DNA from: Candidatus Xenobia bacterium
GTDB lineage: Bacteria > Vulcanimicrobiota > Xenobia > Xenobiales > QWHO01
Reading direction: 5' to 3'
DNA length: 64,000 bases
Assembly: GCA_045863235.1 (NCBI GenBank)
Contig: BTUM01000038.1
Coordinates: 9,263-73,262 of the forward strand
Below the pieces are notes generated by a model that was not told where the DNA came from, ran no database searches, and worked only from the letters and a program-made list of their open reading frames with translations. The translations under genes were made by a program, and so were the position numbers. Position 1 is the first letter of the stretch. Each line of letters starts with the position of its first letter. Shown piece by piece: positions 1 to 64,000 of the stretch.

Positions 1-3000
1 GAGCTGAAGGACGGGCAGTTCACTGCAGGGCTCGAGCGAGCCGGCGCTGCCCTGAAGAGATTCGAGGCGGGCTCAGAGGGCACGTTCAGCAAGCTGGGGG
101 ACGTCCAGAACCGCCTGAAAGGCATCGACTTCTCGGCCGCGTTCGATGGCGCCGCCGACGCCGGCCGTCAGCTCAGCGAGCTGGCCCGCTCCGGGGCCGG
201 CATCATCGGCGGTTTTCTGCGAGCCTCCAGCGAGGCCGAGAAGTTTCGGATCACGCTGAACAAGCTCGAGGGCGGTTCCGTGGCCGGTGCCGCCGCCTTC
301 GAGAAACTCCAGACCTTCGCTGGAACGACCACTTTCGAGCTGCCGGGCGTGGTCCAGGCCGGCGTGCAACTGCGCACCTACGGGCAGAGCATCGACCGAT
401 TCCTGCCGCTCGCCGGCGACCTGGCCAGCGTGTTCAACCGCGACATCTCGGATGCGGCGCAGGCCCTGGGCAAGGCTCTTGCCGGCAGCCAGGACGGCAT
501 CCAGATTCTCCAGGATTCGTTCGGCATCACGAAGCGGGAACTGGTTGCCGCCGGAGCCACTATGAAGAGCGGGGGTGGCATCGCCGTGGACACGGCCGCC
601 GACCTGGAGAAGCTCGCCAAGGCCATCGAGAAGGTATCCAAGCAGAAAGGCTTCGCTGGAGCGCAGAAGGACCAGCTCAGCAGCCTGGCCGGGCAGTATT
701 CCCAGCTTTCCGACGCCGTGACGAAACTCCAGACCGCCTTCGGGGACGCCCTGGCGCCAACCGTCAAAAATGTGGTTGTGAGTCTCACCGGGCTCCTCAA
801 CAAGTTCAACGAGCTGAGCCCCCGCACGAAGGAGCTGGCCGCGAAAGGCCTGGCCGTGGGAACCGCCCTGGCTGGCATTGGCGGCGCCGCCCTGACCGCT
901 GGAGCTGTCATCGGCCAGGGCGTCATCGGGCTGCAGAAGATGGGCGAGGTGCTGGGCAAGCTTCCCGGCGCTGCCGGCCTGGCCTCCAGGGGGCTTGCTG
1001 CGACGAGGGCCGCCGCCGTGGCCCTGGCTACTCCGCTCGGGGCGGTTATCGCCGTGGTGGCTGGCGTGGCCGTGGCCTTCCACCAGTATACCGAGAGCAT
1101 CAAGGAGAACACCGCTCAGACCGAGGCCTGGTTGAAACTCGCCGAACGGGTCGGGAGCTTTGCGCGCGACGCTGGCCAGCTCTTTGGGAAGACGGCTCAG
1201 GAGATTGTCGCCGCCGGGACCTCCTACGAAGAAGCCACCCGTGCCATGCTGGTGGCCCAGCAGAACCTCGAGCTGGCCCAGAAGGAGTTTGGGGACGGAA
1301 GCGACCAGGCGAAGCGCTGGCAGGCCGAAATCGACAACCTGCGCACCGCGCGCAACGAGATCAACCAGAATCGGGCCGCAACCGAGAAGGCCGCTCAGGC
1401 CGCCAAGAACAGCGCTGATGCCTATGCCGCAGGCGCAGAAGAGCGCAAGAAGGCCGCCCAGGACGCCCTGAAGGGCGAGCTTCACGCCCTGAACACGTCG
1501 AAGAAGAGCGACGAGGAGCGACTGGCTGCCCTGCAGCACCTGGCCGCCCGCTACTCAGAATTGGGCGACGAGCGCAAGTCTCTTGAGCTGGAGATTTTCA
1601 ACCTGCAGCAGAAGGTGGACCAGGCCGCCATCCAGCGAGCACAGGAGCGCCTGGCCCTGGAGAAGCGAGCGATTGACCTGCGACTTGCCGGGCTTCAAGA
1701 CCAGGCGAAAGCCGGTCTAGACGTGGACCGGCAGTCCGCTCAGGCCATCAAGGACCGAGCCCGAGCCGAAGAGGCTGCCATCCGTTCCAGACTCAAGAGC
1801 GACCTGGCCGGCGAGAAGAACCCTGATTCTCGGGCCAACCTGGAGCGAGCCGCTCAACTCGACCTGGCTCAGGCTCGCCAAGAAGAGCAACGAGCGCTCC
1901 AGGCCCTGGAAGCCGAAGGTGCCTCCCGGGCCCTGGCCGCCCTGAAGGAGCAAGCCCAGCTTGATCGCGACCGCCTGAGCATTCAGAAGGACGCCGTTGA
2001 CCAGCGAATCGAGGGCCTGCGCCGCGAGCAGGACATGGGGAGAGATGTTCACGAGGAGCTGAAGGCTGCCATCCTGGAGCGCCAGAAACTGGCCCAGCAG
2101 GCCGCCCAGAAGGCCTTCCAGGTGGAACTGGCCGACGAGAAGGACCCGGGCCGCCGAAGGCAACTGGAGCGGAATTTCGGGCTCGAGCAGAGCAACCAGG
2201 GTGCCGCCGACCGCCGGGAGCTCGAGGACCTCGAGCAGGGTGCCGCCGACGCCGCTCGGGCCCGGGCGCTCGAGCAACTCGACCTGGAGCAGTCCATTAT
2301 CGACCTGCGCGAGAAGGCCCTTCGTGATGACCTCGATGCCGGCAAGAAGGTGGAGGCCGCCCTGAAGCAGGCGATTCTCGACCGCCTGGCTCTGACCGAG
2401 GAAGAGATTCGGGTTCGGGCCGACGCTGCTCGCGCCGCCACCAGCGATTCCCGCGAGCTGGCCCTCATCGAGCAACAGACCCAGGGACTCATCTCTGAAG
2501 CTCGCAGGAACGCGAAGAAGGAGGTTGACTCCATCACTGGCGCCCTAAAAGAGCAGAAGGCCGCCCAGGACGCCCTGGCTGGAGTGGGCGAGATTCAGAG
2601 CTTCGAGCAGTTCCTCCAGGGGCAGGCCGCTCAGTTTGGCATCGAGGCGACCCGGAAGCGCATCGCCGAGCAGAAGGCCGCCAACCGTAGCCTGTCCTTT
2701 TCGGCTCCGCCGCCAACGCCCGAGCTGCCAAAGGGCGAACAGGTGCGCCGCGCCGCCGCCACGCCCGACCCTGGCCGCCTGGAGGCATCGAGGGAGGCAG
2801 CACGTTCTCAGGCTCGAGCTGTCGCCCAGGTTGAGGCACAGGCCCGGGCCGAGCGAGAGAAGCCTGCCGGGTCCTCCGTGGGCCGGGTGGAGGTGCTGGT
2901 GGGCGTGGACCCCGAGAACGGGAAAATCCGAATCGAGGACACCCAAACCGAGGTGACCGCCAACGGCCGCGGCTCGAGCTTCGAGCTGGTGGCTGGAGGC

Positions 3001-3033
3001 CTCTCTCCGCGCGCCAACACCGGGAGCTTCTAG
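1..3033 (+). CDS. Phage tail tape-measure protein (5' partial)
   Basis: Frame 1 is open from base 1 (ELKDGQFTAGLERAG...). Tape-measure N-terminal domain-like segment AFEKLQTFAGTTTFELPGVVQAGVQLRTYG, Ala/Gly-rich hydrophobic stretch, then long E/K/Q/A coiled coil. Confidence 0.85.
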   Translation, partial: ELKDGQFTAGLERAGAALKRFEAGSEGTFSKLGDVQNRLKGIDFSAAFDGAADAGRQLSELARSGAGIIGGFLRASSEAEKFRITLNKLEGGSVAGAAAFEKLQTFAGTTTFELPGVVQAGVQLRTYGQSIDRFLPLAGDLASVFNRDISDAAQALGKALAGSQDGIQILQDSFGITKRELVAAGATMKSGGGIAVDTAADLEKLAKAIEKVSKQKGFAGAQKDQLSSLAGQYSQLSDAVTKLQTAFGDALAPTVKNVVVSLTGLLNKFNELSPRTKELAAKGLAVGTALAGIGGAALTAGAVIGQGVIGLQKMGEVLGKLPGAAGLASRGLAATRAAAVALATPLGAVIAVVAGVAVAFHQYTESIKENTAQTEAWLKLAERVGSFARDAGQLFGKTAQEIVAAGTSYEEATRAMLVAQQNLELAQKEFGDGSDQAKRWQAEIDNLRTARNEINQNRAATEKAAQAAKNSADAYAAGAEERKKAAQDALKGELHALNTSKKSDEERLAALQHLAARYSELGDERKSLELEIFNLQQKVDQAAIQRAQERLALEKRAIDLRLAGLQDQAKAGLDVDRQSAQAIKDRARAEEAAIRSRLKSDLAGEKNPDSRANLERAAQLDLAQARQEEQRALQALEAEGASRALAALKEQAQLDRDRLSIQKDAVDQRIEGLRREQDMGRDVHEELKAAILERQKLAQQAAQKAFQVELADEKDPGRRRQLERNFGLEQSNQGAADRRELEDLEQGAADAARARALEQLDLEQSIIDLREKALRDDLDAGKKVEAALKQAILDRLALTEEEIRVRADAARAATSDSRELALIEQQTQGLISEARRNAKKEVDSITGALKEQKAAQDALAGVGEIQSFEQFLQGQAAQFGIEATRKRIAEQKAANRSLSFSAPPPTPELPKGEQVRRAAATPDPGRLEASREAARSQARAVAQVEAQARAEREKPAGSSVGRVEVLVGVDPENGKIRIEDTQTEVTANGRGSSFELVAGGLSPRANTGSF

Positions 3034-3039
3034 CGTGCT

Positions 3040-3273
3040 GTGATTGAGGTGATCGTTCGCGAGGAGCCCGGTGGCAAGCGCTCAGTGGCAGCCCGCTCGA
3101 GCCGCCCGCTCCGCCCGGCCGAGCGCAGGCTCCTGGAGGACGTGGTGCGAGCGCATCCTGGCCGGCAGGCATGGGACCGTGCAGGTGTCGTCGTCACCGG
3201 ACTATGGGCCCATCCAGCCCGGAAGCTAGTTCGCGACCTGGCCGCCGCTCTGGGGCTGGAGCTGCCGGCCTGA
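3040..3273 (+). CDS. Small hypothetical phage protein (77 aa)
   Basis: GTG start 6 nt after the tape-measure stop, same strand; no recognisable family. Confidence 0.5.
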   Translation: MIEVIVREEPGGKRSVAARSSRPLRPAERRLLEDVVRAHPGRQAWDRAGVVVTGLWAHPARKLVRDLAAALGLELPA

Positions 3274-3301
3274 AGGTTCCCGCCCAGCAGCTCGAGCCTC
3301 G

Positions 3302-3321
3302 TTTGACACTTTTGTGTCAAA
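3302..3321. promoter_or_regulatory. Perfect inverted repeat TTTGACAC-tttt-GTGTCAAA, candidate operator containing a TTGACA -35 hexamer on each strand
   Basis: AT-rich 8-bp palindromic arms in the intergenic gap upstream of the ORF-integrase unit. Confidence 0.55.
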
Positions 3322-3494
3322 GGAACCGCCCTGGCAGGCCAAGAAAAACGCCGGACGCCCGACATGAAAACGGGCCCCCTGGCCGATCCCCCGCTAAGAG
3401 AACCCGACCAGGAAGCCACGCCGTGCCGTTCCGTGCATGTGCTTTGCTTTCCTTTCTGTCGCTGGTTTGCCGGCCAGGGCGAAAGGAGAGAATC

Positions 3495-3971
3495 ATGACC
3501 GTTACACCCCTCCCGCTCAGGCCGATTCCTCACCGCGATCCCCGCGTGGCTGCCGCCTACCATCGCATGCTCGAGCTCCTGGCCGGCTCGAGCTATGAGA
3601 CTCATCCCGCCGTGCGGGAGGCTCGCCGGCTCGCAAGCCACCAGGCAGGTGACTCCTGGGAGTGTGCTCTCCGCTGGCCGCTCCCGGATTGCGCCCTGGA
3701 GGACCCGGACCGAGGCGTCCATGGCGAGCTGCTCACCCTGCTGGCCGACCCGCCGGACCTCGAGGCGCTCGAGCGCCATTTCCCTGACTGGCCGAACCGG
3801 TGGGAGGGGCTGCAGCAACGCGACCAGGGCATGAGGCTCGCCCGAGCCCTGGCTGAGTATGTCCGGCTGACCGAGCGGATCCGCCCGTCCGCTCCCGACC
3901 GGCTGCCGCTGACCCTGGCCCGCCGCCTGGAAGCCGCCATCCTGGCAGAGGTGGAGGAGGTGCTGCCATGA
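3495..3971 (+). CDS. Hypothetical protein translationally coupled to the integrase
   Basis: AAGGAG RBS before ATG 3495; stop overlaps the integrase start (ATGA). Confidence 0.65.
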   Translation: MTVTPLPLRPIPHRDPRVAAAYHRMLELLAGSSYETHPAVREARRLASHQAGDSWECALRWPLPDCALEDPDRGVHGELLTLLADPPDLEALERHFPDWPNRWEGLQQRDQGMRLARALAEYVRLTERIRPSAPDRLPLTLARRLEAAILAEVEEVLP

Positions 3972-4876
3972 GCGAGGCCCTGCGGGATGCGATCCACCGC
4001 TACCAGGCCCAGAGCGCGCCCAGCAAGCTCCAGACCGCCAGCAAGGGGAAGGCTTACCGAGTCCATGCCGCCTATTGGTCCGGGCTTTGGGGTTCCCGCC
4101 CCGTGGCCGAGATCAAGCCGTCTGACATCCGGGCCTGGCAGGCCGAGCTGCTCCGGGCCGGCACCCTGAAGCCTGCCACAATCTACGCCCGGCAAGCCTT
4201 CTTGTCGAGCGTTTTCGAGCTGCTGAGGGCCGAGGAGGTTCTGCAGGCCAACCCCTGCCGCGCCGCCGGTTGGGTCCGGGTGAGAAACGGCAAAACCAGG
4301 GTGCTGACCGAGGACGAAGAGGCTCGCTTGCTGGCTGCCCTGCACCCTGATACCGCCGCGTTCGTCCGCTTCCTGTTGAACACCGGCTTGCGAGCCGGCG
4401 AGGGCCTGGCCCTGGAGTGGGGCGACATCCACGAGAACCGCGCCTGGATTCGGCCACAGAAGACCCCAAGCGGCAGGCACCTCCCCCTGAACGAGACCGC
4501 CCTGGGAATCCTGGCCCAACGCCGCCACCTGGAGCGCCCTTGGCCTGACGCCTATGTGCTCGTTTCCGGGCGTGTGAGCCGTGCCTGCGCAAAGCTCGGG
4601 CTCGAGGGCGTAACCCTGCATACGGCCCGGCATACCTTCGCGACCCGGCTCCTGCGCTCGGGCGCGAGCCTGCTGCACGTCAAGCGCTGCCTCGGTCACA
4701 GCGACTGGAGTATGACCGAGCGGTATTCCCACCTGTTGCTCGATGACCTCCAGGAAGCCGTGGGCCGGCTCGATGGGCGCTCGGCCCCGGAGGCCCCGGA
4801 GGCCCCCGACCTGGCCGCCCTGGTGGCTCAGCTCTCGGCTCAGGTGGCTGCCCTGACCGCCCGGCTACCAGCGTAA
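3968..4876 (+). CDS. Tyrosine recombinase / phage integrase
   Basis: Catalytic motifs TGLRAGE (R), HTARH (HxxR), LGH and TERY (Y); adjacent to tRNA. Confidence 0.95.
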   Translation: MSEALRDAIHRYQAQSAPSKLQTASKGKAYRVHAAYWSGLWGSRPVAEIKPSDIRAWQAELLRAGTLKPATIYARQAFLSSVFELLRAEEVLQANPCRAAGWVRVRNGKTRVLTEDEEARLLAALHPDTAAFVRFLLNTGLRAGEGLALEWGDIHENRAWIRPQKTPSGRHLPLNETALGILAQRRHLERPWPDAYVLVSGRVSRACAKLGLEGVTLHTARHTFATRLLRSGASLLHVKRCLGHSDWSMTERYSHLLLDDLQEAVGRLDGRSAPEAPEAPDLAALVAQLSAQVAALTARLPA

Positions 4877-4964
4877 ACCGCACGGTTAAGCCATTCTTGG
4901 CCTATGGCCGCAAATGGGCCGCAAAACCTACTTTGCACGGCAAAGAATCGAACAGGAGCCAACG

Positions 4965-4990
4965 AAAAAAGCCCACCGTAGCGGGCTTTC
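4965..4990 (-). terminator. Rho-independent terminator downstream of tRNA-Thr
   Basis: Minus strand reads GAAAGCCCGC-TACG-GTGGGCTTTTTT. Confidence 0.75.
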
Positions 4991-4994
4991 AACC

Positions 4995-5069
4995 TGGAGC
5001 CGGGGAGGCGATTCGAACGCCCGACCTGCTCATTACGAGTGAGCTGCTCTACCCCTGAGCTACCCCGGC
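4995..5069 (-). tRNA. tRNA-Thr(CGT)
   Basis: Reverse complement GCCGGGGTAGCTCAGGGGTAGAGCAGCTCACTCGTAATGAGCAGGTCGGGCGTTCGAATCGCCTCCCCGGCTCCA: cloverleaf, anticodon CGT, TTCGA loop, encoded CCA. Confidence 0.97.
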
Positions 5070-5098
5070 GGAACCTGGCAATTATAGTGCCTGCCCGT

Positions 5099-5584
5099 CT
5101 ACCGGTCAATACGGGCGGGCTCGCAGGTGACCGGCCCCTGCACGCGTCCCTGTAACGTGACCGGCTGGCCGTTGAGCAGGCCGCTGCCGTTGATCCGCGC
5201 TTGCAGGGCTCCTCCGCCCGCCTGCTCCACGACCAGGGTGGCTCGGACGACCTTGAGCCGGGTCATGCCGGAATCGGGGATCAGCTCATTGCGGTAGGGC
5301 GCGGGGGTGGGCGCGTTGAGGAACAACCTCTGGCCGGACAGGGCTTCCAGGCTCTTGAGCTCGGGCGGGACGGGGAAGGTGAGGTAGGCGGCCGGTCCGA
5401 CCGAGTCGCCGCTGCAAGCTTCGTAGTGCAGGTCGAGCTCACCCGGCTTGAGGGTCAAGCGCACCTTGTCGGCTTGCATCTTGAACCGGGCGAAGGAGAA
5501 CTCGGCCTGGCCGGTCCCCCGGGCGTGGGAGCCCAGCAGGAGCGCCGTGACAAGAATCAGCACCCACGGGCCTGGCAGCCTCAA
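5099..5584 (-). CDS. Hypothetical exported protein
   Basis: Probable TTG start overlapping the upstream stop; signal-like WVLILVTALLLGSHARG; start uncertain. Confidence 0.6.
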   Translation of the reverse strand: MRLPGPWVLILVTALLLGSHARGTGQAEFSFARFKMQADKVRLTLKPGELDLHYEACSGDSVGPAAYLTFPVPPELKSLEALSGQRLFLNAPTPAPYRNELIPDSGMTRLKVVRATLVVEQAGGGALQARINGSGLLNGQPVTLQGRVQGPVTCEPARIDR

Positions 5585-7269
5585 TGGCTTTGCACCGGCG
5601 CCGACTGCTCCTCGAACGAGCCGCCCGAGCCCGAGCGGGTGAAGTTGCCCACGCGCTCGGACTCGAGCAGGTAGCCGGCCGAGCCGTTGCGGGCGTAAGT
5701 AAACTCCAAGCTCGGCGGGCGGACGGGGCGGGGGAGGCCGCCCAGGTTGGCGGGGTAGCGGCCGTGGGCCTGGTGGTAGGCGTCCAGGGCCAGCACGGTC
5801 TTGAGGAAGGCGAGGCGGTGCTGGAGGCGCGCCCAGTTCCTGACGACTATCGGCCATGAGGTGGCGGCGAAGACGTGGGCGGGGCGGGTGAGCTCGGGTA
5901 GCCGGGCGGGGGCGCCGCAGCGGGCCAGCACGGGGCGAAAGGCGCGATACTGCTGGCCCAGCAGCTCGCGCTCGGCTTCCCAGTCGCTCACCTTCATCCC
6001 CTCGAAGAGCTCTTTCAGGCTCTCGGGCAGCTTGCCGTCCCGGGCGGCCCTGAAGTAGGCGCGATCCCAGAAGGCCCATTCGAAGTCGGCGGCCAGCAGC
6101 AGGTTCTCGGGAGGGAAGAGCTTGCCGACCCGGGCCAGCATCCGGGCAGAGTCGGGGGCGGGGCGGGCGGCCAGCTCACCGAGCAGGGCCTTGATGGAGT
6201 CGCCGGCCAGGGTGGCGGCCACCATGTCGAGCACGACGGGGCGTCGGCCCGAGAGGCGGGCGGACATCTCCAGACCCAGCATGATCAGCTCGCTATCGTG
6301 GGTGTTGCGGCCGTAGACGATGAGGCTGCGGTTCAGGTTGCGGATGGCCACCAGGTTGGGCACCGGATCCTCCCAGCCGGGCTCGGCTCCGATGGGATAG
6401 GCGAGGGCCGGCTTGCTCAGGGCGGCGCGGAGTCCCGGCAGCAGGGCGGCGAAGGCGGAGAGGTCCTCCGCTTTGGGAGGAGACTCGAAATTCTTGCCCA
6501 GCGCCAGATACGGGGCGGCCTTCTCCTCCACGAACAGGTCCTTGGTGCCGATCACTTCAACCAGGTCGAGGTAGCCGTTCTCGGCCTCGGGGGCCTGGTT
6601 GCGGCGGCGGCAATCGGCCAGCACGGCCTCGACGCTGGCCAGCTCGGCGGGGGAGGGCTCCTTCAGCACGCCCCGGCCGGAGGAGATGCCCAGGGCCTGA
6701 TGGCTGCCCTCCTCACAGAGCAGGGTGTAGGCATCCGGCCCCTGAGACAGGGCGTAGACATCGCTGTACGTGTCGCGGTTGGCCACGGGGCAGGCCGGGA
6801 CGGGCGTGGTGAGCTCGCTGAGCTGGGCGGGATAGGCCCCCTCGTGCTCGGTGGAGTAGAGCTCGAGGGCCACCATGAGGTTGGACATGTTCTCCAGGCA
6901 GAGCCGATCGCTGCCGGTGTAAAGAGCCCGGAAGTCGCAGGTGATCTCCCCGGCCACGTAGCTCGGCGTATCCTCTCCCTGACCGGGGTGGTGGGCGCCC
7001 TTGCAGGAGAGAAGGTAGTCGGGAGCGGCCGGATCGCTGGGACCGATGTACCCGGCCGAGTAGGTATCGCTGCCAGCGGCGGGACAGGAGGGCAGGCTCA
7101 TTCCCAGCTCCGTGAGGCTGGCCGGATAGCTGCCGGTGCGGGCAAAGTGGGCCTCCAGGGCATCGCCCAGCGTGTTCAGGTTGACGATGCAGCCCTTCAG
7201 GTCGGCTACCGGGTCAGCCAGGGCCGGACTGCACAGGATGATGATCAGGACGAGCAGGAAACGGTGCAC
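5581..7269 (-). CDS. Secreted protein with repeated GspG/pseudopilin-like modules
   Basis: Sec-type signal; two copies of C..N..L..ALE....G.YP..L.EL...P.CP.A..DTYS..Y...Y.L.C and a third ALDAYHQAHGRYPANL module. Confidence 0.7.
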   Translation of the reverse strand: MHRFLLVLIIILCSPALADPVADLKGCIVNLNTLGDALEAHFARTGSYPASLTELGMSLPSCPAAGSDTYSAGYIGPSDPAAPDYLLSCKGAHHPGQGEDTPSYVAGEITCDFRALYTGSDRLCLENMSNLMVALELYSTEHEGAYPAQLSELTTPVPACPVANRDTYSDVYALSQGPDAYTLLCEEGSHQALGISSGRGVLKEPSPAELASVEAVLADCRRRNQAPEAENGYLDLVEVIGTKDLFVEEKAAPYLALGKNFESPPKAEDLSAFAALLPGLRAALSKPALAYPIGAEPGWEDPVPNLVAIRNLNRSLIVYGRNTHDSELIMLGLEMSARLSGRRPVVLDMVAATLAGDSIKALLGELAARPAPDSARMLARVGKLFPPENLLLAADFEWAFWDRAYFRAARDGKLPESLKELFEGMKVSDWEAERELLGQQYRAFRPVLARCGAPARLPELTRPAHVFAATSWPIVVRNWARLQHRLAFLKTVLALDAYHQAHGRYPANLGGLPRPVRPPSLEFTYARNGSAGYLLESERVGNFTRSGSGGSFEEQSAPVQSH

Positions 7270-7344
7270 GATGGACCCTCCCAGGAGACCGGGCTTTCGC
7301 TTGCAGAAAGGGTGTCTCCTGGCCTGAGGCAGAACTTGGCTGGG

Positions 7345-8100
7345 ATGGAGTACACCGGCCGTCCCGATCTCTACGACCTGCGCCACTTCGCCGAATTGAT
7401 GCCGGGCGAGTTCGACTTTTTCGAGCGGCTCGCCACCCAGGGCACCGGCCCGGTGGTGGAGCTGGGCTTCGGGAGCGGCCGCGTCGGCCTGGAGCTGGCC
7501 CGCTGCGGCCACGAGGTCATCGGGGTGGATCGCTCCGAGGCCATGCTCGAGCAGGCCCGCGAGCGCCTGAAGGGGGAGCGGCCCGAGACCAGGGAGCGGG
7601 TGCGGCTGGTCCAGGCCTCCATGACCGATTTCGAGCTGGACTTCAAGAGCCATCTGATCTACGTGCCCTTCAGCGCGTTTCTCCACCTCAGGACGCAGGC
7701 CGAGCAGAGGGCCTGTCTGCGCCAGGTGCGCAAGCATCTCAAGGGCTTCTTTGCGGGCAGCTTCTTTCGTCCCGACCCCGCCCGGCTTGCCAGGACGCCC
7801 TATGAGCACGTCGACTTCGTGCGCACCGCCCAGACCGGCCAGCGGGTGGTGCAGTCGAGCTACACCCTCGAGTGCGACCTGCATGAGCAGACCCGCACGG
7901 TCTTGATGCGCACCGAGGTCTTCTCACCCGAGGGCGATCTGCTCGAGAACGTGCTCCACGACTGCGAGATCGCCTGGATCTACGGGCGCGAGTGGCGCCT
8001 GCTGCTCGAGCTCGAAGGCTTCAAGCTCGAGCTGCTGGAGGGGGGCTTTCAGGGTGAGCCGGTGGCCGACAGCTGGACCTACGTCTGGGTCGCCTCGTAA
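7345..8100 (+). CDS. Class I SAM-dependent methyltransferase
   Basis: Motif I VVELGFGSGRV, VIGVDRSEAMLEQAR, ASMTDF. Confidence 0.9.
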   Translation: MEYTGRPDLYDLRHFAELMPGEFDFFERLATQGTGPVVELGFGSGRVGLELARCGHEVIGVDRSEAMLEQARERLKGERPETRERVRLVQASMTDFELDFKSHLIYVPFSAFLHLRTQAEQRACLRQVRKHLKGFFAGSFFRPDPARLARTPYEHVDFVRTAQTGQRVVQSSYTLECDLHEQTRTVLMRTEVFSPEGDLLENVLHDCEIAWIYGREWRLLLELEGFKLELLEGGFQGEPVADSWTYVWVAS

Positions 8101-8151
8101 GTTCACACCCTCGAAACAAGCTCGACCCCCCGCCCGGCTAGATTAGGGGTT

Positions 8152-9726
8152 ATGAGCGAGCAGGAATCCTCCAACAACCAACTTGACGTCAAGCAACTCG
8201 GCCTGGTGGCCGCCATCATCAGCCTGGGCTATGTGTTCTGGGTGGTGGGCGCGATGGAGATGGTGGAGCGGCTCGCCTTCTACGGGGTGCGCTCGGTGGC
8301 CACCCTCTACGGCAAGGACCCGGTCTCGAGAGGGGGATTGGGGATCACGCCCTCGGAGATGGGCACCATCTTCTTCTGGTGGATGCTCTTCCAGAGCTGG
8401 GTGCCTATCTTCACCGGCGGCCTGGCCGACCGGTACGGCTACAAGCAGGCCATCGCCCTCTCGACGGTCCTCAAGATCGTGGGCTACCTGATCATGGCCG
8501 CTTTTTCGACCTACTGGGGATTTTTCGCGGGTGCCATCTTCCTGGCTATGGGCACGGCCATCTTCAAGCCCGGTATTCAGGGCACGCTGGTCAAGTGCAC
8601 GAATCGGCAAAATAGCTCCATGGCCTGGGGTATCTTCTATCAGACGGTGAACATCGGGGCTTTCATCGGGCCCCTGCTGGCCGGTTACATGCGCAAGATG
8701 GAGTGGCGCTACGTGTTTCTGGCCTGCGCCGGCATCATCTGTCTCAACTTTTTGCTGCTTTTGACCTACCGCGAGCCGGGCATCGAAGAGCGCAAGAAGC
8801 GCCAGGCCGATCGCGAGGCCAGCGGCGTCAAGCAGCGCCCGATGCTGGAAGAGACCCTGATCGAGTTGACCAAGCCCCACCTGGCCCTGTTCGTGGGCAT
8901 CTTCGCGGGCTTCTACTTCATGTTCTATAGCCTCTTCGACGTGCTGCCCAACTACATCGACGATTGGGTCAACACTTCCGACATCGTGCAGAGCGCCGGC
9001 AGCCTGGTCCACCAGCCCGGCTCGAGCGAGGCTCCCACCCTGCTCCAGAAGATCGTGGGCTTTGTGATGGTGCTCGACAAGACCGGCACCCGCATTCAGG
9101 CCGAGGGCCTGATGAACGTCAACGCCGGAATGATCATGCTGACCTGTTTCCTGTTCGGCTACTTTTCCTCGCGGGTGCGCATCACGACCAGCATCTGGAT
9201 CGGCACCGCCATGGCCACCATGGGTCTGTTCATCTGCGGCTATTCGACCATGGGCTGGACCTGTTTCTTCGGCATCATCTGCTTCTCGATGGGCGAGATG
9301 CTCTCGTCACCCAAGTTCGGCGAGTTCGTAGGCAACCTGGCCCCCGAGGACAAGAAGGGCACCTACCTCGGCCTGTGCCAGCTCGCGCCCGGCATCGGAG
9401 CCACCATCGAGGGCAAGCTGGGCCTCTACCTCTACGGGATCTACGCCTCCAAGGAGAGGTTCTCGCGCGAGCTGCTGGCCGACAAGGGGATGTCCGCCGA
9501 CACGATCACGGCCATCCCCGAGGGGGAGGCCTTCGACAAGCTGGTGCAGTTTCTCGGCCAGACTCCCGAGCAGGTGACCGCTCTGTTGTGGGACATCCAC
9601 AGCCCCGAGAAGCTGTGGTGGATCATGGGCTCGGTGGGCATCCTGACCACGGTGGGGCTGGTCTGGTACGGCAGCTGGGTCTACCGATATCTGGCCCGCC
9701 GCCGAGCCAGCGGCATCGAGGACTGA
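8152..9726 (+). CDS. MFS transporter (POT/peptide-H+ symporter-like)
   Basis: EMVERLAFYG (ExxERxxYY-like), GGLADRYGYK, FYQTVNIG, many TM helices. Confidence 0.88.
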   Translation: MSEQESSNNQLDVKQLGLVAAIISLGYVFWVVGAMEMVERLAFYGVRSVATLYGKDPVSRGGLGITPSEMGTIFFWWMLFQSWVPIFTGGLADRYGYKQAIALSTVLKIVGYLIMAAFSTYWGFFAGAIFLAMGTAIFKPGIQGTLVKCTNRQNSSMAWGIFYQTVNIGAFIGPLLAGYMRKMEWRYVFLACAGIICLNFLLLLTYREPGIEERKKRQADREASGVKQRPMLEETLIELTKPHLALFVGIFAGFYFMFYSLFDVLPNYIDDWVNTSDIVQSAGSLVHQPGSSEAPTLLQKIVGFVMVLDKTGTRIQAEGLMNVNAGMIMLTCFLFGYFSSRVRITTSIWIGTAMATMGLFICGYSTMGWTCFFGIICFSMGEMLSSPKFGEFVGNLAPEDKKGTYLGLCQLAPGIGATIEGKLGLYLYGIYASKERFSRELLADKGMSADTITAIPEGEAFDKLVQFLGQTPEQVTALLWDIHSPEKLWWIMGSVGILTTVGLVWYGSWVYRYLARRRASGIED

Positions 9727-9798
9727 CCCGACAGGGGGAACCCTTTCCATCCAGAACCGGTCTTGAGCTGGGGGCCAAGCCCCGGAGAGGACCGATTC

Positions 9799-12700
9799 AT
9801 GCAATCCATTCGAGCCCTTCTCTTGGCCGTGGTGGCCCTTTGCCTGGTGGGCTGCAGCAGCGCCACCGCCCCGGTCAGCACCGGCCAGCCCGGCCCGGCG
9901 GTCCCCCAACCGGATGCGCCCTCGGCCGCCCTGGGAGCGCTGGTCTTCGCTTCCGGCGGCAACCTGGTGCGCACCGACCGACTGGGCCAGAATCCGGTCC
10001 AGCTGACCTCGACGTTCCACGATAGCGACCCCTACTTCCATCCCCACGGCCTCAACCTGGTTTTCTGCCGCCGACCGCTGGCGGGCGGGAAGCAGGACAT
10101 CTTCCTCATCTCTCCGGACGGCTCCAATGCCGTCGATCTGACCCGGAATTTCCCCCACGACGCTTTTGCCCCCATCTATTCCTCCGACGGCAGCTTCATC
10201 GCTTTCTCGGCCCGAGTTTCCCCGCAGGACGCCGATCTCTACGTCATGAACGCGGACGGAGGCAACCTGCGCCTGCTGACCCGTGGAGCCGAGGTGGACA
10301 TCCGCCCGGCCATCTCCCCCGACGGCAAGTCGGTGGTCTTCGAGCGCGAGACCTCCCCGGGGAAGTCCAGGCTCTGCAAGATCAGCCTGCAGGACGGTCA
10401 GGTGCAGGATCTGACCAGCGGCCTCTTCGACGACAGCCATCCCTCCTTCGTGCCGCCCGACAATGCGGTGGTGTTCACCCGCGACGGCACCATCATGCTG
10501 ATGAGGGACACCGGCCGGCCCGACCAGCTCTCCCTGCTCACCCCCGCCAGCCAGGCCGGCTTTCTGCGCCCCTCCTTCGGTCAGGATGTGATGTTCTTCC
10601 AGGCCGCCCCGGGGCTGAACGCTCGCGAGAAGAAGCGAGATGGGGGAGGGGAGATCTTCCGCATGGAGCTGGATGGATCGCCCACCATGCAGTTGACGCA
10701 GGGGGCTCAGGCCCAGGGACTGGCGGTGGGTCCCTCGGCGCCGGTCGGACCGGCTCCCGATCAGGTCACGGTGGAGGTGGTCAACGACAGCGGACTGGAC
10801 GATTCGCAAGTCTTCCTCCTCTTGGAAACCCCCGACCCGCTGCATAAGGACGGGGTGCCGGATCAGAGCGTGCAGGGGCCGCCCACGCTCTTGACCTCGT
10901 CGGGGGCAGCCGGCTCGAGCGCCACGGCCGAGGCCCTGGCGGGGCTGACTCCCACCGGGCAGAGCCTGCGCTCTCCCTATACTGGAAGGCTCCTGCCGGT
11001 TTACTCCTTCAAGGTGAACAACCTGACCTCGGGGCGCTTCCTCTTTTCTTACAACACGCCGGTGAAAATCACCAAAGGGGCAGCCCCCACGGCCGCCGAG
11101 CAGTACCGCTACGACAAGCTCGAGCTGACCTACGAGGGCGGCAAGGGGGTAGGCGGGGGCAACCTGACCGCCATCGACTTCTTCGGCATCCCGGCCCAGG
11201 TGGAGGTGATCCACTGGGGCCAGAGCGTGATCGACCCGCTGCAGACCAAGGGCTACTATGCTTCCACGCCCACGCTGCTCAATGAGATCAGCAAGCTGGG
11301 GAGCATGAAGCCTGCCGTGCAAGATGTGAGCGGCAACACCGGCACCATCGACCCCGCCAACCCCGACCCCAGCGCCTTCCCGCCCAACGCGGGCCCGACC
11401 AGCTTCGCTCGGCTGCTTTCCCCGGGGGGGCTGGCGGGCGCCAAAAAGGGGGTGACGGCACCCTATCCCGGTTTTGACGCCTACCTCAAGTCGCTGGTGG
11501 GCCAGACCTTCAACCTGAACGGGGGTCAGTTCGGGGGCTACCGTTACCAGGCCACGGTGGCCTCAGACGGAGCCGGTGGCTATGTGATCAACTGCTCGGG
11601 CACGACCACGGATTCCACCCAGTTCGACTCCCGGCTACCTCAGAACGCCGATGTCACCGTCAAGCTGCCCGCGAACGGCACCTCGGCCAAGGGCGATCCC
11701 ATCGGGATGGACTTTTTCATCTACGCCACCGTGGCCAACAAGGACTCTTACAGCGTGGCGGGCTTCCCCTTCGTGGACGATGCCCCGCCCGGCACGCTCA
11801 AGGCTCAGGACAAGGTGAACCTGGCCAACGCCAGTCCCTACGGGGCATTGCTCGGAGACCTGCAGGCAGCGCTGAACTTTGGCTATCCGGGGGGCAAATT
11901 TGGCTTCCGGGATGCCAACGGGGTCGTGGATCTCGACAGCCTCTACAACTCCACCGTGCTGCCTTATCCTTATCCCTTCGGGGGAGCCCGCACCGTCAAC
12001 GACGGCTACTACAACGCCTATGCGGGGATCTTCTACTACCTCTCGGACGCCTACGGCCACCCTTACAGCGACCGCCTGGCGGCGGCCAGTCCCCTCTACT
12101 CGCTGCGTAAGGGCGATACGGTGCGCATCACCCTGCTCAACGACAATCGCCTGGATGCGCCCCTGGTGAGCGTGACCGGCCAGACCGACGATTCTCTGAC
12201 CCTCTCCTGGCCAGCCATCGAGGGAGCCACGGGGTATGAGGTCAGTGCTTTCCCGGCCGTTCAGGCCCCCACCCTGAGCAACTCCGACCCGGTCACCTGC
12301 ACCCTTTCGGGTTTGCAGCCCGGAACGCCTTATCTGATCGAGGTTTCGGCCGTGGCAGGTGAGCGCGAGTCGGCCGTCCTGCCGGTGCAGGGAGTCACCA
12401 GCGGAACCCGCGACCCGCTCAACCAGGAGGGGATCAAGTTCCAGGTCGGCTTCGGCGCTCCGGACTTCAGGAACTCTCCCGAGGCGGGCGGTTTGAAGCG
12501 ACTGGAATACCGCGTCAACGGCACGCTGGTGGACGCCTATTTGCCCCCTCCCGGCCAGCCCTTGAAGACGGCCTTCATCAACGGGGCTCTGGGGCCCAAC
12601 CTCTTCGGCGTGGAGGTCAAGGATCCGGCCACGGGCGAGCTGGTCTACCAGGGCAACTACGTGGTGACGGCGGTCAAGAACGACGATACCCACTTCGACC

Positions 12701-12909
12701 TCGACACCCGCGATCCGGACACGCCCGAGAATCCCAACCCGAGCGGCAACTGCAGCGGAAACACCTTCCTGCAGTACAACCTGACGCCACTGACGGCGCA
12801 GCCGAAGCCACCCTACCCGAATGTGAATCCGCCCTACGTGATGGTCATCGGAACGCCGTTCAACCCCAAACCGTTCTACCGGCCCTTCCCGGTAGTGGCG
12901 CCCCGCTGA
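9799..12909 (+). CDS. Large lipoprotein: TolB-like (PD40) propeller + GH64-like beta-1,3-glucanase domain + FN3
   Basis: Lipobox LVGC; PD40 repeats (PIYSSDGSFIAF, PAISPDGKSVVF); SGRFLFSY...DKLELTY...NLTAIDFFGIP...YGHPYSD; FN3 LSWPAIEGATGY...LSGLQPGTPY. Confidence 0.65.
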   Translation: MQSIRALLLAVVALCLVGCSSATAPVSTGQPGPAVPQPDAPSAALGALVFASGGNLVRTDRLGQNPVQLTSTFHDSDPYFHPHGLNLVFCRRPLAGGKQDIFLISPDGSNAVDLTRNFPHDAFAPIYSSDGSFIAFSARVSPQDADLYVMNADGGNLRLLTRGAEVDIRPAISPDGKSVVFERETSPGKSRLCKISLQDGQVQDLTSGLFDDSHPSFVPPDNAVVFTRDGTIMLMRDTGRPDQLSLLTPASQAGFLRPSFGQDVMFFQAAPGLNAREKKRDGGGEIFRMELDGSPTMQLTQGAQAQGLAVGPSAPVGPAPDQVTVEVVNDSGLDDSQVFLLLETPDPLHKDGVPDQSVQGPPTLLTSSGAAGSSATAEALAGLTPTGQSLRSPYTGRLLPVYSFKVNNLTSGRFLFSYNTPVKITKGAAPTAAEQYRYDKLELTYEGGKGVGGGNLTAIDFFGIPAQVEVIHWGQSVIDPLQTKGYYASTPTLLNEISKLGSMKPAVQDVSGNTGTIDPANPDPSAFPPNAGPTSFARLLSPGGLAGAKKGVTAPYPGFDAYLKSLVGQTFNLNGGQFGGYRYQATVASDGAGGYVINCSGTTTDSTQFDSRLPQNADVTVKLPANGTSAKGDPIGMDFFIYATVANKDSYSVAGFPFVDDAPPGTLKAQDKVNLANASPYGALLGDLQAALNFGYPGGKFGFRDANGVVDLDSLYNSTVLPYPYPFGGARTVNDGYYNAYAGIFYYLSDAYGHPYSDRLAAASPLYSLRKGDTVRITLLNDNRLDAPLVSVTGQTDDSLTLSWPAIEGATGYEVSAFPAVQAPTLSNSDPVTCTLSGLQPGTPYLIEVSAVAGERESAVLPVQGVTSGTRDPLNQEGIKFQVGFGAPDFRNSPEAGGLKRLEYRVNGTLVDAYLPPPGQPLKTAFINGALGPNLFGVEVKDPATGELVYQGNYVVTAVKNDDTHFDLDTRDPDTPENPNPSGNCSGNTFLQYNLTPLTAQPKPPYPNVNPPYVMVIGTPFNPKPFYRPFPVVAPR

Positions 12910-12913
12910 GCCC

Positions 12914-13765
12914 TCAGCGCAACTCCTGGCGGTCGAGCCGGCTGGCGGGCGGATCCATCCGCGGCCCGAAGCGAGGGGCGTCGGCGCCCGCCGACAAGAG
13001 CATGCGCAGCACCCGAAAGCGCTGGCCCCGGTAGGGCTCGAGCAGCTCGAGCATGCGCTGATCGTCGGCCCGGGGCTCCCTGGCCAGGTTCCAGGCCACC
13101 AGGTTGGGCAACCCGAAGTCGCCCGTGGGCACGGCGTCAGGGTCGGCCAGGGCCAGGCCGGCCGTCCACTCGGCCGTCCACGGCCCGCACCCGACCAGCG
13201 AGCGCACCGCCCTGCGCAGGGCCTCCGGCTCGCGCAGGCGGTCGAGGCGGGACCAGGTCAGCCCCACCTCGCACAGGGCCCGACCTCGCTGCGGGTCCAC
13301 CTCGGCCCAGCCCAGCTCGCCCGCGGTCAGGCGGCGCATGCGTTTGGGGGAGAGCACCTTGAGGCCCAGCGGGGCCTCCTCGCCGAAGCGCTCGAGCAGC
13401 CTTCGGTGCGAGCGGGCCGCGTCGGTGTAAGCCACCCGCTGCTCCAGGATGCGCCGGTAGACGACCTCGTGCACGAAGGGCCAGCGTGCGAGCCGCACCG
13501 GCGCCCAGGGCAGCTCGAGCGCCGGGGGGTCGTCGGTCAGGCCAAGAATGTCGGCCAGTTGCTCGGTCGGAAAGGGCCCGTGGGTCCGTCCCACCAGCCG
13601 ATCACGATGTAGCTCGACCGACACCGCGGCCGGGCCCTGCTCGGTCCAGACCGCCTTCTGCCACCAGCCTGGACCGCGACGAACGTTCGGGTCGTGCCCG
13701 CCCAGGTGGTGGAAGGCCAGCGTGGCGGCCAGATCGTAGCCGGGCGGGAGGGGCAGCTCGATCAT
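12914..13765 (-). CDS. DNA-3-methyladenine glycosylase II (AlkA family, HhH-GPD)
   Basis: ILEQRV, HhH LVGCGPWTAE, DAVPTGD, LEPYRGQR. Confidence 0.88.
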   Translation of the reverse strand: MIELPLPPGYDLAATLAFHHLGGHDPNVRRGPGWWQKAVWTEQGPAAVSVELHRDRLVGRTHGPFPTEQLADILGLTDDPPALELPWAPVRLARWPFVHEVVYRRILEQRVAYTDAARSHRRLLERFGEEAPLGLKVLSPKRMRRLTAGELGWAEVDPQRGRALCEVGLTWSRLDRLREPEALRRAVRSLVGCGPWTAEWTAGLALADPDAVPTGDFGLPNLVAWNLAREPRADDQRMLELLEPYRGQRFRVLRMLLSAGADAPRFGPRMDPPASRLDRQELR

Positions 13766-15864
13766 CCCTCCACCTCGATGAGGAAGTAGTCCTGGACGCT
13801 CAGGTCGGCCTCGTCCATCAGGCTGAGGGCGTGGCGCAGCCGGAAGCGGGCCAGGGCGGCCAGGAAGGCCCAGGCCGGGCTGTCGGTCTGCTCGGCCAGC
13901 TGCTCGAGCTCGTCCAGGGCTTCGCTTGAGAGGCCATGCACCGAGGTGCAGGGAGGCACGGCGAAGACGTGGGTCTGACGGCCGGCCACCCCCACCGCCA
14001 ACAGCATGCCGTCAGGGGAGAAGTCCAGCTCGGTGATCGGTCCGGGGAGGGCCAGCACGCCGGCGCGCGTCCCCCGGTGGGTGTCGATCAGCTCCAGGAC
14101 GCGGCTGCGAGCCCGGGCCAGCCGAAAGCCATCGGGGGCAAAGCGAACCGGGCGCGAGTGAGCCGCGTCAAAGCGCGACACCACCTGCCCGGTGGCGATC
14201 TCGCGCGCCTCCAGGTGAGTCAAACCAGCTGTGAGCACCGTGCCGCCGGGTCCGAGCACGGCATCGTGCACGGGCTCCTCCGACTGCACCTGGCCTCGCA
14301 GAGCCCCGGTCTGGCGGTCGAGCACTCGCAGTTGGCGGCTGTCGTCGAACAAGAGCAGCGCCTCGCCGCGGCCGGGACGGACTTTGAGCCGCCCCGAGCA
14401 GGTGGCCTGGATGGTCCACAGCACTTCGGGCGGATCCACCCGCACCAGCTGCTGGTGCTCCAGCCCGGCGCACAGGAGCTGGTCGCATCCCAGCCAGAAG
14501 AGCCGCCACTTGCGGCTGGGGCGCAGGGTGAGCTCGTGGTCGCGCGAGGCCGAGCCGCGCGCGGTGTTCAGCAGCTTCAAGTTGGACTCGCCTTCCAGCA
14601 CGGCCAGGAGGCGGCCGTCGGGCGAAAAGGCGATGGTGGCCGGTTGGCTCACGACCGGGCGCGAGAGCAGAACGGGGTTGCCAGGCCGGCGAGCCAGCAG
14701 GCGCGTGGCGTACTGGGTCTTGCCAAAGCCGTAGGGGAGCTCCATGCCCTCCACCACGGCCAGACGGTCGCCGGCCGGGGAGAGGCGCCAGTTGCGTCCC
14801 TGAAAGCCGACCGGCATCTCCAGGAGGTGCACCTCCTTGAGGTCCACCCGGCAGAGCTTCGGGCCACCGAGCAAGAGCTCGCGCGGGGTGAGCCAGGTGA
14901 GGGGGGCGCCCTCGCTCCGCACCAGCTCTTCGGGGGTGAGCACCAGGTTGGGAGGGAGGCGTTCGAGCAGGAGCTGGAGGCTGGAGCGGTCCTCTTCCTG
15001 CGCGGGCAGAAAGTCCTGCTGGCGCAGAAAGTCGAGCACCTGGGCGGCCCAGAGCGGGGGGAGCCTGCTTACCAGGGCCCACAGCTCGGCCAGTCTGCCC
15101 GACGAGCGCAGCAGCTCGAAGTGGGTCTCCCACTCCGACAGGGACAGGTCCTGGCCCTCCAGCCGGCTGCCGGAGGTGAAGCGCACCGCCAGCTCGGCCT
15201 TGCCCAGGCGACGCAGCGAGGCCAGCATGCGCGCGCGCAGGCCGGCTCCGGCGCTCTCGTAGGCTTGCTTGAGGTAGGCGCCGTCGAAATCGAGTGCCTC
15301 CAGCTTTTCGGTCTGCTCGGTCAGGAGCAGGAAGGTCGAGCGCAGCGTGGGGTCCTCGGGCAAGAGCCCGGTGCCGAGGAGGGCCTGCTCGAGCGGGGCG
15401 GGCAACTGCTGCACCAGGAGCTGGCGAAAGAAGGCTTCCCGCCAGGGCAGAGGCAGCTGCCGGTCCACCCAGGCGCTCAGCTCCTCGGCCAGGGCTGGAA
15501 GATAGGGCAGATAGGAATCTGGAAGGTCCTGCAGCAGGCTCCGTTCACCCACCAGGAGGGCTGTGCGCAGGCGCAGCTCGGGAGGAGAGGCAGCCAGGTA
15601 GCGCCAGCGCCGGAGCAGCTCGGCGAGCTCGGGATGGCCGCCGGTGGCCCAGAGACGGGCCACCTCCAGGCGCGCTCGCGGGTCGGCCAGCATGCTCATT
15701 GCGTGAAACAGCTCGGGATCGGGGCTCTCGCAATACAGCCGCACCAGCCGGGCCACCGAGAAGGCGCTGCCCTGGGAGGCCTGCTCGCACACGGGGCGCA
15801 GCTTCTCATGGCGATCCTCGCGCTCGCGCCGTTGCTGCCAAAGACCCATGAGCCACTTGAGCAT
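13762..15864 (-). CDS. WD40-repeat protein with alpha-helical N-terminal region
   Basis: AFSPDGRLLAV, RFAPDGFRLA, DFSPDGMLLAV repeats; stop overlaps the AlkA-family start. Confidence 0.75.
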   Translation of the reverse strand: MLKWLMGLWQQRREREDRHEKLRPVCEQASQGSAFSVARLVRLYCESPDPELFHAMSMLADPRARLEVARLWATGGHPELAELLRRWRYLAASPPELRLRTALLVGERSLLQDLPDSYLPYLPALAEELSAWVDRQLPLPWREAFFRQLLVQQLPAPLEQALLGTGLLPEDPTLRSTFLLLTEQTEKLEALDFDGAYLKQAYESAGAGLRARMLASLRRLGKAELAVRFTSGSRLEGQDLSLSEWETHFELLRSSGRLAELWALVSRLPPLWAAQVLDFLRQQDFLPAQEEDRSSLQLLLERLPPNLVLTPEELVRSEGAPLTWLTPRELLLGGPKLCRVDLKEVHLLEMPVGFQGRNWRLSPAGDRLAVVEGMELPYGFGKTQYATRLLARRPGNPVLLSRPVVSQPATIAFSPDGRLLAVLEGESNLKLLNTARGSASRDHELTLRPSRKWRLFWLGCDQLLCAGLEHQQLVRVDPPEVLWTIQATCSGRLKVRPGRGEALLLFDDSRQLRVLDRQTGALRGQVQSEEPVHDAVLGPGGTVLTAGLTHLEAREIATGQVVSRFDAAHSRPVRFAPDGFRLARARSRVLELIDTHRGTRAGVLALPGPITELDFSPDGMLLAVGVAGRQTHVFAVPPCTSVHGLSSEALDELEQLAEQTDSPAWAFLAALARFRLRHALSLMDEADLSVQDYFLIEVEG

Positions 15865-15961
15865 CGAGCAAGCATTCTCGGGCAGCCGGGCGGGCCCTGT
15901 AGAGGAGTGCAGCGACCCGAGTGGAACTTGCCGCCAACTTTACTCCGATGGGGGTGCCACT

Positions 15962-17689
15962 GTGGCCGATGAACGCTGGGAACACCGCTGGGGCTTCAAA
16001 GACTCTGCTTTCGTCTTGAATGCGGACAAGAAGACCGTCAGCATGACGGGAGGGCGCTATCCGCTGTGCGGGTTCAAGATGCCCTACTTCCTGCCGTTCG
16101 TCGAGGAGATGCTGCAGATCAAGCTCGACTTCAGCCAGCCGCGCCGCGAGTCTCCCAAGAAGGTGCCCCCGCCTCAGGTCAACAGCGAGTTTCTGAGCGA
16201 GATCGACCGCCGATTCCCCGATCAGTACTGCCTGGAGGACCGTGACCGGCTCGTGCACAGCCACGGCCAGACCACGGCCGACGAGGTGGGCAAGGTCATT
16301 TACGGCCAGCTCGATCGCATCGCCGACATGGTCTTCCGGCCGCGTTCCACCGAGGACTGCATCAAGCTCGTGGAGTTGGCCGCCAAGCACGATGTCTGCC
16401 TGGTGCCCTACGGGGGCGGAACCAGCGTCAGCTGCGCGCTGCGCCTGCCCGAGAACGAGCATCGGATGATCGTCTCGGTGGACACCCGCTCGATGAACCG
16501 GGTGGAGTGGATCGAAAAGAGCAACCGGCGCGCCTCGGTGCAGGCTGGCATCACCGGGCTGCAGCTGGAGGAGGCGCTCAAGGCCGAGGGCTTCACCTCG
16601 GGCCACGAGCCCGACTCGATGGAGCTGTCCACGCTGGGTGGCTGGATCGCCACCAATGCGAGCGGCATGAAAAAGAATCGCTACGGCAACATCGAGGACC
16701 TGGTGGAGAGCTTCACCATGGTCACTCCCAGTGGCGTGGTGGAGCAGGAGTGCCCGGTGCCCCGCATGGCTCCCGGTATGCAGATCCAGAAGGCACTGTT
16801 TGGCTGCGAGGGAACGCTTGGCCTGATCACCTCGGCTGTGATCCGCATCCATCCCCTGCCCGAGGTCAAGAAGTACGGCTCCATCGTGTTCCCCGAGTTC
16901 GACCGGGGCATCGATTTTCTCTACGAGCTGTCTCAAAGCCGCGATCTGCCCGCCAGCGTGCGACTGGTGGACAACGTGCAGTTCCGCTTCGGGCAGGCCC
17001 TGAAACCTCGCCCTTCCGGCCTCAAAGCCATTTTCGAGGCCATTCAGAAGTTCGTGGTGCTCAAGATCAAGAAGTTCGACCCCCACAAGATGTGCGCCGC
17101 CACCTTTGTCTACGAGGGCAGCCCCGACGAGGTGAAAGCGCAAGAGCAGAGAGTGGCTCGCCTGGCTCCCAAGCACGGGGGATTGCTGGCCGGGGCCACC
17201 AACGGCCGGCGTGGCTACATGCTCACCTTTGCCATCGCTTACATCCGAGATTTCCTGGCCGACTACCACGTCATCGGGGAGACCTACGAGACCACCGTGC
17301 CCTGGACGCGCATCCGCGAGGTGTGCCAGGCGGTCGAGCGCACGGGCCTGGAGCTGCACAAGGAGTTCAACCTGCCCGGGCGGCCTTACATCTCGCCCCG
17401 CATCACCCAGATCTACCACACCGGGGTGTGCATCTACTTTACCCACGGGGCCTCGTTCAAGGACGTGAAAGACCCCGAGCACACCTTCGCGGTGATGGAG
17501 AAGCGCTTGCGCCAGGCCATCCTGGATGCGGGAGGCTCCATCTCCCACCACCACGGGGTCGGCAAGCTGCGCAAGGACTTCCTGCCGCGCGTTTTCTCGC
17601 CGGTGAGCGTGGGTACCATGCGCGAGATCAAGCAACAGCTCGATCCGCAGAATATCTTCGGCATCCGCAACAACGTGCTGGCCGAGTAG
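15962..17689 (+). CDS. Alkyldihydroxyacetonephosphate synthase-like FAD oxidoreductase (eukaryotic AGPS-type)
   Basis: VPYGGGTSV, GHEPDSMELSTLGGWIATNASGMKKNRYGNIED, GCEGTLG, GSISHHHGVGK, DPQNIFG. Confidence 0.85.
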   Translation: MADERWEHRWGFKDSAFVLNADKKTVSMTGGRYPLCGFKMPYFLPFVEEMLQIKLDFSQPRRESPKKVPPPQVNSEFLSEIDRRFPDQYCLEDRDRLVHSHGQTTADEVGKVIYGQLDRIADMVFRPRSTEDCIKLVELAAKHDVCLVPYGGGTSVSCALRLPENEHRMIVSVDTRSMNRVEWIEKSNRRASVQAGITGLQLEEALKAEGFTSGHEPDSMELSTLGGWIATNASGMKKNRYGNIEDLVESFTMVTPSGVVEQECPVPRMAPGMQIQKALFGCEGTLGLITSAVIRIHPLPEVKKYGSIVFPEFDRGIDFLYELSQSRDLPASVRLVDNVQFRFGQALKPRPSGLKAIFEAIQKFVVLKIKKFDPHKMCAATFVYEGSPDEVKAQEQRVARLAPKHGGLLAGATNGRRGYMLTFAIAYIRDFLADYHVIGETYETTVPWTRIREVCQAVERTGLELHKEFNLPGRPYISPRITQIYHTGVCIYFTHGASFKDVKDPEHTFAVMEKRLRQAILDAGGSISHHHGVGKLRKDFLPRVFSPVSVGTMREIKQQLDPQNIFGIRNNVLAE

Positions 17690-17731
17690 TTCAGCGCTCT
17701 TTCAGCCAACCCGGCTATGCTCGCTGGAGCT

Positions 17732-19501
17732 ATGGGTTGGAACGTCATCGGATGGATCAAGGAGCGCTTTGGGGGCACCCCGCCCCCGCCCCCGCCTCCG
17801 CCTGCTCCCCCGGCACCGGCACCCCGACCGGAGATGCCTGCGGACCGGTTTGCGCCCGCGCTCGACCCCGAGAATCCGGTGGGTCAGGTGGGGCTGGCGG
17901 CCATCCAGGCCTGCCGCACGGCATCCGACCGCCAGCAGCTGCAGGTGGCCTTTGGTGCCGTGGCGGCCGGCTTCCAGGGGGGAGCCCTGGGCCCGGCCGT
18001 GGCCCGGGCTTACCTCAAAGCCTACAACGATGGGATGAGCAAGGCGGGCTATGCCGACGGCGTGCGGGGCGGGCTCACCTGCCTGGCCGGGCTGGAGCCG
18101 GTCGATTCGCCCGCCGAGCTGGTGGCCTCCTGTGGGGCCGCCTCGCTGGGCTCGGGCAACACCGAGGAACGCTGCAAACTGGCCCACGCTTTCTCGCAAT
18201 CTCTCTCACAAAGTGAGCAACCGTTGAAGGGCCTGGTCCGAGCTTATCGGAGCGCGGCCTCGGCCGGCTTGAGCTGGGAGTATTACGACAGCTCGCTTCT
18301 GGCTGGCTGGCAGCGGCTCGGGCGCCACGGCGATCCTCAGACGGCCGAGTTTGCTCGCTCCATGGGCAAGGTGCAGAAGGCCGCTGACCCGGGTCGCGAC
18401 CGCGGCCGCATCGGCAGCCACGCCCTGGACGAGCTGGAGGGGGAGACGCCGGGTCGCCGCCTGGCCGGGTTGCTCGACAGGGCGGCCAACGAAGGGATGT
18501 CCTGGCAGAGCTTTCGAGCTTCCTCGCTGCAAGCTTTTCGCGAGCTGGAGAAGAGCTCGCAGGCGCCCGCCGACGAGCGCGATCTGGCGGCCGTGGCCCG
18601 CACCTGCCTCGAAGCCTGTAAGCACGACGAGAACGGGGGCAAGGTGGCCTGGAGCTTCCTCAAAGAGCTGCAGCGCGGGACCCCTGATCCGGGAGCCCGC
18701 CGCCTGGCCCGCACCCTGCTCGACGCCTCGGATCGCAGCCTGAGCTGGGAGAATTACTCCCGGGTCATTCGGGTGGGCCTGGAGGCGCTGGAGGCGGACG
18801 GTCCCGAGGCGGCCATTCTCGAGGCCGGCGCTCGCTCGATGGACGCCTGCAAAAGCGATGTGGACCGGGGCAAGGTGGGTCGCAGCCTGATGCGCCAGCT
18901 GAGCCACCCCTTGAGTGGACCTCCTGAAGTCGCCGTGGCTCGCATGATGAGTGCTGCCTCCGACGAGAACATGTCCTGGGAAAGCTACGGCTCGGCCTGC
19001 GAGGCAGCCCTGACAAGCCTGCGAGGCTTTCCCCTGGAGGAGGACAGCCGGCTCTACCTGGAGGTAGCCTGCGCCAGCCTGGCGGGTGGCCGCAACGCCG
19101 AGGAGCGAGGCAAGCTTGGTCGGGCCTTCCTGGCCGGACTGACCAGCCTGGACCCGGATCGTCCGGGGAAGGCTCTGGCCAGGGCCTTCCAGCAGGCTGC
19201 TCAGGACAATCTGTCCTGGGAGGGCTACGCCGACGCTTTGAAGGCTGGACTCTCGGCTCTGCGGGCCTCGGGCCGGGTGGGGGAATCTCTGGACGCCGCT
19301 CTGGCCGCGACCGGGACTGCACAGTCTCGGTGCCAGAGCTATCTTGCCGGCCTGGAGCGGATGGGCCCGCTGCTCGAGGCCCACGCCGAGGTGAAGAAGC
19401 TGGTCTCCAACCCGGCCTCACCGGGCGTGGAGGTTCGCGAGCAGCAGGTCACGGTGGGAGGCGTGCGCATCAAGGTGCGGCGCGAGGAGCCTTCTCCCTG
19501 A
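17732..19501 (+). CDS. Hypothetical protein with about six ~78-aa helical repeats and a Pro-rich N-terminus
   Basis: Recurrent [LM]SW[EQ]x[YF] and [ED]RG[KR][LVI] motifs about 234 nt apart. Confidence 0.75.
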   Translation: MGWNVIGWIKERFGGTPPPPPPPPAPPAPAPRPEMPADRFAPALDPENPVGQVGLAAIQACRTASDRQQLQVAFGAVAAGFQGGALGPAVARAYLKAYNDGMSKAGYADGVRGGLTCLAGLEPVDSPAELVASCGAASLGSGNTEERCKLAHAFSQSLSQSEQPLKGLVRAYRSAASAGLSWEYYDSSLLAGWQRLGRHGDPQTAEFARSMGKVQKAADPGRDRGRIGSHALDELEGETPGRRLAGLLDRAANEGMSWQSFRASSLQAFRELEKSSQAPADERDLAAVARTCLEACKHDENGGKVAWSFLKELQRGTPDPGARRLARTLLDASDRSLSWENYSRVIRVGLEALEADGPEAAILEAGARSMDACKSDVDRGKVGRSLMRQLSHPLSGPPEVAVARMMSAASDENMSWESYGSACEAALTSLRGFPLEEDSRLYLEVACASLAGGRNAEERGKLGRAFLAGLTSLDPDRPGKALARAFQQAAQDNLSWEGYADALKAGLSALRASGRVGESLDAALAATGTAQSRCQSYLAGLERMGPLLEAHAEVKKLVSNPASPGVEVREQQVTVGGVRIKVRREEPSP

Positions 19502-21251
19502 CCACTTCCCAGACCGGGGTGGTGCCGGTCTTGCCCTTGAAAGTCTCGTCGCCGAAGAAGTCGAGCTCGAAGTGGTCGCCCAGCCGTTCGCGGGTCGCCC
19601 CGCTGACCAGGATGAAGGTGTGCTTGCCGTCGCGCGAACGGTCCTGAATGCGAGCCGCCAGGTTGACGGTGTCGCCCACCACGCCGTATTTGACCCGATC
19701 CTCGGCTCCGATCCACCCCTCCACCAGGTCTCCGGTGTGCAGCCCTACACCCATCTTGATCTTCTTGAGCGTCTCGTTCTCGGTCTTCTGGCGCAGCCGC
19801 TCCAGGCTGGCCTGCATGTCCAGGGCGGCCCGCACCGCCAGCACGCTCGATGGCACTCCCTCGCGGTCGTGAAAGACGGCCAGGATAGCGTCCCCGATGT
19901 ACTCGTTGATATCGCCGTGATGAGCTTTGAGAGCCAGGGACATGTCCTGCAGATACTCGTTGAGGAGCTCCACCACCGCGGTGGGGGAGAGCTTCTCGCT
20001 CATCGACGTGAAGCCGCGCAGGTCGCTGAACATGATGGTGGCCTCGATCCACTCCCCGCCCAGCTTGATCTGGCTGTCTTTCTCGATCTCACGCCGGGCG
20101 CCCTCGGGAGCCAGCTTGCGGAAAGCCTCCCGCTCTCGCAGGCCACCGGTCATGTGATTGAAGGCCGCGGCCAGCTGCGCCACCTCGTCTTGTCCCTCGA
20201 CGACCGCCTGCTGCTCCAGGTCGCCCCGGCCCACCCTCTCCATCTGGTCGGCCAGCCGCTCGATGGGGCGGGTGACCGCGGCGGCCAGCCGGCGGGAGAG
20301 AAGAAGCCCGGCGCCAAGGGCGAGGATTCCCAGCGCCCCGACCGAGACCATCAAGCCGGCCACTTGAGCCCGCACCCAGCCCAGGTCGCGCAGGAAAAAG
20401 ACCTGGCCGGCCTGGCCCAGAGGCAGCGAGTTGACCAGGTAGTGCTTTGGCCCTGCGAAGAGCTCGGTCGTGCGCTCGCTCAGCCGGCTCGCAAGCGTCT
20501 CGAGCCAATCGGGGGAAACGGGGATGGGTTCGCCGGAGGAAGAGGACTCGACTCCTGACAGGATTTTCAGTCCGCCCGGGGTACGCGCGGCCAGGACCAT
20601 CGTGCAGCCGGCCGGAGCCGGCAGGTTGCTCAGCTTGTAGCCTTGCACCACCAGCCCGTTGGCCACCTTGTGCGTCTCGCTCACGCTTGTGGTGAGGGGC
20701 ACCAGGGTCAGCATGTAGAGCTCTCCGTCCACCAGCAGATAGTCCAGTCGGGGTTTCAGCTCACCCAGAGCGACATCGAGCAGCCAGCGAGGCAGCTCGA
20801 GCTGTTTGCGGCCCAGCTCCGGATCCACCCAGGGCCGGCGTAGCTCGATGACGGTGCGCGCCTTATCGGGGCTGGGAACGTCCACCAGCATCAGCAGCTC
20901 GGCCCCTTGCTCGCTGGTGACGAACGAGCTGGCTTCGTCGGCCAGGGTGTAGAAGGAGGCCTCGTAATCAGCCTCGGAGCCGGCCTTGTCTCGATAAAGC
21001 TTCTCGTTGGCGCGCCAGAGACGGATCTCGCCGTCCTGGCCGAACTGCTCGCCGCTGAAGCTGTAGGCCAGAAAGTGGGGTTGGAGCATCTTCAGGAACT
21101 CGGCCGGGGCCTGAGCCAGGCTCTCACGCAGCTGGTAGGAGTAGCCCTGGTAGCTCTTGACCCCGACCAGCGCCGTGGTGGAAGCGATGAGAGCCACCAG
21201 GAGCAGTCCGATTGCGCCGCCCAGCCGGTCGCGCAGGCGGCGGGACTTCAC
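19470..21251 (-). CDS. Membrane-bound class III adenylate/guanylate cyclase with HAMP domain
   Basis: Two TM segments, HAMP (RPIERL...DEVAQLAAAFNHM), FSDLRGFT, YIGDAILA, GDTVNLAARIQ. Confidence 0.93.
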   Translation of the reverse strand: MKSRRLRDRLGGAIGLLLVALIASTTALVGVKSYQGYSYQLRESLAQAPAEFLKMLQPHFLAYSFSGEQFGQDGEIRLWRANEKLYRDKAGSEADYEASFYTLADEASSFVTSEQGAELLMLVDVPSPDKARTVIELRRPWVDPELGRKQLELPRWLLDVALGELKPRLDYLLVDGELYMLTLVPLTTSVSETHKVANGLVVQGYKLSNLPAPAGCTMVLAARTPGGLKILSGVESSSSGEPIPVSPDWLETLASRLSERTTELFAGPKHYLVNSLPLGQAGQVFFLRDLGWVRAQVAGLMVSVGALGILALGAGLLLSRRLAAAVTRPIERLADQMERVGRGDLEQQAVVEGQDEVAQLAAAFNHMTGGLREREAFRKLAPEGARREIEKDSQIKLGGEWIEATIMFSDLRGFTSMSEKLSPTAVVELLNEYLQDMSLALKAHHGDINEYIGDAILAVFHDREGVPSSVLAVRAALDMQASLERLRQKTENETLKKIKMGVGLHTGDLVEGWIGAEDRVKYGVVGDTVNLAARIQDRSRDGKHTFILVSGATRERLGDHFELDFFGDETFKGKTGTTPVWEVVREKAPRAAP

Positions 21252-21940
21252 TTCAGGACGATGTCCTTGACCAGCTTCCCTTCCCCCACGGTGATCTCGC
21301 CCAGAGTGAAGAGCCTGGGCGTGGTGCGGGGATGCCAGGCCTTGAGCGTGTAAGTGCCCGGCGGTACACCCGGGATGGAGAACGTGCCCGTTTCATCGGC
21401 CGTGTCGAAGCACCGGTTGGGCAGCACCACGACAAAGGCGTTCATCTGGGAATGAATGCCGCAGAACAGCTCGATCACGGTGGGCACCTTGCCCCCCTGG
21501 ATGCTGAAGGTCTTGGACTGGGGATTACCCTTGCGGTATCGCGGAAACTCGAAGCTCGGAGCAGTCGAGTATACGTGGTGAAAGATCGGGTCTCCGTTGG
21601 GGAACTCGACCTTGCTGCCGCTCACGATGGGCAGCACGTGGGGCCGAAAGATCTTCGACTGCTGGTCCATAGTGGCTCCCCTGGGAGTGGCCGGCAGCCC
21701 TTTGCCTTCCAGGAAGACGACCACGTTGGCCACTTCCTGAGTGACCCCGGTGCCTCCGTTGCCCCCTTTGCGGGCCACCTCCAGCTCGGCCGAGGTGTAG
21801 ACGTCGTCCACATTGCGGCGGCCAGGCGGTGTTTTGGTGGTCTGGGCCTGCAGGGTCACCTTTCCGGTAATCTCGCCGGCCTGCACCTTCGTAGCCATCA
21901 GGGCCGCGAGAAGCAGCATCGAGAGAATTCGCATCAGCAT
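21248..21940 (-). CDS. Periplasmic cupredoxin-like / carboxypeptidase-regulatory-like domain protein
   Basis: Signal peptide; MDQQSKIFRPHVL, FPNGDPIFHHVYS, FCGIHSQM, VPPGTYTLKAWHP. Confidence 0.8.
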   Translation of the reverse strand: MLMRILSMLLLAALMATKVQAGEITGKVTLQAQTTKTPPGRRNVDDVYTSAELEVARKGGNGGTGVTQEVANVVVFLEGKGLPATPRGATMDQQSKIFRPHVLPIVSGSKVEFPNGDPIFHHVYSTAPSFEFPRYRKGNPQSKTFSIQGGKVPTVIELFCGIHSQMNAFVVVLPNRCFDTADETGTFSIPGVPPGTYTLKAWHPRTTPRLFTLGEITVGEGKLVKDIVLK

Positions 21941-22069
21941 CCCTTCCCAGCTTTGCCCTCCTTCCCTGCCAGGGGAGGACATCGGCGCCGGGCTCAAGAA
22001 ACAAACCTGAACCTGAATTCAATTCAAAGAATTGAGGGAGGGCATTCAAGTCTCCAGGAGGGGTTCTCG

Positions 22070-24730
22070 GTGAACAAGACGATTCTCGGGCTGGCGCTCG
22101 CGGCCACGCTGTCCACCTCGGTATTGGCGGCCCCTCTCTTTCCGGACGTGCCCGACAATCACTGGGCCAGAGACGCTGTGGCGGCCCTGGCCGCCAAGGG
22201 TCTGGTCGAAGGTTACCCTGACGGCACGTTCAAAGGCGACCGGGCGGCCTCGCGCTGGGAGGTGGCCATGATCGTGGCTCGTCTGCTGGCCAAAATGGAG
22301 CAAGAGCACGCCACCTTCGCCACCAAAGCCGAGTTGGAGGAGCTGCGCAAGCTGGTCGAGGCCCTGCGCGAGGAGTTGAACGCGTTGGGCGTGCGGGTCA
22401 CCAATCTCGAGGAGAATACGGCCCGCATCGACAAGCGCGTCACCGAGCTCGAGCGGGTGACTTTCTACGGCAACATCACCGTCCGGGCAGGCACGCAGAA
22501 CTTCAAGAACGTGGGCAGCGCCCAGAGCGATCCCACTGCGCCGCTGGTCAACTACCAGGCAGCCGTGGGCACGGTGGTCGGTGCCGGCGACGTGGTGCCC
22601 GGGACGGGCGCCAACTTCGATCCCTTTACTTTCGGCGTGTTGCCGGTGGTCAACTGGGGCAAGGGCACTCCTCTGACCAGCGGCCAGACCTTCACCAGCG
22701 ACATGCGCCTGGGCATGAAGGTCAAGGTCTCCGACGACATCCGAGGCGAGATCGAGTTCGCCGCCTACACCGCCCAGGGCGACGCGCTGGTGGACGTCTA
22801 CTACGGCACCCCGGCCTCCTATCTGCTCAATCCCTTCACCGCCCTCTCCACGGTCACCGGCGGGCTGGCCGGCACGCAGCCGGTCAATCACCGGCCCTTC
22901 ACTCGCATGGTGCTCGATCACGTCTGGCTGCGCCATGAGCCGAGCCGCACCGAGTTGACGCTTGGAACCTTCCTCAACACCGACTACGACCCGCTGGTCT
23001 ACGTGCCGATGATCAACCCGGGCGCCTTCGGGCCCAAGTATCTGGGCAGCTACGGCGCTCAGGTGCGCGGCCAGGTGACCCTGGACGGCGAGGTGGACTC
23101 GGACGGCAACGAGACCCGCTACACCTGGATGGATTACGAGGTGATGGGCACCGTGTTGCCCGACCGCAACGGCGGGGTAGGTGGCGCCGGTTACTTCAAC
23201 CACGCCGAGGGAGCCAACGTTGGGTTCAATTTCCACGACCGGCGCGGTCGGGCCCGGCTCAACTTCCTGCACGCCGGCAACGACGCCTCGGGCGGCGCGG
23301 CCCTGCAGACTGGCCTGATCACCAACGTCAATCCCGGCTTCCTGACGCCCTGGGTCAACCCCAACGGCTTCTACGCCGGGCAGGTGGGCGCCCCCGGCTC
23401 GGCCGTCATCGCCGGCATCGGCTCGGTGACCGACGTGCGGCCGGTTCCCATGCCGGCCGCTTTCGACGGTTTCAGCGGGACGCCGGGCCTGGCCAACTTT
23501 GGCAACGTCGGCCCGCAAGACCAGACCATGCTGGGCGCCAGCCTGAAGTATGTCTTCGACCACGAGGCAAAGCCGTTTCTGGGGGCCGAGGTCGGTTTCA
23601 GCGATTATCGACCCCAGAAGAACTCGGGCTACACGACCTCGGGTGAGGCCTGGCGCATTCGGGCCGGGGCCGAGCTGCTCGACGGCGACCTCAACCTGGA
23701 GGCCGAGTATCTCTCGGTCGCCCCGCGTTATGACCCGTTTGTTCTGCAAATCCCTCGGGTTGGGGGCATCGGCCTCAATCACTGGCGCCCCTTCGACCTC
23801 AACCAGTACGGCAATCTCTACAGCCTGCACGACACCGAGCTCTTCCCCCACAACCGCGAAGGGTTCCGCTTCTCGGGTGACTGGGTCTTTGCTCGTTCGG
23901 ACGAGGCCCGGGGCCAGATGACTCTTGGCCGGTTCTTCCTCAAGTATGCCAACCTGACCCAGCACACCACCTCGCTGCAGGATGTCCGCTTCTCGACCGG
24001 CTCCCTGGGCGGCGGGGTGCCCAATTCGTTCGTTCTTGGATTCTCACCCGGCTTTGTCGAGCCGGCCTTCGGGGCCCTGTCCATCCTGACGTTCACGCCT
24101 GATGCCAGCGGAAACCTCATTGGGAACGTGCTCGAGAATCCCAGCGGTCGCATGGAAGGTTTGCAGGCGGGCATCTCCTACAAGTTCTTGTTTGACTCGT
24201 CCGAGGACAAAGACCCTTCCTCGCTTGGCATCACGCCCTCATTCCAGTTCCGGCGTAACAACTTCTTCCGTAACAGCAGCCTGGCGTCTTTGCGCCCGGG
24301 TTTTGCCGGTATCATGGGCGAGAACCAGAACTTCCAGGACTACACCTACCAGCTGATTCACGGCCAGCTCGACTACGACGCCAGTGAGACGGTCGTGCTT
24401 CGGCTGGGATACGACCAGTACGACCTGTTTGGCCACTGGGATCCGTACGGCACCTACGGAACCTATGCTGCGACCACCGGCCTGACGCGTTTCACCAACC
24501 TCGATACCACCATGGCCAACCCGTTCGTGGGTCTGGACTGGCAGATCGAGGAGAACACCAGCGTCAGCTTCGAGGGTCGCTACTACTCCACGCGCGACCA
24601 CGTGCCGGCCAGCGTCTTCCCCACGCCCAGCTTCCCGGGCACCAACCTGCTCTTGCCCGCCCAGCGCTCGGCTCATCCCTTCAACTGGGAAGGCTTCCAG
24701 CTGACGACCGCGTTCAACTTCCGCTTCTAA
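22070..24730 (+). CDS. S-layer homology (SLH) domain outer-membrane porin-like protein
   Basis: AGGAGG RBS; SLH FPDVPDNHWARDAV...GYPDGTFKGDRAASRWE; coiled coil; beta-rich region ending in C-terminal Phe. Confidence 0.88.
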   Translation: MNKTILGLALAATLSTSVLAAPLFPDVPDNHWARDAVAALAAKGLVEGYPDGTFKGDRAASRWEVAMIVARLLAKMEQEHATFATKAELEELRKLVEALREELNALGVRVTNLEENTARIDKRVTELERVTFYGNITVRAGTQNFKNVGSAQSDPTAPLVNYQAAVGTVVGAGDVVPGTGANFDPFTFGVLPVVNWGKGTPLTSGQTFTSDMRLGMKVKVSDDIRGEIEFAAYTAQGDALVDVYYGTPASYLLNPFTALSTVTGGLAGTQPVNHRPFTRMVLDHVWLRHEPSRTELTLGTFLNTDYDPLVYVPMINPGAFGPKYLGSYGAQVRGQVTLDGEVDSDGNETRYTWMDYEVMGTVLPDRNGGVGGAGYFNHAEGANVGFNFHDRRGRARLNFLHAGNDASGGAALQTGLITNVNPGFLTPWVNPNGFYAGQVGAPGSAVIAGIGSVTDVRPVPMPAAFDGFSGTPGLANFGNVGPQDQTMLGASLKYVFDHEAKPFLGAEVGFSDYRPQKNSGYTTSGEAWRIRAGAELLDGDLNLEAEYLSVAPRYDPFVLQIPRVGGIGLNHWRPFDLNQYGNLYSLHDTELFPHNREGFRFSGDWVFARSDEARGQMTLGRFFLKYANLTQHTTSLQDVRFSTGSLGGGVPNSFVLGFSPGFVEPAFGALSILTFTPDASGNLIGNVLENPSGRMEGLQAGISYKFLFDSSEDKDPSSLGITPSFQFRRNNFFRNSSLASLRPGFAGIMGENQNFQDYTYQLIHGQLDYDASETVVLRLGYDQYDLFGHWDPYGTYGTYAATTGLTRFTNLDTTMANPFVGLDWQIEENTSVSFEGRYYSTRDHVPASVFPTPSFPGTNLLLPAQRSAHPFNWEGFQLTTAFNFRF

Positions 24731-24813
24731 AGTGCAAGGCCTCTGGTCTTGCACTTTACAGCGCGTTCGTCAGATTGTGCTCTAATGTGCAAGACCAAAG
24801 TGCGAGCACATTA
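24727..24813 (+). repeat. Dispersed double-palindrome repeat (REP/MITE-like), copy 1
   Basis: TAAAGTGCAAGGCC-TCT-GGTCTTGCACTTTA ... GCGTTCGTCAGAT ... TAATGTGCAAGACCAAAGTGCGAGCACATTA, matching 43745-43851. Confidence 0.85.
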
Positions 24814-24932
24814 AATCGTCGCTGCTCGACGTTCTGACGAGCGGGCTGGCCTCTGAGCTTGGGGGACGTCCCTGGTTTGGACGCCAGGACTTGATCCGGC
24901 CACAAGAGGGCCTGCCCGGACCCTCGAGCGAA

Positions 24933-25526
24933 ATGACGACTATGGCGCTCATCAATGCCAGACCTCGACCCTTCACCGTCCAAGAGTATGCCCGGATGGG
25001 CGAAGCCGGCGTCTTTCGCCTCGGCGAGCGCGTGGAGTTGATCGAGGGGGAGATCGTTTCTGTACGTCCTCACAATCTGCCTCACGGCGACCGTATCATG
25101 AAACTGAACACTCGCTTCGTGCGCGCCTTCGGGGAGACTCATTTCGTGCGGGTGCAACTTCCCCTGACGCTGGGCGACAGGAGTGAGCCCGAGCCGGACT
25201 TCGCCGTGGTATCCCCCGAGCAGGCTCAGATGGGTCCTCGGCATCCCCCGACGGCCGACCTGGTGGTCGAGATTGCCGACACTTCTCTGTCCTATGACCG
25301 CGCCGAGAAGGCCAGTCTCTACGCCCGCGCCAAGGTCCCCGAATACTGGCTGCTGAACCTTGTCGACGGCAGGCTGGAGGTGCGCACCCGGCCGGATCCC
25401 GAGCCGGAAGCGATCTTCGGCTGGGGATATCGCGAGCTGACCATTCTGTCGCCGGGGCAGGGGATTGCCCCTGGTTTCAGCCCCGACACCCGTTTCACAG
25501 TTTCCGAGTTGCTCGGAGAACCCTGA
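24933..25526 (+). CDS. Uma2 family PD-(D/E)XK endonuclease
   Basis: RVELIEGEIV, SEPEPDFAVV, LVVEIADTS...YDRAEKASLYARAKVPEYWLLNL. Confidence 0.92.
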   Translation: MTTMALINARPRPFTVQEYARMGEAGVFRLGERVELIEGEIVSVRPHNLPHGDRIMKLNTRFVRAFGETHFVRVQLPLTLGDRSEPEPDFAVVSPEQAQMGPRHPPTADLVVEIADTSLSYDRAEKASLYARAKVPEYWLLNLVDGRLEVRTRPDPEPEAIFGWGYRELTILSPGQGIAPGFSPDTRFTVSELLGEP

Positions 25527-25529
25527 CCA

Positions 25530-25912
25530 GCGTCTCAGAAGCGCTTGCGCACGAGCTTGACCCGGGGATTCGGCTTCTTCCAGGCCGCTGGCCGGAGGAA
25601 GTGACTGGGCCAGCGAGCCCATCCATCGGCCCAGTCGGGTGGCACGGCGCATCGGCCAGGCAACTCCCTCGGCCATCTGCCGGAGCACGTCCAGGCAGCT
25701 TGCCCAACGCGAGGTGCGTCGCAAGGTCAGGCCCCTGACTGAACATGCCTCCACTCGCCTGGAGCACCTGGCTGGACCGGGTTCGAAGTGCCTCCCCTTC
25801 GAGGAGGACCGTCTCTGGTCCTGACGCCAGCACCCTGGCCGGCCGCGTGGTACTGGCCCTGGAGGTCCTGACCGAGGATCAGGGGCGGTGCGGCCTCCCG
25901 ATCCGCCTTCAC
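25530..25912 (-). pseudogene. Possible frameshifted gene remnant
   Basis: Protein-like segments (LILGQDLQGQYH; VLLEGEALRTRSSQVL; DVLRQMAEGVAWPMRR) fall in different frames. Confidence 0.3.
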
Positions 25913-25921
25913 GGCGCGCTG

Positions 25922-27316
25922 CTAGGGCGGGGGTGTAGGCGATGCGTCAACAGGCGAGGGAAGCTGCGCCGGAGGAGTGACGGCATCCTGGCAGTCCTTG
26001 ATGACGAAACTGACCTCGACGCTCTGGCCATCCACGGTGAAGCGGAAAGTGTCCGTCGTACCAGGCGTGGACCCCAGCGGGGCCGAGAAGGTAAGATCGC
26101 GGTCTGCAAGGTAGCTCGGGTATCGTGTGCCCGAGCCGGGCACGAAGGTGATCGGGTCGTAGTGGCGCAGTTCCAGGCCGCCTGGTCCGGAAAAGAGACC
26201 TCTGCTGGTCAACAAGCCGTCGATCTCTTCGCTCGTCCGGTCGACGAAAGTCATCCCAAAATTCCCGTTGTTGTGCACCACGAAAGCGATTGTCTCGCCC
26301 GGACACAGCTCCAGGGTCGTCTCTCCGGTGGCCATGGTGATGGCTCCCTGGATGTCCACCGAGAGGTCGCCAATCTGGACTTGCTGGCACGAGCGGCCCT
26401 TGTGGTTGTCCGGGCAGGAGAGATGGCTCGAGGGATTGAGCGGACCCGAGAGAAACGTTGCACTATAGTCCTTGATGAGAGGCGCAAATGGCGCAATGAT
26501 CGCATTGTACTCAATGTCGCTGAAGGCGTTCTCGTTGGGACAGGCACCTCTTTTGACATACTCGTTACAGGTGCTGCCCAGGTAGGCAAAATACTTGTTG
26601 CTGGTCACAGCGCTGAGCGGGCCGTTCTTGTCCTCACAGATCAAGCCGCTTTTGCTCCTGCCCGGGTAGGTACCGCGGGGGCCGGTGGTGATGTCGGTCG
26701 GAACGGCCCGTCGCCGAGTGGGAGATGCGCAGAGCTCGTCTTGGCGGGGTTGCTCCACGAACCCGTCGGGGACCAGCTCGGGAGGAGGCTCGAGGCCGGT
26801 GCAATTTCCGTCCTCGCGGGCGCTCATTCCGCACGGACCCGGGAAGGCGAGCGGAATGACCAGATGTTGGGCCGAAGCGGCCTCGGGGGACAGCTGGTGG
26901 ACGAAGAATCTGGTGAAGAGCCGCGTATCGCTGGGATGTCGGAGGAAGCCTTCCGAGGGGCTGCCGGGCCCAACTGTCAACTCGAAGAAACCCGCGCCGT
27001 CAGTCCGGGTGACCGTGTCTCCGAACTCGACGCTCCAGAAGTCGGCCGGGGACCGCTCTTGCACGATAATCGAGCCGTCGGTGGCAACCTTGTCGCCCTG
27101 GGCCTCGAGTTGGGCCCGGTTGGCCGCCACCTCTTGCCGGTCAGCCTGGTCCACCACGATGATCGGCTGGAGGCTCACGCGGCCAAAAAGCTGCCGAGGC
27201 CCATCAGGAAGCAGATTCGGTGTGGTTACAGGCCCCCCGCCGGGGCCGTCCCCCGAACAGCTCAAAAGGACGGCAGCGGCGATCAAGAGCAAGAACAGAA
27301 AGCGAAGATAATGCAT
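25922..27316 (-). CDS. Cys-rich hypothetical lipoprotein
   Basis: GAGGGGAGGG RBS; lipobox VLLSC; about ten Cys; no family recognised. Confidence 0.7.
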   Translation of the reverse strand: MHYLRFLFLLLIAAAVLLSCSGDGPGGGPVTTPNLLPDGPRQLFGRVSLQPIIVVDQADRQEVAANRAQLEAQGDKVATDGSIIVQERSPADFWSVEFGDTVTRTDGAGFFELTVGPGSPSEGFLRHPSDTRLFTRFFVHQLSPEAASAQHLVIPLAFPGPCGMSAREDGNCTGLEPPPELVPDGFVEQPRQDELCASPTRRRAVPTDITTGPRGTYPGRSKSGLICEDKNGPLSAVTSNKYFAYLGSTCNEYVKRGACPNENAFSDIEYNAIIAPFAPLIKDYSATFLSGPLNPSSHLSCPDNHKGRSCQQVQIGDLSVDIQGAITMATGETTLELCPGETIAFVVHNNGNFGMTFVDRTSEEIDGLLTSRGLFSGPGGLELRHYDPITFVPGSGTRYPSYLADRDLTFSAPLGSTPGTTDTFRFTVDGQSVEVSFVIKDCQDAVTPPAQLPSPVDASPTPPP

Positions 27317-27450
27317 GTCCCCTCCCCTCGGCCGATCCCAGGAGTATCGCTTGCACTCAGGGGAGTTTTTCGTCCTTCGACAAAATTAGAGCCTGGCCTG
27401 TCTTTCCTGGGCGAGTCCGGAACTGACTCCGAAGGTCGCCGAACGGCTGG

Positions 27451-27816
27451 GTGCGTTAAGTCGGCAATCTTCCTTTGCTCGTGTTTCTCTACTCCGGGTG
27501 CGGGGGCGCGGACCCGCTCTCCGGCTTGCAGGCCCCGGCCTGGGAAATGGCTCACCCGAAGCTTCCCGGGAAGCCTTCCAGCTCGCCCTCGAGACGGAGG
27601 GCGGCTACGGCTCGGAGACCCGCGCCTACTATGCGATCATCGCAGCCGCCACCGCGCTCAACCCGGCCAATCGCCACCTGGCCGCGGCTATGTTCTATCA
27701 GGCTCTCATCCCCGGTCGAGGAAATGAACCAGCCATATTCGAACATCCGGCCGAGCCGTTCATGGTCGGGGATCGGTGGGCTGGATCACAGTTCGGGCCC
27801 CTGCAGGGTGCTATAG
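27451..27816 (+). pseudogene. Possible degraded lipoprotein gene
   Basis: GTG CGT TAA (early stop) then a lipobox-like LLVFLYSGC; continuation shifts frame (EAFQLALETEGGYGSETRAYYAII). Confidence 0.3.
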
Positions 27817-27864
27817 TCCCCACCAGAGCCCGACCGGGCTCAATCGAACAGGGGAGTTCGTGTG

Positions 27865-30800
27865 ATGCGTCATTTTGAGTTCAGTGAGGGAAGCTCCAAC
27901 AAATTCTGGGAGATCGACCTTCAGGGAGACAGTTTCGTGGTGCGCTGGGGGAAGATCGGGACGGCCGGACAGAGCCAGACCAAGAGCTTTGCCAGTGAAG
28001 CCAGGGCTCAGCTCGAGCACGACAAGCTGATCGCTGAGAAGGTGGGGAAGGGGTATCAGGAGACGGGAGGGGCCGCGCCCGGAACCCCTGCCCCCAGAGC
28101 TGCTGCCCCGGCCCCGGCCCCCAGAGCTGCTGCTCCGGCCCCCAAAGCTGCTCCGGTCCAGGCAGCCACGGCGGTGCTGGAGCGACCAGCCTCCGACCAG
28201 GGTCTCCACTGGAGCCCCTCGGCTCGTAAACGCATCCTCCCCTACCAGGGCATGAGCTCGCCTCCGACCGCGCCCAAGACCGATCTGAAGAAGGCCAGGG
28301 CTCTGCTGGACGAGTTGCGCAACATCATCACTTCCGTCGAGGTCAAGCACTTCGATCCGGCCTTCCAGGCGCTGGCCGATCCGGTCAAGGCTCGATTTTC
28401 CGACGTGACCGGCCCTCTGCACGAGAATCCCGAGGTGGAAGCCGGCCTGGCCGTGTGCCTGGCCATGAACGACAACTTCTGGTCCAGGTCCGAGGACGTC
28501 GGGACCGCTGCCGTGCACCTGTGGTGCGCCGAACGAGGGGTGGTCTTTGCCACCCGGGCCCTGGCGGCGACCTTCAGCATGGGGACGGGCTACGCCAGTC
28601 CGGGTAACTCTCAGGGAGCCTTCCTGGCTGCCCGCGGCAACAAGTACGGCTGGGACCGCACCTGCTTTGGCCCGCTCAAGACCCTGCGGGGCCTGCTGGC
28701 GGCCAGCTCCCCGGGAGACTACGCCCAGGCTCGGGAGGCGGTGGCCCCACTGTTCGCGACCGCTCCCAACTTTGTCCGCTGTAATCTGGCTTTTCTCTTT
28801 CCGGACCGTGAGGATTGGGCCGAGCAGGCGTTTGACGAAGGCCCCGAGATCCACAACCTCGTCAACCTGATGGCCAGTTTGCGCGATCCGCTCCGATTGG
28901 GGACGATCGCGACCAAACTGGCGGCGGCTCCGGGCTACATCCCCTCGGTTCCGCTCGAAGTGGTTCCGACCATGGTCGACCGGGTGGGCCCACCGGCCTG
29001 GAAGACCGTCCACATCCTGTTGAGCGCTGCTGAGAAGGCTGACAACAAGCGTTTCCTGGCCGACAGCCTGCTGGCCATCCACTGGCCCGAGGTGGCCGAG
29101 GTCTTCGCCGGACTGCTCAAGGACAAGGTGCTGGGCGCGCAGGCCAACGAGTTCTTCCAGGCCGCGCCCGAGGTGGGGCTGCCCGTGCTGGCGGCCCAGA
29201 AGTCGAGCGAAGCCCAGGCCCTGGTGCAGCGGTTGGCGGCCGCCAATCCCGAGGCGGCCAGGGCCGCCCTGGGTCAGGCCGATGGAGCGGCTCAGCGCCA
29301 GCTGGAGCAGAAGCTTGCCAGCCAGCAGGCCCAGGCCTCCGTGCCGGTGGCCCCGGCGAGCGCCCTGCCACCCAGCCTGGCGGCTCCCCCCTGGCTGGGC
29401 TCGGGCAGCCAGAAGCTGCCCGTGGTCAAGGGCCTGAGCGTGCCAGCTGGCCCCGAGGAGGTGCGCTGGGCCCCCGGTGAGCGCGAGAAGGCGCTGGGCA
29501 AGCCGGAGGTCCACCACGGCAAGGACGAGGACAAGCTGTTCGCGCTCTTCGAGGAGTTTCGGGCCAAACAGAAGGGCTGGTTCGTGGAGCGGCTGTTGCA
29601 GTTCTCCAATAAGGACCGGGCCGTCAAGATCTGGAGCACCTACCCTCCGGATTTCTGGAATCAGTACGACTTGCGAGGGGATGACAACCCCGCGCTGGGC
29701 CTGCTGGCCTTTCTGGGGTTGGACGCGGTGGACGGACTGCTGGGAGTGCTCAAGATGGCACCAGACAATCTCCACGTCGTGCTCTCTCACGTGTCCAGCC
29801 CGCGTCTGGCCCAGCTCTTCGCTGAGGCTCTGCAGGGCAAGAAGCAGAAGGTTGTGGCCCAGCAGTGGTTGACCCGCAACGTCCGCGTCGCCTCGCTGGG
29901 GCTCGTCCCCATCGCCGTCGGGCCGCACGGGAAAGCCCGCCAGACGGCCGAGAACGCTTTGCGTTACCTGGCCAGCAAGGGCCACAGGGACATGGTGTTG
30001 CACGTGGCCAACCAGGAGTTCGGCGCCGAGGCCCGCGAGGCGGTCAGCGTGGTGCTGGCCAGCGATCCGCGCCTGGCTCCCGGAATCAAGCTCCCGGCCA
30101 GGCCTGCCTGGCTCGAGCCGGCCGCTCTGCCGCCCGTGCAGTTGAAGGCGGGTGGGCGCCTGAGTCCGGAAGCGGTGGGACACCTGCTGACCATGCTCAG
30201 CCTGTCCACTCTGGAGGACCCGCTTCCCTGCCTGGCCGAGGTCCACGAAGGCTGTACCCGGGCGTCCTTGAGCGAGTTTGCCTGGGAGCTCTTCAGCGCC
30301 TGGCTCAACAGCGGGGGACCGAGCAAGGACGCGTGGGCTTACAACGCTCTGGGCCTCATTGGAGGGGATGAAGCCGCTCGCAGGCTGACGCCGATGCTTC
30401 GCAAGTGGCCTGGCGAGGGCTTCAGCTCGCGCGCCGCCGATGGGCTCGAGGTGCTGGCCGCGATCGGCAGCGACCTGGCCCTGATGCACCTCAACTCGCT
30501 GGCCGAGAAGCTGCGTTTCAAAGCGCTGCAGGACAAAGCCCGAGCCAAGATCACCGCCCTGGCCGAGGAGCGCGGCCTGACGGTGGAAGAGCTGGCCGAC
30601 CGCCTGGCCCCCGACCTCGACCTGGAAGCGGACGGTTCGCGCAAGCTCGATTTCGGTCCGCGCCACTTCCGGGTGGGCTTCGATGAGCAGTTGCGTCCCT
30701 TCGTCTTGGATGAAGCGGGCAAGCGGCAAAGCGACCTGCCCAAGCCAGGCAAGGCCGACGACTCGGCCCTTGCCTCCGAAGCTCAGGAAGTCTGGAAGGC

Positions 30801-31491
30801 GCTCAAGAAGGATGTCAAGGCGGTCGCCTCCTCGCAACTGACGCGCCTGGAGGTGGCTCTGATGCGACGTCGGCGCTGGAGCGTCGAGAACTTCCGGATG
30901 TTCATGGTGGAGCACCCGCTGGTGTTCCACCTGGCCCGGCGTCTGGTGTGGGGCAGCTACGACGAGTCCGGAAAGCTGACCGGAGCCTTCCGGGTGGCCG
31001 AGGATCGCAGCCTGGCAGACTTGAAGGATCGCCCGTTCGAGCCGGGCGCCAGGGTGGGGCTGGTGCACCCGCTGGAGCTGACCGAGGAGACCATCGGGGC
31101 CTGGGCCCGGCTGCTGGGCGACTACGAGTTGCTGCAACCCTTCCCGCAGCTGGGACGGCCAGTGTTCCGCCCCACCCCGGCCGAAGCCCGTTCCAACGAG
31201 CTGACCCGCTTTGCTGACCGGAAGGTCAAGTCGGGCTCGGTGCTGGGCCTGGAGAACCGCGGCTGGCGCCGGGGCTACGTCGAGAGCGGTGTGGTGACCG
31301 AGCTGATCTGGCCGACCGAGCTGGGCGACGCGCGCCTGGAGCTCGATCCGGGCGTCTACCTGCCCGAGCCGCCCGTGAACCCGATCCAGAGCGTGGCGCT
31401 CAAACTGCCGGGCGAACACCGGATCTCCGAGCTCGACCCGGTGACCTTCAGCGAGCTGGCCATGGCCATCGACCAGCTGGCCCAGGCGTAA
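27865..31491 (+). CDS. WGR + DUF4132 domain protein (MolR-like)
   Basis: N-terminal WGR (SNKFWEI...VRWGKIGTAGQ); C-terminal DUF4132-like region (LADRLAPDLDL...HPLVFHLARRLVWG...QPFPQLGR). Confidence 0.9.
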   Translation: MRHFEFSEGSSNKFWEIDLQGDSFVVRWGKIGTAGQSQTKSFASEARAQLEHDKLIAEKVGKGYQETGGAAPGTPAPRAAAPAPAPRAAAPAPKAAPVQAATAVLERPASDQGLHWSPSARKRILPYQGMSSPPTAPKTDLKKARALLDELRNIITSVEVKHFDPAFQALADPVKARFSDVTGPLHENPEVEAGLAVCLAMNDNFWSRSEDVGTAAVHLWCAERGVVFATRALAATFSMGTGYASPGNSQGAFLAARGNKYGWDRTCFGPLKTLRGLLAASSPGDYAQAREAVAPLFATAPNFVRCNLAFLFPDREDWAEQAFDEGPEIHNLVNLMASLRDPLRLGTIATKLAAAPGYIPSVPLEVVPTMVDRVGPPAWKTVHILLSAAEKADNKRFLADSLLAIHWPEVAEVFAGLLKDKVLGAQANEFFQAAPEVGLPVLAAQKSSEAQALVQRLAAANPEAARAALGQADGAAQRQLEQKLASQQAQASVPVAPASALPPSLAAPPWLGSGSQKLPVVKGLSVPAGPEEVRWAPGEREKALGKPEVHHGKDEDKLFALFEEFRAKQKGWFVERLLQFSNKDRAVKIWSTYPPDFWNQYDLRGDDNPALGLLAFLGLDAVDGLLGVLKMAPDNLHVVLSHVSSPRLAQLFAEALQGKKQKVVAQQWLTRNVRVASLGLVPIAVGPHGKARQTAENALRYLASKGHRDMVLHVANQEFGAEAREAVSVVLASDPRLAPGIKLPARPAWLEPAALPPVQLKAGGRLSPEAVGHLLTMLSLSTLEDPLPCLAEVHEGCTRASLSEFAWELFSAWLNSGGPSKDAWAYNALGLIGGDEAARRLTPMLRKWPGEGFSSRAADGLEVLAAIGSDLALMHLNSLAEKLRFKALQDKARAKITALAEERGLTVEELADRLAPDLDLEADGSRKLDFGPRHFRVGFDEQLRPFVLDEAGKRQSDLPKPGKADDSALASEAQEVWKALKKDVKAVASSQLTRLEVALMRRRRWSVENFRMFMVEHPLVFHLARRLVWGSYDESGKLTGAFRVAEDRSLADLKDRPFEPGARVGLVHPLELTEETIGAWARLLGDYELLQPFPQLGRPVFRPTPAEARSNELTRFADRKVKSGSVLGLENRGWRRGYVESGVVTELIWPTELGDARLELDPGVYLPEPPVNPIQSVALKLPGEHRISELDPVTFSELAMAIDQLAQA

Positions 31492-31601
31492 GGCGTCGGG
31501 TCGCTCGGACTTGCCGGTCCGGGCGACCCGCCGCCCTCGCGCAGGAATGCGGGGCCCGCCCCCTCGAAAGCTGATTCGTCACGAACGAAAGGGGCGCACC
31601 A

Positions 31602-32831
31602 ATGCGAAAACGACTTGGCGTTGTCGGAGTTGGCTCGGCGGGCGTTCTCAGCCTGATTCACTTCTGCACCTGGCTCAACAACGATTGGGAGATCGTTTCG
31701 ATCTACGACCCCAACAAGAAGATCCTGGGCATCGGCGAGAGCACCAACGGCGGATTCGTGGGCCTGCTCGAGAAGGGCACCCACTTCGCGCTGGGCCACC
31801 CCAAGGACCTTGACGCCCTGGATGCCACCCTCAAGTTCGGCAGCCGCTTCGTGAACTGGCGCGAGCACTCATGGGTCAACCCTCTGCTTGACGGCAACAC
31901 GGCCATCCACTTCAACAACTTCTTCTTCAAGGACTTTGCCTTCGAGCGCCTGCGCAAGCTGTGGCCCAAGAAGTTCACCGTGCTCGAGGGCAACGTCTCC
32001 AGCATGGTCAACCACGAGGACCGGGTCACCCTGACCGTGGACGGATCCGACCACGACTTTGACTACGTGCTCGACTGCATGGGCTTTCCGCCTGATTTCG
32101 AGGGTTACCACATCAGCGACTGCTCGCCGGTGAACCACTGCCTGATCCACAGCCAGCTGCCCGGCGAGTTCACCTACGAGCCTTACACCGACCACATCGC
32201 TCACGAGAACGGCTGGATGTTCGGCGTGCCGCTGCAGTCGCGCAAGACCTTCGGCTACATGTTCAACAATAAGATCACCGACAAGGCTGAGGCCGAAGCG
32301 GATATGATGCGCATTCTCAAGACGCAGAAGATCGACGGCGAGGTGGGCCGTGGCATCAAGACGCCCGAATACGTCTTCAGCTGCTACTACGCCAAGCAGA
32401 TGATCGACGGGCGCATCGGCAAGAACGGCAACAAAGCGCTCTTCTTCGAGCCCCTGATCGCCAACTCCATTTTCATCTATATCTACACCGCCCGCCTGTT
32501 CTACGATTACGTCAACGGGGTGGCCAACCACATCGACATCAACCGCGCCTTCGTCAAGGCTGTGCAAGAGATGGAAGACGTGATCACTTACTACTACCAG
32601 GGCGGCTCCCTCTACGACTCGGAGTTCTGGCGCTACGCCGTGCCGGCCGCCAAGAAGCGCTTGGAGACGAGAGGCGAGTTCAAGCAGCTCATGGCTTTGT
32701 TCCGCAACCTGAAGAACCAGGGCATCCTGCACCACGGGCCCACCTATGCCTTCCAACCGCTGACCTGGGAGATCGTGGACGAGGCTCTGGGCTACGGCTT
32801 CATCGAGGAGAAGCAGAAGGCCGCGGTCTAA
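31602..32831 (+). CDS. Flavin-dependent tryptophan-halogenase-like protein (short form)
   Basis: GVGSAG FAD motif, IGEST, ATLKFG, GWMFGVP (WxWxIP-like), FFEPL. Confidence 0.8.
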   Translation: MRKRLGVVGVGSAGVLSLIHFCTWLNNDWEIVSIYDPNKKILGIGESTNGGFVGLLEKGTHFALGHPKDLDALDATLKFGSRFVNWREHSWVNPLLDGNTAIHFNNFFFKDFAFERLRKLWPKKFTVLEGNVSSMVNHEDRVTLTVDGSDHDFDYVLDCMGFPPDFEGYHISDCSPVNHCLIHSQLPGEFTYEPYTDHIAHENGWMFGVPLQSRKTFGYMFNNKITDKAEAEADMMRILKTQKIDGEVGRGIKTPEYVFSCYYAKQMIDGRIGKNGNKALFFEPLIANSIFIYIYTARLFYDYVNGVANHIDINRAFVKAVQEMEDVITYYYQGGSLYDSEFWRYAVPAAKKRLETRGEFKQLMALFRNLKNQGILHHGPTYAFQPLTWEIVDEALGYGFIEEKQKAAV

Positions 32832-32854
32832 ACTCTGCCACGAAACGAAGCCAG

Positions 32855-32886
32855 AGGGTCCCGGGCCGCACGGTCCGGGACCCTTT
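32855..32886. terminator. GC-rich hairpin terminator between convergent genes
   Basis: AGGGTCCCGGGCC-GCAC-GGTCCGGGACCCT-TT. Confidence 0.65.
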
Positions 32887-32890
32887 GATC

Positions 32891-34243
32891 TCAGGAGGTG
32901 GCGCGCGGCCCGGGGGAAGGCCGCCAGGCTTCGTTGAGGCGGTGGGGCAACTGCTCCAGGGCCCGCACGCACGAGCCGTCCTCGCGGCGGCGCACCAGCT
33001 CGACCCCTTCCGGGCTCAGCATGACCACCGCGGGCCGCAGCTGGATGAACTGCATCGACTGAGAGAAGTTGTACGCGCCCACCTTGCGGATCAGCACCGG
33101 ATCGCCGCGCCGCAAGGGGGGCAGCGACACTCCCAGTTGCAGGCAGTCGATCTGCATGCACAAAGGTCCGAACACGTCCACTTCTTCCAGCAGCCCGCCC
33201 GAGTCCACCCCGGGCACGATCTCGTGGCGATACCAGGCCGAGGTGTAGAGCAGGTTGACGCCCGCGTCCAGCACCAGCGCCCGCCGGCCTTCACCGCGCC
33301 GCCGGTTGGAGAGCACCCGGCAACCCAGGTGCATGGCCTCATCCACCAGCGAGCGGCCCGGCTCGAGGAACAGGGTGGGCAGGTCGAGCTCGGAGCTGAG
33401 CAGGCGCGAGCAGATCTCCTCGGCGTACTGCTCAAACGAGGGGCAGGCATACTCGGCCGGCATCCAGGAGCCGTGGAGCACATTCTTGCTCGCAAAGCCT
33501 CCGCCCAGGTCGAGCCACTCGATCTTCACCCCGAAGTCGCTCTTGAGCTTCTGCAGGAAGGGGATCAGCTTGCCCAGCGCCTTGCCGTAAACGCTCGGGT
33601 CGGTGAGGTAGGTGCCCAGGTGGCAGTGGATCCCCTTGAGCTCGAGGTGGGCGCTTGAAGCCAGCCAGCGCACCGCCTCCAGGGCCTGGCCCGACTCGAG
33701 GTTGAAGCCGAATCGGTCCCAGGGCTGGGAGTTGACCTGAAGATTGATGCGGATGCCCATGGGGGTGCGCCGGGTGGCCAGGCTCTCCATCTCCGAGAGC
33801 TCCTCCAGGCAGTCGGCGTGGATGCGGGCGCCCTCCTCCATGGCCCGGCGCAACTCTTCCTTGCGCTTGCAGGGGCCGTTGAACACGATGCGCTCGCCCG
33901 GCACGCCCAGCGTGCGGGCGTGGTCATACTCGAAGCCCGAGACCACCTCGGCCCAGGCTCCCTCCTGGTGCAGGATCGAGCACACCGAGGAGAGGTAGTT
34001 GGTCTTGTAGGAGTAGGCGATCACCGTGCGCGGATAGCGCCGGCTGAAAGCTTCCTGCAGGCGTCGATAGCTGTCGCGCAGGGTGGCTTCACTGAGGAGC
34101 CAGAGGGGCGAGCCGAACTCCTCGAGCAGCATGGTCAGGGCCCGGCCCTCGACGTGGGTCTGAGGGCGGGTGGAGTGGCTGCGGCCGAACTGGTTCATGA
34201 CTCCCACCGCGTGTCGGGTGATGCTGGGGCGCTCATAACTCAT
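32891..34243 (-). CDS. Diaminopimelate-decarboxylase-like PLP enzyme (fold type III)
   Basis: YSYKTN (PLP Lys), AEVVSGFE, FNGPCK, HCHLGT, LDLGGG, EPGRSLV, GPLCMQID, VGAY. Confidence 0.9.
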   Translation of the reverse strand: MSYERPSITRHAVGVMNQFGRSHSTRPQTHVEGRALTMLLEEFGSPLWLLSEATLRDSYRRLQEAFSRRYPRTVIAYSYKTNYLSSVCSILHQEGAWAEVVSGFEYDHARTLGVPGERIVFNGPCKRKEELRRAMEEGARIHADCLEELSEMESLATRRTPMGIRINLQVNSQPWDRFGFNLESGQALEAVRWLASSAHLELKGIHCHLGTYLTDPSVYGKALGKLIPFLQKLKSDFGVKIEWLDLGGGFASKNVLHGSWMPAEYACPSFEQYAEEICSRLLSSELDLPTLFLEPGRSLVDEAMHLGCRVLSNRRRGEGRRALVLDAGVNLLYTSAWYRHEIVPGVDSGGLLEEVDVFGPLCMQIDCLQLGVSLPPLRRGDPVLIRKVGAYNFSQSMQFIQLRPAVVMLSPEGVELVRRREDGSCVRALEQLPHRLNEAWRPSPGPRATS

Positions 34244-35286
34244 GGCGTCAGGAGCTCTCCTTTCATAGTGAGGCTTTCCAGGTTTTGCAGGGGACAGACC
34301 ACGTCCACCGAGTGGCGCACGAAGGTCAGTCCGGTCTGGTAATTGCCGGCTGGCTCGGGCTCGACGCCCAGGGCCACCTCGGCCACCCGGGCAGGCAGGT
34401 TGAGGCCGCAGGCGGCCGCCAGGTAGACCCAGGAGGGGAAGCGCGGATTGATCTCGATCAGCCGGAAGGTGTTGTCCTTCTCGCTGAGCAGGAACTCGAA
34501 CTCGAGCGGACCCACCCAGCTCAGGTCCTTGAGGGCCTTCTCGGTCAGCTCGAGCAGACGCGGATGGCAGACCGACACGCCGGCCCAGGCGGTGCCCTTG
34601 GGGGTCACGCGCAACTTGCGCATGGCCACCATTCCCAGGGAATCGCCCTGGCGGTCGGCGGCTGCCACCACGTCGTACTCTTCGCCCGCGTAGTGGCGTT
34701 GCAGCACCACCGGCGAGCCCCACTGGCGCTCGATCTCGCGAAAGCGCACCCGCGCTTCCTCCAGGCTGTGGGCCAGCACGGCGCCGTGAAACAGGCCCTT
34801 GACCACGATGGGCAGACCGAGCTTTTGAACGGCGCCGGGGAGTGCTTCGACGCTGAAGGCCACCTCGGTCTCCGGGTGGGGCAGGTCGTGCTCTTCGCAG
34901 AACCTGGCCAGGTTGGCCTTGGAGCGCAGGGCCAGCACCTCGGGGCGAGGCAGCAAGGTGGCGATCCCCATCTCGTTGAGTCGGCGGCTGAGCGAGCAGA
35001 AGGCCATCAGCTCCGAGTCCAGGGTGGGCAGAATCAGGTCGAGCGGGGTGCGCCGGTGGACCTCCTCCAGGCGCTGCATCAGGGCCAGCTCGCCTTCGCT
35101 GGGGTAGGGAAGGAGGAACGCCTCGTTGAGCAGCCCGCGGCTGTGGATGCCAGTATCCAGGGCGTCGTAGCCCAGCCCCACCACCCGGATCTCGGGGAAC
35201 ATCTTGCGCAGGCAGCGGGCCACGGCCAGCCCGGGAGCGGGGTTGTCGGCCGAATTGAGGCCGGTGACGGCGATGGTTACGTGCAC
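34240..35286 (-). CDS. ATP-grasp (carboxylate-amine ligase) protein
   Basis: AVTGLNSADNPAPG, PIVVKG, GPLEFEF, LIEINPRFPSW. Confidence 0.9.
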   Translation of the reverse strand: MHVTIAVTGLNSADNPAPGLAVARCLRKMFPEIRVVGLGYDALDTGIHSRGLLNEAFLLPYPSEGELALMQRLEEVHRRTPLDLILPTLDSELMAFCSLSRRLNEMGIATLLPRPEVLALRSKANLARFCEEHDLPHPETEVAFSVEALPGAVQKLGLPIVVKGLFHGAVLAHSLEEARVRFREIERQWGSPVVLQRHYAGEEYDVVAAADRQGDSLGMVAMRKLRVTPKGTAWAGVSVCHPRLLELTEKALKDLSWVGPLEFEFLLSEKDNTFRLIEINPRFPSWVYLAAACGLNLPARVAEVALGVEPEPAGNYQTGLTFVRHSVDVVCPLQNLESLTMKGELLTP

Positions 35287-35546
35287 GGGGCACCTCCAAG
35301 TCCGAGTCGCTCCAGGTTGTCCAGGAAGTAGCCCACGTCCACCGCCGCTACCTCGGGCGCCAGTCCGAAGTGCTGAGCGAACTGCAGGGTCAGAAGGTCG
35401 GGCGGAGTTCCGTTGCGGATCCCGTCATAGAGGAAGCGGCCCGAGTCATTGAGCACGTAAGTGTGCCCGGTCTGGGGCTCGAACAAGAAGCCCGTCTCTG
35501 CTGCGGGGGGGAGGCTCTGCTGTTGCCAGCCGGAGAGCTGCTTCAT
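35277..35546 (-). CDS. PqqD family / RiPP recognition element protein
   Basis: 89 aa; GFLFEPQTGHTYVLNDSGRFLY...AAVDVGYFLDNLERLGL matches the PqqD pattern. Confidence 0.85.
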   Translation of the reverse strand: MKQLSGWQQQSLPPAAETGFLFEPQTGHTYVLNDSGRFLYDGIRNGTPPDLLTLQFAQHFGLAPEVAAVDVGYFLDNLERLGLGGAPCT

Positions 35547-35935
35547 TTCGAGGCCCTCGTGATGGCGCCGGCGTGGTAGGCGCGCATGCCTTCCATGTGG
35601 TAGCCGTTCAGCTTGCACCAGCTGCATTTGGTGGGACAGCTCGAGCGGCTGACGCGGCGGTCCCAGAGGGCCATCTCGTAGCGACCGCCCGGAGTCAGGC
35701 TGACCCGGAACACTTCCTGCAGCGAGCCCGCCTGCACCTGACGGACCTGGTGCCAGCCCTTGGAGTCGGTGGGGCTGTAGACCGAGATCCCGATCCAGCC
35801 CGTCTTCTCGCAGTTTCCGGTGACGGTGAGCGAGGTGGTGGTGAGCCGGGCGGTCAGCGATTCGCGGCTGGCCGCCGTGGCCATCAGGGTACTGGCCAGC
35901 AGCACCGCTGCCAGCATCAAGGATTTTCTTGTCAT
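35543..35935 (-). CDS. Small secreted protein with CxxxCxxC motif
   Basis: Signal peptide MTRKSLMLAAVLLASTLMATA; ATGA overlaps at both ends; CPTKCSWC. Confidence 0.75.
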   Translation of the reverse strand: MTRKSLMLAAVLLASTLMATAASRESLTARLTTTSLTVTGNCEKTGWIGISVYSPTDSKGWHQVRQVQAGSLQEVFRVSLTPGGRYEMALWDRRVSRSSCPTKCSWCKLNGYHMEGMRAYHAGAITRASK

Positions 35936-37233
35936 GCCGTCCTCCTGATTCGTTGGCCAGCCTCCGGACGGCCCGTGCGGACCGGCCGGCGCTCGACCTG
36001 GTAGTCTTGAAAGCGGGTGGGAAGGGTGGGGGCCCCGGGCCAGGGCTCGGCCTGGAGCTGGATGTGCAGGTGGGGCTCGCAGGAGTAGCCCGAGTTGCCG
36101 CAGCGTCCCAGCAGTTGGCCGCGCTCGACCCGCTGGCCCAACTCCACCACCAGGCTGCCCTGGCGGAAGTGGCTCAGCTCGGTGTAGAGCCCGTTGCCGT
36201 GCGAGAGCACCACCAGGTTGCCCCAGTTGGCGAAGACGTTGGGCTGGCCGGGCGGATTGTCGGGCACGTCGTTGACCAGGGCCACCACCACCCCGGCCGC
36301 GGGTGCGGCCACGGGCAGGTCGTAGCAGTAGTAGTCCTGCAAGGAGAGGCCGCTGCCGCGGTGGCTGCGCCCGGCCGAGTCGAGCACGATGAAGTCCCAG
36401 GCCTCGTTCCAGGGGCCCACGTGGGTCCAGCCGCCGTCGGGGGGCTGGCACACCGTCCACTCACCCCAGAAGGGCAAGGTCCAGGGCACCTGACGCCACC
36501 AGGGGGCAGAGTAGCGAGCCCAGCGCGCCTCGGGGGTCTCGAGTTGGAGCACCTTGCGCTTGCCGGCCAGGGCGGCCACCAGGTGCAGGGGCAGCACGAA
36601 GACAGGCAGCGCCAGCCAGGCCAGGGCGCTGGCCACCAGGCCGCTCAGGGCCGCACCCGCCAGCGCTCGGGCCAGGGTGGCCAGACCGGGGGGCGCGAAC
36701 ACCCCGCCCAGCACCACGGCCGTCAGACCGCCGTTGAAGAGGGCCTCGGGCCGTGAGCTGACCGCGGCGGCGGTCAGGCCCCCCAGCAGCAAGAGAAAAG
36801 CGAAGTAGCGGCTGGTCAGGGCTACGGCCAGCAGGCAGACCAGTGCCGAGGGCAGGTCGGGACGGAAGACCACCGCCCCCAGAGGGGTCAACAGGTGGTC
36901 GCCCAGGGGGGGAGCGGCCGGGGGGCCGAGCAGGAACCAGGCCGGGTAGGCCACCAGCAGAAAGCCCCAGGCCATGGTGAGGTGGGGGAGGAGCAGGCGC
37001 AGACCGATCAGGGCCAGAGCCAGCCACGGCAGGGGCCATCCGGCCCAGCCCCAGAGCAGTCCGAGCAGGATGGAGTTGCAGGCGGCGACAGGGCCGCGGG
37101 GGGCGGCCAGGCCAGCGGCCAGACCGATCAGGCCGGGGGCCGGGTCGAGCAGGGTCAGGGCCAGCAGGGCTGCTCCGCTGGCGGGGCGATCGGCCCCCAG
37201 AATCAGCCCGTAGCCACGCAGCAGGGTTTGCAT
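35932..37233 (-). CDS. Urea-transporter-like membrane domain fused to an M23 peptidase domain
   Basis: Hydrophobic N-terminal region (LLRGYGLIL, CNSILLG, LGAVVFRP, FNGGLTAVVLGG); M23 motifs H(x)6WD, PVAAPAAGVV, WGNLVVLSH, LSHFRQGS, CGNSG...PHLHIQ. Confidence 0.8.
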   Translation of the reverse strand: MQTLLRGYGLILGADRPASGAALLALTLLDPAPGLIGLAAGLAAPRGPVAACNSILLGLLWGWAGWPLPWLALALIGLRLLLPHLTMAWGFLLVAYPAWFLLGPPAAPPLGDHLLTPLGAVVFRPDLPSALVCLLAVALTSRYFAFLLLLGGLTAAAVSSRPEALFNGGLTAVVLGGVFAPPGLATLARALAGAALSGLVASALAWLALPVFVLPLHLVAALAGKRKVLQLETPEARWARYSAPWWRQVPWTLPFWGEWTVCQPPDGGWTHVGPWNEAWDFIVLDSAGRSHRGSGLSLQDYYCYDLPVAAPAAGVVVALVNDVPDNPPGQPNVFANWGNLVVLSHGNGLYTELSHFRQGSLVVELGQRVERGQLLGRCGNSGYSCEPHLHIQLQAEPWPGAPTLPTRFQDYQVERRPVRTGRPEAGQRIRRTA

Positions 37234-37346
37234 GCTCTGAGCTTAGCGCTCGGAGGTTTCGGGCCGACCCGCAAATGTATCGAAATCGTAGCAGACCTTT
37301 TTGCCTATCCTTCGGGGGCGCCTGTCGGCGCCGGCTTCAGGCCACC

Positions 37347-37413
37347 CTCTTTGGAGTCGAGCACCAGCGCCTCTTCGTCCTGCTGCAGGTCGAGCCGTTT
37401 GAGGGCGGCTCCC
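37347..37413 (-). pseudogene. Short diverged duplicate of the 3' part of gene 37961-38698
   Basis: Encodes GAALKRLDLQQDEEALVLDSKE versus GEALKRLDLQQDDEALVLDSKN at ~38045-38111. Confidence 0.75.
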
Positions 37414-37643
37414 GAGCTTCGCGGAACAATCCTCACGCCCGTACCAGGGCGTCAGGAAGCCTTGCCTTCCGTCTCGAGCCATCTGCGCGACCTGCTCGAG
37501 CCGAGCGTCCGCCCCACGGTGATCCTCGTGGGAAGCGGACGAATCCTCTCGAACCTCGTGTTCCACGTGGCGACCACGGGATCCAGGTGCTCGAAGGCCC
37601 CTGCGTCGACTTCCTGGTCAGCGAGCAGGGCGACAAGCGCGCG

Positions 37644-37889
37644 TTAGGCGGCTGGCGGGTTCTCCAGCTGCTCGAGACCAGCCACGAGTTGGGTCAACTC
37701 CTGAACGGTATCTTTCGTTTCTGCTGCATGGGCACGAATCGTTGCCTCCTGCTCGAGGAAGGCCAGGCGCACCTGGTCGAAGCCGTTCTCCATGATCTGC
37801 CGCTGGCTGGTCAGGACTAGCTCGGTGTGCCTCTGGTTTCTATCCAGCCGGGCATCGATTCTTTCCAAGCGCTTCCTGAATTCTTCCAT
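37644..37889 (-). CDS. Small coiled-coil hypothetical protein
   Basis: GAGGAGG RBS, ATG, 81 aa with heptad pattern. Confidence 0.65.
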   Translation of the reverse strand: MEEFRKRLERIDARLDRNQRHTELVLTSQRQIMENGFDQVRLAFLEQEATIRAHAAETKDTVQELTQLVAGLEQLENPPAA

Positions 37890-37960
37890 ATGCCGCCTCC
37901 TCGCTCCATTTAATCACAGCAGGTCGTCTCAGCCAAGTCTAAAGGAGCCCAAGCTGGATT

Positions 37961-38698
37961 TCAGCCCAGGCCGCCCTCCAGCACCAGCCGGTTGCCCTGC
38001 GTGCCCAGCTGGGTCAGCTTGACCTCGAGACCGGGAGGCAGCAGGTTCTTCGAGTCGAGCACCAGCGCTTCGTCGTCTTGCTGCAGATCGAGCCTCTTGA
38101 GTGCCTCGCCGGCCAGGGCCTGGGCGATGGTCAGAGCCAGGCGAGGGACCGGCAACCCCATCACTTTCACGCGCTCGGGAGTAAAGCGGAACTTCTGGTC
38201 GGCGGTCAACTCCAGCCTGCCCCGCAGGGTGAAGGGGACGCTGGCCAGCTTGTGCAGCACGCCTTTGACCTGAACCAGGCCGCCTGGCTCGAAGGCAAAA
38301 CTGACCTCTTTGAGTCCTTCTCGCGCCAGCACCGCGGCCCCGCCCGTACGGACCGCCTCGGTGGCCACCAGGGCCGGAATGCCCAGTCGCACCCTGCGGA
38401 TGCGAACCGGACCCCTGCTCAGAAGCCGGGCGGGCTCGGCCAGGAGCTCGGGGGGAATCTCCTGGTCCATCTCGGCGCTCAGCTCCTCGACGTGCACTCC
38501 CGACAGGGTCAGATCACGAATTTCGAGCTTGTTTCCCTGAAGGTCGAACTGGGCGGCCGGCCCCGCGGCGTGACGGTTGGCCAGCTCGGCCTGCAGCTGC
38601 TGGTTGGGAGCCGGGCGAGAGATCGGGTTGTCCTCGGGAGCCGGGTTGGAAGCTCCGAACCGCTGCCGGGCAGCTTGCATCGGGTCGCGAAAGAGCAC
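37961..38698 (-). CDS. Hypothetical protein (LmeA/DUF2993-like beta-strand pattern)
   Basis: VQVKGVL...VPFTLRGRLEL...VKVMGLPVP; family assignment tentative. Confidence 0.6.
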   Translation of the reverse strand: MLFRDPMQAARQRFGASNPAPEDNPISRPAPNQQLQAELANRHAAGPAAQFDLQGNKLEIRDLTLSGVHVEELSAEMDQEIPPELLAEPARLLSRGPVRIRRVRLGIPALVATEAVRTGGAAVLAREGLKEVSFAFEPGGLVQVKGVLHKLASVPFTLRGRLELTADQKFRFTPERVKVMGLPVPRLALTIAQALAGEALKRLDLQQDDEALVLDSKNLLPPGLEVKLTQLGTQGNRLVLEGGLG

Positions 38699-38719
38699 GG
38701 CTCAGTATACCACGGCCTG

Positions 38720-39307
38720 TCATCCTGGCAGGTGGCGCACCGACCAGGCCACTCGTTGAGCCGCCCCCAGGCTGACCAGGGCGGCGGTCAGCCAGAACCA
38801 GCCGCTCATCCAGGCCGGGAACACAAGCAAGAGCGTGTACAAGATTATCGTCTCGGTCCCTCCAACCATTCCGGCCGGCATGACCAGAGAGGTGGCGCTG
38901 CCCTCGGGTCTTTTGAGAAGGGCTGAGAGCAGCATCCAACTGGCGGCGTTCACGTAGTAGCTGGCCAGCAGGAAAGCCAGCGCCAACAGGGTGGCGCGAT
39001 CGCCGCGCGAGCATCCCAGGGCCAGCACGATGGAGGCATAGACCAAGATGTCGGCCATCAGGTCGAGATAGCCGCCTCGGTCGGACTGTCGATTCTGGCG
39101 CCGGGCGACCACCCCGTCTAGCCCGTCGCACAGGCGGCCCGCCCAGAAGCAGGCAAGCGCCTCCGGAAAGCGGCTCTGGGCAGCCAGCACCGCCGCGACA
39201 AGTCCCAGCGCAAGACCCAGCAGGGTCAGCCAGAGGGGCGGGATGGGCAGACCGGCCAGCGGCTCGAGCAGTCGGTCCTTCAGTGGGCGCAATGCAGAAT
39301 CAAGCAT
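38720..39307 (-). CDS. CDP-alcohol phosphatidyltransferase family protein
   Basis: Signature DGLDGVVAR...GGYLDLMAD. Confidence 0.9.
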   Translation of the reverse strand: MLDSALRPLKDRLLEPLAGLPIPPLWLTLLGLALGLVAAVLAAQSRFPEALACFWAGRLCDGLDGVVARRQNRQSDRGGYLDLMADILVYASIVLALGCSRGDRATLLALAFLLASYYVNAASWMLLSALLKRPEGSATSLVMPAGMVGGTETIILYTLLLVFPAWMSGWFWLTAALVSLGAAQRVAWSVRHLPG

Positions 39308-39365
39308 GAAGCTCCCTTCGAGGCCTCTACCAGGATTCTCCCGCGGATCCACGCATAGGCCTGCC

Positions 39366-40424
39366 ATGCGCCGGATCATCGAAGTGGAATCAGTCCTCGA
39401 GCAAACTTCCTTGCAGGACTGCGTTCTACAAGACCTGGACCTGAGCGGTCTTGACCTGGAGCGGCTGGCCCGCTCGGCGGCCGGAGCGGTCTTTCTGGGA
39501 TGCCAGCTGCCTGACGGGGGCCTGGCGCGGCTGTCCGAGGTGGGAGCCCTGGTTCTGCCGCGCTTGCCGGGGCTGCCCTTCAATCCTTATCGCACCAGGC
39601 TCTACAGCTGGCAGGAGTTGCGCGACGATGATCTGGACCTGCGCATTTACCAGCACTTCCTGGCCCGGGGGAGAAGCCAGCCGGACGTGGTGGAGGCGCT
39701 GGCCGAGCGACTCCATGACCACGCCATCGAAGACGCCGTGCGTCAGTTTCTGGCGGGGGGGCCGCGGATGGTGGGCATCATGGGCGGTCACAGCGTGCCA
39801 CGCGATCATCCCGACTACGCCCGCACCGCGGAGGTGGCCCGCCGGCTGGTCCAGGAAGGCTACACGGTGGCCACCGGAGGCGGGCCCGGGTTGATGGAGG
39901 CGGGCAACCTGGGGGCCTATCTCGGCAATCGCAGCGCGGCCGAGCTCGAGCAGGCCCTGACGATCCTGCGAGCCGATGACGACCACTATCGACCGGCCAT
40001 CCAGGTTCTGGAGCGCTTCCCCGAAGGATGCTCGAGCCTGGCCGTGCCCACCTGGTTCTACGGGCACGAGCCCTCCAACGTCTTTGCCAGCGCCATCGCC
40101 AAGTTCTTCTCCAACAGCCTGCGCGAGGACGGCTTGCTGGCCATGTGCCTGCACGGAGTCATCTACTCCAGGGGGAGCGCCGGCACGACCCAGGAGATCT
40201 TCCAGGACGCCGCTCAAAACCATTACTGCACCTTCGGGTGGTACAGCCCCATGGTCTTTCTCGGGCGCCAGCGCTACGAGCAGGAGACCCGGCTCTACGA
40301 AACCCTCAAGCAACTGGCCGGCACTCAGACCTATGCCAGCATGCTCTTTCTCTCCGACAGCCCGGAGGAGGTGGTGGCGCACATCGTGAGCCATCCGCCC
40401 ATCCCTCGGAAGGCTGGCTGCTGA
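39366..40424 (+). CDS. LOG family Rossmann-fold nucleotide-binding protein
   Basis: VGIMGGH, ATGGGPGLMEAGNLGA, PTWFYGHEP, GSAGTTQEIF. Confidence 0.88.
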   Translation: MRRIIEVESVLEQTSLQDCVLQDLDLSGLDLERLARSAAGAVFLGCQLPDGGLARLSEVGALVLPRLPGLPFNPYRTRLYSWQELRDDDLDLRIYQHFLARGRSQPDVVEALAERLHDHAIEDAVRQFLAGGPRMVGIMGGHSVPRDHPDYARTAEVARRLVQEGYTVATGGGPGLMEAGNLGAYLGNRSAAELEQALTILRADDDHYRPAIQVLERFPEGCSSLAVPTWFYGHEPSNVFASAIAKFFSNSLREDGLLAMCLHGVIYSRGSAGTTQEIFQDAAQNHYCTFGWYSPMVFLGRQRYEQETRLYETLKQLAGTQTYASMLFLSDSPEEVVAHIVSHPPIPRKAGC

Positions 40425-40502
40425 CAGCCCCCCGTAGCTTTGAGGCCGCGTCGCGACCTGGTGACCTGGTTGCTCACGTTGACGCTGCGGGAGGCGCGGA
40501 GG

Positions 40503-41558
40503 TCAGGCCACCAGCCGCGCATAGACTTGCTCCAGCTCGTCGGTCACCCGTTCCCAGTCGTAGCGGCGCACCAGCTGCCGGGCCTGGCGGCCGAGCTCGA
40601 GACGCAGGTCTGGAGCCGCCATCAGCTCCCCCAGTCGGGCGGCCAGCGCTTCGGCATCGCCCGGGGGGACGAGCAGGCGCTCAAGCGGTCCGGTGAGGAC
40701 GGTGCGGTAGCCCTCGTTGGCGGCCGCCACCGGGGGCTTACCGCTGGCCATGGCCTCGGTCAGAACCAACCCGAAGCTCTCTCCGTAGAGTGACGGGGCG
40801 CACAGTAGCGCGCAGCGTGCCAGAAGCGCGCGCTTGGTGGGCTCATCCACCTCGCCCAGAAACCTGGTGCGCTTCGGGGCCATGGCCTCGAGGCGCCCGC
40901 GGAGCGGGCCGTCGCCCGCCACCGTCAGGGTCAGCTCGGGAAACCGGGAAGAGAGCCGGCCGAAGGCGGAGAGGAGAATTTCGACGCCTTTTCGCCGCTC
41001 GAGCCGGCCCAGGTAGAGGAGCTCGGGCTGCTCCGGGCCGGGGGTAAATTCGGCGGTGCAAAGGCCATTGGGGATAAGATGCGCTTCGGAACAGAACCGG
41101 GCCAGGTAACGCCGCGTGGCCGGGGACACGGCCACGACCGCGCCCATCAGCCGGGAGATCAGCCCCGCCGCCAGGGGCATGGCCAGACGGCAGAGCGAGC
41201 CCACGAGAGTCGGCGGGGCGACGTCGTGGAACGTGGCCAGGCTGGGTACGCGCAGAGCGGCACGCAACTGCCAGGGCAAGAACGGGTTCCAAAACGTGTG
41301 GTAGTGCACCAGGTCGAAGCGCTCCAGGCCCCGCAGCTCCGAGGGCCAGGCCGCGGTGAGGTCGATCTGGCTGTGGTTGAATGCGACCTTCAGGCAGGAG
41401 CCGACGAATCGGACCCCCTCTCCGGCTCGGGGACCGCGGGGCGCGAGCACCTCCACCCGGTGGCCGCGCCGGCGCAGCTCGGCCGTCAGTCCCCGGATGT
41501 GGTTCTGCACGCCACCGGGACGAAAGTAGTCATAGGGGCAGACCTGAGCGATCTTCAT
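40503..41558 (-). CDS. Glycosyltransferase family 4 (PimA-like)
   Basis: VCPYDYFRPGGVQNH, LGRLERRKG, PSLYGESFGLVLTEAMASG. Confidence 0.92.
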   Translation of the reverse strand: MKIAQVCPYDYFRPGGVQNHIRGLTAELRRRGHRVEVLAPRGPRAGEGVRFVGSCLKVAFNHSQIDLTAAWPSELRGLERFDLVHYHTFWNPFLPWQLRAALRVPSLATFHDVAPPTLVGSLCRLAMPLAAGLISRLMGAVVAVSPATRRYLARFCSEAHLIPNGLCTAEFTPGPEQPELLYLGRLERRKGVEILLSAFGRLSSRFPELTLTVAGDGPLRGRLEAMAPKRTRFLGEVDEPTKRALLARCALLCAPSLYGESFGLVLTEAMASGKPPVAAANEGYRTVLTGPLERLLVPPGDAEALAARLGELMAAPDLRLELGRQARQLVRRYDWERVTDELEQVYARLVA

Positions 41559-41668
41559 TGCCGCGTGGTTCTCGCTCGGTCTCGCTTTGCCTACTCGGAC
41601 CCCGTCGATGACCCCCGGAATTGACCCGCCTGCAGGGTCGCAGCCGGTGGGCAAGCAATGGAGGCCAC

Positions 41669-42148
41669 ATGGCCTTCGAGCTCGAGAACCCCATCGCCAC
41701 CCTGCGCCAGTTGTGGTCCATCCTGCGGCGCGTGCCCCTGGGCCGACAGATTCTCAGTTTTCTGTTTGGCTTCTTCGTCCCCTACACCGGAAGCATCCGG
41801 CCCGAGATCATCGAGCTCGAGCCCGGGCTGGTCAAGATCAGGATGCGCGACCGACGGGCCGTGCGCAATCATCTGCGCAGCATACACGCCATGGCCCTGG
41901 GCAATCTGGCCGAAGCCGCCACCGGGTTGGCCGTGAGCCTGGTGCTCTCGGATGACCGGCGGGCCATCCTGACGGGCTTTCGCATGGACTACCTGAAGAA
42001 GGGCCGAGGTCCTCTGACGGCCGTCTGCCGCTTCCAGTTCCCCCCCGGTTTTGGGGAAGGCGATCTGGTGGTGGAGGGAGAGGTCCACAACCGGGCTGGC
42101 GAGACGGTGGCGGTGGCCCACGCCAACTGGAGAGTGTCCGCCCGGTGA
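41669..42148 (+). CDS. Hotdog-fold thioesterase (PaaI/DUF4442)
   Basis: PYTGSI, RNHLRSIHAMAL.NLAE, DYLKKGRG. Confidence 0.88.
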   Translation: MAFELENPIATLRQLWSILRRVPLGRQILSFLFGFFVPYTGSIRPEIIELEPGLVKIRMRDRRAVRNHLRSIHAMALGNLAEAATGLAVSLVLSDDRRAILTGFRMDYLKKGRGPLTAVCRFQFPPGFGEGDLVVEGEVHNRAGETVAVAHANWRVSAR

Positions 42149-43119
42149 GATTCGACACCGCGCTCACGCGCCACGCCCAGATCGAGGCTCCCATCATCTG
42201 TGGGGCTATGTATCCGTGCAGTAATCCCGAGCTGGTGGCGGCCGCTTCGGAGGCTGGCGGGATCGGTATCATCCAGCCGCTGTCGCTGGTATTCGTCCAC
42301 AAACACGAATTTTGCGCCGGCCTGCGCCTGATCAAGCAGCTGACCAGCAAGAGCGTGGGGATGAACATCATCACCGAGAAGTCGTCGCGCAAATACCAGG
42401 AGCGGATGAAGGCCTGGCTGGACGTGGCGCTGGAGGAGGGGATTCGCTTCTTCGTAACCTCGTTGGGGGATCCCGGTTGGGTCGTCAAGCGGGTCGCCCC
42501 GGTCGGGGGCATCGTCTATCACGACGTGACCGAGCGCAAGTGGGCCCAGAAGGGGATCGACAGCGGAGCCCGGGGGTTGATCTGCGTGAACGACCGGGCG
42601 GGAGGGCACGCCGGCCGCTTCAGCGCCCAGCGCGTCTACGAGGAGCTGGCTGACCTGGGGCTCCCCCTGGTCTGCGCGGGCGGCATCAGCACCCCGGAGC
42701 AGTTCGCCGAGGCGTTGAGAATCGGTTACGCCGGGGTGCAGATGGGCACGCGCTTCATCGCCACCACCGAATGCTCGGCCCACGACGACTACAAGCGCGC
42801 CATCGTGAGGGCCACATCGCAGGACATCGTGCTCACCGAGAAGATCAGCGGGGTCCCGGTCTCGGTGATCAAGACCCCCTACATCGAGCGCAAAGGGACC
42901 CGGGCCGGGTGGCTGGCGCGATTCTTCCTCCGCCATCCCCGGCTCAAGCATTTCATGCGCATGATTTACAGCTTGATGGCTCTCTGGCAACTCAAACGCG
43001 CCGCCCTGGAGGGGGCTGGCTACAGGGACTACTGGCAGGCGGGAAAGAGCGTGGATGGCATCGACTCGATCGAGCCGACGGCAAGTATCATTCGACGCTT
43101 CATGGACCAGGCGCAGTGA
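42145..43119 (+). CDS. Nitronate monooxygenase / FabK-like flavoenzyme
   Basis: PIICGAM, ELVAAASEAGGIG, AGGHAG, AGGI, GVQMGTRFIAT.E. Confidence 0.9.
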   Translation: MRFDTALTRHAQIEAPIICGAMYPCSNPELVAAASEAGGIGIIQPLSLVFVHKHEFCAGLRLIKQLTSKSVGMNIITEKSSRKYQERMKAWLDVALEEGIRFFVTSLGDPGWVVKRVAPVGGIVYHDVTERKWAQKGIDSGARGLICVNDRAGGHAGRFSAQRVYEELADLGLPLVCAGGISTPEQFAEALRIGYAGVQMGTRFIATTECSAHDDYKRAIVRATSQDIVLTEKISGVPVSVIKTPYIERKGTRAGWLARFFLRHPRLKHFMRMIYSLMALWQLKRAALEGAGYRDYWQAGKSVDGIDSIEPTASIIRRFMDQAQ

Positions 43120-43131
43120 GGACTGGACGAG

Positions 43132-43731
43132 TCAGCTGAAGCGGGCCCTGACGTAGCTCTCGAAGCGGTCGAGGTCGGCGCGCATTTTGGGCTCGAGGGT
43201 GGTGAACTCGAGTCCCAGCCGGCATCGCTGGAACTGGCCGGTGGGTCGGCTCCAGATCACCCGCGCCCGGCAGATCACCGAGGGTATCTCCCGGATCTCG
43301 GTTTCTAAAGTGAGGGTGAGCATGGTATCGATGGGTACGTCTCCCTCGGCCTCGATCTGCAGGCCCGAGCGGCTGAAGTCCACCGAGATGGCTTTGAAGG
43401 CCGGTAGCTCGGGGGACAGGATGCGCACGCCCAGCTTGAAGCGCTGAGCCCGGCGCACGTTGCTCTCCGACTTGTCCTTGTTGTGCAGGGCGGCCTGGAA
43501 CTTCTCCAGTCCCTTGCTCGAGGGCACCTCGGCGTAGCAGACGAAGCCCGGCTCGTCGGGACGGCAGCTCTTGATGGTGACGGGCAGGGTCAGCTCGGGC
43601 AGATCGGGCAGGGAGACCCTGACCTTGACCGTCTGTCCCACCTGGTTTTCCTTCTGGCAACGAAAGCCGAGTGTGCGGTCCTCGACTTCGAGCAACTCGA
43701 CTTGCTGGGGCTTACTTAGAAAGCTGAACAT
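43132..43731 (-). CDS. PilZ domain protein
   Basis: RRAQR (RxxxR) and DFSRSG (DxSxxG). Confidence 0.85.
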   Translation of the reverse strand: MFSFLSKPQQVELLEVEDRTLGFRCQKENQVGQTVKVRVSLPDLPELTLPVTIKSCRPDEPGFVCYAEVPSSKGLEKFQAALHNKDKSESNVRRAQRFKLGVRILSPELPAFKAISVDFSRSGLQIEAEGDVPIDTMLTLTLETEIREIPSVICRARVIWSRPTGQFQRCRLGLEFTTLEPKMRADLDRFESYVRARFS

Positions 43732-43744
43732 GGCTCCCCCTCTG

Positions 43745-43851
43745 CTAAAGTGCAAGGCCTATGGCCTGGCACTTTACAACGCGCTGGAACGCAGTTCCGG
43801 CGCGTTCGTCAGATAGTGGCTAATGTGCAAGACCAAAGTGCGAGCACATTA
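43745..43851 (+). repeat. Dispersed double-palindrome repeat, copy 2 (longest)
   Basis: CTAAAGTGCAAGGCC-TAT-GGCCTGGCACTTTA, central GGAAC-GCA-GTTCC hairpin, TAATGTGCAAGACCAAAGTGCGAGCACATTA identical to copy 1. Confidence 0.85.
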
Positions 43852-45849
43852 GATGCCCCCGGCATTCGGGCCGGTCGCAGTCGAGCCCTCCAGACGGGCT
43901 CGACCCCAGAGGCGAGGATTTCCCATCACCTCAGGCCAGGCGCTCCAGCCCACCCGGCTGAGGTTGGCGTTGGCTCCCGTGGCCGCCTGCGCGTCGTCAG
44001 CATCGTAGAGGAGCACGTTCAGCCCGAATTCCGAGGCCAGCGGCCCTACCTCCGAGCGCGGGATGGCGGCCTCCAGGCGGTAGCCTTCGGCCGTGACACA
44101 AGTGGCCAGCTTCAGCCCGCTCACCGGCCCCGGGCGCTCGTCCGCGTCGCGAAAGGCGATCGGCTGTCCCTGCCGGGTGCGCACGATGATGCCCAGTTTG
44201 AAGGTGGTCAGCGTGCTCGGGCTCTTCCCGCCCGGATCGAGGGTCAGCTCCAGGGCGTCGGTGCGCCAGTGACCGGCCGGGTCGGCCGAATCGATCTGTC
44301 CCACCACCCGGTCGTCCTGCACTTCGGCCGCCAGATAGAGCCAGTCCGGATCCCAACCCAGCCAGAAACGGCCCTGGATGCGGCTCGGCTCCCCCTCCCA
44401 GAGCTGCTTCAGCGGCTCGGGCCTCCAGCCGGCGACCTCCTCGAGCCTGGCATCCACCACCCAGGGAGGCTCGACGCGCGGCAAGGTCATGAAAGGAACC
44501 ACCTGGAGCCGTCCACCCCCTTCGAGGCGGAACTCGCCCAGCTCGGAGGCCAGCACTCCCACCTCGACCGCGCTGGCCCCCGGTAGAACGGTCAGGGTGC
44601 GCGGGGGATCCAATCGCACCGAAGGGCTCTTGCAGACCGGCGCGATTCGCATGGATGCTGGCCTGGCGGTACGATTGCTCAGCTCGAAGCGCACCCTGGC
44701 GGGATGGGCCTGCGTAACGGCCGCCTCGGGCTCGGCCAGGACCGGGTCGAGCCCCAACCGGCTGGCCCACTTGCGGTAGTCGGCCACGGCCGGAGTGGGG
44801 GCCAGCTCCATCTCCAGCGGAGCACGCACCCGCAGACGCCAGCGCCAGACCGAGCTCCCGAGCCGGGCCTGGACGATCTGCTCGCCGGGCCGGTCAGGGC
44901 GCACCCACCAGCTCTGGCCGCGGCGCTCTACCTGCCACTCGGGGGGGACCTGCAGGATCGCCTCGGGACGAGACAGGGAGAGCTCGCCGGGCTGACCTGC
45001 GACCAGAGCTCCCGAGACCAGGCGGTCGGCTCCTGCGTTGGTCGTGACGGAGAGCTCCAGATGCAGCGGATGGTGCAGGCCCTCGAGCAGGTCGGTCCAG
45101 CCCGGAGCCCGGCTGTGGGTCACCGAGAAGCTCTCGGGGCCCAGCACGAAACGCGGTCCGGCTTCGGGCAGCGCGTCCCAGCCCTGGCTGCGATAGAGCC
45201 GCAAGGCCTGCAGCTCGCGCTCGGCGGTGGCCGGGTCGGGAGTGAGCACGAAGTCGGGCTGAAAGCCCTCCTGCCCGTAGCACAGGGCGTAGGCCAGCCG
45301 GCCCGGCGCCCAGGGAGGGAGCTGGCTCGGGAATCGGGTCGGGTCGGCGGCCGCGAAGTAAGCCTCGCTGGCCATCCGGGCGGCGAACTGGTGATGCCCG
45401 TGGCCGCTGGGGTACGGGTTCATGGTCAAGATCAGCTGGGGGCGCAATTCTCTCACCAGGCCGACCAGACGGCCCAGTGTCTCCTCGTCACCCCAGCGTG
45501 CGGCGGTGGCGGACTCGCTGGTGGTATAGCCCCAGTCGAGCCGGTCGAGATACAGGATCGTCTCCACACCCAGCATTCCCAGCGCTCGCCGTTCCTCGTC
45601 CTCACGCAAGCGACCCAGGGCCTGGCCCTGCTCGCGGCCGAGCGCGTTGCCGCCCCCCTCTCCCCGGCTCAAGGTGATGACGGCAGCCCGGGCCTTCCCT
45701 TGCTCGATCCAGGTGGACAGAGTGGCGGTGACCCCGGAGTCGTCGTCGGGATGAGCCCCCACGAACAGCACCGTCACAGCGCCAGGATCAGGCAAGGCCG
45801 ACAACGCCAACCCGAGAGTCAGGAGCAGTGCAAGAAGGAACGCGCGCAA
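43849..45849 (-). CDS. Secreted PIG-L family deacetylase with C-terminal CBM9-like sugar-binding domain
   Basis: GAHPDDD, SRGEGG, GHGHH; C-terminal WDPDWLYLAAEVQDD...DALEL...GYRLEAAIP; start approximate. Confidence 0.85.
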   Translation of the reverse strand: MRAFLLALLLTLGLALSALPDPGAVTVLFVGAHPDDDSGVTATLSTWIEQGKARAAVITLSRGEGGGNALGREQGQALGRLREDEERRALGMLGVETILYLDRLDWGYTTSESATAARWGDEETLGRLVGLVRELRPQLILTMNPYPSGHGHHQFAARMASEAYFAAADPTRFPSQLPPWAPGRLAYALCYGQEGFQPDFVLTPDPATAERELQALRLYRSQGWDALPEAGPRFVLGPESFSVTHSRAPGWTDLLEGLHHPLHLELSVTTNAGADRLVSGALVAGQPGELSLSRPEAILQVPPEWQVERRGQSWWVRPDRPGEQIVQARLGSSVWRWRLRVRAPLEMELAPTPAVADYRKWASRLGLDPVLAEPEAAVTQAHPARVRFELSNRTARPASMRIAPVCKSPSVRLDPPRTLTVLPGASAVEVGVLASELGEFRLEGGGRLQVVPFMTLPRVEPPWVVDARLEEVAGWRPEPLKQLWEGEPSRIQGRFWLGWDPDWLYLAAEVQDDRVVGQIDSADPAGHWRTDALELTLDPGGKSPSTLTTFKLGIIVRTRQGQPIAFRDADERPGPVSGLKLATCVTAEGYRLEAAIPRSEVGPLASEFGLNVLLYDADDAQAATGANANLSRVGWSAWPEVMGNPRLWGRARLEGSTATGPNAGGI

Positions 45850-45920
45850 GGTTGAACCCCTTTTCTCGAATGGCCCGCCTTTCCCCTGATCTTGACGCAA
45901 TTGTGTGCTAACCTGAATGC

Positions 45921-46017
45921 GAGTGATGGAACCCTGTTGGGTTATCAATATCTTGAGCGGGGGACTTGGGCGGGGGACGCTCACCGAGGGGGGGGAGCGG
46001 CTCCCGTCCTCTTTTGT
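45921..46017 (+). ncRNA. Candidate small RNA or attenuated leader
   Basis: Extended -10 TGcTAACCT at 45906-45914; internal TGAGCG...CGCTCA stem; G/C-rich hairpin followed by TTTT. Confidence 0.3.
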
Positions 46018-46122
46018 TCAGTGAGCTGCTGAGGGTTTTTGCAGGATCTTGCGCCGACTGAGGTGTCCACCTTCAGCGCGCTTGGAGAAGGAACGCAGCC
46101 CGCCAGGGCAAAGCCCGCGCCC

Positions 46123-47505
46123 ATGGCTCGCTTGATCCTGAAGACGCCCCTCGAGGCCAGCGCCGAGGAGGTCTTCGCCTGGCACTCTCGGCCCGGGGCG
46201 CTGCAGCGTTTGCTGCCTCCCTGGCAGGACGTGCGGCTCGAGCAGAGCCAGGGCGGCCTGGAGGTAGGGGCGCGGCGCACCCTGTCCGTGGGCATGGGCC
46301 CCCTGCGAGTGCCCATGCGAGCGGTGCACACCGCCTATGAGCCCGGTCGCGGCTTTCAGGACGTGCTCGAGAGCGGTCCTTTTCGCACCTGGAAACACCA
46401 TCATCGGTTCTATCCGCGTGACGAGAACGGCTCGGTTCTGGAAGACGAGGTCGAGTTCTCCTATCACGGTGGCAAGCTCCTCGAGCTGCTGGTCAATCCC
46501 TTTGTGATTCCCCAGTTGCATCGCATGTTCACCTTTCGTCATCGGCGCACCCGTCAAGATCTCGAGCGCCACGCCGGCCGGGCCACCCTGCGGGTGGGTC
46601 TGACCGGCTCGAGCGGCTTTCTGGGCTCGGGATTGGCCGCTTTCCTGGAATCCGGCGCTCACACGGTGATCCGCTTCCAGCGCCAGGGTCCGGTGGGGCC
46701 GGGGGTGGTCTGCTGGGATCCCGCCACCGGCGAGTGCGCGGGCGAGGACCTGGAAGGTCTGGACGCCGTGGTGCACCTGGCCGGGGAGAACATCGGGGGG
46801 CACCGCTGGAACGCGGCCTTCAAATCCAAAGTTCGCAGCAGCCGGGTCCAGGCAACCGAGGCACTCTGTCGCACTCTGGCTGCTTTGCGCCGCCCCCCGG
46901 CCTGTCTGCTCTCGGCCTCGGCCATCGGTTACTATGGCTCCTCGGAGGCCCCCGCTACCGAGCAACGCGAAGCCGGTCAGGGGTTCCTGGCCGAGGTCTG
47001 CCAGGCCTGGGAGCAGGCCACCCGCCCGGCCGAGGAGGCCGGCATCCGGGTGGCCCATCTGCGCATCGGCACTGTCCTGGGCGCTCAGGGGGGAGCCCTG
47101 GCCAGGCTCTTGCCGGTCTTTCGGATGGGAGGTGGAGGAGCGCTCGGCACCGGTCGTCAGGGCTTCAGCTGGATCTCCCGTGAGGACGCCATCGGAGCCA
47201 TCCACTGGCTGCTTTACGACCAGGTGAGCGGCCCGGTCAACGTGGTGGCCCCCAACCCGGTCTCCAACGAGGAGTTTACCCGCACCCTGGCCCGTGTGCT
47301 CGGCCGCCCGGCCTTGCTTCGTCTGGACCCGTGGCTCCTGCGCCTGGTGGTCGGGGAGTTTGCCGACGAGGCGCTGCTGAGCAGCCAGTGGGTACTGCCT
47401 GCTCGCCTGCAGGAACAGGGCTTTCGCTTTCTTTACCCGGACCTGGAGGATGCTCTGCGAGCCGAGCTGGGGAGATTCACCTTGAAACCTGAGGGGGAGA
47501 CGTAG
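46123..47505 (+). CDS. SRPBCC + TIGR01777 family NAD-dependent epimerase
   Basis: EVFAWHSRPGALQRLLPPW; TGSSGFLG, VVHLAGENI, SASAIGYYG, SWISRED. Confidence 0.92.
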   Translation: MARLILKTPLEASAEEVFAWHSRPGALQRLLPPWQDVRLEQSQGGLEVGARRTLSVGMGPLRVPMRAVHTAYEPGRGFQDVLESGPFRTWKHHHRFYPRDENGSVLEDEVEFSYHGGKLLELLVNPFVIPQLHRMFTFRHRRTRQDLERHAGRATLRVGLTGSSGFLGSGLAAFLESGAHTVIRFQRQGPVGPGVVCWDPATGECAGEDLEGLDAVVHLAGENIGGHRWNAAFKSKVRSSRVQATEALCRTLAALRRPPACLLSASAIGYYGSSEAPATEQREAGQGFLAEVCQAWEQATRPAEEAGIRVAHLRIGTVLGAQGGALARLLPVFRMGGGGALGTGRQGFSWISREDAIGAIHWLLYDQVSGPVNVVAPNPVSNEEFTRTLARVLGRPALLRLDPWLLRLVVGEFADEALLSSQWVLPARLQEQGFRFLYPDLEDALRAELGRFTLKPEGET

Positions 47506-48519
47506 ATGCTGGAAGGCCTGAACAAGATGGACCAGGATGAGTTGCTGGGGGCAGCTCGCATGGTGGGGATCGACCCGGTGCGCGAAGGTCTGCGCGACAC
47601 GGAGGCTCTGCGTCTGCGCCTGTTGAGCTGGATGGCGGCCCGGCTGGGAGTCAACGGGGCCTGGACGCCCGAGTCGGTCGAGCGCAGCGCCCTGGAATGG
47701 CTGGCGGCCCAGACCGACCACCCCTTCGAGAGCTCCACGCCCACCTCCGAGCTCGAGCACGGCCTCTGGTCGCACATCACCGAGGAGGCCGCCCGGCAGC
47801 TCTTGCCGGTCTGGCGGATCGCCTCCTCGATGGCCTCGCTGGGGCCTCCCTCGGCCCTCTCCGAGGAGGTTCAACTGCTCGACCGCGTGGCCGAGAGGGT
47901 CTTTCCCTCCGGCAAGGCCCGCGAGGAGATGCGTCGCGGTTGGGAAGATTACTGCTCGCGCTCGGTGATGCTGGCCAGCGATCTGATCGGGGGCTTGAAA
48001 GACGACCTGAAGGAAGTGGCCGCCAATCCCGAGCTGGTCACCCCGACCCTGGTGCTGACGCTGGTGGTGGCCATGGCCGACGCCAAGTACGAGGTGGAGG
48101 AAAGCAAGCTGTTTCTGGCCGTGGCCCGGGCCCTGGGGCTGGAGGAGCGAGTGGCCGAGGGGGTGCAGGAGAAGGTGGCCCGTACCTTCTGGGATACGCG
48201 CCGTGAGCTGAACACCGAGGTTCTGGGCGAGCACAAAGCCTCGCTGATCGCCGCTCACAAGACCCTGGAAGCGAGCGGGGCTTTGCGCAGCCTGGTATCC
48301 GAGGTGCAGTCGGGTTTTCTCGAGCACCTGCACCAGTCGCTCTTCAAAGACCCCGACTTTCAGCGCGGCCTGAAAGCCTGGAACAAAGCCCCCTACCTCT
48401 GGCCGGTGGGTTTTGCCACCGGACTGTTGCTTTACTTTCGTCGCCGGTTGCATCCGGCCGAGAACCGGGGTCTGAGCGCCCTGCTCTACGAGACCTACAG
48501 CCGCCAGCAGCAAAATTGA
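47506..48519 (+). CDS. Hypothetical protein with TerB-like segment
   Basis: VAMADAKYEVEESKLFLAVARALGL. Confidence 0.6.
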   Translation: MLEGLNKMDQDELLGAARMVGIDPVREGLRDTEALRLRLLSWMAARLGVNGAWTPESVERSALEWLAAQTDHPFESSTPTSELEHGLWSHITEEAARQLLPVWRIASSMASLGPPSALSEEVQLLDRVAERVFPSGKAREEMRRGWEDYCSRSVMLASDLIGGLKDDLKEVAANPELVTPTLVLTLVVAMADAKYEVEESKLFLAVARALGLEERVAEGVQEKVARTFWDTRRELNTEVLGEHKASLIAAHKTLEASGALRSLVSEVQSGFLEHLHQSLFKDPDFQRGLKAWNKAPYLWPVGFATGLLLYFRRRLHPAENRGLSALLYETYSRQQQN

Positions 48520-48560
48520 TAGAATGATATTCAAGCTTCGCTGGCGAAGCTTGCCGGGAG

Positions 48561-64000: not shown

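Follow-up and report, generated by a model that had tools for sequence, protein, structure and literature searches.

The locus described here raises the question of what a stand-alone PqqD/RRE protein recognizes when it is encoded together with a ligase, a decarboxylase and a membrane protein, and of what such genes make together. The following features were identified in the window (the whole 64,000-nucleotide stretch of DNA analysed), the last being the N-terminal segment of g5, here termed the tail.

g1, 35932..37233, minus strand: 433 aa; shortened urea-transporter (UT)-fold membrane domain with a C-terminal M23 Zn-peptidase domain
g2, 35543..35935, minus strand: 130 aa; exported beta-rich CxxxCxxC protein of about 12 kDa, unnamed family
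g3, 35277..35546, minus strand: 89 aa; stand-alone PqqD/RRE of the lasso B1 type
g4, 34240..35286, minus strand: 348 aa, GTG start; ATP-grasp ligase, PRK12767-like
g5, 32891..34243, minus strand: 450 aa; alanine-racemase-fold PLP decarboxylase of FslC-like type
Leader-like tail of g5, 34178..34243, minus strand: residues 1-22; YxxPxI, then G14, N17, Q18, F19 and G20

Gene content and conservation of the operon

The gene set and its junctions, as originally described, were confirmed on the window sequence, with ATGA overlaps joining g1 to g2, g2 to g3 and g4 to g5, and an overlap of 10 nt between g3 and g4. Relatives of the system were found at 410 loci in one genome collection, and neighbouring genes were counted among the best 80 of these. 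The neighbours recur in most of the 80 loci and in many phyla, as the original prediction had anticipated, with an ATP-grasp gene at 78, a PqqD gene at 71 and a UT-like gene at 58. Given this recurrence across phyla and dN/dS values of 0.17-0.34 for all five genes (against a same-genus relative), the five overlapping genes are a real operon, more than a chance grouping. Contigs from RNA runs spanned genes and intergenic DNA equally at low depth and gave no evidence of expression. Promoter and terminator scans returned matches at chance level only, and plasmid searches returned matches no better than the ordinary LysA level.

The domains previously assigned (UT, M23, PqqD, ATP-grasp and decarboxylase) were all recovered using Pfam, with the addition of a fold model for g4. 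For g1, Peptidase_M23 was matched at 55 bits (cut-off 28.7) and UT weakly at 26.6 bits (cut-off 25). The M23 zinc ligands and catalytic His (H271, D280, H355, H388 and H390) are each 98% conserved among 54 aligned sequences, with a His-Asp spacing longer than the HxxxD usual for M23 enzymes. As with the urea transporters dvUT and UT-A/B, full-length relatives of g1 can be aligned across the whole UT domain, which identifies the UT fold by sequence. In contrast to those transporters, the g1 family carries a fused C-terminal M23 or Sir2 domain and has mostly lost the Q-T-T-Q permeation motif; in g1 this reads L/T/A/V, with one of four residues kept, and among 59 sequences the pore positions hold Gln in 18, Thr in 4, Gln outside the four commonest residues and Thr in 7. 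The window copy is also shortened: compared with a full-length relative, 80 of the first 319 positions are missing, approximately a quarter of the domain.

In UT proteins the termini lie inside the cell (PMC11589576), a topology that probably places the fused M23 domain in the cytoplasm. The position of M23 is taken by an NAD-dependent Sir2 domain in variant loci with two ligases, which argues against cell-wall cleavage. The processing outside the cell or at the cell wall that had been proposed for M23 is therefore not favoured.

The product of g2 possesses an N-terminal segment resembling a signal peptide (by inspection) and cysteines spaced as C100-x3-C104-x2-C107, hence CxxxCxxC and not CxxxCxC. 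No convincing match for its family was found in Pfam, PDB or Atlas; weak Pfam matches (best E 0.0026, shared by at most 4 of 32 members) were rejected, and an Atlas model of a relative gave weak beta-sandwich-like matches (TM 0.5-0.6). Of the 80 loci, 23 have the gene; it was also found in 7 of 101 genomes from one phylum, in each case beside the system, and is repeated six times at locus L009. Judged from sequence and occurrence, g2 is a dedicated but optional accessory of the system. Exported partners vary freely between loci, with TPR and beta-barrel proteins found elsewhere in place of g2.

Active sites of the decarboxylase and the ligase

Analysis of g5 gave a Pfam match to the Orn/DAP/Arg decarboxylases (135.6 bits) and a best PDB sequence match to the N-citrylornithine decarboxylase 7KH2 (190 bits), while its score for FslC (NF041039) was 194.7 bits, under the cut-off of 500. 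It has the Schiff-base Lys, His, Gly loop, Glu, Arg, Cys and fold of a fold-III PLP decarboxylase, its key residues being K80, H208, G247-G249, E294, R297, C362-M363 and Y391, in motifs invariant among 74 sequences. The residue following the catalytic Cys is Met in all 74, compared with Glu in 1TWI, and g5 reads CMQID where LysA reads CESSD. C362-M363 corresponds to C354-M355 of FigC, in which Met replaces the amine-binding acid. The active site thus resembles, by sequence comparison, that of FslC-type enzymes acting on acylated amino acids. The citrate-binding H357 and R387 of FigC are I365 and Q395 in g5, so this likeness names no substrate. Decarboxylation had been placed before ligation in the original prediction; the replacement by Met of the acid that grips a free side-chain amine, as in FigC/FslC, points instead to ligation first.

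Matches of g4 to the Pfam ATP-grasp families fell just under their cut-offs, and the fold model (pLDDT 93.9) confirmed an ATP-grasp fold. Invariant residues are K123, K163, E203, E262, E264, E278, N280 and R282, and PylC-like_N matches were found in two homologues. The nearest characterized folds are the L-amino-acid ligases (3VOT, Z 25.3) and PylC (Z 24.4), at approximately 15% identity, but the uncharacterized 2PN1 is much closer (Z 31.2). The fold is nearer to small-molecule amide ligases than to the peptide-modifying LysX, RimK and PsnB. Graspetide clusters are defined by a RimK-like ligase and a precursor with core repeats of Asp/Glu and Ser/Thr/Lys; this assignment was rejected, with the graspetide ligase PsnB only 47th in the fold search (Z 15.1) and no precursor found.

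The RRE and the leader-like tail

That g3 is a PqqD/RRE protein was borne out by a Pfam match to PqqD (PF05402) of 34.3 bits against a cut-off of 23.4, and by its nearest solved sequences, TbiB1, TfuB1, PbaB1 and LppB, which are from lasso B1-leader complexes. Its leader-pocket residues are N33, invariant among 63 sequences, and D70 and F74, each at least 90% conserved; it thereby retains the Asn and Asp that in LppB hydrogen-bond the Pro kink and Tyr hydroxyl of the leader.

A separate short precursor gene would be expected of an RRE-dependent RiPP cluster, and none carrying the leader motif was found to recur at the 80 loci, where the motif occurred in 12 of 6451 short ORFs with no conserved family among them. 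In the window it occurred in 0 of 233 short ORFs, in agreement with the earlier observation that no precursor peptide is evident there. The motif was, however, found on the decarboxylase: the lasso-type form [YWF]xxPx[ILVF] starts 72 of 73 full-length g5 homologues, against a background in the organism's own genome of 72 (loose) or 7 (strict) of 4011 long ORFs. The tail of g5 matches the published RRE-recognized motif [Y/W]xxPx[L/V/I/F/A], as given in PMC13381572. Residues 8-21 are predicted with pLDDT below 50, and yet the tail has a dN/dS of 0.06-0.08 compared with 0.16 for the catalytic core (same-genus relative).

Among 20 fetched relatives, the tail and a PqqD gene were found together at 11 of 11 loci and PqqD at 0 of 9 tail-less ones, a split that does not amount to 20 independent events, as the tail-bearing enzymes are largely one clade (the genome set for the tail-less comparison was 401 genomes, one unscored). 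A metagenome scan was of no use as a tail-less control, since its matches were 12 further members with the tail and a single locus without it, a short one. At the FslC-type control locus L133, IucA/IucC, MFS and Fur genes were present and the tail and RRE were not found. Where the tail motif has Tyr, the RRE residue at the D70 position is Asp in 58 of 59 cases, and where it has Trp, in 28 of 34; with Phe tails the residue is Tyr in 8 of 8, all of one clade and so a single event. When the RRE columns were scanned for Tyr/Trp covariation, lineage and end gaps dominated the outcome.

A complex model of g3 with the g5 tail scored 0.40, against 0.00 for the best control, with runs at least 94% alike and a partner pLDDT of 50. 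Of 157 solved pairs, 116 reached the mark, as did 2 of 215 mismatched ones, only 18 of the solved pairs and both mismatches standing at 0.60 or less. As similar complexes are already solved, the score may reflect memorized structures, and the model lends weak support to binding. The separate RRE-bound peptide originally supposed is thus not borne out, and the RRE ligand is likely to be the N-terminal tail of g5, a segment that the original prediction had itself listed for modelling with PqqD.

A candidate amide-building pathway and its alternatives

The closest parallels each share part of this arrangement. Lasso B1 and LppB proteins are, like g3, stand-alone RREs with equal pocket residues and a [Y/W]xxPx[hydrophobic] motif as ligand, but here the motif lies on a 450-aa enzyme instead of a short precursor, and the lasso cyclase and B2 protease are absent among the recurring neighbours. 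The rhizoferrin FigA/FigC (FslA/FslC) and SbnH-type steps likewise use an amide ligase and, after it, an alanine-racemase-fold decarboxylase that has a Cys-Met specificity loop, although the ligase there is an NIS synthetase and here an ATP-grasp enzyme, the citrate-binding residues are lost here, and nothing in that system corresponds to the RRE, the tail or the UT fusion. In butirosin biosynthesis (BtrI/BtrJ/BtrK), where BtrJ is an ATP-grasp-type ligase, a decarboxylase likewise acts on a ligated amino acid, carrier-bound in that case; no acyl carrier protein was found among the recurring neighbours here, and g5 matched BtrK at 94 bits compared with 190 for FslC. Full-text searches on the gene combination found no description of the system, and it is unmentioned in the accessible parts of PMC7470986, PMC8939145, PMC12710340 and PMC13381572, the supplements of which may list such RREs. 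The operon is probably an undescribed amide-building pathway.

Our preferred explanation, to which we give a little short of an even chance, is that the PqqD protein binds the g5 tail and holds the decarboxylase beside the ligase, the pair making an amine-ended amide by ligation and then decarboxylation. Its basis is the observed gene set, tail motif, co-occurrence of tail and RRE, intact catalytic residues and separate lysA. Using ATP, g4 would ligate an amino acid at its side chain, most probably by acylation of the omega-amine of Lys or Orn by a neutral acyl donor (following PylC/FslC logic), or alternatively by joining Glu via its gamma-carboxyl (BtrJ logic), after which g5 would strip the alpha-carboxyl from the ligated residue. 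At the inner face of the UT-like protein, the M23 domain (or Sir2 in the variant) may cut an amide, trimming or releasing the product at the membrane, and the exported accessory (g2, or elsewhere the TPR and beta-barrel proteins) may handle product or signal outside. Export through the UT pore of g1 is doubtful, as the pore is narrow and roughly a quarter of the domain is missing from the window copy. Because the window tail has no Lys, it would be a docking tag and not an acyl carrier. A docking role alone does not account for the Lys kept at tail positions 15-18 in 90 of 101 loci, nor for its presence in 7 of 7 Sir2 loci despite differing flanking residues.

This Lys is central to a second explanation, possible but rather less probable, in which the tail is both leader and core: the ligase would charge the Lys with an amino acid such as gamma-Glu, the RRE would present the tail, the decarboxylase would work on its own tethered cargo, and M23 or Sir2 would free that cargo for export. 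Sir2 enzymes act on peptide-bound acyl-lysine, which agrees with such a route, and the Lys lies approximately 16 residues past the leader Tyr, near the start of a RiPP core. Leader residues of RiPP precursors are numbered Y-16 and W-15 in PMC13381572, and BtrK provides a precedent in decarboxylating carrier-bound glutamate (PMC7857480). The window tail, however, has Gln (Q18) at this position, and yet purifying selection acts on this tail more strongly than on the core; the Lys is absent in about four separate lineages (on a quick tree), and the g4 fold has its closer neighbours among small-molecule ligases, with LysX, RimK and PsnB more distant. Lys-less copies, including that of the window, would have to be altered or use another acceptor. 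In its furthest form, equally probable, this second explanation would make a metabolic enzyme its own RiPP-style precursor and carrier, with the channel-fused hydrolase (M23 or Sir2) releasing the cargo for export via periplasmic and outer-membrane partners, possibly as a repeated polyamide unit. An unlikely alternative is regulatory, with the ligase and membrane hydrolase adding and removing a mark on the tail (or clipping it) and so switching the decarboxylase according to an external cue, for which the exported accessory and the UT-like protein would be the sensors. The interchangeable hydrolase (M23, Sir2, or Sir2 plus GNAT at locus L032), the fusion of the RRE to a TetR-type domain at L048 and similar loci, the freely varying exported partners and the unkept urea-pore residues fit a regulatory role, but the g5 site suits an acylated substrate, for which the ligase is required as supplier, the window tail lacks Lys, and the two-ligase variants resemble a longer biosynthetic route. 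The mechanism of the original prediction, in which g4 attaches a free amine made by g5 to an RRE-bound peptide, g2 or a cell-wall peptide, is improbable: the combination of RRE, ligase and peptidase is reminiscent of RiPP clusters, and g2, repeated six times at L009, lies directly upstream of the RRE gene, but no precursor ORF recurs, g2 lacks the leader motif and is confined to a minority of loci, Met363 argues against a free basic substrate, and M23 is probably cytoplasmic. Least credible of all is a housekeeping lysA among chance neighbours. LysA (TIGR01048) is the top NCBIfam match of g5 and LysA structures tie with FslC in its fold search, but the match of 224.7 bits is below the 297.9 cut-off, CMQID replaces CESSD, synteny is strong, and a true lysA that passes TIGR01048 (315 bits) was found within an 852-aa frame on contig C39, so that g5 is not the housekeeping lysA, in keeping with the original prediction. 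None of the outcomes named there as refuting (genes not co-conserved elsewhere, g5 as the sole true lysA, an 89-aa protein without the PqqD fold) was observed.

RREs serve as handles for finding peptide precursors. Many have no assigned precursor (PMC12710340, section 7). For g3, it is the N-terminus of a full-size enzyme that seems to be the missing ligand. The pathway, annotated as lysA, is widespread, with 410 relatives in a single genome collection, and in it a urea-channel fold is joined to an M23 or Sir2 hydrolase that is probably cytoplasmic. The window copy, naturally without the tail Lys, helps to tell docking from carriage. If the explanation is true, the leader-RRE code would have been reused for enzyme docking or self-carriage, and the mining of orphan RREs would change.

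Organisation and distribution of the operon

The five minus-strand genes of the original prediction, which overlap by ATGA at three junctions and by 10 nt at the fourth, were recovered on contig C38, of which the window is a part, in a genome of 8.4 Mb. Searches with Pfam and NCBIfam assigned four of them to families and gave no convincing family match for g2.

35932..37233, minus strand: g1, UT (urea transporter)-like domain and M23
35543..35935, minus strand: g2, secreted CxxxCxxC protein
35277..35546, minus strand: g3, PqqD (RRE)
34240..35286, minus strand: g4, ATP-grasp ligase
32891..34243, minus strand: g5, fold-III PLP decarboxylase
31602-32831, plus strand: tryptophan-halogenase-family gene, convergent with g5
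27862-31491, plus strand: WGR and DUF4132 protein, 1209 aa (Pfam)

Compared with a same-genus relative, all five genes gave dN/dS values of 0.17-0.34. The halogenase-family gene was placed outside the system, as among the fetched loci it was present only in this genome and its closest relative. Just before g1, a 56-bp repeat (37351-37406, 86% identical) copies a part (38049-38104) of the upstream 245-aa gene. An 81-aa coiled-coil ORF (37644-37889), of which the genome holds three paralogues, may have been inserted recently, since a contig of one sequencing run skips 37340-37978.

Scanning a genome collection with g5 matched 434 stretches, 410 of them encoding a relative, and the best 80 of these 410 were analysed. 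They were found in Bacteroidota, Chloroflexota, Fidelibacterota, Calditrichota, Myxococcota, Thermodesulfobacteriota, Pseudomonadota, Nitrospirota and others. At these 80 loci the ATP-grasp gene was identified at 78 and a UT-like gene at 58 (TBLASTN), and the RRE at 71 (HMM); seven of the nine RRE-negative loci lie at contig edges, L009 has its RRE (98 bits) on another contig, and L014 is the remaining miss. Accessory genes differed between these loci: 37 have TPR proteins and 23 the g2 family, with predicted beta-barrel and FG-GAP/FlgD proteins also represented. The UT gene heads the operon in the lineage of the window and comes after the decarboxylase in most relatives. Strong g5 matches occurred in 12 of 41 related genomes, with none in one same-genus genome that is 90% complete. 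Two loci labelled Burkholderiales (L001, L003) are 97% identical to g5 of the window, and this label may be wrong. In the tree, operons of some Fidelibacterota (L126-L130) cluster with Bacteroidota, and operons from a genus allied to the host group (L086-L091) cluster with Pseudomonadota, a pattern suggestive of repeated horizontal transfer.

The g2 family, which carries no name, numbers 53 database proteins. Its Gly and Trp positions are invariant, and its cysteines are common but missing in four homologues. Among 101 genomes of one phylum, 12 carry the system and seven carry g2, always directly upstream of the RRE; the other five system-bearing genomes had no g2 match, three of them possessing TPR/barrel-type partners. 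Therefore g2 is dedicated to the system yet optional, and it probably does not serve as substrate of the RRE. L009 encodes six g2 domains over two ORFs. In one genome (G013) UT-M23 and g2 share a single uninterrupted frame, a fusion that may be recent or artefactual as a ribosome-binding site and ATG stand at the junction.

The decarboxylase tail and the RRE of the operon

Approximately 28 residues precede the fold of g5. The motif [YWF]x[KR]Px[ILVF], after which H, G and then NK[FY]G usually come, was found in this tail in 72 of 73 full-length homologues, the sole miss being cut by a contig end; its background in the genome of the window was 72 of 4011 long ORFs for the loose form and 7 for the strict form. 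It equals [Y/W]xxPx[L/V/I/F/A], described in PMC13381572 and PMC12710340 as the sequence that lasso and LPP RREs recognise. In the monomer model the tail has no structure, yet it is under tighter constraint than the core (dN/dS 0.06 over 32 codons versus 0.16).

The nearest structures to g3 are TbiB1, TfuB1, PbaB1 and LppB. Its N33 and D70 align with PbaB1 G42 and Q79, the equivalent positions in LppB being N33 and D70, which contact the Pro kink and the Tyr hydroxyl of the leader according to PMC13381572. The RRE Asp is kept with 58/59 Tyr tails and 28/34 Trp tails, and is replaced by Tyr with 8/8 Phe tails, all of one clade. For a control, a search through 400 scored genomes belonging to one proteobacterial class yielded 20 matches, and the 19 new ones were tested together with one from Chloroflexota. 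An RRE was located upstream of all 11 tail-bearing enzymes, which as kin are not independent, and at none of nine tail-less loci, some of them short (six-frame HMM scan, and Pfam on 48 of 103 listed ORFs). Modelling g3 with the tail scored 0.40 against 0.00 for the best control, with runs agreeing to at least 94% and the partner at pLDDT 50, weak support that may reflect memory of like complexes already solved; in the benchmark 116 of 157 solved and 2 of 215 mismatched pairs reached the mark, 18 solved pairs and both mismatches lying at or below 0.60. We consider it likely that the g3 RRE binds the g5 tail.

Other arrangements were also observed. In Zetaproteobacteria loci (including L048, 6090-6908) the RRE is fused with a TetR-type DNA-binding domain (~270 aa), and in L037 a signal-peptide protein with Pro/Gly-rich repeats (5850-6155) lies upstream of the RRE. 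The genome of the window holds four more PqqD-family matches (contigs C46, C55, C10 and C103).

Predicted activities of the enzymes and membrane protein

The best PDB sequence match of g5 was the N-citrylornithine decarboxylase FigC/FslC (190 bits, against 167 for LysA and 94 for BtrK), with LysA and FslC tying in the fold search. The PLP residues and Met363, next after the catalytic Cys, are invariant in 74 g5-family sequences. PMC7857480 describes an acid at this position that grips the side-chain amine of the substrate, FigC having Met355 instead. As g5 shares this replacement, its substrate would lack a free distal amine, and as H357 and R387, which contact citrate in FigC, are I365 and Q395 in g5, it would not be citrylated. 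Judging from these residues, the substrate is probably an amino acid that has first been ligated via its side chain, contrary to the proposed order in which decarboxylation precedes ligation. Elsewhere, a tail-less g5 relative with a CNQAD loop (L132, 945-5542; L134, 115-4482) adjoins a Lys/Orn monooxygenase, a MetRS-like protein and a cupin, forming another cluster in two genomes. Tail-less decarboxylases near a distant ATP-grasp with no RRE match (L146, L147, L149, L150) are possible RRE-free sister pathways.

The nucleotide- and metal-binding residues of g4 are invariant in 54 sequences. Its predicted structure (pLDDT 93.9) most resembles 2PN1, an uncharacterised protein (Z 31.2, rmsd 2.3, 301 aligned). 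Next come an L-amino-acid ligase (25.3), a biotin carboxylase domain (24.6) and PylC (24.4), followed by PurK and GAR synthetase. Because these rank above the peptide-type ligases LysX (19.6), RimK (17.9-19.1) and PsnB (15.1), the model leans towards small-molecule amide formation; the fold names no particular substrate.

Full-length g1 relatives align with urea transporters along the whole domain, but urea-permeation residues are mostly lost in the family, the window copy lacking 80 of 319 positions, and an M23 or Sir2 partner is added. The M23 metal ligands are conserved, and by analogy this domain is probably cytoplasmic, as both UT termini are intracellular (PMC11589576). At two-ligase loci (L032, L041, L053, L078, L142, L143) Sir2 takes the place of M23, fused or adjacent, and is once joined by a GNAT domain. 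From these features we read g1 as a putative amide hydrolase anchored in the membrane; whether the product passes through its pore is uncertain.

Candidate mechanisms and relation to known systems

The leading mechanism, held tentatively, is that the RRE would dock on the g5 tail and thereby couple ligase and decarboxylase. Its main rival, somewhat less likely, is that the tail lysine serves as a carrier loaded with cargo: this Lys is kept in 90/101 loci and 7/7 tabulated Sir2 loci, but is Gln in the genome of the window and missing in about four lineages. A regulatory cascade is improbable. The separate RRE-bound peptide originally put forward is more doubtful still, no recurring short precursor ORF having been found around g5 homologues at the best 80 of 410 loci. 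That g5 is lysA can scarcely be credited; a true lysA on contig C39 passes the TIGR01048 cut-off and g5 falls below it, in agreement with the original view of g5 as distinct from the housekeeping gene.

Searches of an open-access library, covering main texts, turned up no description of this system. Its parts are known, and RRE docking on a pathway enzyme, together with a UT-fold protein bearing an inner M23 or Sir2 domain, would be a combination that fits none of the families tested.
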